Assembly: GCF_006345805.1 (NCBI RefSeq)
Contig: NC_043000.1
Coordinates: forward strand, 124,186,001-124,250,000
Length of the DNA: 64,000 nt
Source: Octopus sinensis
Lineage: Eukaryota
Direction: 5' to 3'
Both the position numbers and the translations under genes were made by a program. The stretch's first letter is position 1; every line of letters starts with the position of its first letter. This document shows, piece by piece, positions 1 to 64,000 of this stretch. The notes beneath the pieces were generated by a model. That model was not told the DNA's origin. It made no database searches and saw only the letters and a list, made by a program, of their open reading frames with translations.

Positions 1-225
1 GTGTTCTTGAAGCACATACCCATTCAACACTGGATGAACATGCCACCGTCTGACAAAGAATATCGGATTTCCCTCAACTGCATGAAGCAGCAGAAGTTTC
101 CTGGCCCAGTCAACATCCCAGTGGAACTTCTAAAACATGATGGACTACTATTAAATACCAGTCTATTCACATTGGTTCTCTGAATGTGGAAGAATCTCCA
201 TGTTCCCAGACCTATATGTGTGATT
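1..225 (+). mobile_element. Degraded RTE-clade LINE ORF2 fragment (N-terminal part of RT)
   Basis: Frame +1 reads PPSDKEYRISLNCMKQQKFPGPVNIPVELLKHDG...LVL*MW, matching the RTE-type MKxxKAPGPDxIPxELLKxGG motif; in-frame stop. Confidence 0.65.
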
Positions 226-250
226 GCTTTGTATATCACTTGCTTAAGTT

Positions 251-468
251 GGTGGTGAGCTGGCAGAAATATTAGCATGCAGGACGAAATGCTTAGCATT
301 ATTTCCTATGTCTTTATGTTCTGATTTCAAATTCCACCAAAGTCAACTTTGCCATTCAGCCTTTCGAGATCGATAAATTAAGTACCAGTTGCACACTAGG
401 GTCGACTAATCGACTGGCCCCCTCCCACAAAATTTCAGGACTTGTGCCTAGAGTAGAAAAGAATATTA
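251..468 (+). mobile_element. tRNA-derived SINE family A, tail type 1
   Basis: Head GGTGGTGAGCTGGCAG, degenerate B-box (consensus GAGTTCAAATTCC in other copies), body GTCGATAAATTAAGTACCAG, tail AAATTTCAGGxCTTGTGCCTAGAGTAGAAAAGAATATT; more than 15 related copies in the window. Confidence 0.9.
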
Positions 469-566
469 CCTGTTTTAATCCACTAAAAGCATTTTTTTCC
501 TGAATATGCACGATTGAAACTGGGATTTGTCTAATATGCTCATGCATCTTTTATGCCAGTAAATAC

Positions 567-796
567 AATATTTGTTTCTTTATTGCCCACAGGGGGCTAA
601 ACATAGAAAGGACAAACAAAAAGATTAAGTCGATTACATCGACCCTAGTGTGTAACTGGTACTTATTTAATCGACCCCCGAAAGGATGAAAGGCAAAGTC
701 GACCTCAGTGGAATTTGAACTCAGAACATAACAGCAGACGAAATACTGTTAAGCATTTCGCCCAGTGTGCTAACGTTTCTGCCAGCTTGCCGCCTT
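567..796 (-). mobile_element. SINE family A, tail type 2
   Basis: Same head and body in reverse, with the alternative tail TTAATC..TTTGTCTGTCC..; tail-to-tail with the copy at 251-468. Confidence 0.9.
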
Positions 797-839
797 AAAA
801 TACAATATTTAACTGTTTGAGAGAATATTTCATGCTTAC

Positions 840-1070
840 CTACATAGCCGCCAGTGTGGGCTTCATCTACATTCTCATCAATGTATGCAATGGCAAGTGG
901 AAATCTTGCAGCTTTTCCAACACCAATCAGCAGCATTCCAATAAAAATAAAGAAGTAACCAATTGTACTGGAACCAGTGAAGGATTCTTCTTCCATCAAA
1001 TTGCACTCAATACTCGTATTTAAAGCTGGATCCTGTGTTGATTTGAAATCAGTCCACATTGTTCTATTGG
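840..1070 (-). CDS. SLCO/OATP organic anion transporter, coding exon 3 (gene continues off the left edge)
   Basis: Reads (A)NRTMWTDF...GYFFIFIGMLLIGVGKAARFPLAIAYIDENVDEAHTGGYVG, with the OATP hallmark YIDENV...Y.G. Acceptor ttgtttag at 1071-1072, donor G|GTAAGC at 839. Confidence 0.9.
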
Positions 1071-1354
1071 CTAAACAACAGTTAAGTAACGTTTAATTAT
1101 GCGTGTGCGTGTGTGTGTGAGTGTGTGTGTATATATATATGTATAACGTTCAATATAACATTGTATTTGTATGGCAAAGTCATACAAAGTACGTGTATCA
1201 AGAAAGGAAATCAAAAAGAAAATGAGACCAAAATATATCAGTTTAGGACAGAGGTGGGAAACCATTTTATGTTGAAAGGCTCCCACAAAGTTAAATGCAG
1301 TCTGACAAGGAAGCATTTAAAAATAAGTACTTTATATTGCTAAACTACAGCTTG

Positions 1355-1886
1355 TTTTTTTTTTGAGTGAGAGAGCAGTGCATGCCATCAAAGTGACACT
1401 GGGGTAAAATATACGAAGCCCAGTATACCCATCATGACAACCCGTCTGATAAGGCACATGCATCACAACCATATGTGCGCAACATGGTGATCTCATATCA
1501 AGATAAACAGTGCATTACCTTGCACGTGGGGCCCAGTTAGAATTTTCTTCTGGTCAAGTAGCCCATTCCACTCAAAAGGTCCTTGAATAAGGATTGTTTA
1601 AGGATGTTGAATGAACCACTCGTGTTTCCAAAGGTGAATTATCCAAACCTCCAAGAATTCCTTTCAACAGACAGCTATGATGTTCCCCCACTACTTCTGC
1701 TCGTGATCAGAGATGCAGATATCGTCAGCCACTAAGGAACATGGTCAACTGGTTACGGTCAAACAACTGGCCAGCAAATCTGTGGTATTGAGCAGAATAT
1801 TTACTGTAGCCCATCTTTTATACCTTTCAATCAGTTAAGATCAGAAGCCATGAGAGCCACTGCCTGGTACTGCATCAGGGCATTTA
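1355..1886 (-). mobile_element. Probable non-autonomous retroposon (single copy in window)
   Basis: GC-richer ~530-bp block ending in an A-tail (T run at 1355-1364 on +) and abutting a (CAT)n tract at the other end; resembles an Octopus interspersed repeat from memory only. Confidence 0.45.
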
Positions 1887-2201
1887 TCATCATCATCATC
1901 ATCATTATTGTCCAATCTGAAAGGAAGAGAAGCAAAGTTGACCCCAATGGCATTTGAATACAGATTGTCCAGTGTACTAATGATTTAGTTAGTCAACCAC
2001 CTTAAACAACAACAACAACAATAATGCAAGGAAGGAACAAAGTTGAAAAATCATTTGAAATATAATTAAGTAAATTAATTCAACCCTATAACTCTATTTT
2101 GGTCAATGTCAAGACATATTTACTTAATTTATCTTCAATTTAGGATTATGAATCAATATGTATCTTTACTTCTTTTTTATCGCTTTTTTTTCTTTTATTT
2201 T

Positions 2202-2456
2202 TTATTTGTTTCAGTCATTAGATTGCAACCATGCTGGAGCACTGCCTTGAAGAATCTTTTAGTCAAATGAATTGACCCCAATGCTTATAAATATATATAT
2301 TTTTAAAGCCTGGTTCTTATTCTATCAGTCTCTTTTGCAGAATTGCTAAGTTACAGTGACGTAAATACAACATTGAGTGTCAAATGGTGATGGAGAATAG
2401 ACAGACAGACAAACAGATAGACAGACAGACACACACACACACACACGCGCACGCGT

Positions 2457-2490
<34 letters not shown>

Positions 2491-2645
2491 AGGGCTTCTT
2501 TCAGTTTCTGTCTACAAAATCCACTCACAAGGCTTTGGTCAGCCCAAGGTTGTAGTAGAAGACACTTGCCCAAGGTGCCACTCAGTGGGGCTGAACCCAG
2601 AAACATAAGGTTGGAAAGCAAGCTTCTTACAACATAGCCACACCT
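2202..2645 (-). mobile_element. SINE family B (two conserved arms around an internal microsatellite)
   Basis: Head GTGGCTATGTTGTAAGAAGCTTGC..., GGCACCTTGGGCAAGTGTCTT, internal (CA)n/(GACA)n, tail ..GACTGAAACAAATAAAA; 8 or more copies in the window. Confidence 0.9.
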
Positions 2646-2686
2646 GCATTAGTAATTTAGTAAAATGAAGTAAAACTGATACTTGC

Positions 2687-2996
2687 CTCCATTGTTGTTT
2701 TGGTTAGTATTCCATTTTGGATGTGGTGTGATAAAGTAGGGCAGAGCACAGATAAGAATCGCAAGACCAACTGTAACATTGGTAATAGCTAACACTCTTG
2801 GTCTATGACAGTTCTTAAGTAAATAACCCAAAACTAGCACAGAACATATAAATCCAACATCATTTATACTTATGAGAATTCCTGAGGATTTGCTTTGCAA
2901 ATTAAACTGTTTTTCAATGGCTGTTATCTGTGATCCCAAATAATGGTCCAAAGAGTGCACGAATATATTTGCAAGGCTGACATAAATGACAAAGAC
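2687..2996 (-). CDS. SLCO/OATP coding exon 2
   Basis: VFVIYVSLANIF...SQITAIEKQFNLQSKSSGILISINDVGF...LGYLLKNCHRPRVLA...ALPYF: classic OATP TM1-TM3 with IEKxF, HRPR and ALPxF motifs. Acceptor tttcag|GTC at 2996. The 3' boundary is 2687 with a GC donor or 2683 with a GT donor. Confidence 0.92.
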
Positions 2997-3123
2997 CTGA
3001 AAACAAAAATAAGATAAAATTGATATCACTTTATAGAATTGACAAATTAGCTAATAAAATAAATAATAATGAAATTAATATATGCAGTGCTCAGGTGCAC
3101 CACAACTTGTCAAAAGTGCGTAT

Positions 3124-3241
3124 AAGATCACTTTTGAGGTCTCTCAGTCGTAGGTTTTTTGCTTCTACATCAGGAATTTCTTCTCCAATTTTACAACAGA
3201 TTCAGCAATAAGAACTAGGTCATCAGCATATAGGAGTTGCC
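3124..3241 (-). mobile_element. RTE RT fragment containing YADD
   Basis: QLLYADDLVLIAESVVKLEKKFLM*; near-identical to 9720-9950 and 14936-15330. Confidence 0.8.
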
Positions 3242-3249
3242 ATAGATAA

Positions 3250-3655
3250 AATAATAATAATAATAATGAAATTATTGTATACAGTGCTCAGGTGCACCAC
3301 AACTTGTCAAAAGTGCGTATAAAGCATATGTAGTAATGTACAAATGTCTGGGAAGTGAACAGTGTATGAGTCAGATACATGCTTGTGTGTGTATGGAGAG
3401 GAGAAAATCAGGTGTAGTGTTGGCGAATCTCAGGAAGCATGGAAGTTTTGAAGGATGCAGTGCTCCAACAACTGACAACTGATGCCGGCAGTTTGTTTGA
3501 TGCTTCAGCAACTCTTAGCGTGAAAAAATGTTTCCGAAAGTCATGGGAACTGTGCTGTTTTCTGACTTTGTAAACATGTCCATGGGTGTTAGACAGGTGG
3601 AGTTTGAAAATGTGCTCAGAGTTATTGTTAGTAAGATGGTTAATAATTTAATAAT
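3250..3655 (-). mobile_element. CR1/L2-like LINE 3' end with (TTA)n tail
   Basis: Same sequence as the longer copies at 17555-18245 and 21190-21900, which encode an ORF2 C-terminus; extra short 3' fragments at ~3062-3123 and ~37590-37705. Confidence 0.85.
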
Positions 3656-3737
3656 TTTATAATTTAAAAGTACTACAGAGTTTGGCAACCTCATAGAGTC
3701 CTGAACGGAAGGTGGATGACTAGTAATGATATCCCTT

Positions 3738-3895
3738 TCTGCTAAAGGCACAAGGCTTGAAATTTGGGGGGGTGGGACTAGTCGATTACATTGACCCAAG
3801 TGCATAACTGGTACTTAATTTATCAACCCCGAAAGAATGAAAGGCAAAGTCGACCTCTGCAGAATTTGAACTCAGAATGTAGTGGCAGACAAAAT
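3738..3895 (-). mobile_element. SINE family A, partial
   Basis: Body GTCGACTTTGCCTTTCA..GATAAATTAAGTACCAG plus tail 1. Confidence 0.85.
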
Positions 3896-4349
3896 ATGAT
3901 GACTAGTAATAATAATAGAACTGCTCGCTTTGAGCATAATAAGTATAACTAAAAGAAAATAAATAATTTTAAAAAATAAATATTGGGTTGTTTGATAAGT
4001 TCATTCATTTGTTTTCCCCATTTATTTTAATAATTCCCTATGTTACTTGAATTAAGACAGAGAATATTTTTTCATGGTGTCTTATGGCTTTTTGTAGTTC
4101 TATTCATCCTCTGCACCACTTTTGAAATTTGAATAAATTTTATCAATTTTAAAATATATGACAATGGATTACCAAATAGAGTAAAAAGCAAACAAATCTA
4201 TCAAACGATCCACCCCAAAAACAGACACATCAGAAATGACATTAAAAAGGGCTGTTAATGTGTTGACTGACTGAACCTGATGTTATTAAACACCCCTGCA
4301 TTTGTATGCTGACAGATACTTCATATGTATATACTTGTAAGGAGAAAGA

Positions 4350-4910
4350 ACTATACTCTTTTACTCTTTTATTTGTTTCAGTCATTTCACCGTGGCCATG
4401 CTGGAGCACCACCTTTAGTTGAGCAAATCGACCCCAGGACTTATTCTTTGTAAGCGTAGTACTTATTCTATCGGTCTCTTTTGCCGAACCGCTAAGTTAC
4501 GGGGACGTAAACACACCAGCATCGGTTGTCAAGCGATGCTGGGGAAACAAACACAGACACACAAACATATACACACATATACATCATCATCGTTTAACGT
4601 CCGTTTTCCTTGCTAGCATGGGTTGAACAGTTTGACCGGGGTCTGGGAAGCCAGGAGGTTGCACCAGGCTCCAGTCTGATCAGGTAGTGTTTCTACAGCT
4701 GGATGCCCTTCCTAATGCCAACCACTCCGTGAGTGTAGTGGGTGCTTTTTATGTGCCACCAGCATACATATATACGGCGGGCTTCTTTCAGTTTCCGTCG
4801 TGTACCAAATCCACTCACAAGGCTTTGGTCAGCCCAAGGCTATAGTAGAAGACACTTGCCCAAGATGCCATGCAGTGGGATTGTACCCAGAACCATGTGG
4901 TTGGTAAGCA
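4350..4910 (-). mobile_element. SINE family B interrupted by an RTE 3'UTR fragment (~4582-4764)
   Basis: B tail arm 4350-4580, (CAT)n-led RTE 3' end inserted in the internal CA/TA tract, B head arm resumes at ~4765. Confidence 0.85.
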
Positions 4911-5689
4911 ATGTTCATGATCTTCTCTTAGAATTTCATCTGTGTCTTACATAAGCAAGTATTTTGCTCTGTTATGTCTGGTGACAAACATTTGAGGAAT
5001 AAAAGTAATTTATTGCCATTTTTATCTTTGTCTGCAGTTGCATCATCATAATCTTTACACTTCATTTGAGGGGATACATATGGCTTCCAATCACTCTCTG
5101 CATGTGGCCCTGTCAATGGCTGTGTTTTGCAACTGTATACACAGCATGAAGATATTGCCATCATTCTTAAGTTTCTTAACTCACCAGATTAATTTTAATA
5201 ATACATTCTGAAACATTAGCCTTATATTTGTCTGTCTAATCTAACAGCTTGCTATTTGGGTATGACTCACTTTCTGATTATCCCGTTTTTCTACTTCCAC
5301 AACTAAATATACAGTATTATATTTATAAATGTGTGTGTGTGTGTGCATGTATTTATGTGCATGTGTGTGTGCACATGTGCATGAACTTGCATATGTGTGT
5401 GTGTGTGGTTTGTGCATGCATGTGCTGTGTGTGTGTACGTGCGCATACATGTGCATGTGTGTGTGTGTGTTTACATGTCATTGGCCTATGTCAGACAAAT
5501 GAGAGAAAAGAGTGTTAAAGGATATGTTTTTTTTATTGAAACTGAAACTCAGATTTTTTCTCATGACTTGAGTTTCATGCCACTGTGATCTTCAGGTAAG
5601 AACTCAGAGTTTCTGTTTGAAAAAGAACTAAATCATATATATATAGTAAATCCAAAATAGTAAAACAAACACCCAAAAATATCAATGCG

Positions 5690-5840
5690 AGGATGTGGTA
5701 CATGTAAAGTATTAGGGAAGGAAAGAAAGATGGTTTAATGCTTTGAGCAGACGCTCTTCTTCAGAAACAGAGGGAAGTCCAATAGAAGGCAGATGGAGGA
5801 AGAAAATCGCCAACGATTCACATGTGGTCACATATATATA
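5690..5840 (-). mobile_element. Probable Penelope-like element terminal remnant with decayed hammerhead motif
   Basis: Minus strand reads CTGAAGA-AGAGC-GTCT-GCTC-aAAgC-aTTAAA, i.e. CUGANGA / stem II / GAAAC-GT with mutations mostly at CpG sites. Confidence 0.5.
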
Positions 5841-6685
5841 TTGTCAGTAAATCATGTGTGTGTGTGTATTTATATAGCGCTTTATGGACATGAAACCCTG
5901 GGTAACCCTTTGAACCTGTCATAACTAATATTCTCTAAATACGTGTGTGTGTGTGTGTGCATGTACGTGTGTGTACGCATATGTATTGTGTTAAGAAGCC
6001 ACTATTGTTTAGCTTTCAGGTTTAAGAAGAAAGGTATTTAAAACATTTGCATTTCTTCTCAGACTTGTTAGGATGATGTAACTGACTGGGGTTCAGTTTA
6101 AACGTTTTTGAGAAAATGTGAGTAGCAAAGGAATTTTAGAAGGTTGCAGTTAAGTTATGGTTACAAAGGATTGGATAAGAAATTAGAACAGGGATTAGTT
6201 TTGTAAAACACAGTAAAGAGGATGAGGGAAAGAAAGGTGAGTGCATTGATTGATACACAGTTCTGATATTTTAAAGGAGCAGTTGGAGCTGTTGTAACAG
6301 TGGTAGATGGGATACGGAAAGGATATAGTATAAGGGTAGATCAGTGGTTATAAGATACTGACATAAGAAAATTCCAATCAGTGAAGTTTCTCTCATTTTG
6401 GATTTAGTCTAAAATAAATATGATCATGATTATAATCTTAGTTAATATAAAAGATTTTTGAGGAATTATTTGGCCTTTCTCATCTTTTCATATAAATCTT
6501 ATAAAAAATGGAAGAAAAAAACATTTCTTTCTTAATCCTGTTTAAAGTTATAGATTCATTCAGTGAGATAAAACAGTAAAATATTAATAAAAATTGACTG
6601 ATAAACAATTAGTATTTTAAAGGTTTCATCAGATGTGTGACCTAGTCACTGGTACACTTCCATGACATATAAGGGGTAAAGGAGT

Positions 6686-7022
6686 AAAGAGCCCCTTCAG
6701 TCATGAATGACCATGGGATTACACCCAGAAAGTTCCCCTCCAAGGCACAAGTCCAGGCAAGGTTGTTTATGGAAGACCAGCAGTATCCCATGCATACCAG
6801 ACTCCCCTCTCCACACCACTGATGTTATCCAAAACAAAAGCAAAGGCTGATACAGCATGGCACCAGTGATGTCGCAACTCATTTCTACAGCTGAGTGAAC
6901 TTGAGCAAGGTGAAATAAAGTGTCTTCCTTAAGAACACAACACGTAGCCCAGTCCAGGAATCAAATTCACAACCTCATGATCATAAGCTCAATGCTCTAA
7001 CCACTGAGCCATGTGCCTTCAC
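6686..7022 (-). mobile_element. tRNA-derived CORE-like SINE (family D)
   Basis: tRNA head with A-box and B-box-like motifs, then a CORE-like segment resembling TTGTGTTCTTGAGCAAGACACTTTATTTCAC..CTCCAGTTCACTCAGCTG in other copies. Confidence 0.85.
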
Positions 7023-7121
7023 TTTTCATGTAATTAATATTTTAATAATCTAAGGTAGTTTAATTCCTTGCAAAAAAAAAAAAAATTTGAATATCAAAAA
7101 ATTTAACAACTTTATTTTTAC

Positions 7122-7253
7122 CTTTATGCTAATTAATCTTTGCGAGAATAACGACCAACATTTATTGTGAAAATAGGAAATATTTTTTCTTGGTCTGTGA
7201 GTCTCAATATCATTGCTGTTGTAAGAAGGTACTGCTTCAGTCGTTTTGTTCAT
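7122..7253 (-). CDS. SLCO/OATP first coding exon
   Basis: ATG at 7253, 7 nt after acceptor tttctag (so an upstream 5'UTR exon exists). Reads MNKTT...KCWSLFSQRLISIK, donor AAG|GTAAAA phase 0, joining in frame to VFVIY to give the typical OATP (Q)RLxSIKVF pre-TM1 motif. Confidence 0.8.
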
Positions 7254-7468
7254 CTTGGTTCTAGAAAGAGATGAGAAAATTTATTGTCTATTATTTTATT
7301 ACATGTTACAAAAATGGAATGGAACAAAACAGTACAATTGTCAGAACAATGTCTAAGAACTTAATTATTTGCTAAAAGGTATAGTAAAAAGAAAAAAAAA
7401 AGATTAATAGCTAAAATAGACAAGCTACTGGGCTGCCAACTGATATATTACACTGATTTATTATTTAA

Positions 7469-7688
7469 CCCTTTCATTACCAACCTGGCTGAAACTGGCT
7501 CTGGCTCTGAAAACAAATGTCTTGTTTTCATAAGTTGTGAATTAAAATCTTCCACCAAACTTTAGTCACAATTTATATTCCTAACACTAGCTGAATGACA
7601 ACTAAGTTATTTTACTAAATTCTTTGTTATATTTTAAGTAATTGGAAGAAACACAGAGTATCTCAAAATAAATACAGTAACAAAAGGG
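7469..7688. mobile_element. piggyBac-type MITE
   Basis: TTAA at 7465-7468 and 7689-7692; TIR CCCTTTCATTAC / GTAACAAAAGGG; second copy at 12511-12731. Confidence 0.9.
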
Positions 7689-7879
7689 TTAAATGCAAGA
7701 ACACAAATTTAGAACAAAGGAGGTAAAATATATGCAATGTTAATGCATTTCTCAAAACATTTTTAGCAATATTACCAGATCGATCAGACTATCAGATATC
7801 CTTATACATTACTTTTTACAACAGACTTCCATTCTTCTTTTGGTTATGCCCTTCTCTTTTATTTGCACCTAAATTTTTT

Positions 7880-8300
7880 TTTAACAAATCATCTTTTTGT
7901 CATCCTAGAAATCTTCTAAGTGGTCTTTTCCAATCTCTTGGATATTTCTCAGCTACTGCAAAGGACTACCTTCTGTTTATGAGTTTTATTTAGCATGTCT
8001 GGCCCAGTAGAATCTGCAATTTTAGTATTATTCTGTCACAGTGTTCACTTGTTTCTCTTCTCAAATTATCTTATTTCAGATAAGTTCCTGAAATGACATT
8101 CCCAGCACAAATCTTTCCATGGCCTTCTGTATCGTAGCCAGTCACTGTTCTTCATTCTTTATAGTAGTCCACATTTTATTTGCATATAAAGGCTGAAGTA
8201 GGACTGTGCTATTAATGAGACAGAAGTTTAAAAAATCAACAGCCTTGATAACAGCCAAGAATGGTAATTTCACAGGTCATTGCTGTTGTAAAATGTTGGC
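7880..8300 (-). mobile_element. Highly degraded RTE LINE ORF2 C-terminal fragment
   Basis: STVLLQPLYANKMWTTIKNEEQ*LATIQKAMERFVLG resembles the RTE motif STVLPAMLYASETWxTTKKEExRLxTAQRAMERxMLG; multiple stops. Confidence 0.55.
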
Positions 8301-9719
8301 CGTCACATCTTTCCTGTCATTTGTCTGTTAAACTAGATCTTAAATTATTAAGCTACAATCAGAAACATCTCACATGGGCAGATAATATTTGGACAGAATT
8401 TGAAGTGTACACTAAATTTAACAGCAAGTCTTAAAATTTGCTAATGAAGAATACTCTTTATATTCTATCACTCTGCAGCCAAATATTCTTCAAATTACAA
8501 TCCACTATATTTATAGAGAATAACACAGTGGACAATGTTGTATAAGGCATACCTTGTTTGAAAATGTATCACATTCTCATAAGTGTTACAGGTAATATGT
8601 ATTCTAATACAACCGTTTGTATAAACCCATGAAGCCTATTTGATGAGGAAAAACAAAACCTATCAATGGATGGACAAAGTCAGAGGAGTCAACAGCCATC
8701 AAATATTGTGTATTTATATACGTTTAAGAAGCATAAGATGTGTAGATTTTCAGTGGAAATGCATGAAGGAAACCCAACTATTAATGGTTAAAGGTAATAT
8801 CCTGTAACATCACTGTGGGATGTGTACCTCAGAGCATCTTGAGACATATAAATCACCCTGGTCATTCTACTCCTTCCCTGATATACACCCAACCAATTTG
8901 GTCCTCTTACCACTAGTCTAGGACGTCAGATAGGAGAATGAAGTTGGTTATTCAGTGTAGTCCTTCCTCAGCTATAATCCTAGTTCAGTGCAAGTCAGCA
9001 CTCAAACTTCTCTAAACGACAGACAGAAAGCAGACCTTTCTTTACAACTGTTGGGGTATCACGGGTATCTGAGATAATGAAATACTGCTACTTCTATGGT
9101 TTCTTCACAAAGAAGGTGCAATATAGGCAGGAGCAGTCATGAATCTCCTGTGACCTGTATGACTGCATTCTCCATTGTTGTGATGAAGTATTTGGTTGTT
9201 GTTGAAAACAAAGGATAAACAACATAGTTAAAAATATGACAAGTTGTTCATGGTTGGAACACCTTTAATCATAGGTTTACTTGACAAGAACTGACCTGGG
9301 GTGAAACAACAACATCAACAACAACAAGTCTCAAAACAAGCCAAGAAATCCTCTACATGGTCATTCAACTTGCTAGAAATAGCTGGCAAATATCTTCCAA
9401 ATTTAACTCAACTGTCTCAAAAGAGGTAAGACACATTATATAGAGTAGTCTATTGCCTAAAACAAAATTGGAACTGATAGCCATGATTATAATGTCTTTG
9501 ACTATAGTTTTAATTCCAACAGAACACACTAAATCTATTCACTGTTTCTAAACCTTTTGTGCATCCATAATTTATTTGATTACAATGCATGGATTGTCTA
9601 TCTGTTCATTTTTTTTGGCATTTCAAGCAAGGTCCTTTCCCTAATAGAAGCAGTGGTTAGGACATTGTGAATCCTGACTGGTTGGGATTGGTTGCTCATC
9701 CACATTGAAGGGCATCCTT

Positions 9720-9950
9720 TCCTACTTACTAATACTTTTGTCTTTGACAAGGTCACTTTTGAGGTCTCTCGGTTGTAGGGTTTTTGCTTCTACATCAGGA
9801 ATTTCTTCTCCAATTTTACAACAGATTAGGTAATAAGAACTAGGTCATCAGCATAGAGGAGTTGCTAAAGATAACTGGTCTTAAACTCTTGTTACAGTTT
9901 GGAAGACACTGATAAATAGAAGGGAACATAGAACCGAGCCCTGGAGGATG
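9720..9950 (-). mobile_element. RTE RT fragment (QGSVL..YADD..KTKV)
   Basis: ILQGSVLCSLLFI, then frameshift, then LLYADDLVLI...SKTKVLVSRK. Confidence 0.8.
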
Positions 9951-10198
9951 CATATCTATGTATGTGTTTGTGTGTATTGTCAAATTTGTGCTGATGTGAG
10001 TTCAAGTCTCACCTAATGGCTTATTTAACAAGTCACCAGTTCAACAAGTCATCAGGAGAAATTTAAAGTTCCTGTCAACACAAATTCTACAATGAATTTT
10101 ATTCTGCTACTAGTATTGGGTCTCCTTCTCAGTAAATCTCGTATTGTTATTCTTAACCTTCACTTAACATTTATCATTTATGTGTGTATATGTATTCA

Positions 10199-10258
<60 letters not shown>

Positions 10259-10260
<2 letters not shown>

Positions 10261-10570
10261 GGCGTGTGGCTTAGTGGTTAGGACATTCGGCTCACAATCG
10301 TAAGGTCGTGAGTTCGATTCCCAGTGATGCATTGTGTTCTTGAGCAAGACACTTTATTTCACGCTGCTCCAGTCCACTCAGCTGGCAAATACCTGTATTT
10401 CAAAGGGCCGGTCTTGTCACGGTCTGTGTCACGCTGAGTCTCCCTGAAAACTACATTAGTGGTAAATGTGTCTGTGAATTGCTCAGTCACTTGCATGTTA
10501 ATTTCACGAGCAGGCTGTTCCGTTGATCGTATCAGCTGGGACCCTCGTCGTTGTAACTGACGGAATGCTC
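10259..10570 (+). mobile_element. CORE-like SINE family D
   Basis: Head GGCGTGTGGCTTAGTGGTTAGG...GAGTTCGATTCCC followed by the CORE-like segment; inserted at a (TA)n(TG)n microsatellite. Confidence 0.88.
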
Positions 10571-10899
10571 CTATATATAGTTTAGGACAGTCAGTAAGTT
10601 GTCATTGTAGTACTCAGAGTTTCAAATGCATATATAAATAATCCTCTACTTACCTAATATCGAGGTCTCATTCTTTTGTTGTCACTTTTTACTATTATAT
10701 ATATATGTATGTATAAATTGTTGTTTTCTGGGGAGAGTCATTCTCTTTTAGTGCTTTATCATTTAACACACTCACCAGTAAAGTTTCCACTTATTTACTT
10801 TTTTTTTTCTAAAATTTTCATTGCGTCTTGCAACCTTTTCAATAGTCGTTGACTCTGTCCATTATCTGAGCTGTGTTCTTTTTGTTGTTTGTGTGCATG

Positions 10900-11105
10900 T
10901 GTGCACACATACACATGTATGTATGTATGTATGTATGTATGTAGGCATGTATGTATGTATGTATGTAGGTAGATATGCATGCATGTAAGTGTGTGTATGC
11001 ATGTATGCATGTGTATCTGTGTGTATATGTATATATGTATATATGTATGTATGTGTGTACGTTTGTATATATGTATTCTGCATATTCATATGTTTGTGTG
11101 TTTTA

Positions 11106-11142
<37 letters not shown>

Positions 11143-11190
11143 CTCTGTTGCTTTGTATGTGCATGTCTAAGTGTGTGTGTGTGCATGTGA
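10900..11190. repeat. Compound microsatellite (TATG)n/(TG)n
   Basis: Direct reading; it produces the spurious low-complexity ORFs in the track. Confidence 0.95.
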
Positions 11191-11339
11191 ATGCACATAT
11201 TTGAATTTAGCTGCATGCAAAAATAATTTGCTATGTAGATCAAGTAAACTTAATATAGGTCACAAAAAGTGAGAAGGTCGATCCAAGATTTCTAACTTTG
11301 GCTTATTCACTCCTGTCTGCTAAAGGACAAGTAATATCT

Positions 11340-12134
11340 TGTTGACGTCAGTATGCATGGATGTGTAATGTCAGTGTGCACACACGACCGAGTGTAAGCA
11401 TCCTGAGAAAAATGTTGGACATAAGAAGCATCGGATGTGGTGTGCAAGAGAGATGTTTGCACTGGTATGGTCATGTACTATGGATGGATGAGGAGAGATG
11501 TGTGAAGAAGTGCCACTCCCAAACAGTTGAAGGAATCCGGGGTCGAGGTAGACCCAGGAAGACATGGGATGAGGTGGTCAAGCATGACCATCAAACGTTG
11601 GGCCTCACAGAGGTAATGACGAAAGACCGAGATCTCAGGAGATATGCTGTGACTACAAAGACCCAACAAATGAATTGAGTTCATGGCTTGCAGGACGGCC
11701 TGCTGTGCTCACCTTGGATCGTAGGGCGACCTGCTGTGCTTGAGGAGACCTATTGAGTTAAGTTACATCAACATCAAAATAAAAATCAAGTGGAAATTGT
11801 AGTTGTCATACCCATGCCAGTGTCACATAAAAAGCACCATCCGAATGTGGCCGTTGACAGCGTTGCCTTGACTGTCGTCCATACCAGTGGCATGTAAAAA
11901 GCACCAACCGATCATGGCTGCTGCCAGCCTCCTCTGGCCCCTGTGCCAGTGGCACGTAAAAAGCACCCACTATACTCACAGAGTGGTTGGTGTTAGGAAG
12001 GACATCCAGCTGTAGAAACACTGCCAGATCAGACTGGAGCCCGGTGCAGCCTCCTGGCTTCCCAGATCCTGGTCGAACTGTCCAACCCATGCTAGCATGG
12101 AAAACGGACGTTAAACGATGATGATGATGATGAT
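11340..12134 (+). mobile_element. 5'-truncated RTE LINE: ORF2 C-terminus, 3'UTR and (GAT)n tail
   Basis: WMCNVSVHTR...VQERCLHWYGHVLWMDEERCVKK...RGRGRPRKTWDEVV (RTE C-terminal motif), contiguous with a repeat-containing 3'UTR ending GGACGTTAAACGATGATGATG. Confidence 0.9.
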
Positions 12135-12297
12135 TTTTCACAGCATAATTGATAGTACAAAGTTGCATTGTCATGAAATTGCTATTAACTGTTTTGTTAC
12201 CATTTTTCTGTAAAAAATGCACAGCCTTTTCTTAAATTAATTTTGAAAATAATGAAGACTTCAGTTAAATAATTTTGTCATTATTAATCTGGTGTTA

Positions 12298-12505
12298 AGG
12301 TGGCAAACTGGCAGAGCCATTAGCATCGTGGACAAAATGCTTGGCAGCAGTTCTTCCACTTTTATGTTCTGGGTTCTAATACCATTGCGGTTGACTTTGC
12401 CTTTCATCCTTTTAGCATAAGCACCAGTTGAGCACTGGGATCGAGGTACTCTGTGAGCCCCTATCCCTGAATATTTCAGGTCTTGTGCCTATTGTATAAA
12501 GAATT
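12298..12505 (+). mobile_element. SINE family A, diverged
   Basis: Head AGGTGGCAAACTGGCAG, body GTTGACTTTGCCTTTCATCC, tail 1. Confidence 0.8.
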
Positions 12506-12510
12506 ATTAA

Positions 12511-12731
12511 CCCTTTCGTTACCAACCCGGCTGAAACCACCTCTGGCTCTGTAGTACAAATGTCTTGTTTTCAAAAGTTCTGGATTAAAATCTTCCACCA
12601 AACCTTAGTCACAATTTATGTTCCTAACACTAGCTTAATGATAACTAAGCTATTTTACTAAATTCTTTGTTATATTTAAAGTAGTTGAAAGAAATACAGA
12701 GCATCTCAAAATAAATACAGTAACAAAAGGG
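12511..12731. mobile_element. piggyBac-type MITE (same family as 7469-7688)
   Basis: TTAA at 12507-12510 and 12732-12735; TIR CCCTTTCGTTAC / GTAACAAAAGGG. Confidence 0.92.
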
Positions 12732-12776
12732 TTAATCTTGTGTTTTGATGAAAGATTTTAAAAAAGATTGCTTTAA

Positions 12777-12965
12777 CCCTTTATGTTTTAAACTGGCCAT
12801 ATCAATCCCAGATATCTTATCTGTTTTATGTTCAAACCAGCTATATTGGGTCTCTCACACCTACCCTACTATGTCATTCTAAATTAAACCACCACATCAT
12901 CAAAATCTCAAAGCTACAAGATAATGTGTGATTACATTTGACAGAATAATCTGAATGCTAAAGGA
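12777..12965. mobile_element. Second TTAA-flanked MITE family
   Basis: TTAA-CCCTTTA ... TAAAGGA-TTAA; related reverse-oriented fragments at ~34915-35070 and ~56140-56225. Confidence 0.75.
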
Positions 12966-13061
12966 TTAAAACAGAAAGTTTTTAACAGAACCAGTGCAGG
13001 TCTCACACAAGTTACTATCAAAAGCATTATGATATATTTTACAAACAGTGTTATATCTTAA

Positions 13062-13454
13062 TCTCTATATATATAAAGCTGAAGTTATCTGTGTATGGCA
13101 GGTTTGGTAGCCTTCAACTAACACTATCTCCTCCGAGACCCTGCGGTGCAAGTTGACCAAAATTGAAAGTATGATAGAAGAAGGCTTGCTCTTCCTTCCA
13201 TAGAAGAAAAAATTCAAATTGGACCATGTTAACACCAAAAATTATTTACATCAAAAAGGTGCTTTTTTTTCTATGAAAATCCCAATTTTTTACGATGTTT
13301 TGACTGCTGTATCGCCATTTTTCAGTGTATTTCAACCAGAAAAATGTTCACTTAAAGAGAATAACAAGCTACATAATGCAAAATATTTACTTTTCAAAAA
13401 TTCCAATTCTAAAGGGTCGAACCAAACCCGAGCAACGCTGGGCGATACTTCTAG
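13062..13454 (+). mobile_element. Non-autonomous Helitron
   Basis: Starts A|TCTCTATATATATAAAG and ends with hairpin CCCGAGC-AAC-GCTGGG (13427-13442), then CTAG|T about 9 nt later. Inserted between A and T with no TSD. Confidence 0.8.
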
Positions 13455-13629
13455 TATATATAAAATTGGAATTTTAAGTCATTGATAGTAAAATAAAGGA
13501 AGTTTTAAAAAATATTGTTAGTTATAAGATTATTTATGACTAATGTTTAAGAAATATATAAAAATAACCATTCACAAGCATAAGGATATGTCAGAGAAGT
13601 TTCTTATATGGAATAAAACAAAAAAATTT

Positions 13630-13638
13630 GCTCACCTT
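13630..13638 (-). promoter_or_regulatory. Candidate splice donor of an upstream non-coding (5'UTR) exon of the OATP gene
   Basis: Strong AAG|GTGAGC donor in a repeat-free block (~13460-14200); the acceptor at 7260 needs an upstream exon. The pairing is inference only. Confidence 0.3.
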
Positions 13639-14254
13639 AAATGATCTGTGGAATGTCCTAATGTTTCAGCAAAGTAGAAATAGTCCAAATAGCTGGCAAT
13701 AAATTAGCTTTTATATAATTAATATCTCAAATGAAAGTGAATGTATTTTTTTGCCAGTCGAAAGCAATACAGCTGGTGCTATAAATTAATTGCACCAATG
13801 ATTTTATGTTTTGCTTATTATTGCAGTGTGACACACTCTTTAATTTATGCTTAAAATATGGAGATTTTACAATTTAATTCATCCAAGGCAGCAACCATCC
13901 TACTTAACACCATATGTTCATGTACGATTTTGAATATATTTACATGATTTTGCTGTCATTATACTATCATGTATATAATGGTGTCTCATTAGATAGATAT
14001 GGTCTAATTAGTAACATCTGATTTCATTAAATATTGGATCCAATTAAAAATGATAAGAGAAATGAGCATTCGATAGTCAGTATTTAACTTAAAAAGAATG
14101 TTGACAAAAATTGACCACTAAATTCTAATGAAAAGTAAATTGGATTATGAACAGGGTCAGTAAACAAAGCATTATTAGAACTGAGTCACCCCAGAGAGCT
14201 TTCATTAAAAAATAAAAGACATGACAATTATTGAGACTACTTTAAAACATTGAA

Positions 14255-14600
14255 TCTTTATTCTCACCAGTGCTACATCATTTGCACAAATGCCCCAACA
14301 ATCCAGACATCGGATTTGGAATTTGTCCAAGGATAGGACCACATGCCATATGTCTCCTACACAATTCAGGCTCACAACGTATAAATTTACTACAACACAA
14401 TTTCTTTACTTCAACAGGCCCTGATCTATTTAACATTGTCCCAAATGAAATCAAAGAAGATAAAGATCCCATTACCTTCAAATGAAACCTGGATAAATCT
14501 CAGTCAACAACAATTCCCTACTTCAATGGGCCATAGTACCACAAAGCTTTTCTTAAAAATTACTTACCAGATTCCATCAGGTGGTGCTATTAAGTTAGAC
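14255..14600 (+). mobile_element. LINE ORF2 C-terminal remnant (second CR1/L2-like family)
   Basis: PRIGPHAI...HNFFTSTGPDLFNIVPNEIKEDKDPITFK*NLDK matches the GPxLFNxxP...FKxxLDxFL LINE terminus. Confidence 0.65.
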
Positions 14601-14901
14601 ATGGCCTGGGCCCGTCTTTGGCTGAAACATATTTAAGTTATCTAAGTTATCTGATTAGGTTGGAGTTGAAAAGAGGTGAGATTTTTGGAAGAGATTGAAT
14701 GAGAGATCTTTCTCTTAGATAAAAGTATTTTATTTCATTTGTTTTTAAATTAATTTTTTTTTCATGTTAGCATGGATTGGATAAATGTAGTATTGAAGCA
14801 TTGTTTTACAGACTGATGCTTTTCCTGTTACTTACTTCATGTTTTTCAAGTAAAGGATATCGTATTCCACACATCCCTTTGAAGATGGACATGCACCCAC
14901 A

Positions 14902-14935
<34 letters not shown>

Positions 14936-14938
<3 letters not shown>

Positions 14939-15330
14939 CCACCAGGATTCAGTTCTCAGTTTCCTATTTATCATTGTCCTCCAGACCATAACAAAACTTT
15001 AAGACCAGCTGTCTCTGGTAACTCCTATACACTAGCATAGCTAGGGAGGTGGAGTGGCAGGGGCAGTCCACCCTGGGTGGCACTTTGGGTCTGCTGTAGG
15101 CAATATGTGTTTTTTGTGGGGGTCTGGAGCAGCAAATGGAAGTGCCGCCCTGGGTGGCACACACTCTGGCTACACTAGTGCTCCTATATGCTGATGACCT
15201 AGTTGTTATTGCTGAATCTGTTGTAAAATTAGAAAAGAAATTCTTGATGTGAAAGCAAAAACTTTGAATTAAGAAACCTCAATATGACCTTATCAAAGAC
15301 AAACAATATCAGTAAGTAGGAAAGGAAACA
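14936..15330 (+). mobile_element. RTE RT fragment interrupted by a hAT MITE
   Basis: HQDSVLSFLFII... [insertion] LLYADDLVVIAESVVKLEKKFL; the reading is restored when 15030-15180 and one TSD copy are removed. Confidence 0.8.
15030..15180. mobile_element. hAT-type MITE, 151 bp
   Basis: Perfect 8-bp TSD CTCCTATA (15022-15029, 15181-15188); imperfect TIR CACTAGCATAGCTAGGG / CTCTGGCTACACTAGTG; internal repeated CCCTGGGTGGCAC. Confidence 0.9.
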
Positions 15331-15678
15331 GGACTCTGCTTCTGTCTGGGAAATGATCTTACTCCAGTATGCTGAAGAATGTCTGACATCCTGTTCACTT
15401 CCTTTATCAAGAACTGAATGACAGCATGTTGTTTCTGTTTTGAACCTTATTTGCCAGCAATGAAGAATAGGAAAAACCAGTTACTCTACTGACACAGGTA
15501 GATTGAATGACTTGTAAGTTATATTAAAAGGATGCCCACTTTTGCATTTTTGATGGTTTGACAGGTGCTGGCAAGCCAGAGGTCCTCACCAAATCTCACT
15601 GTCTGTTTTGGCATGGTTTTTACAGCCAGATGCCCTTCCTAATGCCAACCACTTTACAGAGTAAACTGGGTGCTTTTT

Positions 15679-15869
15679 CTAGTCTATTCTACTCTAGGCA
15701 CAAAGCCTGAAATTGACTCCAGTTTGCAACAGGTACTTAATTTATTGACCCTGAAAGGATGAAAGGCAAAGTCGACTTCGGCGGAATTTGAACTCAGAAT
15801 GTAAAGACAGATGAAATATCGCTAAGAATTTCATCTGGTGTGCTAATGTTTCTGCCAGCTTGCTGCCTT
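15679..15869 (-). mobile_element. SINE family A nested in an RTE-3'UTR-like element
   Basis: 14-bp TSD ACTGGGTGCTTTTT at 15665-15678 and 15870-15883. Confidence 0.85.
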
Positions 15870-16914
15870 ACTGGGTGCTTTTTATGTGGCATCAACATCA
15901 GTGAGGTCTGCTTTGGCATAATATTTATGACTGGATGCCTTTCCTTCACTCCTATATACCTCAGCCCTCTGCCCTTCTCAATGAGCATCCTCTCCCTCAT
16001 CTATGCCCTTCACTCTGCCCCCTACCCCTCTGTTTTAGTTACTTATCACCTCCTCCTCCCCAGCCCACTCCCATTTCCTTCACCTTCCTCAAACTGATTT
16101 TTACCATTGATCATGTTTCCCCCATCCACCTGTTTGCCATTCCCTGTATCACCTACATCCCTACATTCCCATCATCTAACCATCTGTCACTTACCTCACA
16201 TCCTTGCAAACTTGCCTGCTATCTCAGCCTCTATCCCTCTTATCTTTTCCTATCTCCATCCTAACACCAACCACTTTACAAAGTGTGCTGGGTGCCTTCA
16301 TGCGGCACCGCACAGGTGCTTTTATATGGCAGTGTACAGGCTTTTGTACATGGCACCGGACAGGCACTTTTACCTGTTGCTGCACCTGTCTATATTTTTT
16401 GTAATACTTGAAACATTACAAAGTACTTAAAACTGAATACTCAAGTGAGCTTGAGACAAAGACAGGTGAAGGAACAACAAGCAGGTGTACTAGGTTGACA
16501 CTCAGGGAGAATGGAAAAGTCTTTGACATTTCAAGACTATGCTTTTCAACAGAAAGGATTGAGGGGAAAAAATAGAGAGAGAAAAATGTAGGGATTAACG
16601 GTTCAACCTGATGTGTGTGTTTGTGTGTGTGTATGTGTGCATGCACATGTATACATACATATATATATATAAAAATTTTACAATTATAAGCATAATTATA
16701 ATTAGGGTTCAGGAGTATTGCTGTCTGGGAGATATCTTATGGTAGTGGAATAATATTTAGCTGCTATTTCTAAATTTCAGTATGTGGTGAAGCAATTTTG
16801 CTGAACCCTAATTATAATTATGCTTATAATTATAAAATTTTTATACAAGTTTACCGATAATGGTTCTTTTAACATACCAAACTACTTGGTAAAATTATTA
16901 ATTATTAATTTTAC

Positions 16915-16930
16915 CCTATTATTATTATTA

Positions 16931-16975
<45 letters not shown>

Positions 16976-17090
16976 TATTATATATTATTATAATATATAT
17001 ATATATGTATATACACACATACACACATACATGAGAGTAATTTTTAAATGAATAGTACAAAAAGAAAACATACATGTGAATGTTGTAATG

Positions 17091-17125
<35 letters not shown>
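16915..17125. repeat. (TTA)n/(TA)n/(CA)n compound microsatellite
   Basis: Direct reading. Confidence 0.95.
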
Positions 17126-17312
17126 GAGTATGTTGCAAAAATAAAGATGTAACATGAAAGGTTAACTCTTCAAGTTTCTTCTGACATTCAGAGATGTTCA
17201 ATGTGGGTGTTCTTTGCAACACAGCAACTGTCTACATGATGGGCTGGTTCTTACCACACTCTCGGCAGCATTGTATGATTAATTGAATTCACTGCATCAC
17301 CTATCTGCTCAG

Positions 17313-17525
17313 TGGAAGCATGTGGCTTTGTGGATAGGGTGTTTGACTTACGATTGTAAGATTGTGGTTTCGATTCCTGGACTGGGCAATGCATTGTGTT
17401 CTTGAGCAAAAACATTTTATTTCACATTGCTCCAGTGCACTCAGCTGGCAAAACTTAGTAATCCTGTGACAGACCAGCATCTGGTCCAGGTGGAGAATTT
17501 ATACAGCATGGAAACAGGAAAACAA
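17313..17525 (+). mobile_element. CORE-like SINE family D
   Basis: Head GGAAGCATGTGGCTTTGTGG..GGTTTCGATTCC plus the CORE-like segment. Confidence 0.8.
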
Positions 17526-17554
17526 GCCCTTATAATATAATTTAATATAATAAT

Positions 17555-18245
17555 ATAACATAATATAATGAAATTATTGTATACAGTGCTCAGGTGCACC
17601 ACAACTTGTCAAAAGTGCACATAAAGCATATGCAGTAATGTACAAATGTCTGGGAAGTGAACAGTGTATGAGTCAGATACATGCTTGCGTGTGTATGGAG
17701 GGGAGAAAATCAGGTGTAGTGTTGGCGAATCACAGGAAGCATGGAAGTTTTGAAGGATGCAGTGCTCCAACAACTAACAACTGATGCTGGTAGTTTGTTC
17801 CATGCTTCAGCAACTCTTAGCATGAAAAAATGTTTCTGAAAGCCACGGAAGCTGTGCTGTTTTCTGACTTAGTAAACATGTCCACGGGTGTTAGACAGGT
17901 GGAGTTTGAAAAAGTGCTCAGAGTTATTGTTTGTAAGATGGTTAATAATTTTATGGGTGTCTGCCAAGTCAGCTGCCAGACGTTGGAGTTTCAATGTATC
18001 CATGCCCAGGGAAGTAAGGCGTTCAGAATATGGTAAATACCTGATGGAGGGTATTCTCTTGGTTGCATATCGGTGAACGGCTTCCAGACGATTAATATCC
18101 TGGGCAAGATAGGGGTTCCAGACTGGTGATGCAAATTCCAGGTGAGGCTGCACCATAGCTATATAAAGCCTCAGATAGATAGCCGGAGAGCGGCTCACAA
18201 AGGACTTGGTGAGTGATGAGTCAGCATGACTCGAGTAGGTAACCT
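17555..18245 (-). mobile_element. 5'-truncated CR1/L2-like LINE (ORF2 C-terminus and 3'UTR)
   Basis: LYIAMVQPHLEFASPVWNPYLAQDINRLEAVHRYATKRIPSIRYLPYSERL...RGH is a canonical CR1/L2-group C-terminal motif. Confidence 0.9.
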
Positions 18246-18249
18246 TTAC

Positions 18250-18496
18250 CTTTTTACCTACCTTCAACTTCTGTGGAAATGAGGGGTATGAACATCATGT
18301 CTTTCAGATATCTCCAAAGAAAAAAGTCATAAGTCGTCAGGTCAGGGGACCTGGAGGGGTGCCAGACTATCAATGGAAAATCATTCACCTCAAGCACAGC
18401 CAATCCAGCATTCTCGAAGATGCTGGATGAGGTAATCATGTACTTGTCTATGCCAATATGTTGAGGCCCTGTCTTGCTGCATAATGAAGTTGGGTA
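18250..18496 (-). mobile_element. Tc1/mariner-superfamily transposase fragment
   Basis: Degenerate QQDGAP..H region followed by WHPSRSPDLTTYDFFLWRYLKDMMF (WPPRSPDLTPxDFFLWGYLKDxV motif); truncated by a SINE B insertion. Confidence 0.75.
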
Positions 18497-18546
18497 CAAA
18501 GCCTTGTGAGTGGATTTGGTAGACAGAAACTGAAAGAAGCCCGTCG

Positions 18547-18577
<31 letters not shown>

Positions 18578-18957
18578 CATCATCATCATCATCATCGTTT
18601 AATGTCCGCTTTCCATGCTAACATGGGTTGGACGATTCAACTGGGGTCTGGCAAGCCCGAAGGCTGCACCAGGCCAGTCAGATCTGGCAGTGTTTCTACA
18701 GCTGGATGCCCTTCCTAACGCCAACCACTCCGAGAGTATAGTGGGTGATTTTATGTGCCACCGACACAGGTGCCAGACGGGGCTGGCAGACGGCCATGCT
18801 CGGATGGTGTTTTTTATGTGCCACCGACACAGGTGCCAGACGAGGCTGGCAGACGGCCACGCTCGGATGGTGTTTTCTTATGTGTCACCGACACAGGTGC
18901 CAGACAAGGCTGGCGAACGGCCACGCTCGGATGGTGTTTGTTACGTGCCCTCAGCAC

Positions 18958-19017
<60 letters not shown>

Positions 19018-19028
19018 GCATATATATA

Positions 19029-19072
<44 letters not shown>

Positions 19073-19111
19073 TATATATGTATATATATATATATGTGTA
19101 TATATATATGT

Positions 19112-19154
<43 letters not shown>

Positions 19155-19372
19155 GTGTGTGTGTGTGTGTCTATGTTTGTCCTCTCAACTTCGCTTGACA
19201 ACCGATGCTGGTGTGTTTGCATCCCTGTAACATAGCAGTTTGGCAAAAGAGACTGATAGAATAAGTACTAGGCTTACAAAGAATAAGTCCTGGGGTCAGT
19301 TTGCTTGACTAAAGGCAGTTCTCCAGCATGGCTGCAATCAAATGACTGAAACAAGTAAAAGAGTAAAAGAGT
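18497..19372 (+). mobile_element. SINE family B with an RTE 3'UTR fragment (~18577-18955) in its internal microsatellite
   Basis: B head-side arm 18497-18575; (CAT)n-led RTE end containing three ~62-bp tandem units; long (TA)n; B tail arm 19170-19372. Confidence 0.88.
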
Positions 19373-20607
19373 ATATGTTACAGAATGACCAAATCCAGGA
19401 TTGTAATACTTGCAAAGCTTTGTTTTGGCAACAGTCTACTTCAAGGGAAAAGCTTTGCCTGCAGTAGCATGACAGATATATGTTAATAGATTTATACTAG
19501 CACTAATATGCTAGTAGAAATATAAGTGATTGTATTTCTTTTATGTATTCTTCTTGATTTAAGACAGTAGGATGTAAATTCAGGGATACTTGGCTGCTAC
19601 TTCTATCATGTGATATTATTTAGAGAATAATGACTCTGAGATGCCATCCATATAGTTAAGTTAGTGCTAATCTGTTTAATATAATGAACATTAAAAAGCT
19701 AACCACACACAATTTTGCAGGGGTAAGAAAAGCAACATTATTCAATGATTAATATGGCGACTACAGAAGACAACTCTGAGCATGTTTCAGTTTTATTATG
19801 GCCTCATTAGTGAAGCATAAACTTCACTATACCTGCTGAATATTAGTTATTGACTAATACTGTTTTTACTATAAAATGAATAGGGTTGAAGTGAAATGTA
19901 TTTAAGTCTGCCTTCAATTCCAGACATGTCTAACAGGTGGGCATTCCATCTGTCAGGACCTAAGTTTTACCACTCTATATATTTATGGACTTTATTACAA
20001 CCTGTTTGGAAAAATGTCACAACAAATACTGCTGAGAACTCAGATGTTTACTGCAGTGGCTTTTGTGGGAAGAGGGTGGAAGATTGAAAAGATGTCAAAA
20101 AAATTACTCCCTTTTCAATATTGCTCAACATCATACTGTTTTTACTTTATGAGAATACTTCACAATTCACTGCTGACAGTATTGAAAGCATTTGACAAAC
20201 TTACAACATTGAATGGGCTCTGCTGTTGCTCCCTGCATTTCTTCCTTGTCACAAAAAACAAATCTGACTTTACCTCTGTTGTGATGTTATCTTATATTTA
20301 TTAGTCTTTTGAGTATAACCTTAGCCAGGACTTTCCTAGTAATGAATAGAAGTACTTTACTACTAATATTGGACTAAGCCTTGTTTTGATAGATAGTGCT
20401 AATGTTTGTAACTTTCTAGTGATGAGGTATATACTCCTGGTTTCATCATTTCATGCCTTAGGTAACTCCTCTCTTTTAAGAGCCCTACAATGCAATCAGT
20501 TAATACAAGTTGCTATGAAAAGGTTTTGCTGAGTAAGGGATAAGCTATATATTTGTATGGAAAGCTTTCCATTTCATCAGAGAGATTAATCAGTAGCAGC
20601 AACAACA

Positions 20608-20945
20608 GGAGGCGCAATAGCCCAATGGTTAGGGCAGCAGACTCGCGGTCAGAGGATCACAGTTTCGATTCCCAGTCTGGGCGTTGTGTGTGTTTATTGA
20701 GCGAAAACACCTAAAGCTCCATGAGGCTCCAGCAGGGGGTGGTGGCGACCCCTGTTGTACTCTTTCGCTCCAATTTTCTCTCACTCTTTCTTCCTGTTTC
20801 TTGTCACCGACTTCCTGAGCCTGGATGCGCATTCATCCATCCGTCGAAGCTCTCGGTGTTGGGAGTTGACCTGCTTTCTCTTCTGTAGGTCTTACGAATA
20901 GCAAAGGATCACATTTCAGACTTCTCCCACTGGGATGAAGACCAC
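20608..20945 (+). mobile_element. Distinct tRNA(Arg-like)-derived SINE
   Basis: Head GGAGGCGCAATAGCCCAATGGTTAGGGCAGCAGACTCGCGGTCAGAGGATCACAGTTTCGATTCCC with A/B boxes but no acceptor stem, followed by a non-tRNA body. Confidence 0.7.
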
Positions 20946-21186
20946 TTCACTCAATAAAGAAAGAAACAAACAAAAGCAGCAACAACAAGCTTTAGGCAAG
21001 AAGATTGCAAACAGGTGGAAAGTAACCATACACCTACCTCCACCTAATTTCATTAAACATGTCACCATGAATACAAACATACTTAATGAATGCTTACTAT
21101 ATGATTTTTGTATTCCAAAATTTTATTGTAATGTCTGTGCCATTGTTCTTCTTGTGGCTACAGAAAGAAATTACATAGCTGAAATC

Positions 21187-21189
<3 letters not shown>

Positions 21190-21221
<32 letters not shown>

Positions 21222-21900
21222 AATTATTGTATACAGTACTCAGGTGCACCACAACTTGTCAGAAGTGCGTATAAAGCATATGCAGTAATGTACAAATGTC
21301 AGATACATGCTTGCGTGCGTATGGAGGGGAGAAAATCAGGTGTAGTGTTGGCGAATCTCAGGAAGCATGGAAATTTTGAAGGCTGCAGTGCTCCAACAAC
21401 TAACAACTGATGGTGGCAGTTTGTTCCATACTTCAGCAACTCTTAGCGTGAAAAAATGTTTCTGAAAGTCATGGGAGCTGTGCTGTTTTCTAACTTTGTA
21501 AATATGTCCACAGGTGTTAGACAGGTGAAGTTTGAAAATGTGCTCAGAGTTATTGTTTGTAAGATGGTTAATAATTTTATGGGTGTCTGCCAAGTCAGCT
21601 GCCAGACGTTGGAGTTTCAAAGTATTCATGTCCAGGGAAGTAAGGCATTCAGAATATGTCAAATGCCTGATGGAGGGTATTCTCTTGGTTGCACGTCACT
21701 GAACAGTTTCCAGACGATTAATATCCTGTGCAAGATAGGGGTTCCAGACCAGTGATGCAAATTCCAGGTGAGGCCGCACCATAGCTATATAAAGCCTAAG
21801 ATAGATAGTCGGAGAGCGGCTCACAATGGATTTGGTGAGTGATGCCAAGACATCCTCAGCCTTCTTGGCAATTTTAGCAATGTGTTTTATCCAATGCAAA
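21190..21900 (-). mobile_element. 5'-truncated CR1/L2-like LINE
   Basis: Same family as 17555-18245 (MVRPHLEFASLVWNPYLAQDINRLETVQ; FFTLRVAEVWNKLP); (TTA)n tail. Confidence 0.9.
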
Positions 21901-22619
21901 TCGTTGTCAACAATAATGTCCCGGTCACATTCAATGAAGGAACCTCTATGTTGTTACTCAATGTGCTAAATGTAGAAGCCAAAACTTCTTCAGAGCACAA
22001 CCTACTGTTTTAAAGGGAAGGACACATTAAACAATATAGACTGAGATATAGGAGAAAAACTGATATGCCATTGATCATCAGTTTGCTCAGGGATGGCTGA
22101 TCTAGGGTTGTACAACTTCAGTACATCTTCAATTACCAGCAAATGACCTGTATGTTTAAGTAAACCTTCATTTCCAGACATGTCTAAAAGGAGGACATTC
22201 CATCTGTCATGGCCAAAGAATGAGCTTTACTACTCTAGATATTTATGTACCTTATTACAGACTGGAAGGAGTGTCACAACAAATATTGCTGAGAATTCAA
22301 ATGTTGTTTAATTCTCAAAAAAATTGCCACACTTTCAATCATGCTTAACACCATGTTGAAGAAAGTATTATATGAATGCAAACATTATTTTGTCTTTTCA
22401 TTAATATATGGAGTGGTACTAAAAATAGTTACTATTTTTTTTTTTAAATAGTTACTGGTTGATATTTGTTAGTTTGGGAACTGCTGGTTTACTGGGTCGT
22501 CCTTGGTCCAGAAGATCCGGTCTTTCTTTTTTTACTTTTCAGTGCCCTGTATCTTAGACTACCTTGTCCCACATGTTCAACTTTATTTTTAAATACAATA
22601 ATATGTTTATAGGTGTGCT

Positions 22620-22955
22620 AGTTCCACATAAAAATACCTGTGACAGTGCCATATAAAAACGTCTGTACCAGTGCCACATAAAAGCACCCAAATGAGTGCT
22701 CATAAAAGCACCCATGTTGGTTCCATGTAAAAGCGCCTGTGCTGGTGCCACATAAAATCGCCCGTATTGGTCCCATGTAAAAAGCACCCAGTGCACTCTA
22801 TGATATGGTTCGCGTTAGGAAGGGCATCAAGCCATAGGAACCATGCCAAAACAGAGAATTGGAACCTGGGCAGCTCCCCAGCTAGCCAGCTCCTGTCAAA
22901 CCGTCCAACCCATGCCAGCGCGGAAAACAGACGTTAAATGACAACGATGATGATT
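22620..22955 (+). mobile_element. RTE 3'UTR fragment with internal tandem repeats
   Basis: Repeated GTGCCA.ATAAAAGCACC units; ends CAGACGTTAAATGAC..GATGATGAT. Confidence 0.75.
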
Positions 22956-23389
22956 ATAACATGGTCTAATGTAATTTTTCTTCTTTAATAGCATGTAATT
23001 TGTGGGAGATTTGGCTGTTATCTCCAAGCAGTTCGTGTCATATATGCAGTATGGATATTTTTTTACTCCATAGTTTAATGGAGCAACTACGCTTTCATTC
23101 TCCGTGAGCATGGGCTCAAATCCAACCGCCATATGCACTTTTCTCAGATATGAAAACAAAGATAGTACAGAGTATCAAGATTTCGTTCTGTAGTTAAGAT
23201 TATTAACTTTTTGAGGTAAAGATTAAAAAAACAAAAAAACAAACAAAAATCGATAACACCTCTCAAGATAGTCGAAGTGGCAAGTGTGCAGCATAGACGT
23301 TCTGAATATGCACACTGCAAGAGCTGGTCCAGAGAGAGCAAATTAAATAACAAAAATGTTTCTTCAGAACTACTTTTGCGGTTTTACAC

Positions 23390-24165
23390 AATATCCTTTT
23401 CTACTCTAGGCACAAGGCCTGAAATTTTGGGGGAGTGGACCAGTCGATTAGATGAACCCCAGAACGCAACTGGTACCTAATTTATTGACCCTGAAAGGAT
23501 GACAGGCAAAGTCGACCTCGGCAGAGTTTGAGCTCAGAACGTAAAAGACAGACGAAATACAGCTAAACATTTCGCCCGGCGTGCTAACGTCTCTGCCAGC
23601 TCGCCGCCTTGACCTTTACGCAATATTCTTTTCTACTCTAGGCATAAGGCCCAAAATTATTGGGAGGGGGTCAGTCGATTACATCAACTCCAGGACGCAA
23701 CTGGTACTTAATTTATCGACTCCCCGAGAATGAATGGTAAAGTCGACCTCGGCGGAATTTGAACTCAGAACGTAAAGATAGACGAAATACCTATTTCTTT
23801 ACTACCCACAAGGGAATACACATAGAGGGGACAAACAAGGACAGACAAACGGATTAAGTCGATTATATCGACTCCACTGCGTAACTGGTACTTATTTAAT
23901 CGACCCCGAAAGAATGAAAGGCAAAGTCGACCTCGGCGGAATTTGAACTCAGAACGTAAAGACAGACGAAATACCTATTTCTTTACTACCCACAAGAGGC
24001 TACACACAGAGGGGACAAACAAGGACAGACAAACGGATTAAGTCGATTACATCAACTCCATTGCGTAACTGGTACTTATTTAATCAACCCCGAAAGGATG
24101 AAAGGCAAAGTCGACCTCGGCGGAATTTGAACTCAGAACATAACGGCAGACGAATTACCGCTAAG
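23390..24165 (-). mobile_element. Head-to-tail array of SINE family A: trimer (23622-24165) plus full monomer (23390-23610)
   Basis: Units tail2 (23975-24165), tail2 (23791-23974) and tail1 (23622-23790) are joined at identical AAATAGGTATTTCGTC junctions; CpGs are well preserved. Confidence 0.92.
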
Positions 24166-24300
24166 ATATACAATTTTAAACAATTTATGCGTATAACGAT
24201 TTTCTTATAAATTATCCACTCTCCTAGAGTTTTCGGAATAATTGTCAAAAGTTATATAGGCTTTGCAATTGATTGAATAATTTAATAAAGCGAGGTAAGT
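24166..24300 (+). promoter_or_regulatory. Candidate promoter / first non-coding exon of SLC25A51
   Basis: Strong donor GAG|GTAAGT (intron starts 24295) in a CpG-retaining repeat-free block; matching acceptor tttcttacag at 26651-26652, 26 nt before the ATG. Confidence 0.5.
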
Positions 24301-26678
24301 CATTGAAGACCCATTTAAGTAATCTCCCTTGCATGTATCTCAAAATGGCAGGCCTGAGTGGCGCTGGAGGGGCACCAGTGGAAATTAAATATAATTCAAA
24401 CCAAAGATAACCTACAGTTTTATTTCTATCATTTGAAAATAGCATAAAGTAAGGATTTATACAAAATTTTCACCTTTGAAATTGTTTTGTAACCCCTTGT
24501 CTAAAGAATTATATGTAATTAAGTGTTATTAAAGTCAACGTTGTATGACCTTTACTTCATTCTTACGAGAGAAAAAAATTCCACCAAGTCAATCGTGTTT
24601 TATTCTTCTTCTGTTTATAACCTCTCATTGATTACGATTTTTATTCACGCCTTTGCTTCTATTTGTTGAATTAATTCAAGTTGATTCTATAACTTTATTC
24701 TTTATTCCCCATAATCTTCATTAATATTTGTTTATATTAAATTTCACGCCCCGTTTTTGTTCTTTTTAGTTTGTTTTTATGCTTTGTTAAAAAAAAAAGG
24801 TTAAAGTCTGAAAAAGTGACACTAATTAGATATAACTGCCAAATGCCTTCTTTTATTATACTGTTATTAAAGAACTATCCAAGTCTGGAATGTATCAACC
24901 GTTTGCTCAGGTTCCCACTTGTTTTGTTTTGTTCCAGTCACTAACCTTGAGTGATTAAAAATAAATATACTAATTCATATTATGTAATAATTTACAGCAC
25001 CAAATCGTAATTCTGTGTATATTTCGCCAATATATTATAGTAGCATGTTATATATGTTTCTTAATTCTGAATGAGGGCACGTTTGGAACTAAACACGGGA
25101 CGTACTTTGTTGTCAAGTTAATTACCGCTAACATTTTCAGTATCTTTTCTATCATTTGACTGACGAAAACTTTGCTTATTTACCCTCCTTTTTTTGTGTG
25201 TGCGTGTTTTCTTTCTAACCTGCCTCAATGCCGTAGAATAAACGCTTTGTTTATCCTTCGAAGTACAGGTGGAAACCTTCAGTTTTTCATGGCTATTTGT
25301 ACACATGTGGTTTATAGATTTTTAATTTCTCATGTGATTGTATTATGTAATATATATATATAAATTTCCAACTTTAGATGTTGGAAATATCTTTTTTCCC
25401 CTCATTGGTAACTATCTGTCAAGTTAGAAATCTAGATGATTATGAAATACAAAAATATAAATAGTATTATCCGTAAATATTTTGTATAAATCAGCCATTG
25501 TGCAAATTGCATCTCATATTTGAGTTTATCACCCAACATCTTTTAGAAACTAAATCTTACTTCTATCAAGAAAATTTAATTCAAGTTTATTGCGAACGTT
25601 CGTCCATAAGTCAATGTGAAAGAGTTGAAATTGTGAATTGCATGTACATATTGCATTATAATGCAAAGACTTTTTTTCATTTGGAGAAGCAAATAATTTT
25701 CATATTATTATTATTTCTTTTATTAAAGTGTCACATTTCTAAAATTCCAAAGTCTCATATATCAAATTTTAGCAATAAAAAAAAATAATCCTCATCCCGA
25801 GGCACATGAAGCTGGATGCTTATAAGTCAAGGAGAAAATATTTCCAACAGAAACCAGTACTAGGAAGTTACGATGTTATTGAACAATAATGAATTATTTA
25901 TCAATACTTAAGTGAAAACTTTCAAATTTCAGTGTGGTTTAGCCAGGGGAGGAAGTCTACATGCACGACCTTTTCCTTTCCTCTCACTGGACATGGTGGG
26001 AGAAATGGTAAAACCAGTTATCGTTCTGGAGAGCTTATCCGAATGCTCTTCTAAGCTCACCCACGAGCCAGGTTGTGGTGTTTAACACATCACCAAAATT
26101 TTCAAATATTTTTTGTAGTTTTCCTGTTAATCCATCAGAGTAAATAAGGTCAATAGAATTATCTACTGCAAGGTGAATTTGACTAAAAGCAATTCCTTCA
26201 AAGACAGAATACTTAATTATACTTCAATTTTAATCTGGATTAAATGGTTTTAAAACTATATGATACTATTGATCTCAAATAATTTCAGTTTTAAATAAGA
26301 CTAATTTCACTGTTAAACTTGTATGCAAAAGGCATTTTAAACTGAAGTTTCTGCCATTACACTTAAGATTGCTTTTCTTAAGTTCTCTGATTAAAAAAAA
26401 AATTTTTTAAGTTTCTCAGTTCTTTTTTTAGTATTGTATCAGTTGGTCTTACTACCCCATATACAAAGGTTACACAACTATAAATACTAACTCAGGCACA
26501 GAATTTTCCAGTAATAGCATTTATACAAAGCAAAAGAATGGAATGTTCCTCTTGTTCTTTTGCTTCAAAGATGTTAAGAGTAACATACATAAAGTGGATA
26601 ATTTAGCTTCTAAGATGTTTTAACAGTTCTCTTTTTTGTCTATTTCTTACAGAGGAATCAAACAGTCTTTGCTGTATC

Positions 26679-27554
26679 ATGGATCCATCAAACTTAAGTA
26701 ATTCTGAAATACCAATTTTAATGAAAGGATGCAGAAGCTATGCTGAATTTTTGTGTGGTTATGGTGCTGCCTTTATCAACATTACTGTCACATTTCCCAT
26801 TAACAAGGTGACATTTCGTCAGCAGCTCTATGGTGTAAGTAGTGTGACTGCTTATAAACAAATTTATAATGAAGGTCTACGCCATTTATACCGTGGGCTT
26901 CTGCCCCCTTTGTTACAAAAGTCAACGTCTGTTGCAGCTATGTTTGGAATTTACCAGAATTACAATGAAATACTCTTGAGGAAAACTTATCTGCCAACAG
27001 ATGTCAGGAAAGGCACTGCTGCATTTTTTGCTGGAACTACAGAAGCTATTTTGACACCTTTTGAGCGCATACAGACACTTATGCAAGATCAAACTTACCA
27101 TAAACGTTTTCAGAACACCTTTGAAGCATTTCGAATGACAAGTGCTTACGGACTAAGGGAATACTACCGTGGTTTGACTGCTATTCTTTTGAGAAATGGA
27201 CCGAGCAATGTTTGTTTCTTTTTGGGGCGGGACCATATCAAAGGATATCTTCCAGATGCGGAAAATAAATTACAAATAATTGGGCAAGACTTTATAAGTG
27301 GAGCTTTATTAGGTGCTGTCATTAGTACTGTTTTGTTTCCATTAAATGCTATCAAAACACGCATGCAGTCAGAATTTGGATGTAAATTTATCAGTATTTA
27401 CAATACTTACTGCATACTGCTTGCCGAACGTAATTATTCACGGATTAACTTATTACGAGGAATGCATATCAATTACATAAGATCATTTATGTCATGGGGA
27501 ATTATTAATGCTTCTTATGAATTTTTGTTAACTTACTTGAAACCAAAATCTTGA
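26679..27554 (+). CDS. SLC25A51: Mitochondrial carrier, SLC25A51/SLC25A52 (MCART1) family NAD+ transporter, 291 aa, single coding exon
   Basis: TFPINKVTFRQQLYG, LYRGLLPPLLQK, AGTTEAILTPFERIQTLMQD, EYYRGL..ILLRNG.SN, FPLNAIKTRMQS and HINYIRSFMSWGIINASYEFL align end to end with human SLC25A51, with three PxxxxK/R carrier repeats. Confidence 0.96.
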   Translation: MDPSNLSNSEIPILMKGCRSYAEFLCGYGAAFINITVTFPINKVTFRQQLYGVSSVTAYKQIYNEGLRHLYRGLLPPLLQKSTSVAAMFGIYQNYNEILLRKTYLPTDVRKGTAAFFAGTTEAILTPFERIQTLMQDQTYHKRFQNTFEAFRMTSAYGLREYYRGLTAILLRNGPSNVCFFLGRDHIKGYLPDAENKLQIIGQDFISGALLGAVISTVLFPLNAIKTRMQSEFGCKFISIYNTYCILLAERNYSRINLLRGMHINYIRSFMSWGIINASYEFLLTYLKPKS

Positions 27555-29999
27555 TCGCCTAAAAGTGAATGCTGGACACTATGATTTTGAACCCATAAAT
27601 AGTAATGATTTCTTTTTTCAAATTGAAAGGATTTGTTCAAGGTAGGATAGTATATGGGAAAATAGTTTAGTGCTGATTGCTTTACTGCTATTATATTTAT
27701 TTTTACTTCTGTAGTTTATTTGTATTAATGATTTAGTAGTGTAGAATATTTGGCTGTGTTTGAATGTACTAATTTGATGCATGGTGGTGATATTTTCTGA
27801 AATGCTTTTGTGGATTTCAGTCCATCTAAAGATGAAATACAATGTCTTTTGTGACGTACTTCTGTTTATGATATTTGGGAATGAATGCTGATCAGTTGGT
27901 ATTATGTTAAAACTTCAAACTGAAAGCAGATTTTTGTTTTCGTTTGTATAAGTTCTTCGTTCTAACCATGTTGTTTCAATTATGTTCTCATTCCCATTTG
28001 AAAATGGAACTATTCTGCTGATAATCAAGTTAAACACTTTAATTAATATATATTGTTGAATATAACCACCAGATGAGGGTTCTATCACTAGATACTACTA
28101 GTAATTAAATTATTAATAATGATTTTTTTTTTTGACTTAGCACAGTCATATTTTTTTGTAGGAGGTACAATTAATTAATTTGACCAAAGCAGTTAATTAA
28201 GACTTATTTTGATCCTTTGTTTCTGCCATTCATTGCAGTCAATAATATTGAGTTTATTCTGACTCTTAGTGTCAAGGGTTTTTTTTTTTTTTTTACATGT
28301 ATAAATGTGAATGTGATCTTAAAATTTAGATGTATGGTATGCAAGATTTTTGCTCTTTTTTGTTGAAACCTCATTAATTCTTTTGTTTCTTGTTTCACTA
28401 CATGATTATTTTTCCGATTTTGTTTTTACAAAAACAAAGGTGAAAGTAATCCTTTTCTTCTTAATATGAAATTGACTATTGTGTTTCCAGAAGAAATAAA
28501 ACTGAACAATATTTTGTATTTGATATGGTAGAAAGCTATGAATGATAATGTTTCACATACAAAATTGCAGAATATTTTATATAAAACAATTCTGTAGTTT
28601 TGAATCCTGAGATTTAAAAAAAAAAATAATTGTAAGATGTCAACAAATGTCTGGTAGTTATTTGCACTTGGTTAAATGTGTTTATGGCTACAATGAATTT
28701 TTTCGTTTGACTTATGTTCTACATATTTTCATAGGTTTTAAAGAAAGTAATGTCATTAGTTTAATAAACACAGCATGCAGCACACACACACACACATATA
28801 TAGGGAGGGGACCCAGCCATAAAAAGTCTGCCTCAAAGAATTCCATCTGAGTTAAGCCAACAAGAGAAAGTGGACATTAAAGTGATGTGATGTTGTATAC
28901 ACATATGTGTGTGTGTATATATATATGCATGTGTTGACACATACATGTGTGTATATATATGTGTGTGTGTGTATGCACATATATATAGATATATTTGTAT
29001 GTGTGTATGCCAAGTTGTGTCCTAACATGACCACTTCTTGGAACAACCACTGGGCATTCTTGGTTTATTTCAGAATCAGGGAACCGTTGTTTCGATCACC
29101 TTTCTTTTGACCCTTCATGAGTAACAGGTGAGCATTGCTATCCCTAGAAATGGTTGCTCAGTCATTCTGGGTGCCACCGAATCTCTCCCTCATTTAGAAA
29201 AGGAGGAGCCAATATCCATATTTGAAATTACATACTTCATGCTTCTCAAGACTGTTTGTGCTACAACATCCTGTCACAGCAGGGCTTTGTGAGAGATTTG
29301 TGTTTTTCAACAAGTTTCTGTGCATGGAAATTATTGTGAATGAAGCAAATACAGAACTGCTATCACTTTTTAACTAGGAAAGTTTCCCTCCTGGTGGTCT
29401 AGTATCAGCTGGGATGACAAGAAATTGAATGGTTCTCAAGTTTCACAATCAGTATATCCTTCTCTTAGACAGATGTTCTGATAGGAACTAGGGCTCCATC
29501 ATGCCAAAGTGGACTTACAACATGCCTGTACACCATCATAAGTATTTCTGTGTATGTGTGCATATATGCATACAGGCATAGGTGTGTGTGTATACACATA
29601 AATTTATGTGTATACATATGTGTGTGTGTATGTATATATATATATTATATACACACATACTTTGCTTTATGAGGATAATTATATATCTTTGTTTGGCTGT
29701 GACTTGATCATTGAGTTGCAAGGTAGGTTGAATTCAAGTTAAATAAACCATATAATTTTGTATTTGGTTTGCAAGATTCTTGATGTGAAATGTTGCTGTG
29801 TCTTGGGAGAGTCATTATGCCATTGATAATAACAAACACACAGTTAACCAATTGACTAACAAAGAAGTGGAGTTGAACCTGTGTGTGTGTTTATTATTAA
29901 TGGCATAATGACTTTCCTAAGACACAGCAAAACCATATAATTTGCACTATATATTGAATACTCTCTTCCACATTTGTCAACAAACAGCAACTTTTGGAC

Positions 30000-30049
<50 letters not shown>

Positions 30050-30993
30050 GCACACATACATATATTTCATGTGTAGATCTTTTGCCAACTTATATCATTG
30101 AAGGCTGTAAATATCAGTGAGTTAAACTGGTGCGTTTCAAGAGTTCTTTGTAATATTTGTTCTGCACCAAGCTAAAGATACCTACTTGTCGTTCTCGCCT
30201 TGTGAAATACTGTGAACTTGTGATTGACTCATTGGTAACCTGTAACCAACAATGCTATTGTTCACAAATTGTGAGATATATATATGAGATATGTTTAAAT
30301 TTTCATCAAAGTAGCAGGCTTGTTTCAAGTCTATATAAGTCTATAAACATGCAAACATTTTAAGTAATTTGTTTCAAATAACTAAATAAAGAAAACCCCC
30401 TGATAATGACAGAATTTTCTTTCCAACTTATCACCAGATGGCATTTACTGAATATCTAAGGTCTCTGGAATATTGCAGTCTATTGGTTAGTTGGTGTAAA
30501 CTTAAATGTTTAGGCTCTGTTGGATCTTGTATTCTTTAAAAATTTCAAGAAATTGTCTCCAAAAGATAGCAATCTCTTGATTTCAATATCAGATATCTTC
30601 AGAGTGTTCATAATTTTCTCTCATATTCACGAACGACATAATATTTGTGATCAATTTTATTTTCTCCTAAATCCCATTGAAGGAGGTTACATTTTTTTTT
30701 CTCTTAAATTAAAGCAGCTATTAATTACAAATCAACTTCAATCAATTCTGATTGCCAGTCAGTATAACTTTTCATAAAACATGGTCTTATTCGTTTGTTG
30801 TCTTTCTGGTACAAGATGAAAATGGAAATAATAAATTCCAAATTTGTTTATACTGTATAAATGTTTGTTTTTTTTCTAAAGTAAAAAATGAAAAATAATA
30901 AATATAATTCCATTACATTTTCTTTAATTTTATTTTTAACAGATACCACAACTGTTTTTATGTCATACCTAAAATTTTTCATTCTCCTTGAAA

Positions 30994-31395
30994 GGATGTG
31001 GCTGTGTGGTAAGAAGCTTGCTTCCCAACCACATGGTTCTGGGTTCAGTCCCAGTGTGGCATCTTGGGCAACTGTCTTCTATTATAGTCTCAGACCAATT
31101 AAAACCTTGTGAGTGGATTTGGTAGACTGAAAGAAGCCCATCATGTATGTATATGTATGTACATGTGTGTGTGTATGTATGTATATATATATATATAGTG
31201 TGTGTCCCTTTGTCCCCAACCACTGCTTGAGAATCGGTGTTGTGTTTATGTCTCTAACTTAGTGGCTCAACAAATGAAACTGATAGATTACCAGTCTTGA
31301 AAAAAAAAATGTACTGGGGTCGATTCATCTGACTAAAAACTCAAGGCAGTGCTCCAGCAAGTCTGCAGTCTATTGATTAAAACAATTAAAAGATA
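30994..31395 (+). mobile_element. SINE family B
   Basis: Head GGATGTGGCTGTGTGGTAAGAAGCTTGC, internal TA/TG tract, tail arm; followed by a reverse SINE A (~31395-31553). Confidence 0.85.
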
Positions 31396-32530
31396 ATTAA
31401 TACAGTATCTGTTACTGTACTTATTTAATTGACCCCAAAAGGATGAAAGGCAAAGTTGACCTCAGCAGAATTTGAAATCAGAAAGTAGCGGCGGACGAAA
31501 TACTGCTTAGCATTTCATCAGGCGTGCTAACGTTTCTGCCAACTCGCTGCCTTTGAGATCATAAATATTGCAAATTGGATTTGCATGTTGTATAGTGAAA
31601 CTGTACACTCTTCCCGGTAAAAAGTAGTTATAGCCAGCCATTGTAAATAGACCAGTAGCTGGTTGACAGAAGATTAAAGGTCGAGAGTTGTGTAGGCTGT
31701 GTTGATGGTCGTGTCTGTGCTGATATAGTAATCATGCTGTGAGACTGAGTGGACATTATAAGTGGACCTTTTGAGGATAATAACATTGTACGACTGGGGG
31801 TCATACAGTGCCAGAAGGAAACATTCTATATAACTTCGGAATATAATAATATCAGTCAGAGCAACAACCGTCGTCAAAAGACAGATTCAACAGTGGCAAA
31901 AGACTGCTTTGAAACAGGAGACCAACAATGAAAGTGTTCAAAGAGGGCAAACATGATCTTAAGTACAAGAGAGTAATTTGATAGATTGGTGCAATTAATA
32001 GAAAACTTGATCAGTTTGAAGTTTGTCTGCTGTAAAGATTGATGGAAATAAGAGCTACATGTAAATCCTCAGAATGATGATCTTGTAATTCTAAGGAAAG
32101 GAATCAGGAAGACAAACAACTCAGAGAAGAAGAATAATGAAATGCAGTGACTATGAATTATTGCTTTTTTTTTTTTTTATCCCCAAAGGCATTCTAACAG
32201 TAAATATTTTGTCTTTTCAGAGTACATAATCTAATTATATCAGCATGGGACATGGACAGCAAAAGATAACAATTATGATGATGTCCTTTTCATGTCAGCA
32301 GGGGGTGATTTGGCTACTTTTGCTAGCAGATCAAGTAACTATGAGGATGTTCTCTCAATCTGTACTATCCTTTTTTTTTTTTCAAATAAGGGATTTTTAT
32401 TTCACGGGATTTTGAAATGCTGAGCTAGCAGATGATTGATTGACAAGAAATGTCACCAGATGCAGTCCAATGACAAATAATGGCATCATCCCTCGAAGCC
32501 ATAGCACTGCATAAGTTTTAACATACATAC

Positions 32531-32987
32531 AGGAGTGGCTGTGTAGTAAGTAGCTTGATTACCAACCACATGGTTCCAGGTTCAGTCCCATTGCATGGCA
32601 CCTTTGGCAAGTGTCTTCTACTGTGGCCTCAGGCTGGCCAAAGCCTTGGGAGTGGATTTGGTAGATGGAAACTGAAAGAAGCCCGTTGTATATATATATT
32701 TTTATCTGTAGTTTCAACTCAGAGCTGTGGCCATGCTGATGCACCGCTACACATATATATATATATATATATATATGTGTGTATGTGTCTGTGTTTGTCC
32801 TCCCCAACATCGCTTGACAACCAATGCTAGTGTGTTTACGTCCCCCGTAACTTAGTGGTTCAGCATAAGAGACCAATAGAATAAGTACTAGGCTTACAAA
32901 AAATAAGTCCTGGGGTCGTTTTGCTTCACTAAAAAGGCGGTGCTCCAGCATGGCCACAGTCAAATGACTGAAACAAGTAAAAGAGTA
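32531..32987 (+). mobile_element. SINE family B
   Basis: Full head, internal (TA)n with a small extra insert, tail ..CTGAAACAAGTAAAAGAG. Confidence 0.88.
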
Positions 32988-33894
32988 TATGGTTTCTTCC
33001 ACTTTCCATCAACCAAATTCCTTCACAAGACATTGGTCAGCCAAAGGCTGTTGCAGAAGACACTTGCTCAAAGTACTTTTCAGTGGGATTGAACTTGAAG
33101 CTCATATGGTTGAGAAAGCAAATTTATTTTCACAGCTAATGTCTGTGCCTACACAGTTATGTCTGTACCTCATTCATGTTTGTGCTTCTTCTATGCTTGT
33201 GTCTAAATGGGAAAAAATGTGAGCCCAATACATTATGATCTGAAAAACTAGTTTCGAATTATGTCTACAAATTTTAGTTTTATTGCTATTAGCTGATGAC
33301 AATTAATTAGTTATAATAAAATATGAGGCTTTATTTGATACATCGTACAACAGACAGAGAAAGCTAAGACAATTAGCTTCACCTTCGAATGGGTTGAGAG
33401 GTCTTATGTGATGTGACATAGTATAAGCAGAGCCAGCTTCCCCTGTTTTTTTATGGTTTACTCCTGGGCAGGCTCTGTGTCTATGTTCTTTGAAATTGGT
33501 GAGATCAAGGACGTCTGTAAATTGGTGCCTGTAAGGAGAGAATTCCCAAGGTTTAAGACTGGGAAGTTAAGGTTGAGTATAGTGATTAATGTGTTTGAGA
33601 CACAGTAAAGATAGCAAGAGGAAATATTGATGGGCCTAGAAAGAAGTTGATATGCAACTACCTAGTCCTGAGAAATTGAAATGAGACAATTTGGTGCAGC
33701 TGTTTGGACACTAACAGTCTGAGTGGACATTGAACATGTCTTGGCAGTGGAAGCAAACTTACACATACATACAAACACAAGTAGATGTTCAGAGAGAGAG
33801 AGAAGCATTAAAACATCTGATGTTAAATCTCAGTGATGCCAAACAAGCTATACTAAAATGTCTCTTACCTCAGAGAAACAGAATATGCCCAATT

Positions 33895-34105
33895 AAGGCG
33901 GTGAGCTGGCAGAAACATTAGCACACATCGGTATTTCGTCTGCCGCTATGTTCTGAGTTCAAATTCTGCCAAGGTCGACTTTACCTTTCATCCTTTCGGG
34001 GTCGATAAATTAAGTACCAGTTGCGCACTGGGGTCAATCTAATCGACTTAATCCCTTTGTCTGTCCCCTCTATGTTTATCCCCCTGTGAGCAATAAAAAA
34101 GTAAC
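33895..34105 (+). mobile_element. SINE family A, tail type 2
   Basis: Head AAGGCGGTGAGCTGGCAGAAAC, B-box GAGTTCAAATTC. Confidence 0.88.
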
Positions 34106-35231
34106 ATAATATGCTCATCCTTATGGATGAAGATCAGGAACCTCACACTGTGGTCTCTTACCGCAACTGGATACTTCAGGATCCTCACCACATGTCCTTG
34201 ACATCATTATTATTCATTCTTCATCTTCTGCCCATGAGCCCATTTTCTGTTTACCCAGTTATTGAAGATATGGGCACAGACTTCCTAAGCCCTGATAGCA
34301 TGGCCAAAATACTAACCATCATTAACTTTCATTCCACTCCCACCTCCTTCAAACTAAATTGTTCATTCTGCAACAGACAGAAACTCTTCTAGTAGCTATA
34401 GAATTTGTGAGAGAAGATAGGATGTGTGTTAGTAAATGAGTCTTTGTTAGTCAGCTTTTGGATGAAGTTAAGGATGTTTGTATGTCCAACATAAACAGCA
34501 GTGTTCCATGTGTGGGGGAAGTACACCATTGCGAGTATTACTTGAGCTTTGTAGAAGATCAGGAACTGATCAGAGATAAAGTACTTTCTGGTCATAAAAA
34601 CAAAAGTTAGCACATGGGGTTGTCAGGAAATAGTGTGGGACTTAGCAAGGCTTTGAGGATTTATTTGTATATTTTTAGCAAGAAAGAATGGTTCACAGAA
34701 TTGTTTTCCTTGATATGTGCAGGAATTATGTCTTTGTATGGAGCCTGGTGCAGCCATCTGGTTCGCCAGTCCTCAGTCAAATTGTCCAACCCATGCCAGC
34801 ATGGAAAGCTGCCGTTAAACGATGATGATGGTGAATGATTGATATCAGACTGTTAGTTCATGGTGGCAGATGTTTTTTGTGTGTATAGAAGTTTAGCATT
34901 CAGTTTAACCCTAAAGTAATCCTCTGTCAAATGTAATGCTTATTTATTCACATTGTTTTGAATTCATTCTGCACTATCTTGTAGCTTTGAAAATTCAATG
35001 ATGGGATTGTTTATTTTTGGACTGACATTGTAGGGTAGGTGTGAGAAGCTGGATCTGGCCAGTTTGGACAAAGATCAGGCAGAGACCACTCCTACTAATG
35101 GGAATGGTATCCTCTGGATTAGAGAACAAGCATTGTTAGAAATACATTTGTCATTAATGCACAGAAGGAAGAGTATGAAAGACAAATAAACCTTGGAATA
35201 CATTAGAGTTGGATCACAGGCAGCTTCATCA

Positions 35232-35442
35232 ACAAATATTCTTTTCTACTCTAGGCACAAGGCCTGAAATTTTGGGGGAGAGAGCCAATCAATTAGATCG
35301 ATCTCAGTACGCAACTGGTACTTAATTTATCAACCCCGAAAGGATGAAAGGCAAAAAAATCAACCTCAGCGGAATTTGAACTCAGAACGTAAATATAGAC
35401 GAAATACCGCTAAGCATTCCACCTGGCACGTTTCTGCCAGCT
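35232..35442 (-). mobile_element. SINE family A (tail 1) inserted into an old LINE RT remnant
   Basis: 11-bp TSD CAGCTTCATCA at 35221-35231 and 35438-35448 (partly overlapping the truncated head); the flank translates as a degraded VFQG..TLFLLCIND motif. Confidence 0.85.
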
Positions 35443-38400
35443 TCATCAGATAGCACTGACATCAAGTGTAATTTGTTGGAATTCTCAAGAGCAATAGATC
35501 AGGTTGTACAGAAGCCATACTTCTGATCATTAAAGAGGGAGGGTGGAAAGTGAAATAGATGAACAAGATTGAAAGGATTGTCATTCTTGGAGACACACTG
35601 TGGTAAATTCCCAAAGATTGCAATAAATCCTACAGAATGAGACAAATTGAAGAGTTAGGTAAGGATAGAGACTAGATCTACTACACTGCACTGTTTAAAA
35701 AGAAATGAGATATTGCCAATGCTGAGGGCTTTGCTAGTTTGAAGCAGCAACTACAGATGTTTTTGTACTTGGTGAGTAAATTGTGATGGAACTGTTGGAG
35801 ACGGTAGAGAAGCCAACTTGTAGCAAAGACACTATCATGAGCTACAGGACCTTTCATGCTCCAAAACAGAGGTTAACAAGCAGTTGATGGACTTTCTTTT
35901 GAGTTAATGATTATCATCAATGCATTCTGGGTCCAGCTGGGGACTATTTAAAGCAAATTATTTGGCAAATTTCACCCAAATATGCTGTTATTAGGTTAAG
36001 ATAGACAGAAATCCATGAGTGGAATTTTACAGCCTGGATAAATTTCCAAGAATCATCACCCACCATTTTATGTTCATTCCCCATACTGGCATCAGGCCAT
36101 CATGGTCTGAGTCATTTCTTATTGAGATCCACTGTTCCCACTCATGAGTATCATTTGGCTTGGTTTCTATGGAATGGATGCCTTTCCAACCACCAGCCAC
36201 TTTACAGAAGGTACTGAATGCATTTTCTCATGACACCAATCCTAAAGAGATGAAACAAACTTTGGCAAGACAGGACTTAAAGGAACTGAAAGCCCTATGC
36301 TTTCTCTATGCGTTTACCAACCACTTTAAATGTGTGGTGAGTACATTGTATGTGGAACCAGCACGAGAGAGGTTGTCTTGCTCTGGAGGTAGTGTGATTT
36401 GTCAGCCTTTCATTGGGGCACCAGCAAGGGAGGTAGGGGTATTGTGCATAAGAAATGTGGAGAGTGCTCAGGAACCTAAGACATGTAGACCAAGGAGGGG
36501 AAATAGGGATGGAGAGAGAGAGATGAGTGACATATTTCTATTTTATAAGCCTTAATCTATTTTAGGGCTAAATAATTGATTTCAAGAAATGTTATTAAGC
36601 ATTTAAACAATAAACCATGCAAATAACTAAATTTACAAACATATTCAACTCATGCTAAGAAACAAATAAGGAAAAAAAAATTACCAGAAAATATTTATTT
36701 TTCATTTCATTTTTTTTTTTCATGTTTGTTAATATCCTTACTGTTAAGATTTGATAAATTATTTCACACACCAGTGAAAAAAAAAAAAAGGAAAAAAGGG
36801 GAAAAATTGCATCTCTATTTTGTTTTGACTAATATTTCTAATCAGCAATATTTACCAATGAGTCATTAATTAGCCCTAATGACTTCAGAGGAAGTAGATG
36901 TGATGTTCATGCTTTTACACTTTTAATGTGAGATGAATAGCTACAATAGAAAACTGAGTTAGACTCAGTTCAATCTGTTCTGAGTAATTTATTTAAATTA
37001 CTCAGTATTTCAAAACACGTGCTGTGAAAATATTTTGTTGCAGGTATTTTATCAAATGTTTTAGTTATTGATATAAGGAAGCAGCGAGCTGGCAGAATTG
37101 TTAGCATATCAGGCAAAATGTTTAATGGCATTTCTCCTGGCTCATTATGTTCTGAGTTCAACTCGAACCAAGGTCAACTTTATCTTTCATCCTTTTAGGA
37201 TTAATAAAACAAAGTAGGAGTCATTCACTGGGGTCAATGTAATCAACTTGCCGACTACCTTCAAAATTGTTGGTCTTGTGACAGAATTAGAAAGAATTAC
37301 TGATATAAGGAAGAAAAAAACCAAATTCAGATATACCATTAAACTAATCCAGTCTTGAAGTTTCTTAATTTCTAAGTTATGTTCTTAATCCATAACCCTC
37401 TAATGTCTGTCCAGCAGTATCATGGAGAAAGAGACAATTCTGAAAAATGAAACATATTCCAGAAGACTTTGCTTGAAATGTTGTGTTTAACTGTGACTCT
37501 TTAAAACAGGAAACATAAACTTATATGAAATCAGTAGAGAAGCAAACTGGTATTTAGCTCATCTCAGGTATTGCAGAAATTTATAATAAAACATAATAAT
37601 AATAATGAAATTATTGTATACAGTACTCAGGTGCACCACAACTTGTCAAAAGTGCGTATAAAGTATATGCAGTAATGTACAAATGTCTGGAAAGCGAACA
37701 GTGTATCTAAGCCTTGAGTGTAGAATAGCCACTTGTGATTTTATTAAGAGTAAATTAAGGCAAAAGTCCTTACAGAAGGTTAATACCATCTTCATTAAAA
37801 GTATAAAATTATGTACCTCAATGTCTAGGAAAGAAACTACGGATTTATACAGGTGGCAATTTGTAATACCAACATTTGTAATTATTTTACTGTGATTAAA
37901 ACAAGAATACAAGTGAATAGTTGGTAGGATTCCAATATTTATATCTACTATTTGATTTGTCTGTGAAAATGAATCTGATAAACTCAGACAGTAATTTTTT
38001 GCACTCTTCTCATTGCAAATAAAATGCAATGCTAATTTCAAGTGCAATGATTTGTAATTAATAAAAGACAGTAGAGGCAATAAAACTTTGTTCAATGAAT
38101 TACTTCAGTAACACGAGATATCTCATAGGCCTTACAAAATGTTGGATAATTCAATGGTAGATTCTAGCTGTTTTAATTATTTGAATGAAAGGCATGAAAT
38201 AAATTTCTAAGATCAGTATGAATATGGATACATAAAATCAAAAGCTGGAAATGTGTAATTGAACATAGCAAAATATACAACACAATTTATAGTTCAATTT
38301 TGTTTTATTGGTTACAATTACTTTTTCCATTAAAAAATAATTAACCCCACAGAGAAAATAATGGAGAGGGGAAATCAATAAGAGGGTTGGTGGAGCCATG

Positions 38401-40077
38401 ATATGCTGGAACATATACCATTGAAAGGCATCCTAAGGGAAATTGGTAGCAGACAGATCAATAGTCACAGAGCTTCTTAATACAGGAAAAAAAAAATGAA
38501 GTAAAATTGTTAAGAAAGACTAATTTGGGAAAGAAAAATGTCAAGGTAGGGAAAGGTAATGCTTCTTCCATTCTTATACACATATTCACTCTTTTGTTCT
38601 CTTTCTCTCATTTACTCTTCCCCCCCTCTCCACTTGTTAGTTGCCTACCTTTGATTATTATATTGTATGAAATATTTTTTTTTTGTCCATGGAATAAATT
38701 TTTTTTTATTAAAAAAAAATATATATACTTGCATTTGTCATCTCCATGTTAAAAGTTAATAGCTTTCTAAATATTTCTTGGAATTGACACAGACTGGGGG
38801 ACAGAGCAAGACTGCAACAGTTCAATGTGCATATAATGCAATATCGCACCATAACAAGGTATGTTCATCTACTAAGAACAGTTTAATAAAATAATAGAGA
38901 AATATTTGGAATGCAACTGGCCTCTGGATAAAACAAATGCAATATTTTAAAAGTATTTGTGCATTAGACACTCACCTTCCTTTCACAGATTCGCTAACAT
39001 TGCAACAAGCATTTTCTTCCACATTTAATGAAAAGGTTTTTCTTAGAAACTTGGTTGGAGAATATTACTAATCCCCTTATTGCTATTTTACAACATTCCT
39101 ACTACAAATGTAACAGTATTGTCTGTTGTATGTCCATATAACTACATTGGAGGCAGTGGGTGGGTTTTCAAAATTAACAGGGATAATTAATTCAGTTCAT
39201 GTCATGTCTAAATACTGATACATTATTGTTTAATGATCAAACTGAATGTAACGAGAGGGACGATAGTTTAGATATGGCTTGAACTAATTGTTTAAATTTT
39301 CGTTTTTACTTTATTAGACTTTGTAGCCAATGCTACTTCATTTAAAATTAACTAAATATCAACACACATGCAAATTTGTTAGTCATGGAAAATAATCAGG
39401 AGGTGGGAGATTTGTTTTAATTGCAATAATTAAAAAAAAAATAAATAAAGGTAGTATCAGTAGTTTTAAATCATTTGGTCGTTAATGTTTGTAACTAAAG
39501 AATCGACTAAATTACTCTTAGCTTTCACCATTGATATTTGTATAGTTACCACAAACCATCATTTTAATATTTTTCTCTTTTTTCCATGTTGGCAATGGGT
39601 TGGACGGGTTTGCAATACATTCTACCAAATATTTAAATAAGTTGATTTAGCATTGCAAATTGATATTATAACATTTAAATGAACAGCTCAGAACACAAAG
39701 CCAAATGTACCTCAGCATTGTAGACAAATAAAGTGGCTTTAAAAACAAAACCAAAAAGAAAAAAAAAATCCTATTATTTTATAGAATTATTTCTCAGCTA
39801 TAAAAAAGCAATATTTTGTAAAATTATGTTTCCTTTTGTGATATTTAATTCAAATGTTTAATTACCATCAACAGAACAGGAATACCAGAGTTAATAATTC
39901 TAAAATTTTTGTATTATTAGAGAGAGAGAGAGAGAGAGTTGATTGGGTGTTTACAATATTGAAACCATAGAGAAAATATAAAGCTATATAGGTCACATAT
40001 TATTATTATCATTATTATTATTATCATTATCATTATTGTTATTATATATATATATATATATATATATACATACATAC

Positions 40078-40112
<35 letters not shown>

Positions 40113-40751
40113 TCAAATAGCTCTCTATTAGAAAAGATATCCAAACTACATATGTACTGCAGATCAGAGAAGGCAGCTACAAAGATAAGGCAATGGTTTC
40201 ACAAATATTAAAAAGGATTTAAAATTCAGATTTAAATTTTAACAACGGTTTTTCTTTTTTTTTTTCATCTGTATTTTTCTTTTTTTTTTTGTAACCAGAA
40301 AATGATTGTAAATGGCTGTAAAGTTAGTAAAGATCCAGTACCGTTTTTTTTTTTTTTTTGTACTCTCAATAAGCAGATGTGCCAGCACTTTCATATCAAA
40401 ACGACACACGCACAGAACCACACATACAAACACATGTACATAGAGGTAGCTGTCAAAATAGATTTATAGAAGCCAAGCAATGTTCTATTGCTGTGTAGGG
40501 AAGATTAAGTCATCAACCAATAGTTCATACATTAAAGCCACCAAGCTTTAAACAAAGCGTGGTGTTTTCATTGAACCCCCTTTACAAACATTACAGAAAT
40601 AACTTCTGCAGCCGTAACTACATTGATACCAAAGAGTGCATGGGGGCATGTTTATAGCAAACAAAATGTTGTTTAAAACTTCATGTTGTTCCAAGTGTAA
40701 ACAACAACTCTGATTTGATTATATATATGTGTGTGTATATGATTATGTATA

Positions 40752-40803
<52 letters not shown>

Positions 40804-41119
40804 TTTATATATATATATATGTATGTGCCTATATGCATATATGTATATTATATATGCGCATACATATGCCTATACTGAATTTAGAAATGGGAGAAAAATG
40901 TGCTCAAAGCATATAGTAGAGTTTATTCATTGATTTGATACTAAGGCTTCTCTCTGTTGCTATTCTCAGTTTTCCTGTTTCCATTTTGTTACCATGAAAA
41001 ACAGAAATGGGTCACAGAAGTGATGGAATGAAGCCTTAACTTCAAATAAATGAATACACACATACACATATATATGCAATATGTATGTATATGTGTGTGC
41101 GTATACATATATACATACA

Positions 41120-41156
<37 letters not shown>

Positions 41157-41170
41157 TTTACAAGGGAAGA

Positions 41171-41262
41171 GTTGATAATGTCTTCGAAGTTTTGGCTTGC
41201 CATTATCAGACTGACTGTTTTGATGATGGGAAGTGAACTAAAACTTTGAAGTCACTATCAAC
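41171..41262. mobile_element. Inverted pair of decayed hammerhead-like motifs (probable Penelope-like element remnant)
   Basis: Minus copy: CTGATaA-TGGCAAGCC-aAAAC-TTCGAAGaC-ATTATCAAC. Plus copy: tTGATGA-TGGGAAGTGAACT-aAAAC-TTtGAAGTC-ACTATCAAC. The arms match at 21/25 nt. Confidence 0.5.
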
Positions 41263-41335
41263 CATTTTCTGGTAGAAATTAATATAATACTCTACAAAAA
41301 AAGTATTGAATGATCTCTCAATCTTATGTTCAGTG

Positions 41336-41389
<54 letters not shown>

Positions 41390-41464
41390 ATATAGATATA
41401 TATATATATATACACACATACACACGCACACATATATATGCATACATACACACTGTGTGTGTGT

Positions 41465-41725
41465 GTGTATGGTTAGGGTGTTGGGCTCACAATCATTAGG
41501 GCCTGGCTTTGATTCTTGAACTGGGTGGCTTGTTGTGACCTTGAGCAAGGCACTTTTCACGTTGATTTAGTCCACTCAGCTGAAAATGAGTGCCAACAGC
41601 AGCTGGGGGTGAGAGTAATCCTTCAATGAACTGGCATCCCTCCTGTTCAGTTGGAAATCCTGTATTCTATGTCACTTAAACGCATCAGAAACCAGGATAA
41701 GCTCCGGTTTAACAAACCTATAGGC
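41465..41725 (+). mobile_element. CORE-like SINE family D
   Basis: Truncated head ..GGTTAGGGTGTTGGGCTCACAATC.., CORE GTGACCTTGAGCAAGGCACTTT..CCACTCAGCTG. Confidence 0.8.
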
Positions 41726-41850
41726 TTAGAACAGACTACATATATATATTATATATATACATATATATATATATGAATATATATGCGTATAGATATATAT
41801 ATGGATGTATGTGTATATATATATAAAATCTTTATACATATGTATATACA

Positions 41851-41888
<38 letters not shown>

Positions 41889-42703
41889 CATACATTCACA
41901 CACAATTCTACATACATATACATGCACACACACAAGCATATACATGCATATGCACACACACACAGAGTATCATTGTAGTTATATTTTGCATGTTTTATTT
42001 CTTATACAAAGTAAAGAACCATAATGAATCAGGCTACTTTCTTTTTCACCTTGAAGAACAGAATTTATCAATTTATAAATTACTGCTACTGCAGCTGGTA
42101 CCACCACATTTCAATGTTTGCCTTTGTTTTATTAATTTTTGTTTGATTTTTTCTTCTGTTTGTTTACTTTTGTACACTTTAAAGTTGAAAGCAACTTATA
42201 ACAGGGGGAAAGAGTTTTGACTTTAGGAAATGCCCATTTATATAAGATGTCATATTCCTCCAATAAAGGTTGTGTTCCTCCATTATAAGAAGTTGTACTC
42301 CTCGAATAAAAGAAGTTGTATTCCTCCAATGCTGTACTCCTCCAGTATAAAATTTCAGAGTTTAACCCTACTTGAGAACCGAGATTTATTTCCACAATTC
42401 TGATTAGTGACAATGAATTTATTGTTAGCATTATTTAAAATGTTGCTGACCTAAATATTTCTAAAGAATTATAGGTAGTATGTCTTTTTGTCTTTTCAGG
42501 GGAGGAAAAGGGTTAAAAAAAACCCCATACAATTGCTGAACTGGATTAAAAATAAGTCACTGCAATATTTTTTTAAAATATGTGAATTGGTAGATGTTTT
42601 TTGCTTCTGTTTAAATAAGAGAAAAATGTAAGGACAGACGAATCATCTTTTAAATAGTTTTAGTACATCATAAAATAATATTCCTAACTTAATGTTCCAG
42701 ACA

Positions 42704-42745
<42 letters not shown>

Positions 42746-43088
42746 AAGACACTCTTGCTCCATATTCCATATCTGAATTCTGTAGATGTGTGTAGGTATG
42801 TAATAAATTTTACACTTTCTTTTGAACCAACAGTTTTTGAACCAGAAATTTTCATTTTCATATGACAGTCACATCTTCAGTTTTGTTTAGTTTCTTTGAG
42901 CTTGTTACAGCATGCAGGAATTGGACCCTGCTACACACACACACACATACAGGAATGCAGGCATATACACAGACAGGCACACACACATGCTTTTCACTTT
43001 TATTATAACTAATACAAAGTTTAGATTAAAATAAAAATGTTATTGATGAGAGTGTCATATGAAAAGTTCCTGCAGAAAATAAAACACA

Positions 43089-43094
<6 letters not shown>

Positions 43095-43153
<59 letters not shown>

Positions 43154-43165
43154 TGTGTGTGTGTA
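43095..43165. repeat. (GA)n followed by (GT)n microsatellite
   Basis: Direct reading. Confidence 0.95.
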
Positions 43166-43879
43166 TGTGGTAAGAGGGAAAATGAGTGGTGCACAAAGGT
43201 ATTTATGAAGAATTTTTCAAGTCTTTTATCTTGAAAAATAAAGAAAGATAAACTAATAAAACAAAATAATATCTACATAAGGTCTGTATATTTTAGTGAG
43301 TTTTAACAGCTGCAAATGATTTTTCTAGTTTGTAAGATAAATTTTAATTTTTTTAGTGCTTTTTAAATGTATGTAGAAATATATAAACATAAATACATAC
43401 TTTTGTACATACATAGATGATAGCACACATGAGACTGCGTGAATAACAGTTTTGTGTATGTTAATATCTGATAATTGTAACTAACGGTTTATAGCTAAGT
43501 TTTCATTGGACAGCGTTATCTTTGGTTAGACTTTTTCAAATAATTAGTTTCAATGAAAGGTGGGGGGGCAACAACAAACTAATAGATGATTTTTTTAAAA
43601 CTTGACATTACAACTCTGATTAACCTTAATTAGATATCTACACAAAATTAAATGAAAAGATGCTTTTAAGGTGATTGTTTTATTGATTGAAATGAGATAC
43701 CCCACACCAAAGAATTAAGTTTTGCATTGGGGATTATCTAAAAAGACTTCAAATATACTAGCGAAATTATTAATTTACAATCCAATGACAATATACTAAT
43801 CTGAGGAAATATGAAAATTTGAAAATTCAATGTAATTCTCAGCATCTAATACATGAAAAAGGATTTATATGTAATTTAA

Positions 43880-44064
43880 CCCTTCATTATTCATATTTGC
43901 CAAATGCAGTGAGCTGCCAGGTTCATGGCAGCAAATATTTGTGTGAACCAAGTACAACCACCATCACTAACAAACAAGAAATTATGTATTTTGTCTTACT
44001 GTCGTCATTGTCTTATAAACAGACCAACATTGCTTATACCATTAGTGTTGTGAATGCTAAAGGG
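43880..44064. mobile_element. TTAA-flanked (piggyBac-type) MITE
   Basis: TTAA-CCCTTCATTATTCA ... TGAATGCTAAAGGG-TTAA. Confidence 0.7.
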
Positions 44065-44959
44065 TTAAATTGTATGTGTGTGTGTCATTTAAGAATTTGA
44101 AAAATGATAGAAATTCTTATTAATATTATTTGTTAAGTATTTTACTGTGTCCTGGCCTAATTAAATACAAATCATTTGGAAGTGCAGGATTAATAATTTT
44201 GCTTCAGGGTATTCAAGGATTAGCATATTAGTAGAAATTTAGAAACAATTATAGTCAGAGAGAGAAAGGTAGATAGATAGATAGATAGAGAGAGAGTGAG
44301 AGAGAGAGAGAGAGAGTTAGTAGGATATAAGGATCAGAGACACTGAACACAGGGGACTATTGAACCCAGTGGTAAAAGTCGGAAAAAAAAATAATTTTAA
44401 AAAAATGGAAGTAATAATAATAATAATAATGATAATAATAAAAATAATAATGATGATAATAATAAATAAAGGCTAGATGCTGGGAATAGCTGTTTTGTTG
44501 TCATGAACATTTTTAAAAACACAGGATCAAGAAATAACACCACCATCCAGCAACCATCACCCAGATTTATCTAAGTGTTACTGTCCCAAACCACATCACA
44601 TGTCTATTCAAAATGTTCTGTACTGCTATTACAAGGAGGATTGAGGTGGGAAGGGGCTAATTGTTTTTTCTTTTTTGTTGTTGTTATTTTAACCATGAAT
44701 GTGTATGTGTGTATGCATGTATATATACATACACACAAACACACACACAATGTGTACATACATGTGTGTATGTGCGAAGTGTGTGAAGGCAAAACTTTCC
44801 TTACTATCATTATCATTATCACCACCATTATTATTATTATTTTTTATCTACTTTATATACTGCCAAATTATTTGGAAATTGTTCCCTGGATTTTTATCTG
44901 TTTGCATCAAAATGTTGTGCAAGATCAATGTATGTTTAAGCATTTCACTGCAATACCAG

Positions 44960-45072
44960 CGATAGTAGTCATAATAGTAATAATAGCAGTAGTAGTAGTA
45001 GTGGCTGCAACAGAGACCACTGCTGTCTTAGTGGCAGTAGCAGTAGTAGTAGTAGTAGAATTAGTAATGATG

Positions 45073-45115
<43 letters not shown>

Positions 45116-45170
45116 TTAACAACAAAACCAACAACAACAAAGTAGTAGTAGTAGTAGTAGTAGTTGTTAC
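44960..45170. repeat. Compound trinucleotide microsatellite (GTA)n(ATA)n(AAC)n
   Basis: Direct reading; about 0.5-0.7 kb downstream of the SOS stop. Confidence 0.95.
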
Positions 45171-45671
45171 AGCTGTGAGGTACTCCCGCTGTCTGGGCAG
45201 CAGTAAGTAGTAAGAGTAATTATTGTAAAAGATGACAGTGTTATATTTAACAGGAGTGACTGCAGCAGATGCGACCGTGCTATCGTGTCAGCAGTTGTAT
45301 TAATTAGCAGAGACAACAGTTTCGGCTGCGCCGTTCGTGTAACGGCAGCAGCAGCAGTAGTTTGTCCAGTGACAGCAGCCAGGAGAAGCAAGCAAGACTG
45401 GAACGATGGGGGCTGTTGAAAGTGTACGCTTGTGAAACAGCAAATTGTTTGTTCCAGATTTCCATAAAGATTTTGTTCTCTCTTCATCTGTCTGTGTATT
45501 ATTTTAAAACTGTTTCTTTTAAGTAGCATATTTCTGTTTCTTTTTTTGTTTGTTTGTTTGTTTGTTTGTTTGTTTTGTTATTTTTTTTTTTTTGTTTTAA
45601 TGGATCATTCCAAGGTGGTTTGGTTAGCAATCCAGCTCTTTCTTGACTCAATGGAGGGAAAAGAACTGGTA

Positions 45672-46117
45672 TCAATTTGAGCTGATTTGTTGCCAACTGG
45701 GTATATGTTTGTATGTCTTAGGAGGCAGTTCTGGAATAGTATTATCACCGTTAACATTGAAATCATTTGAACTGGTATAGTTCCGCTCGGAATTCCGCTC
45801 TGGAGGGGTGGTGTTGTAGTGGGGGTGGCTGTGTGGCCGAGACAAAGGCATGCTCTGTGCTAGTGTTAATGTCCCATAGCCCACATCCCTGCGAGGTGGA
45901 ACAGGTGGGGGTATGCTATCACGATTGTCCCTGGGAGGTAGAGAAGGTGGTTCAAGGGCCATTGATGAACTTGACTTATTAGGCACATAGTCCAAGATAG
46001 AAGACACAGAGTCTTTGCCTCGCTTTCTTGGAGGCAATGGAGGAGGCAGAATAGGTGGAATAGGTTCTTCTTGAGGAGAGTTCAAAGACATTATATTAAA
46101 AACTGGGTTGAGATTTC
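45672..46117 (-). CDS. SOS: Son of sevenless, last coding exon (Pro-rich tail, stop at 45672-45674)
   Basis: Class II SH3 (Grb2) motifs PPPLPPRKR, PPSLPPRD, PPPVPPRRD and PELPPK; acceptor tttgcag, phase-1 join. Confidence 0.92.
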
Positions 46118-46384
46118 CTGCAAAAAAACAGACAAACAATTAGTAGAAGGTTAGATACAGATTTACAAATTTTATTATAAAATCTGAGAAAAAGAAAAAA
46201 TGATCATGTGAACTGGACATCACAACATAAAGAAAAAGAATTATGATTTAACTCATCATCATCATTTTAATATCCACTTCTCCATGGTTGCATGAACCAG
46301 AAGGAGTTTATTAAGGCAAACTTTCTATTGCTGGATGCTCTTCCTGTTGCAAACCCTCACTTGTTTCCAAGTAGGGTAAAGAAC

Positions 46385-46692
46385 GTCTTTGGTCATGAAT
46401 GACCATGAGATTGCACCTAGAAAGTTCTCCTTTTTTTGAAAGACCAGCGGTCACCCATGCATACTAGTCTCCCCTCTCCATGCCCTGATATTGTCCAAGG
46501 GAAAGGCAAAGGGGCTGATACATCTTGGCACCAGTGACATCGCAACTCATTTTTGCCAACTATGTGAACTGGAGCAACATGAAATAAAACGTCTTGCTCA
46601 GGAATACAACACACAGCCCAGTCTGGGAATTGAACTCACAACCTCATGATTGTAAGCCCAACACTCTAACCATTAAGCCATGTGCCTTCACA
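46385..46692 (-). mobile_element. CORE-like SINE family D in the last SOS intron
   Basis: Same family as 6686-7022. Confidence 0.85.
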
Positions 46693-46974
46693 CGCATGGT
46701 GATATTTTTCTCATGCCAGGTATGTTTACACAAAGGCGGCGAGCTGGCAGAATCGTTAGCACGCCGGGCGAAATGCTTAGTGGTATTTTGTCTGCCACTA
46801 CATTCTGAGTTCAAATTCCGCTGAGGTCCACTTTGCCTGCTTTAGCCATTTCAATTATATTTGTTACAAAAGAATAATAACGAACAGTCTTAACCAATAA
46901 AACAAATTATGAAATGAAGCTAAAAAGAAACCAACATAAGATCACATAGAAATTAAAAAAAACTTCATGCACAC

Positions 46975-47206
46975 CTGAGACAGATAGTGAATTTGCAAAG
47001 CTGTAACTTCCATCTGTAGTTGTAGGGGTGAGTGGAGTGTTTGGTGTTGCTGGGGGAGTATGTTGTATCAATTCAGTGTCTTCTTCATTGACTCGCTGGT
47101 GGCCAAATGGAACAAAATTGAATGTATGACTGCGGGTTGTTGTGTTGTGACGGTTAGACTGCGGTTTGATTCCAGGAGATTTCAAATTAAAATCAGTTTT
47201 TCTTGG
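46975..47206 (-). CDS. SOS: SOS exon (PRKTDFNLKSPGIKP...TPPATPNTPLTP...SVS)
   Basis: LKSPG motif conserved in SOS; acceptor ttaaccag|CCA, donor CAG|GTGTGC phase 1. Confidence 0.85.
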
Positions 47207-47330
47207 CTGGTTAAAGAAAAAAAAAACAACATTTAAATTAAAGTGTATCACATACATTTTTATAGCAAACACACACAATCAGTAGTCTGGTTGATATAGA
47301 TGTATTGATATTTTAATATGAACAAACTTT

Positions 47331-47955
47331 AGGCGGTGAGCTGGCAGAAAAGTTAGCATGTCTGGTGAAATGCTTAGCCGTATTTCGTCTGCGTTACATG
47401 CTGAGTTCAAATTCTGCTGAGGTCGACTTTGCCTTTCATCCTTTCAGGGTCGATAAATTAAGTACCAGTTACGCACTAGGGTCGATGTAATCGACTTAAT
47501 TCGTTTGTCTGTCCTTGTTTGTCCCCTCTGTGGGTAGTAAAGAAATAGGTATTTTGTCTGTCTTTACGTTCTGAGTTCAAATTTGGCCGAGGTCGATTTT
47601 GCCTTTCATCCTTTCGGGGTCGATAAATTAAGTACCAGTTGCATACTGGGTCGATATAATCGATTGCCCCCTCCCCAAATTTCAGGCCTTGTGTCTAGAG
47701 TAGAAAAGAATATTTGTCGATGAAGCTGTCTATGATCCAACTCTAATGTATTCCAAGGTTTATTTGTCTTTCATACTCTTCCTTCTGTGGATTAATGACA
47801 AATGTACTTCTAACAATGCTCTTTCTCCAATCCAGAGGATACCATTCCCATTAGTAAGAGTTGATAAATTAAGTACCAGTTGTGTACTGGGGTCGATCTA
47901 ATTGACTGGCCCCTTCCCCCAAAATTTCAGGCCTTGTGCTTAGAGTAGAAAAGAA
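47331..47955 (+). mobile_element. Composite SINE A locus: head-tail2 unit, tail1 unit, 145-bp extension and truncated third unit
   Basis: Junction AAATAGGTATTTTGTC at ~47544; extension 47716-47860 matches the reverse complement of 35090-35235. Confidence 0.88.
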
Positions 47956-48234
47956 CATGAACAAACTTTTAGACACCCAACCAACAATTATAATATTCTT
48001 GGATTTAAGTCCATGGACTTGATGGCACATATGGATATGTAATTTTACTAGGTATTCATAGATGGTCATTCAACATATATCTGAAGTTAAAGTTGAATAT
48101 TCCAAGGCCTGTATTTTGGTAACATAATAATAATAATAAAAAAAGCAGTTGTGAATGCACTAAAGCTATTGTAAATCATATGCTTAAATAAAAATAATTT
48201 TAGTTATATGGTTTTGATCCACTTTTGTTTTCAA

Positions 48235-48449
48235 TCATCATCATCATCGTTTAACGTCCGTTTTCCATGCTAGCATGGGTTGGACGGTTCAACTGGGGGC
48301 TGGGAAGCCAGGAGGCTGCATCAGGCTCCAGTCTGAAACACTGCCAGATCAGATTGGAGCCCGGTGCAGCCTCCTGGCTTCCCAGACCCCAGTTGAACCG
48401 TCCAACCCATGCTAGCATGGAAAACGGATATTAAATGATGATGATGATG
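48235..48449. repeat. Palindrome of two head-to-head RTE 3' ends
   Basis: Arms 48235-48336 and 48349-48449 are reverse complements with about 7 mismatches and a 12-nt spacer; (CAT)n/(GAT)n tails point outward. Confidence 0.95.
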
Positions 48450-48855
48450 TCATTTTTTAACCTTGTTGTGTTATTTTTCATTTAAGTGTTGACCACATTT
48501 CTAATCGTTATTGACATTCATCTACAATGGCAACAAACACTGAACATTTTAGATATGAGTAGAGAGAAAATATTTAACACCTGAATATTCACCATGGTTG
48601 AAGCTCAAAGCTTTTCTGTTAATAACAGCTAAACAATCCTTCAACTACCATGCTTTTGTGTAAATAATTTAAAACACAAACATAGTCTTTGAGATGTGGA
48701 TTTTTGATTAAGTAAGAATTACAATGACTAATAATTTTCACTGAAATATAAAAAATATTTAATTAATATTTCTTTAAAAAAGAGTAACAATTATAATTTT
48801 ACTGGGAAACTAACCAATATTGAATATTATAGTACTGGAATGAAATAAAACTCAC

Positions 48856-48972
48856 ATATTTCCGTGGTTGTTTTTCTCCACGAGGCTCCAAATCCAAAGA
48901 CTTGTTATATAAATAGTCATTGAAGTCCTTTTCACTTAGGTCACCAAGTGGATTAAGGTTTACAAAGAACTC
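48856..48972 (-). CDS. SOS: SOS exon (end of Cdc25 domain)
   Basis: [39 protein letters not shown]; AG/GT, phase 0-0. Confidence 0.95.
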
Positions 48973-50749
48973 CTGACAAAGAAAAGGATGGAAACTATTA
49001 ACATAAATGATGTACTCAAACTTGTTTAATGATGAAGTTTAACTCTAGAACACCAAAAAATTACAGTTATCATTAATGTTGCATGCCAAAAACTTAAGTT
49101 ACAAAAAGAAGTTGTTGATGATGTTAACAAACAGTTTTACAAGTCTAAATTAAACACCAGCATTTTCCACACTGATACAAATTGCAATTAATAAAAATGA
49201 AATACTATAACCAGGTATCTTCTTTAACTATGTTCATTAATAAGAAAATCTATAATTAATGAATGTAAACAAATTAAATAAGTCATACCAAATATAAAAA
49301 CTATGTAAAAAATTCAGTATCTATCAATAATCTACTAACTCTGTAAACTGTTATAATGAAATCTCTTAGCTTATTACTGTGCAAGTGTGTGTGGCTGATG
49401 TGAGCCAAATAGCTCAAAATGGGCCAGTCCTGTGATCCTGTTAGCTGGTAGGGGTTCGCTCCCCCTGCTAGTGATACACTGTATATAAAGGGTGCAGAGC
49501 TTGCACTGAAAACCAGCTGGCAGAGAATCCACCTGGGATTAAACTAGTAGTAACATTCATCTGCCACTTTGATGTAGCTACTCGCTTTAATGAAATCTAA
49601 AGTGTTAGTGCTTGAAGGGTTAATACAGTACAACCATAAGTATACAGAGACTGGAAGGAACATTACACAACCATACATCAATATAATGATTTATTCTTAA
49701 AAGGTCAACACAGTTCTCTTGTTTAATAGTAAATCCCAGTGGATTAAAATCTTAATGTTACTTTTGCATAAACTCAGAGAATGCATACCTTGAATACATT
49801 TTTACCTGTTATAAACCTAAAGGTTTATATTAAAATATAGTCATTTTAAAGATTGGAGAAATAAATTCATATAAAAAAATCCAGATCAAATAGATTACAA
49901 ATGAGGAAATAAATGAAATTCCTAATAGATTCTTGTGATAAGAGTAAACTGCAATCTATCCATTGATTTATGCTATTTTTTGTGCCCCCCCCCCCCTCAC
50001 CCGTAGCCAAAGTGCTCAATTCTTAATTCTGCAAGTGGTTTATTCAGTGTTGTACTGCTGCTGTTGGTCACACTATTGTCTACAAAAGCTGAAAGCAATT
50101 TCTTACCACCACCACCACCAATTAGGAGACCACTACAACATATATATATAAAAGACAAATATGAGCAAAATAAGATATGCCTTGATGTAGCCTCATAACA
50201 TTGTCTAGAGTATCTACATGCTGTTTCAAAGACAAAAAACTTTCCCAGACTTTATAAATGCCAGACACCATGATTTCTCTTGACCTCTCCTACTGATTAC
50301 AAATTTATCAAGTAGCCAAAACTTACTTCATCACAAAAACCTTAGTCTATATTCAAACCGACAAAGTTTCTCAACTCTGGATAGTTACTGACCTTATACA
50401 ATGCATATATGTGTCTTAACCCTAAACCCGCACAAGAGTATAGCTCAAATATCTCAGAGAGATGAGTTGCTACACTCACAAATTCGTCTTAGACCATGAC
50501 CAAACAAAAGGACAGCTAACAGGCTGACCACTAAACTACAACCTTCCAGCTCAGTGACACATTATATTTTCCTTCTGGGTCTTCTACCATTACCACAATT
50601 CTTTTACTGTTAACAAAAATACTCTTGTAAACTAAAAATATGTATACTACCCTCACTGAAGCACACCTAATTTACCCACTTACTGTATTTCTCCTCACTC
50701 CTCTCATCACTGAATACTTTACCCAAACCTTGCAAAATCTGCAACCTTC

Positions 50750-51080
50750 ATCATCATCATCGTTGTTTAACGTCCACTTTCCCTGCTAGCATGAGTTGGA
50801 TGATTTGACTGAGGGCTGGCAAACCAGATGTCTGCACCAGGCTCCAATCTTGATCTGGCAGAGTTTCTACAGCTGGATGCCTTTCCTAACGCCAACCACT
50901 CCGAGAGTGTAGTGGGTGCTTTTACGTGACACCGGCATGGGGGGCCAGTCAGGCGGTACTGGCAATGACCTTGCTCGAATGTTTTTACACGTGCCAGTAA
51001 GGCAACGATGGTAACAATCACGCTCGAATGATGCCTTTTACATGTCACTGGCATGGAAGCCAGTTAGCCACTCTGGCAAC
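50750..51080 (-). mobile_element. RTE 3'UTR fragment
   Basis: (CAT)n-led end matching 11810-12134; a further diverged copy at ~51270-51445. Confidence 0.85.
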
Positions 51081-51620
51081 GATATGATTGAAAATAATCA
51101 ACCCATCAACATTGCTGTTACTCAATGTGAAATAATACACATACAAAATATAATGTAAAGTTAATACGAACTAACACTTTGGTGAATATTATGTTACAAA
51201 ACTAATCAGCTGTTGTTTTTAGTTAAAGTTAAAAACCCCAATGAAAAATACAACCACTAATTAAAATACCAGCATTGTCATAATCAAATGATGGCATCAA
51301 GAGGATGGTTCAACAGGATCTGACAAGCCAGAGGGTTGCATTGAATTACAATGTCTCCCTTGGTAAGATTTCTACAGTTGGATGCCCTCCCCTAATGCCA
51401 ACCACTCGAGAGTGTACTGGGTGTTTTTTTCGTGGCACCAGCATGTATAATGTTTATTATGTGTATACACATCAGCATTTTAATCTGAGATGGTTTCAAG
51501 TGCATGTATTAATTTGGTCATTAATTAGTTAAGAATGACATTAAAATAGATAGTGTATCATCTCCAATACTATAATTCATTGTATCTATAATTGATAACA
51601 GAAATGTGTAATGATGAATA

Positions 51621-52119
51621 TCGTAAATCCTCTAGTATAGTCCGCCCTTGAGTATAATATGCAGGGGATTTTTAGGGGGCTGTACCTCTGAAAAACCTAA
51701 ACCTTGTGTATAATACACATCCCTTCTCTAACTTGAGTCAAGGAGGTTATTATTGTAAAGATGTATACGGTAACGTCCTTTATTAGTATTGTATATATAA
51801 CATAATGCAAATGTGTAGCTTTTTTGTGCATTTTGTTTACAGAAAATAAAGAAATAACAGTAATAACGTTTAATAAATGTTGCTTATTGCAAGTTATGGA
51901 TGATTCTTTTATGATTTCAATGCTTTCAGGCTTAGCTTAAGGTATTTTCGCATCCGATATCACAAAATGTATCTGAATAAACATTGCCGGACAGCAAATA
52001 GAGATTCGGACATTGCTTAGAAAATAATTTTCATTTTTAACCTCATATATAGTACGCACTAGGGATTTTGACCATTAAATTTTGGGAAAAAAGTGTGGAT
52101 TACACTCAAGTATTTACGG
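51621..52119. mobile_element. pogo/Tigger-type (Tc1-mariner) MITE
   Basis: TA TSD at 51619-51620 and 52120-52121; TIR TCGTAAATCCTCTAGTATAGTCCGC versus reverse complement of right end CCGTAAATACTTGAGTGTAATCCAC. Confidence 0.8.
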
Positions 52120-52130
52120 TAATTACTTAC

Positions 52131-52303
52131 CCTAATTGAAGATTCCACCTTGAAACAATAAGGTTGGTTCTGATACTGCTGAATTTCACCTGTAATTTCT
52201 GCCACTCTTCTCCTTTTACTGAAGTTTATGATACCCTCAGGTCGATTAGGAAGAAAATCAGGATTACCTTCCTCAGTTAATAAAATGTTCGTGAGATACA
52301 TCC
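52131..52303 (-). CDS. SOS: SOS exon (Cdc25 helical hairpin)
   Basis: (G)[17 protein letters not shown]...[33 protein letters not shown]; AG/GT. Confidence 0.97.
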
Positions 52304-52464
52304 CTGATAAGAAGAAAATAACAACAAAAAAATTCATAGCTTTTAATCATCAAGCAAGCATTAGTATTTTTCCAGTGTTGACATAAACTCAAGTGAATCA
52401 ACAAAATCTTGAAGCTGTCTTCCTTAATAGGGCTGATAATACAGCTGTTGTGTTCTTCATCATA

Positions 52465-52795
52465 ATCATCGTCATCATCATTTAACATCCGTTTTCCATG
52501 ATGGCATGGGTTGGCTGGTTTGACTGACATTTGGAGAGCCAGTAGCTGCACCAGGCTCAAATCTGATCTATCAATGTTTCTACAGCTTGATGCCCTTCCT
52601 AACGCCAACCATTCCAAGAGTGTAGTGAGTGCTTTATACATGCCACCGGCACAAGGACCAGTCAGGTGGGCCTGGCATCGATCGTGCTCAGATAGTGCTG
52701 GCCACATTCGGATGGTGCTTTTAACATGCCACAGGCATGGGAGCCAGTCAGGGGGTACTGGCATTGGCCACGTTCAGATGGTGCTTTTTAAGGTT
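52465..52795 (-). mobile_element. RTE 3'UTR fragment
   Basis: (CAT)n-led end plus tandem GTGC..CA units. Confidence 0.85.
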
Positions 52796-52987
52796 GCTTG
52801 GTTAGAACTAAATAACAACAAATCAAATGCCTATTTAAAGTGAAGTGCTGTAACCTTATGCTGGAAGTTTTAAAATCTGTTGCCAGCCTGTCATGTTTAA
52901 AAGCAGAATGATGATTTATTGAAAGAATGCTAGTCTACTCAATATGACATGTTTTCACAAAACAACAACGACAGGAGGAATACTCAC

Positions 52988-53105
52988 CAAGGAAAGGGAC
53001 ACATGGCGGATTTATTGATCGCAATTTTTCTATGTATTTTTTGAAGTGGTCAGAATTCAATTCTTTTGCCTCATCAAATGCTCGAATCATTTTACTAGGA
53101 ATTTC
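52988..53105 (-). CDS. SOS: SOS exon (Cdc25)
   Basis: [39 protein letters not shown](G); not in the ORF track; AG/GT phase 0-1. Confidence 0.97.
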
Positions 53106-53523
53106 CTGAAAAATGGACGATTTAAAATTTCAAGATAAAGTTAAATTGATCTTAAATAAAATTGATAAAATTAATGATTTATTATCAGCAAGAGAACATT
53201 TTGGAAAAGTCAAAATATATTCATGTTATCAACTGAAAAAAATGCTTTGTACAATGAGTTTTTGCTCCATTTGTCTCCTTTAAGACCCTTTGATGTACCC
53301 AACCTATTGCCATTACTATCTACTAAATAATAAGCAAGTCTTTAAAACAACATTAATTAGAAATCTCTGAATGTGATTAATCACAATTACTAACAATTCT
53401 AAAGAAATATCAACCATTCTAATTTTATTCAATTTGTTTTTACTTTCTATGCCCCTGAAGCCCACCCATTTTACAGATCCAATTCCTCATTAGAAGAAAA
53501 ATTAGCAGATAAATCAAACTTAC

Positions 53524-53706
53524 CTCAAAAGTGTGCTCCAACCTGAATACTGGAGCTGAATTGAGAGCACTTACTATTTCTAGTACACCATTAAAATTAT
53601 TCAGGTCTTGAAATACTAACAGGATTTCGATAATGCGAGAAACAACGGCAACTCGCTCTTCAAAATTCTCTGCTTCAATAATACATTTTTCTAACCAGAA
53701 GGTGAA
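53524..53706 (-). CDS. SOS: SOS exon (Cdc25)
   Basis: [61 protein letters not shown]; AG/GT phase 0-0. Confidence 0.97.
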
Positions 53707-55574
53707 CTGAAATAGAATTTAATGAACAGTTATTTTATCGTGTTTAACTTAATATGTATGTACAGGTGCATCTAGGCTTATTAAAGACATATGTATTATG
53801 TCTATAAAAGCACAGCTGCTTCAATGACTGAATACTCAGCTGATTTCTAAACTCAATTGTATTTTGTCATTCAACCAAGTAAGAGTAATACATGCAACCA
53901 ATGGGTCTATCATAAACCATTTCTCTATCCAACCTCCATATATTATCCATGTTCTATGCCCTGGCATCTCACAACTCATTAAAATTATATTCTTTACTAA
54001 TTCTAGCAATTATATTTTTATCACAATCATTATCAAATGGTAGTAAAGACTGTCTACTACGGCTGAAAAAAAAACCATTTGAGCAATCTTTGGATGTCAC
54101 TTCATCAGTGCTTCAGCCTCTAACCATATACACTCAGTACCATTTAAAGTATTGATTTTCTATTAATTGGTTGAAGATCCCATTCCATCTTTTATGTATT
54201 TATTGCCTGCAATGAGCATCACATTCATAAAGTTGCTCACAGAGCTTCAGTCATCTCTATAAACATTATTTAATTATAATGAAAACGTACTACATTCAAA
54301 GCTAAACATTTTCATATATTTTAGATGAGAGCACTGCGATAAGGCAAACATATATGAAACCCTTCAACAACCAAACAACTTAGAAGCTAATTTACACAGT
54401 GGTTAAATTAAACATTTATCAATTTACTTCTGTGGAATTTATTTATTTAGTTCTGTGTCTGATAGTACTGAGTTGAACTCCTACCAGGATTTAATTTCTT
54501 TTCATCATTAGACTTCAATTAACAAATATCAGAAATTTATATTAAACAGGAAACTATTTAAAAAGCTCAAATTCTCTTTTCATTATGACATGAAAAAAAA
54601 AAGAAGATATTTCAATATAATTTAAGTTTATTCCATTTTTTAAAGTAATGAGTATCTTAATATTTTCCCAAAAATCCATTTGAGGGGTTGACTTTATCCC
54701 ATAAACATTCCCCGATTAAATAACATTTGTCCTCACAGTAACTGATTAATAACTGCTTTGAATCTAAGCAGTATATGGGCAGAGCCATTAGAATAGTGGT
54801 TAGAATGTCTTACAATATTTCACCTGGTTCAAATCTTACCAAGTTTAAACTTTGCCTTTCACCCTTTTGGGGCTTGGTAAATACATAAAATAGCAGTCAA
54901 AGAATAATGGGTTGGTAGGATCATTAAATTGTTAGATGAGAAAGCAGTCTGGCAACAACAGCTGTGACAACACTGGTGCCAAGCTGTATCAGCCCTTACA
55001 TTTTCATGGATAATACCAGGGGCATGGACAGGGGAGCCATGCATGCAAAGGCAATTACTGGTCTTCCATAGAAAAACCTTGCCCGGGCCTGCAATTTGGA
55101 TAGGAACTTTTCAGGTGCAGATCCATAGCCTTACAAGGCATACAAAATACTTGGAAACTTTTGATGGAGATTCTTAATAATGAGATCTGGCCGAGCATAA
55201 ACCAGTTTCAACAGGAATGTTTTAAAATTAAAGACTACAAGGATTATGTGTGTGCGCGTACATACACACACACATACACAAACGTTTGTATAAATATGAA
55301 AGCATGTAATTCATGCAAGTCAGCTTCAATACATTAGGTTAAAATATATATTCAATTATTCAAACTATATTACCAATTACAAAATAACAGGTGTAATTTG
55401 ACTTCAGTATCATAAATTAATAAAAGGTAAATATCATTTTAAATTAATTTTTTTGAAATTTAAGAATTCCTATTTCAGAATCAACTAATAGATCAGAGGA
55501 AAATATTTCACTTTGGTTAAAAAGTTTCCTTTTTGGGAAATCTTTTGCAAAATCTTATTAAATAAATGAATTAC

Positions 55575-55730
55575 CATAGTCGAGTGGTGAATCATCTTTA
55601 GTAAGTTTGGTGAAGTTTTGTTTTTATCCTTCTTGATCCATACACTGCCAACCAACTCAGATGGTTGCACTGCTCGGTATAAATCAAATTCTAATAGTGT
55701 TACCTGACGGGCAATTTCTATTGGATGTAA
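55575..55730 (-). CDS. SOS: SOS exon (start of Cdc25)
   Basis: [52 protein letters not shown]; AG/GT phase 0-0. Confidence 0.97.
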
Positions 55731-56472
55731 CTGAAAAATAAAGTTAAAAATAGTCTCAGCACAGTTAGAAAAAATATTTTCAAAAAATGAAATTACATTA
55801 CTTGCGTTTTATTTATTTCAGTTGCAAACAAGAAAAGCAATGCCTATGACCTTAGCAAATCTTCAGTTTGGAGAGATCCATATAGTTCATCTTCAGTTTG
55901 AAGTTACTTATAAAATAAGGTATTTTCAAATTATTAAAGAAATTGTTATTGATCATCATAGTAAAATACTAAGTTAACTCGAAACTATTCACTATTTACT
56001 TACTGATTTCAACACATCTAAATAACCACCTGGAAGTTGTTGAAAAAACATTCCTTAGCCTTTTTTTGGTTGAATTAATCAAGCATCATCTGATAGCTTT
56101 GAGATTTTGGTGATATGATTGTTTATTTTTAGAATGCCAGTGAGAGGCTAGATCTAGCCAGTTTGAACATAAAACTGGTAGAATATTGGGGCCGGATTAG
56201 GCCAGCTTAAATGCTGAAGGGTTCAAAGTAAAAAGCAGATTCGACAGTATTTAACATCAAAGAGAAAAACCACGATTAATATCAATATCAGCTGTAAAAC
56301 CATTTTTGATGATGATGATGATGATGGTGGTATCTCTCCTGTTTTTACTTAGGAGTAATATTTCAATAAACAAGAGTAGGTGTCAGATGCACGAACAAAC
56401 AGCAAAGAGTAATATTTAGATTTGTCATACTTTGTGGTTTTGTCAAGAGGATATGAAGAGGTGAATACTTAC

Positions 56473-56574
56473 AGTCATGAGATCAAACTCTTCACTTGCA
56501 AATGCCAAATGCCACTCAAAAGGAGGGGGTACAGATTGTAATACTGTTCCTCTCTCAGTACTACTACTCTCAAC
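56473..56574 (-). CDS. SOS: SOS exon (REM-Cdc25 linker)
   Basis: VESSSTERGTVLQSVPPPFEWHLAFASEEFDLMT (PPxxEWH...FDLxT); AG/GT phase 0-0. Confidence 0.93.
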
Positions 56575-57159
56575 CTGGAAATACAGGAAAATCAAGGATC
56601 AAATTAATACATATTCGTTTTCAGTGGTTTGATACGACAAAGAAATGAACTGGATAAAGGGGGAGATAAGGGTGGCTGTTAGTAAGAGTTGAATTAGTAC
56701 TCGATGTTGACTAAATTATCAACAAGCATTAATAAATTATTTATTGATTCTGTTTGTCAACTTATTTCAGAGTAAGAAATATATTTAATGTAAAAATAAT
56801 TAGTGGCTCTGAGTTTTCTATAAGCTTAGGCTTACCAATTACTTTGTGAATGGAATTTGTTAGATGGAAACTCCTACTCTCTCTCTCTCTCTCTCTGTGT
56901 TAAAAATTATATTAACAGAATGAACCGTATGTAAATATATGAGTAATAAAAATAATATTTCCTAAAGCCAATGAGATGACACTGACCCGACTGGTAGTCT
57001 GATGGATTTGCTAAAGGCAAATATTTAAGCAACAGGTCTTCTGAATGAAAAGTAGTACAATTAGCTTGTTTCAAACTATAATTACTTGAAGTAAAGGCAA
57101 AATAAACTTATTTAATGCAAGCAGCAACAAAATGGAAATTAAAAATAAAAATGATATAC

Positions 57160-57316
57160 CTTTCTATAAATTACTTTTGTAATCGACCGAGCCATCTTCC
57201 TCATAGCTTTACCCTGAATCCTATCCAGAAAGCTGAAGAGTTTCTGAAGTAGACTTTTGTCTCTTTCAAAGTCGTAAAAGTGGCGTTCTACCCAATGTCG
57301 TAAAACATTTAAAACT
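57160..57316 (-). CDS. SOS: SOS exon (REM domain)
   Basis: (R)[52 protein letters not shown]; AG/GT phase 2-0. Confidence 0.97.
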
Positions 57317-57859
57317 CTGAAAAAGTAAAGAGTAGAGACAAATAGTTTTAATTAGAAGTTGTACAGGACTTGCTCAATCTGAAAATTATAACACCTTAGT
57401 GCCATAAAATGATCATGTGTAAAATAAATACAAAATGCAGTCTTGGGTTCAATTCCACATTGCAGCACCTTGGCAAGTGTCGTCTACTATAGCCCTGGAC
57501 CAACCAAAGCCTTGTGAGTGGAACAAGGGGATGGAAACTGAAAGAACCATATCGAGTATATATGTGTGTGTGTGTACCCTTGCTGTATATGATGGTTGTA
57601 TAAAAGCATTATAATACAAACAAGGTTGTTTGTTCCCAGTCTTCCACAAAATCATGAGAAAATATTACCTTGCTTGAGAATAGGTAGCGATAGGAAAGGA
57701 ATCTAGTGACAGAAAACTTGTCTCAACAATTGTCAGACCCATGCAAGCATAGAAAAATGGACAAAAAACGATGATGATGAGGACAATATACACAAACTAT
57801 TCCAAATATAAAAAGCAACAATAAATGGCTAGGTTAGCCATATAGTATTTAATTTGAAT

Positions 57860-58285
57860 GTCTCATCATCATTATTTACCATCTGCTTTCCCTGCTGGCA
57901 TAGGTTGGATGGTCTGACTCAGAACTGTCAAGCTAGGAGGCTGCACCAGGCTCCAATCTGATCTGGCAAGGTTTCTACAGTTGGATGCCCTTCTTAACAC
58001 TAACCACTCTGAAAGTGTAGTGGGTGTTTTTATGTGCCACCAGCACGGGAGTCAGTCAGGTGGAACTGACATCGGCCACACTCAAATGGTCCTTTTTACG
58101 TGCCAGTCAGGCGGCACTGGTATTGGCCATGCTCAAATGGTGTTTTTTTATATGCCAGTCAGGCAGTACTGGCATCAGTCATGCTCAAATGGTGCATTTT
58201 ACATGTCACTGGCACAGGTGCCAGTCAGGCGGCACTGGCATCGACCACACTTGAATCGTGCTTTTTATATGCCACCAGCATAGGT
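57860..58285 (-). mobile_element. RTE 3'UTR fragment with 4-5 internal tandem units
   Basis: Repeats of GCCAGTCAGGCGGCACTGGCATCGGCCAyrCTCAAATGGT. Confidence 0.85.
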
Positions 58286-58774
58286 CTCACATTTCTAAGT
58301 TTAAATACCAAGGTGTATGATAATGATGATAATCTATGTACAAAGAATTTAAGCTTATTAAATATTTCCCAATCATTTGTGCTAAATAAAAACAAAATAA
58401 AATTCGTTTAAAAAAATACTCCAAAAAATGAAAACAAGTTTTCTTATGGACAATATATAAGAGAATCAAATCTGCTCTGAGAGATATGCTTACACTGAAA
58501 ATATAACCATTTCAAATTTTGGCACAAGGCCAGCAATTCTATGAGGAGGGATTTCATCTATTACATCGACCCCATTGTACAGTTGATACTTACTCTAATG
58601 ATCTTGAAAGGATAAAAGGTGAAGTTGAACACAACATAATTTGAACTTAGAACTAAAGAGTTGAAAGAAATGCCGCCAAGCGTTTTATCAAAAGATTTGG
58701 CCAGCTCACAGCTTTGATGGTAATAGTTAAACAATTTCATATCTAAGAATTAGAAAAACAAAAACAATGCTTAC

Positions 58775-58903
58775 CGAAACTGCACAGGTTTGATATATTC
58801 TTTTCGAAGACGTTTGAGATCACGTAAAGAAAGGGAGGTGGGGTCACCAGAGGCGGGGTTGTCATCACTTTGTTGTTTCACTTCCGATTCAGGAATATCA
58901 AAT
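58775..58903 (-). CDS. SOS: SOS exon (REM domain)
   Basis: (R)FDIPE...RDLKRLRKEYIKPVQF(R); AG/GT phase 2-2. Confidence 0.96.
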
Positions 58904-59374
58904 CTAAAAATAAAAGGAATTTATTTTTTATACTTTTAATATCAAAAAGGATCATTAAAATATTGGCTAATTAACAATTCAACTATGATTAATTGAACTC
59001 TGAATTGTTTTTTCCTACATATAAGCTGCTGCTCTTAACATGAATGACATTCTTAAAAATGCAGTTCAGCACAGCTGTTCTCAGATGCTCATAAGAAAAT
59101 ATTCTGAATATACCAGTGTTGCAGAAAATGAGAAGGAACCATGACAAAAATATTAAGTGTGCATTTCTGTGCTGGTGTACACAAGGTGCAGGAGTGGCTG
59201 TGTGGTAAGAAGCTTGCTTACCAACCACATGGTTCCGGGTTCAATGCTACGGCATGGCACCTTGGGCAAGTGCCTTCTACTATAGCCTTGAGCCAAACAA
59301 AGCCTTGTGAGTGAATTCGTCCAGCATGCTAATGATTTTGCCAGCTTGCTGCCTTCTTAACAACAACAGCAGCA

Positions 59375-59926
59375 GCAAACAAACAAACTGACAAAAAGAT
59401 AGACATGAATAGTCCAGAAAGATTTCAGACAAAAAACATGCCTCCTCATTGATATGATTATCCCAATCAACATAAATGTATCTGTCAAGACCTACTAAAA
59501 ACTAAGCAAGTATAAAGATCTTGAAGTAGAAATTGACAAAATGTGGAACCTCAACATTAAAACAATACCTGTTGTCATAGGTGCCCTAGGAATGATAGCA
59601 AAAGGGGCTGATTTCTACCTAGCTCATCAGATACCAGGAAACCCAAAAAAAGGCAGAAATTCAACAGATAGTGCTCATGGGAACTGCTCATATCCTACGT
59701 AAAATACTGACTATGTAATCTCAAATCTTAAAACAAACTCATAATTTTCTTATGTTTTCTTAAACATTCTTTAGAGCAATACTATGTGCAAAATCAAATA
59801 TATGACACTCTAGGCATAACACCAGCTTGAACTTCTAACTTGTCTCTTGAGGTCTCTGGGTGAGACTTGAAGTCAACTTGTACAAATACAAAGCAAAAGT
59901 CAAACATATAATAATAATAATAATAA
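59375..59926 (+). mobile_element. R4/Dong-clade non-LTR retrotransposon 3' end (restriction-like endonuclease domain), decayed
   Basis: KTCLLIDMIIP..NVSVKTY*KLSKYKDLEVEIDKMWNL...IPVVIGALGMI, then frameshift, then QQIVLMGTAHILRKIL; the 3'UTR ends in (TAA)n. Confidence 0.85.
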
Positions 59927-60135
59927 ACTTAATTATTTTACTCTAAATTTCACTAAATTCGTGATAAATTTAAAATTCAACAGTGTGCATGTGTGTGTGC
60001 ATCTGTGGTGTTTATTTTTAATGAAATTAATGTAAATGGGGAATTGTTTTAGGATAAACTTAACTTTAGTACATAATACTTTTGGTTCATAACTTATCAA
60101 ACTGAATTTTTGAAAGAGAATTATCTTATTCTTAC

Positions 60136-60348
60136 CGTTCAATTAAAAGATCCAACAGCGTTTGTGGTGTACAGAAGGATCTATAGGTTGTGAGGAATGT
60201 TGGTACAAATTTGGGATCAGCATACATATGGTAGGTGAGTCGTTCAACAAGTTTAAGGAGAGTTCCCCCTTTAATTAATGGACTCTCTCCACTTGCTTCT
60301 TGGTTCTCTTCAAACACAATGTTGTCACTAGAGTCTTCTACAGCAAAC
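60136..60348 (-). CDS. SOS: SOS exon (start of REM)
   Basis: [14 protein letters not shown]...[46 protein letters not shown](R); AG/GT phase 2-2. Confidence 0.97.
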
Positions 60349-60499
60349 CTAAAATAAATAAAAGTTGAAAAAAAAATTAAAACAATGGAAAAATGAATAG
60401 AAAAGAGAAGTTTTATTTACTTTTATTGTTTTTACATAAAATTTTCCATGTCAAAATTGTTGGCAGGAATTTCTGCAAACTCAGATATTTGCATATTTT

Positions 60500-60848
60500 T
60501 TTTATCTTTCATTAGCTTCAGTCAATAGGCTGTGGCTATGCTGGAGCACTGTCATGAAGAACTTTGGTTGAATGAATTGATTTCAGTAGTTATAAACTTT
60601 TTTTTATAAAGCCTGGTATTTATTCTATTGGTCCATTTTGCTGAAGCACTAAGTTAAGAGGATGTAAACACATACACAAAGACACACGCAAACATGGGCT
60701 TCTTTCAGTTTCCACCTATCAAATCCATTTGCATGGCTTTGGTCAGCCTGAGGCTATAGTAGACATTTGCCCAAGGTGCCACACAGCGGGACTGAACATG
60801 GAACCATTGGATTAGAAAGCAAACTTCTTACCACACAGCCATGCCTGC
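60500..60848 (-). mobile_element. SINE family B
   Basis: Both arms present with a short internal CA tract; followed by a partial family D SINE (~60885-61095). Confidence 0.85.
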
Positions 60849-62682
60849 ACCTATGCTGGACCAATTGTCTTTGACTGAGGTTAAACTTCACCCTCCCCTC
60901 CTGAATGGGGCGCCAGTCCATCACAGAGTTAACTTCCCAGCTATTGCTAGAACTCATTGAAAGCTGAGTGAGCTGAAGCAATGTGAAATTAAGTGGTTTG
61001 GTCAAGAACAAACACCCTGTCTGATCTAGGAATCAAAACCACAATCTTTCAATCAGGAGCATAATACACTAACCACTAGGCTACACAGCTTCACATTCAC
61101 CATATTAAAAGCTGAGCCTGTTATTGTTGTCCTCTTTCTTTAGCTTCAGGTTAGCACTGCTTTTATCAATCCAGCCAACACTATCCCACCCTGTTTTTAT
61201 CCCTTTCTTTTTCTTTTTTTTTTAGTATTTGGCACACTTTACCCAGACTACATTATCTAATGTGCTTTTCCCTTATTAGGATAAACAAGTATGGTTTCAG
61301 AGAGATTTGGCTGCATTTTCGTGTAAGTCAAGTAACCATGTTTAGACTCCTTTTGTAAACTGGTTTGAAACAAGCAGTTATGTACCTTGTCAAAAGATAC
61401 ATCTTATAGCTGCAGTAAAATTTGAACTAATAATCAAGTAGTTTGGATTCCAACATTTTCTCCTTGCAGCTATTGTTTTAATATGTAATCTAATATTTTT
61501 TTGCTTCTCCTCTGTAACTGAATTTATTGAAGTTTTATATACAATACCAGGCATTATTCAAGAAAAGAGACTCAATGACCAATATATTATTTGAGAATCC
61601 TCATAATTCTGTATAAATATTTTATTTCAAATACACTATTTACGTTACTTTTATTACTTGCAACAGAGATACAGTTTTTTTAAAAAAACTTCTTTAACTT
61701 GCATTTCAATAGCAATCCATATAAGAAAATAATACACAGACACAATGAATAAACAAAATTTTAGCATGCTAAGAAGGGAGAGAGAGAGATACTAAGGGGA
61801 CAAAGAATGATTACAGTCCTTCTGAAATAAAGATAAATATGTATTTGTGTCCATTAAATGGATATGTGCATGTATGGCACACACATATACACACACACAT
61901 ATTGAATGAACACAAATACCTTTAGCATTACTTCAGCAGAACAGTTGTCATTCCCTGCTCTCTTTTTGTCTTTCAGTTTGTCTCTCTCTCTCTCTCTCTC
62001 AAGCTAAAATATTGTTCATTCACAAAAGGCTTTATCATGTGTTTAATACGTAGGCTTTATCCCTGTGTGTATGTTTTCACGTCTGTATGTGTCTTCCAGT
62101 TTGCACACATGTTCTAATACCTGTTATGCAACAACCGAAATAAGTTTCTTTTCTATTTTGATATAATAAGGGACAAAATTCCTCTATTTTGAAGATTCCA
62201 GGGTCCAGAAATGTAATGGAACTTATTTTGAGGTAAAAAGGACCAAAATTACATTAGACAAAAAATTTTATTGGCACACTGTACTGTTTTTCACTAAAAT
62301 CTCAGAAGGCACTGACAAATAAACAGATTCTGAATGCTAATTTTATAAAGAGTTGAGAAATTTGATCTAACAAAAACTATCAAACATGTCATAACAAAAA
62401 AGTAATCTTCCTTTCGAAAAAAGAGTAATAAAAGTACTATTTCTGTATGATGATTCCTTTATGTCAATTTTTCTGCAATGACTCTTGAGAAGATGATAAA
62501 CAAAAATATAATATCTTATTAGTGATTATTTATGAAATAAAACTGAGAATTTAAACTCTCAAATGGTGTAACAATTCCAAAACTAGAAACATCTGAACTA
62601 AAAAAAAAACTTATTGCAGTCAGAATCTGGTTAGTGTAAAAAAAAAAGAGAAAAAAAAAGTAAGGAAAAGAGCAATACTCAC

Positions 62683-62766
62683 TTATATATTAATGGTGGG
62701 GGTAACTGCAGTGGATGCTCTTTCTCTTCTTCCTTCAATATATTGTCTAATGTTCGTTCCAACATA
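62683..62766 (-). CDS. SOS: SOS exon (PH-REM helical linker); upstream exons lie outside the window
   Basis: (S)MLERTLDNILKEEEKEHPLQLPPPLIY(K), aligning to human STLERMLD...EEK...LP...YR with the R552 equivalent kept; AG/GT phase 2-2. Confidence 0.93.
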   Translation of the reverse strand, partial: YVGTNIRQYIEGRRERASTAVTPTINI

Positions 62767-64000
62767 CTGAAAAATAAACCAAATATTGATAATAGCGTCA
62801 CCTTGATTTTTAGCTGAAGCATGGAAATTTTTTTTTTTATATATCAGCAGCAATGAAATATAGAAATGTCAAATATAGCAATGAAATATAGAAATGTGAA
62901 ATATAGAAAAGTCAAATTGTGTACCAAATTTTAGAGCAGTCATGGTCAAATTGCAGCCTGCAAAACTTCTTGAATGGTGCACCTAATGAAAAATTTCCTT
63001 GAATTTTTCTAATAGTGCAACTTATGCCTGTTTTAAAGTATCTGTAACCTTAAACAATAAACTAATAATCTGTAGCAGAAGATCAATACTATTGTAATAT
63101 TGAAAGCAGTGAGGAGGAGTATAAGTAGTAAGATCGATTTTGTGAATACCCAGAGAATGCAATAAAAACTACTAGAAACATGTTTATTATCCTTTGCAAA
63201 GACAAATACGTTGTTTTAGAGAAGGAAAAAACTATACAGAGACAGATATAGCAAGGCTAACATTAGAAAAAAAAATAAATGAAATTTATGAAATGTAGCA
63301 TGGTATCAGTTATATTTCTGATGAGATTACTGAAAACACTTGGTAGAAAATAATGAACTACTTGTTGTTTTCCACTGAAGGTTAGAATAAAGTTTGATTT
63401 TCAAAACTTCCACCTAAAAAACTGTCGAAGACCTGCATGAAGGAATAATATTATCAATAAAGTTTCAGGCAAGCATTTGTTAAAACTGTTTGTTTAACTC
63501 CCTTCTCTTTGATTTACTCAACATACAATCATTTGGTAAAGTAACCAAATGCTTACAATGGATGGAAATGCTGTCCTGGATCTATCTGTCCATGACCACC
63601 TGGTTGGGAACTTCTCACCAGATCATTCAAAAGTGTGTTGATAGAGCTTTCTCCAACCTTCACTGTTAACTTGAGTGTGTATTAGGGCTCAGTAAACCTT
63701 TCTCACTCTCCCTTTCCTAGATTATTCATATACACATCTTCACAGATGATGTAACTCCACACTCTTGCATGACATTGCACACAAGACTTGGCTATGCCCA
63801 ATCACAACATAGTCTAATAAGGATATCATTAAAAGATCCAGAAAAAAGGACAGCTTAATCTAAAAACACAAACACTACACATCAAGAAATATTTACAACA
63901 CTGCATTTTAACAACTAACAAACATAGTTAAAACTATCATACACTCTACAAATATGCATGACCAAACGTTATTCACAAAAGCAAAACCAGAAAATACTTT

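What the first reader, a model, noticed from the sequence alone, without database searches (positions are those of the whole stretch)
57187..57195. SOS allosteric Ras-binding Trp (human W729) is replaced by Met
The exon reads [13 protein letters not shown], where human SOS1 has GKAMKK-WVE-SITK, and Drosophila as I recall keeps W. W729 is central to the REM allosteric site that mediates Ras-GTP positive feedback: W729E blocks it and W729L is a Noonan allele (established). TGG-to-ATG needs two changes, the frame is intact and the neighbours also changed (V to A, E to R), so a single read error is unlikely. A-to-I editing could give only Val. R688, R552, H911 and K913 equivalents are retained. 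This may be a lineage-specific rewiring of Ras feedback (inference).
Basis: partly seen in the sequence, partly recalled or inferred. Interest (0 to 1): 0.7.

Follow-up and report, generated by a model that had tools for sequence, protein, structure and literature searches.

The report
Mollusc-wide Met at SOS allosteric Trp
The octopus SOS gene really does encode methionine where human SOS1 has tryptophan 729, but every mollusc sampled shares this old substitution and the rest of the Ras-binding site is intact, so it looks like a conserved variant of the regulatory site rather than an octopus-specific loss.

Summary
Minus-strand codon ATG at 57195..57193 encodes Met in an intact exon (57316..57160) and aligns without gaps to human SOS1 W729. 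The ten REM-Cdc25 exons plus two tail exons translate to residues 574-1275 of the annotated Octopus vulgaris "son of sevenless homolog 1-like" protein, an exact match.

The change is not octopus-specific. All 30 full-length mollusc-clade SOS sequences have Met (20 named cephalopods, gastropods and bivalves, including both Babylonia paralogues, plus 10 unnamed). So does a spliced cephalopod transcript. Brachiopod, priapulid, arthropod, echinoderm, hemichordate, chordate, cnidarian and nematode SOS keep Trp. Position 729 is one of only five mollusc-diagnostic columns in the protein.

The other residues reported at the allosteric Ras interface are retained (R688, N691, R694, H695, S732, K735, R920, I922, E966, Q973-N976). 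In the autoinhibited state W729 also packs on DH-domain M269, and molluscs changed that side too (T266Q in 30/30; M269 to V/I/L in 25/30).

I read this as an ancient, conserved remodelling of a site that is still in use, with at most a quantitative effect. Loss of feedback is not shown. Cephalopods add a harsher change, R625P.

The parts
57193..57195 (-). ATG codon for Met756 of octopus SOS, the position of human SOS1 W729
   Evidence: Sequence read and translated. Gap-free alignment to PDB SOS1 chains.
57187..57192 (-). GCT CGG codons for Ala757 and Arg758 (human V730, E731). V730A is found in 28/30 molluscs; E731R only in the two cephalopods.
57160..57316 (-). REM-domain exon carrying R688 (last base only), N691, R694, H695, K728, M(729), S732 and K735
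   Evidence: Canonical ag/gt splice sites. PF00618 RasGEF_N covers it.
62683..62766 (-). Exon for the PH-REM helical linker, including the R552 equivalent (62756..62754)
60136..60348 (-). REM exon. It carries the cephalopod-specific Pro at the R625 position (CCA, 60203..60201) and Lys at N622.
58775..58903 (-). REM exon with Q683K, L687F and the first two bases of the R688 codon
56473..56574 (-). REM-Cdc25 linker exon with H750R, I752T, T753V and Q755
55575..55730 (-). Cdc25 (RasGEF) exon. W809 and K814 are retained.
53524..53706 (-). Cdc25 exon
52988..53105 (-). Cdc25 exon with H911, K913, R920, I922, N923 and F929 retained
52131..52303 (-). Cdc25 exon (helical hairpin and the E966-N976 stretch) with all listed allosteric-interface residues retained
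48856..48972 (-). Last Cdc25 exon
46975..47206 (-). First exon of the C-terminal tail
   Evidence: The junction is confirmed because the joined translation is an exact substring of P0150.
45672..46117 (-). Terminal coding exon with PxxP motifs (PPPLPPRKR, PPPVPPRR, LPPKTYK) and the stop codon

Best explanation
The window holds the 3' two-thirds of the single annotated Octopus vulgaris SOS gene, on the minus strand. Met at the human W729 position is genuine. It most likely arose once on the mollusc stem and has been kept by purifying selection in cephalopods, gastropods and bivalves. By the genetic code, TGG to ATG needs two steps, through TTG (Leu) or AGG (Arg).

In human SOS1 this residue has two roles. 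It is the hydrophobic centre of the REM face that binds allosteric Ras-GTP, and in the resting enzyme it packs on DH-domain M269, which masks that site. I infer that in molluscs Met still performs both hydrophobic roles. The change would be part of a remodelling of the latch: DH T266Q, M269 to V/I/L and T270A; REM W729M and V730A; plus E755Q.

On this reading the allosteric Ras-GTP site is still used, and the consequence is at most a quantitative shift in feedback affinity or in the autoinhibition threshold. Shown here: the sequence, its phylogenetic distribution, and conservation of the remaining interface. Inferred only: that Ras-GTP still binds, and that the DH and REM changes are functionally coupled.
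For: Gene identity:
- The 702-aa spliced translation equals residues 574-1275 of P0150, 'son of sevenless homolog 1-like [Octopus vulgaris]'.
- Pfam finds RasGEF_N plus RasGEF in the window's protein, and RhoGEF plus PH upstream in P0150.
- PDB SOS1/SOS2 chains match at E about 1e-199.

Distribution:
- Met in 30/30 mollusc-clade sequences; Trp in 22/23 outgroups in alignment A3, the exception being the nemertean Tubulanus with Gly.
- Trp in 74 of the 75 aligned homologues (arthropod, vertebrate, cnidarian, nematode) that cover the position in A2.
- An NJ tree recovers a single Met clade, Mollusca.
- Column 729 is one of 5 diagnostic columns in the whole protein.
- Met is invariant while the neighbouring position 731 varies, which argues for constraint on Met itself.

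Interface:
- R688, N691, R694, H695, K724, M726, K728, S732, K735, R920, I922, N923, E966, E970, Q973, Y974, Q975 and N976 are retained in molluscs.
- The residue list comes from PMC10765296, PMC11989364 and PMC9023742.

Tolerance of a hydrophobic residue:
- W729L is an activating Noonan allele, whereas the charge-introducing W729E kills binding (PMC3762125; PMC3118925).

Dual role and partner changes:
- M269 (DH) packs on W729 and L687, and T266 faces K728 (PMC3118925).
- In molluscs position 266 is Q in 30/30, against T/A/V in outgroups. Position 269 is V15/I6/M5/L4, against M in 22/23 outgroups. Position 270 is A in 26/30.

Transcript level:
- A spliced cephalopod mRNA contig has ATG at this codon.
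Against: - No binding or activity data exist for any mollusc SOS, and none could be generated here.
- Several conserved 'interface' residues lie at the REM-Cdc25 junction and could be conserved for structural reasons unrelated to Ras binding.
- The interface list comes largely from MD and in-silico papers, not from my own contact analysis of 1NVV.
- The coupling of 269 and 729 is not general. Divergent SOS representatives combine W729 with I/V/A/L269, while Tubulanus (Gly729) and a tardigrade (Ile729) keep M269. The mollusc co-occurrence is therefore a single phylogenetic event and not statistical covariation.
- Octopus itself carries further non-conservative changes at reported Ras contacts (R625P, E731R, I752T, T753V), so cephalopods may differ from other molluscs.
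- Aculiferan, scaphopod and monoplacophoran molluscs and named annelids were not sampled.
Confidence: 0.6

Rival explanations
1. Molluscan SOS, or at least cephalopod SOS, has lost or strongly weakened Ras-GTP positive feedback. Removing the Trp hot-spot, plus R625P in cephalopods, would abolish productive distal-site binding, so SOS would act as a simple recruited exchange factor.
For: - W729 is the residue whose mutation (to Glu) abolishes allosteric binding.
- Trp is otherwise almost invariant across Bilateria and Cnidaria.
- Cephalopods additionally changed R625 (R/K in 62 of the 63 non-mollusc sequences that cover it), E731, I752 and T753.
- R625 is reported to pair with Ras D38 (PMC10765296).
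- Bandaru et al. 2017 showed that allosteric stimulation of SOS can differ between lineages: choanoflagellate Ras fails to stimulate human SOS (PMC5538825).
Against: - Met is hydrophobic, and the hydrophobic human allele W729L is activating, not disabling.
- At least 18 other interface residues, and Met itself, stay fixed across the sampled molluscs, which is unexpected for an abandoned surface.
- Both Babylonia paralogues keep Met.
Confidence: 0.2
2. The main effect is on autoinhibition rather than on Ras binding. The smaller residue at 729, with Q266 and V/I269, gives a DH-REM latch of different strength: a 'Noonan-like' easier release, or a compensated equivalent. This would shift the activation threshold of the pathway across the phylum.
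For: - Lepri et al. place W729, K728, I733, M269 and T266 in one Noonan class, predicted to disrupt the DH masking of the distal site.
- Molluscs changed both sides of exactly this contact.
- T266Q is invariant in the 30 molluscs and was not seen in any of the roughly 40 non-mollusc SOS sequences checked at this position.
Against: - No structural model with coordinates was available to test whether Q266 and I269 actually pack on M729.
- Position 269 varies within molluscs (V/I/M/L) and in other phyla with Trp, so the latch may tolerate these residues without any change in strength.
Confidence: 0.15
3. It is an artefact: a sequencing or assembly error, a pseudogene copy, or a codon that RNA editing corrects.
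For: None was found. Octopus is known for extensive A-to-I recoding (general knowledge).
Against: - All 12 exons have canonical splice sites and an open frame identical to the annotated protein.
- The same residue occurs in dozens of independent assemblies and in spliced transcripts.
- A-to-I editing of ATG can only give a Val codon, never Trp (genetic code).
Confidence: 0.01

Closest known systems
Human SOS1/SOS2 REM-Cdc25 unit (PDB 1BKD, 1NVV, 3KSY, 9BVE)
   Same: About 63% identity over 477 aa with almost no gaps (E about 1e-199). Same domain order: histone fold-DH-PH-REM-Cdc25-PxxP tail. The catalytic residues and nearly all reported allosteric-interface residues are retained.
   Different: Met for W729, Ala for V730, Lys for Q683 and Phe for L687. 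In octopus also Pro for R625, Arg for E731, Thr for I752 and Val for T753. On the DH side, Q266, I269 and A270. The C-terminal tail is shorter.
Human SOS1 W729L (Noonan syndrome allele) and the engineered W729E
   Same: The same position is replaced. W729L is also an aliphatic hydrophobic residue, and it is the one-step intermediate (TTG) on a possible path from TGG to ATG.
   Different: W729L is a pathogenic gain-of-function variant on a human background. The mollusc Met is the fixed wild type, accompanied by changes in the DH partner. W729E introduces a charge and blocks Ras-GTP binding, so it is not a good proxy for Met.
SOS of other molluscs (Patella, Lottia, Haliotis, Pomacea, Littorina, Babylonia, Physella, Biomphalaria, Elysia, Batillaria, Solemya, Mytilus, Pinctada, Mya, Dreissena, Ruditapes and others)
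   Same: All have K-M-A at 728-730, Q266, K683 and Q755.
   Different: They keep R625 (or K) and T753, and have D/E at 731. Most have F at 752 where octopus has T. Octopus and the related transcript P0151 are the most diverged at this interface (16/24 listed positions identical to human, against 20-21/24 for most arthropods and deuterostomes).
Sporadic non-Trp SOS in other lineages (nemertean Tubulanus Gly, tardigrade Paramacrobiotus Ile, nematomorph Gordionus Cys, formicine ants Cys/Leu)
   Same: They show that position 729 can be replaced in nature.
   Different: These are single species or fast-evolving lineages with many other changes. The mollusc case is the only one seen here in which a whole major clade shares one conserved alternative residue.

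Membership tests
SOS (Son of sevenless) Ras guanine-nucleotide exchange factors | REM (RasGEF_N) domain followed by a Cdc25-homology (RasGEF) domain | tested here: met
   PF00618 at 1.6e-31 and PF00617 at 8.8e-54 on the window-encoded 477 aa. PDB SOS1/SOS2 chains match at E about 1e-199.
SOS (Son of sevenless) Ras guanine-nucleotide exchange factors | N-terminal regulatory DH-PH unit (and histone fold) upstream of REM | tested here: met
   This region lies outside the window. The annotated full-length protein P0150, whose residues 574-1275 equal the window's translation, has PF00621 RhoGEF, PF00169 PH and PF22697 SOS1_NGEF_PH. The histone fold was not scored by Pfam, but it aligns with the other SOS sequences in A3.
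SOS (Son of sevenless) Ras guanine-nucleotide exchange factors | C-terminal proline-rich tail with PxxP SH3-binding (Grb2) motifs | tested here: met
   PPPLPPRKR, PPSLPPRD, PPPVPPRR and LPPKTYK are present in the terminal exon 46117..45672. This is motif inspection only.
SOS (Son of sevenless) Ras guanine-nucleotide exchange factors | Catalytic-site residues of the Cdc25 domain (W809, K814, H911, F929, T935, E1002) | tested here: met
   All are retained in octopus and in at least 27/30 molluscs.
SOS (Son of sevenless) Ras guanine-nucleotide exchange factors | Orthology to animal SOS rather than to RasGRF/RasGRP-type GEFs | tested here: met
   Best hits are all SOS at 55-75% identity. The NJ tree follows animal phylogeny. 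RasGRF-like representatives are only about 30-35% identical.
SOS enzymes with the canonical allosteric Ras-GTP site (as defined in human SOS1) | Trp at 729, the hydrophobic hot-spot whose W729E mutation abolishes distal Ras-GTP binding | tested here: not met
   The residue is Met (ATG, 57195..57193) in octopus and in 30/30 molluscs.
SOS enzymes with the canonical allosteric Ras-GTP site (as defined in human SOS1) | L687/R688 pair (the L687E/R688A mutant blocks the distal site) | tested here: met
   R688 is retained. Position 687 is Phe, as in about half of the Trp-bearing invertebrate outgroups.
SOS enzymes with the canonical allosteric Ras-GTP site (as defined in human SOS1) | Remaining polar and hydrophobic contacts reported for the distal site (N691, R694, H695, S732, K735, R920, I922, E966, Q973-N976, R625) | tested here: inconclusive
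   All are retained in molluscs in general. In octopus R625 is Pro, and I752 and T753 are changed. The list is taken from MD and in-silico papers.
SOS enzymes with the canonical allosteric Ras-GTP site (as defined in human SOS1) | Ras-GTP binding at the distal site that accelerates exchange (positive feedback) | not testable with these tools
   This needs biochemistry or a complex model. The structure tool folds single chains and returns no coordinates.

The most novel reading that the evidence does not exclude
Molluscs as a phylum run the Ras activation switch with a differently tuned SOS. The Trp-to-Met change, together with the DH-side changes, would alter either the strength of Ras-GTP positive feedback or the autoinhibition threshold. 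Coleoid cephalopods, which add R625P, E731R, I752T and T753V, may have largely given up the distal Ras-GTP site. That would be a natural 'feedback-less' SOS in animals with complex nervous systems.
Probability: 0.2. Interest if true: 0.65.

Novelty: new variant of a known kind. Interest (0 to 1): 0.4.

Why it matters
W729 is the standard handle used to switch off SOS positive feedback in experiments, and it is a Noonan-syndrome position. An entire phylum that has kept Met there, with matching changes on the autoinhibitory DH surface, is a ready-made natural experiment. It could show how much of the feedback and autoinhibition depends on that Trp. It also bears on a question raised by Bandaru et al. 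2017: whether invertebrate Ras-SOS pairs use the allosteric loop the way vertebrates do.

If Met proves functionally equivalent, the finding is a modest evolutionary footnote. It would still be a useful caution that 'invariant' hot-spot residues can be replaced.

Tried and rejected
1. The first homology search, with the 53-aa exon, returned only unnamed exon-sized ORFs from metagenome assemblies. The look-up of encoding contigs gave ENA analysis accessions without organism names, so taxonomy could not be read that way.

2. The 477-aa query returned only proteins up to 833 aa and no molluscs. In the first two searches no hit exceeded about 1.75 times the query length. Padding the query with 559 X residues brought in named full-length SOS, including the octopus protein itself.

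3. I tested strict covariation of DH M269 with W729 across divergent representatives. It is not general, so I do not claim statistical coupling.

4. I searched the window for an alternative, mutually exclusive exon encoding Trp. None was found.

5. I looked for a Trp-bearing second paralogue in molluscs. None appears among the 120 best hits, and both Babylonia copies have Met. A divergent paralogue below the listing cut-off cannot be excluded.

6. The literature search found no SOS1 deep mutational scan and no earlier mention of mollusc SOS differences.

7. I did not run structure prediction. The tool folds single chains and returns no coordinates or contacts. At 63% identity to solved structures, a monomer model would add nothing to the question.

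They served only as a tblastn probe and a numbering ruler. Positions 688 and 729 of that ruler agree with the PDB alignment.

Full report
**1. What is in the sequence**

On the minus strand, bases 57195..57187 read ATG GCT CGG, i.e. Met-Ala-Arg. They lie in a 157-nt exon, 57316..57160, bounded by tttcag and gtatat. The exon encodes [54 protein letters not shown] search of solved structures aligns these 53 residues without gaps to human SOS1 688-740 (3ksy_A; 1bkd, 1nvu and others; E about 1e-17). The Met falls opposite W729, with Ala and Arg opposite V730 and E731.

**2. The gene**

I used a memory-typed human SOS1 only as a tblastn probe and found ten further colinear exons. All have canonical splice sites. 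The joined translation is 702 aa. It is an exact substring, residues 574-1275, of P0150, 'son of sevenless homolog 1-like [Octopus vulgaris]', 1275 aa. The window is therefore the 3' two-thirds of the octopus SOS gene: PH-REM linker, REM, Cdc25 and the proline-rich tail. The Met is residue 756 of that protein.

- Pfam confirms RasGEF_N plus RasGEF in the window's part, and RhoGEF plus PH upstream in P0150.
- The REM-Cdc25 unit matches SOS1/SOS2 PDB chains at E about 1e-199.
- No second copy of the exon exists in the window.

**3. Phylogenetic distribution**

The exon-only search found unnamed exon ORFs. Eleven had KAMRKM-ADSI, one had Ile and 17 had Trp. A 477-aa query found 76 homologues, mostly fragments, from arthropods, vertebrates, a hemichordate, a cnidarian and nematodes. 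Of the 75 that cover the position, 74 have Trp and one ant fragment has Leu.

An X-padded query brought in full-length named proteins. In alignment A3, Met is present in all 30 sequences of the mollusc clade:

- Octopus and a related cephalopod transcript;
- Patella, Lottia, Haliotis, Pomacea, Littorina, two Babylonia paralogues, Physella, Biomphalaria and Elysia;
- Solemya, Potamilus, Mya, Dreissena, Mactra, Ruditapes, Ylistrum, Mytilus and Pinctada;
- nine unnamed transcripts or contigs.

Batillaria also has Met. Trp is present in Lingula, Priapulus, chelicerates, a myriapod, echinoderms, hemichordates, amphioxus, lamprey and vertebrate SOS1 and SOS2. The nemertean Tubulanus has Gly.

An NJ tree recovers Mollusca as one clade, all with Met, next to Lingula, Tubulanus and an unnamed Trp-bearing sequence. 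The simplest reading is one substitution on the mollusc stem, or at least before the last common ancestor of cephalopods, gastropods and bivalves.

Among the roughly 1250 well-occupied columns of the full-length alignment, only five separate molluscs from everything else under my criteria: positions 80, 299, 401, 729 and 755. A census of 50%-identity representatives shows that more divergent SOS-like proteins sometimes carry F, Y, I, L or C at this position. The named ones are a tardigrade (Ile), a nematomorph (Cys) and an ant SOS-like protein (Cys). Trp is therefore not absolutely invariant. Molluscs are still the only large clade seen with a fixed alternative residue.

**4. Not an error, and present in mRNA**

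L003 is a 4252-nt Logan contig from run ERR12374249. It has one uninterrupted 3744-nt ORF encoding a full-length SOS, so it is a spliced transcript. It groups with Octopus, is 83% identical overall, and reads AAG ATG GCT CGT at this site. Several other mollusc hits are likewise 4-6 kb contigs carrying proteins of 1200 aa or more.

**5. What the residue does in the known enzyme**

This section rests on the literature.

- Ras-GTP bound at the distal site between REM and Cdc25 stimulates exchange about 75-fold.
- W729E abolishes that binding.
- W729L is a Noonan allele with increased Ras-GTP and ERK output (PMC3762125; PMC4722452).
- Lepri et al. (PMC3118925) show that in autoinhibited SOS1 the DH domain masks this same surface. 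M269 packs hydrophobically on W729 and L687, and T266 faces K728. T266K, M269R/T, K728I, W729L and I733F form one class of activating alleles.

Position 729 therefore has two jobs: contacting Ras-GTP and docking the autoinhibitory DH domain.

**6. The rest of the site in molluscs**

I took the SOS1 residues that three papers place at the allosteric Ras interface and tabulated them.

- Retained in essentially all molluscs: R688, N691, R694, H695, K724, M726, K728, S732, K735, R920, I922, N923, E966, E970, Q973, Y974, Q975 and N976.
- Mollusc-wide changes: W729M, V730A (28/30) and E755Q. I752F occurs in most molluscs. Q683K is shared with Lingula and Tubulanus. L687F is shared with many Trp-bearing invertebrates.
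- Met is invariant, while the neighbouring position 731 varies among molluscs.

An abandoned surface would be expected to drift, and this one has not. There is a caveat: some of these residues sit at the REM-Cdc25 junction and may be conserved for structural reasons.

**7. The DH partner**

These residues are encoded upstream of the window and are read from P0150 and its relatives.

| Position | Outgroups | Molluscs |
|---|---|---|
| 266 | T12 / A10 / V1 | Q in 30/30 |
| 269 | M in 22/23 | V15 / I6 / M5 / L4 (octopus Ile) |
| 270 | mostly T | A in 26/30 |

Both sides of the documented latch differ in molluscs. This is one phylogenetic event, not replicated covariation. In divergent representatives W729 coexists with I/V/A/L269, while Tubulanus and the tardigrade keep M269 with Gly or Ile at 729. 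I treat the coupling as a plausible inference, not a result.

**8. Cephalopod extras**

Octopus and the related transcript share further changes at listed interface positions: R625P (CCA, 60203..60201), H699R, E731R, I752T and T753V. R625 is Arg or Lys in 62 of the 63 non-mollusc sequences of alignment A2 that cover it. It is Arg or Lys in every non-cephalopod sequence in A3, and it is reported to pair with Ras D38. It is the main reason I keep a meaningful probability on weakened feedback in cephalopods specifically.

**9. Interpretation**

The best-supported reading has three parts.

- (a) Shown: this is a real, ancient, selectively maintained mollusc-wide substitution in an otherwise ordinary SOS orthologue.
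- (b) Inferred: the distal site is still in use. A flexible hydrophobic Met replaces Trp in both of its contacts, together with adjusted DH residues.
- (c) Inferred: any functional effect is quantitative.

The path TGG to ATG needs two steps. One route passes through TTG (Leu), the same substitution as the activating human allele. That suggests the intermediate need not have been a loss of function.

The rivals are loss of feedback (about 0.2, higher for cephalopods than for other molluscs), a change mainly in autoinhibition strength (about 0.15), and artefact (about 0.01).

**10. Novelty and score**

The gene is annotated and unremarkable. Within the searchable library I found no mention of the phylum-wide Met or of the DH-side changes. 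It is a new natural variant of a well-known regulatory site, of moderate interest. It would matter more if biochemistry showed altered feedback. Bandaru et al. 2017 had already raised the possibility that allosteric SOS regulation differs outside vertebrates.

Noticed in passing
window 60201..60203 (-), 57187..57189 (-), 56542..56547 (-), 57283..57285 (-): There are cephalopod-only changes at residues reported in the allosteric Ras interface: R625P, E731R, I752T/T753V and H699R. Octopus shares them with the related cephalopod transcript L003/P0151. R625 is R/K in 62 of the 63 non-mollusc sequences that cover it, and in every non-cephalopod sequence of alignment A3.
   Followed up: partly
P0150 and relatives, human numbering 266, 269, 270 (DH domain; encoded upstream of the window): The DH residues that dock on K728/W729 in autoinhibited SOS1 differ in molluscs: T266Q in 30/30, M269 to V/I/L in 25/30, and T270A in 26/30. 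The link between 269 and 729 does not hold in other lineages.
   Followed up: partly
P0150 and relatives, human numbering 80, 299, 401 (outside the window): Three other columns are mollusc-diagnostic: H80D (histone fold), A299V (DH), and G/S401W, an invariant new Trp at the end of the DH domain. Their structural position relative to the REM surface was not examined.
   Followed up: no
alignments A2, A3 and the representatives: Position 729 is also non-Trp in a nemertean (Tubulanus, Gly), a tardigrade (Paramacrobiotus, Ile), a nematomorph (Gordionus, Cys) and formicine ant SOS-like proteins (Anoplolepis Cys, Camponotus fragment Leu).
   Followed up: partly
L001:10001-10261 (ENA ERZ26859072 contig): A divergent SOS copy, closest to caenogastropod SOS (about 64-66% identity), has Asn at 728 and Ile (ATT) at 729. 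Ile is one step from the mollusc Met.
   Followed up: partly
window 26679..27554 (+): An intronless 291-aa ORF encodes a mitochondrial carrier family protein (Pfam Mito_carr, 6e-35, three repeats). It lies downstream of the SOS gene on the opposite strand.
   Followed up: partly
window 11806-12222 (-), 18615-19235 (+), about 4705-4812 (+), about 57942-58013 (+): A dispersed repeat family gives similar ORF fragments ('[23 protein letters not shown]...'). One copy lies in the SOS intron just upstream of the exon of interest. Microsatellite-like tracts (ORFs reading IYIYIY) lie near 19.0 kb and 41.9 kb.
   Followed up: no
tool behaviour: In the first two homologous-protein searches no hit exceeded about 1.75 times the query length (92 aa for 53; 833 aa for 477). 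Padding a partial protein with X residues recovered the named full-length orthologues.
   Followed up: yes
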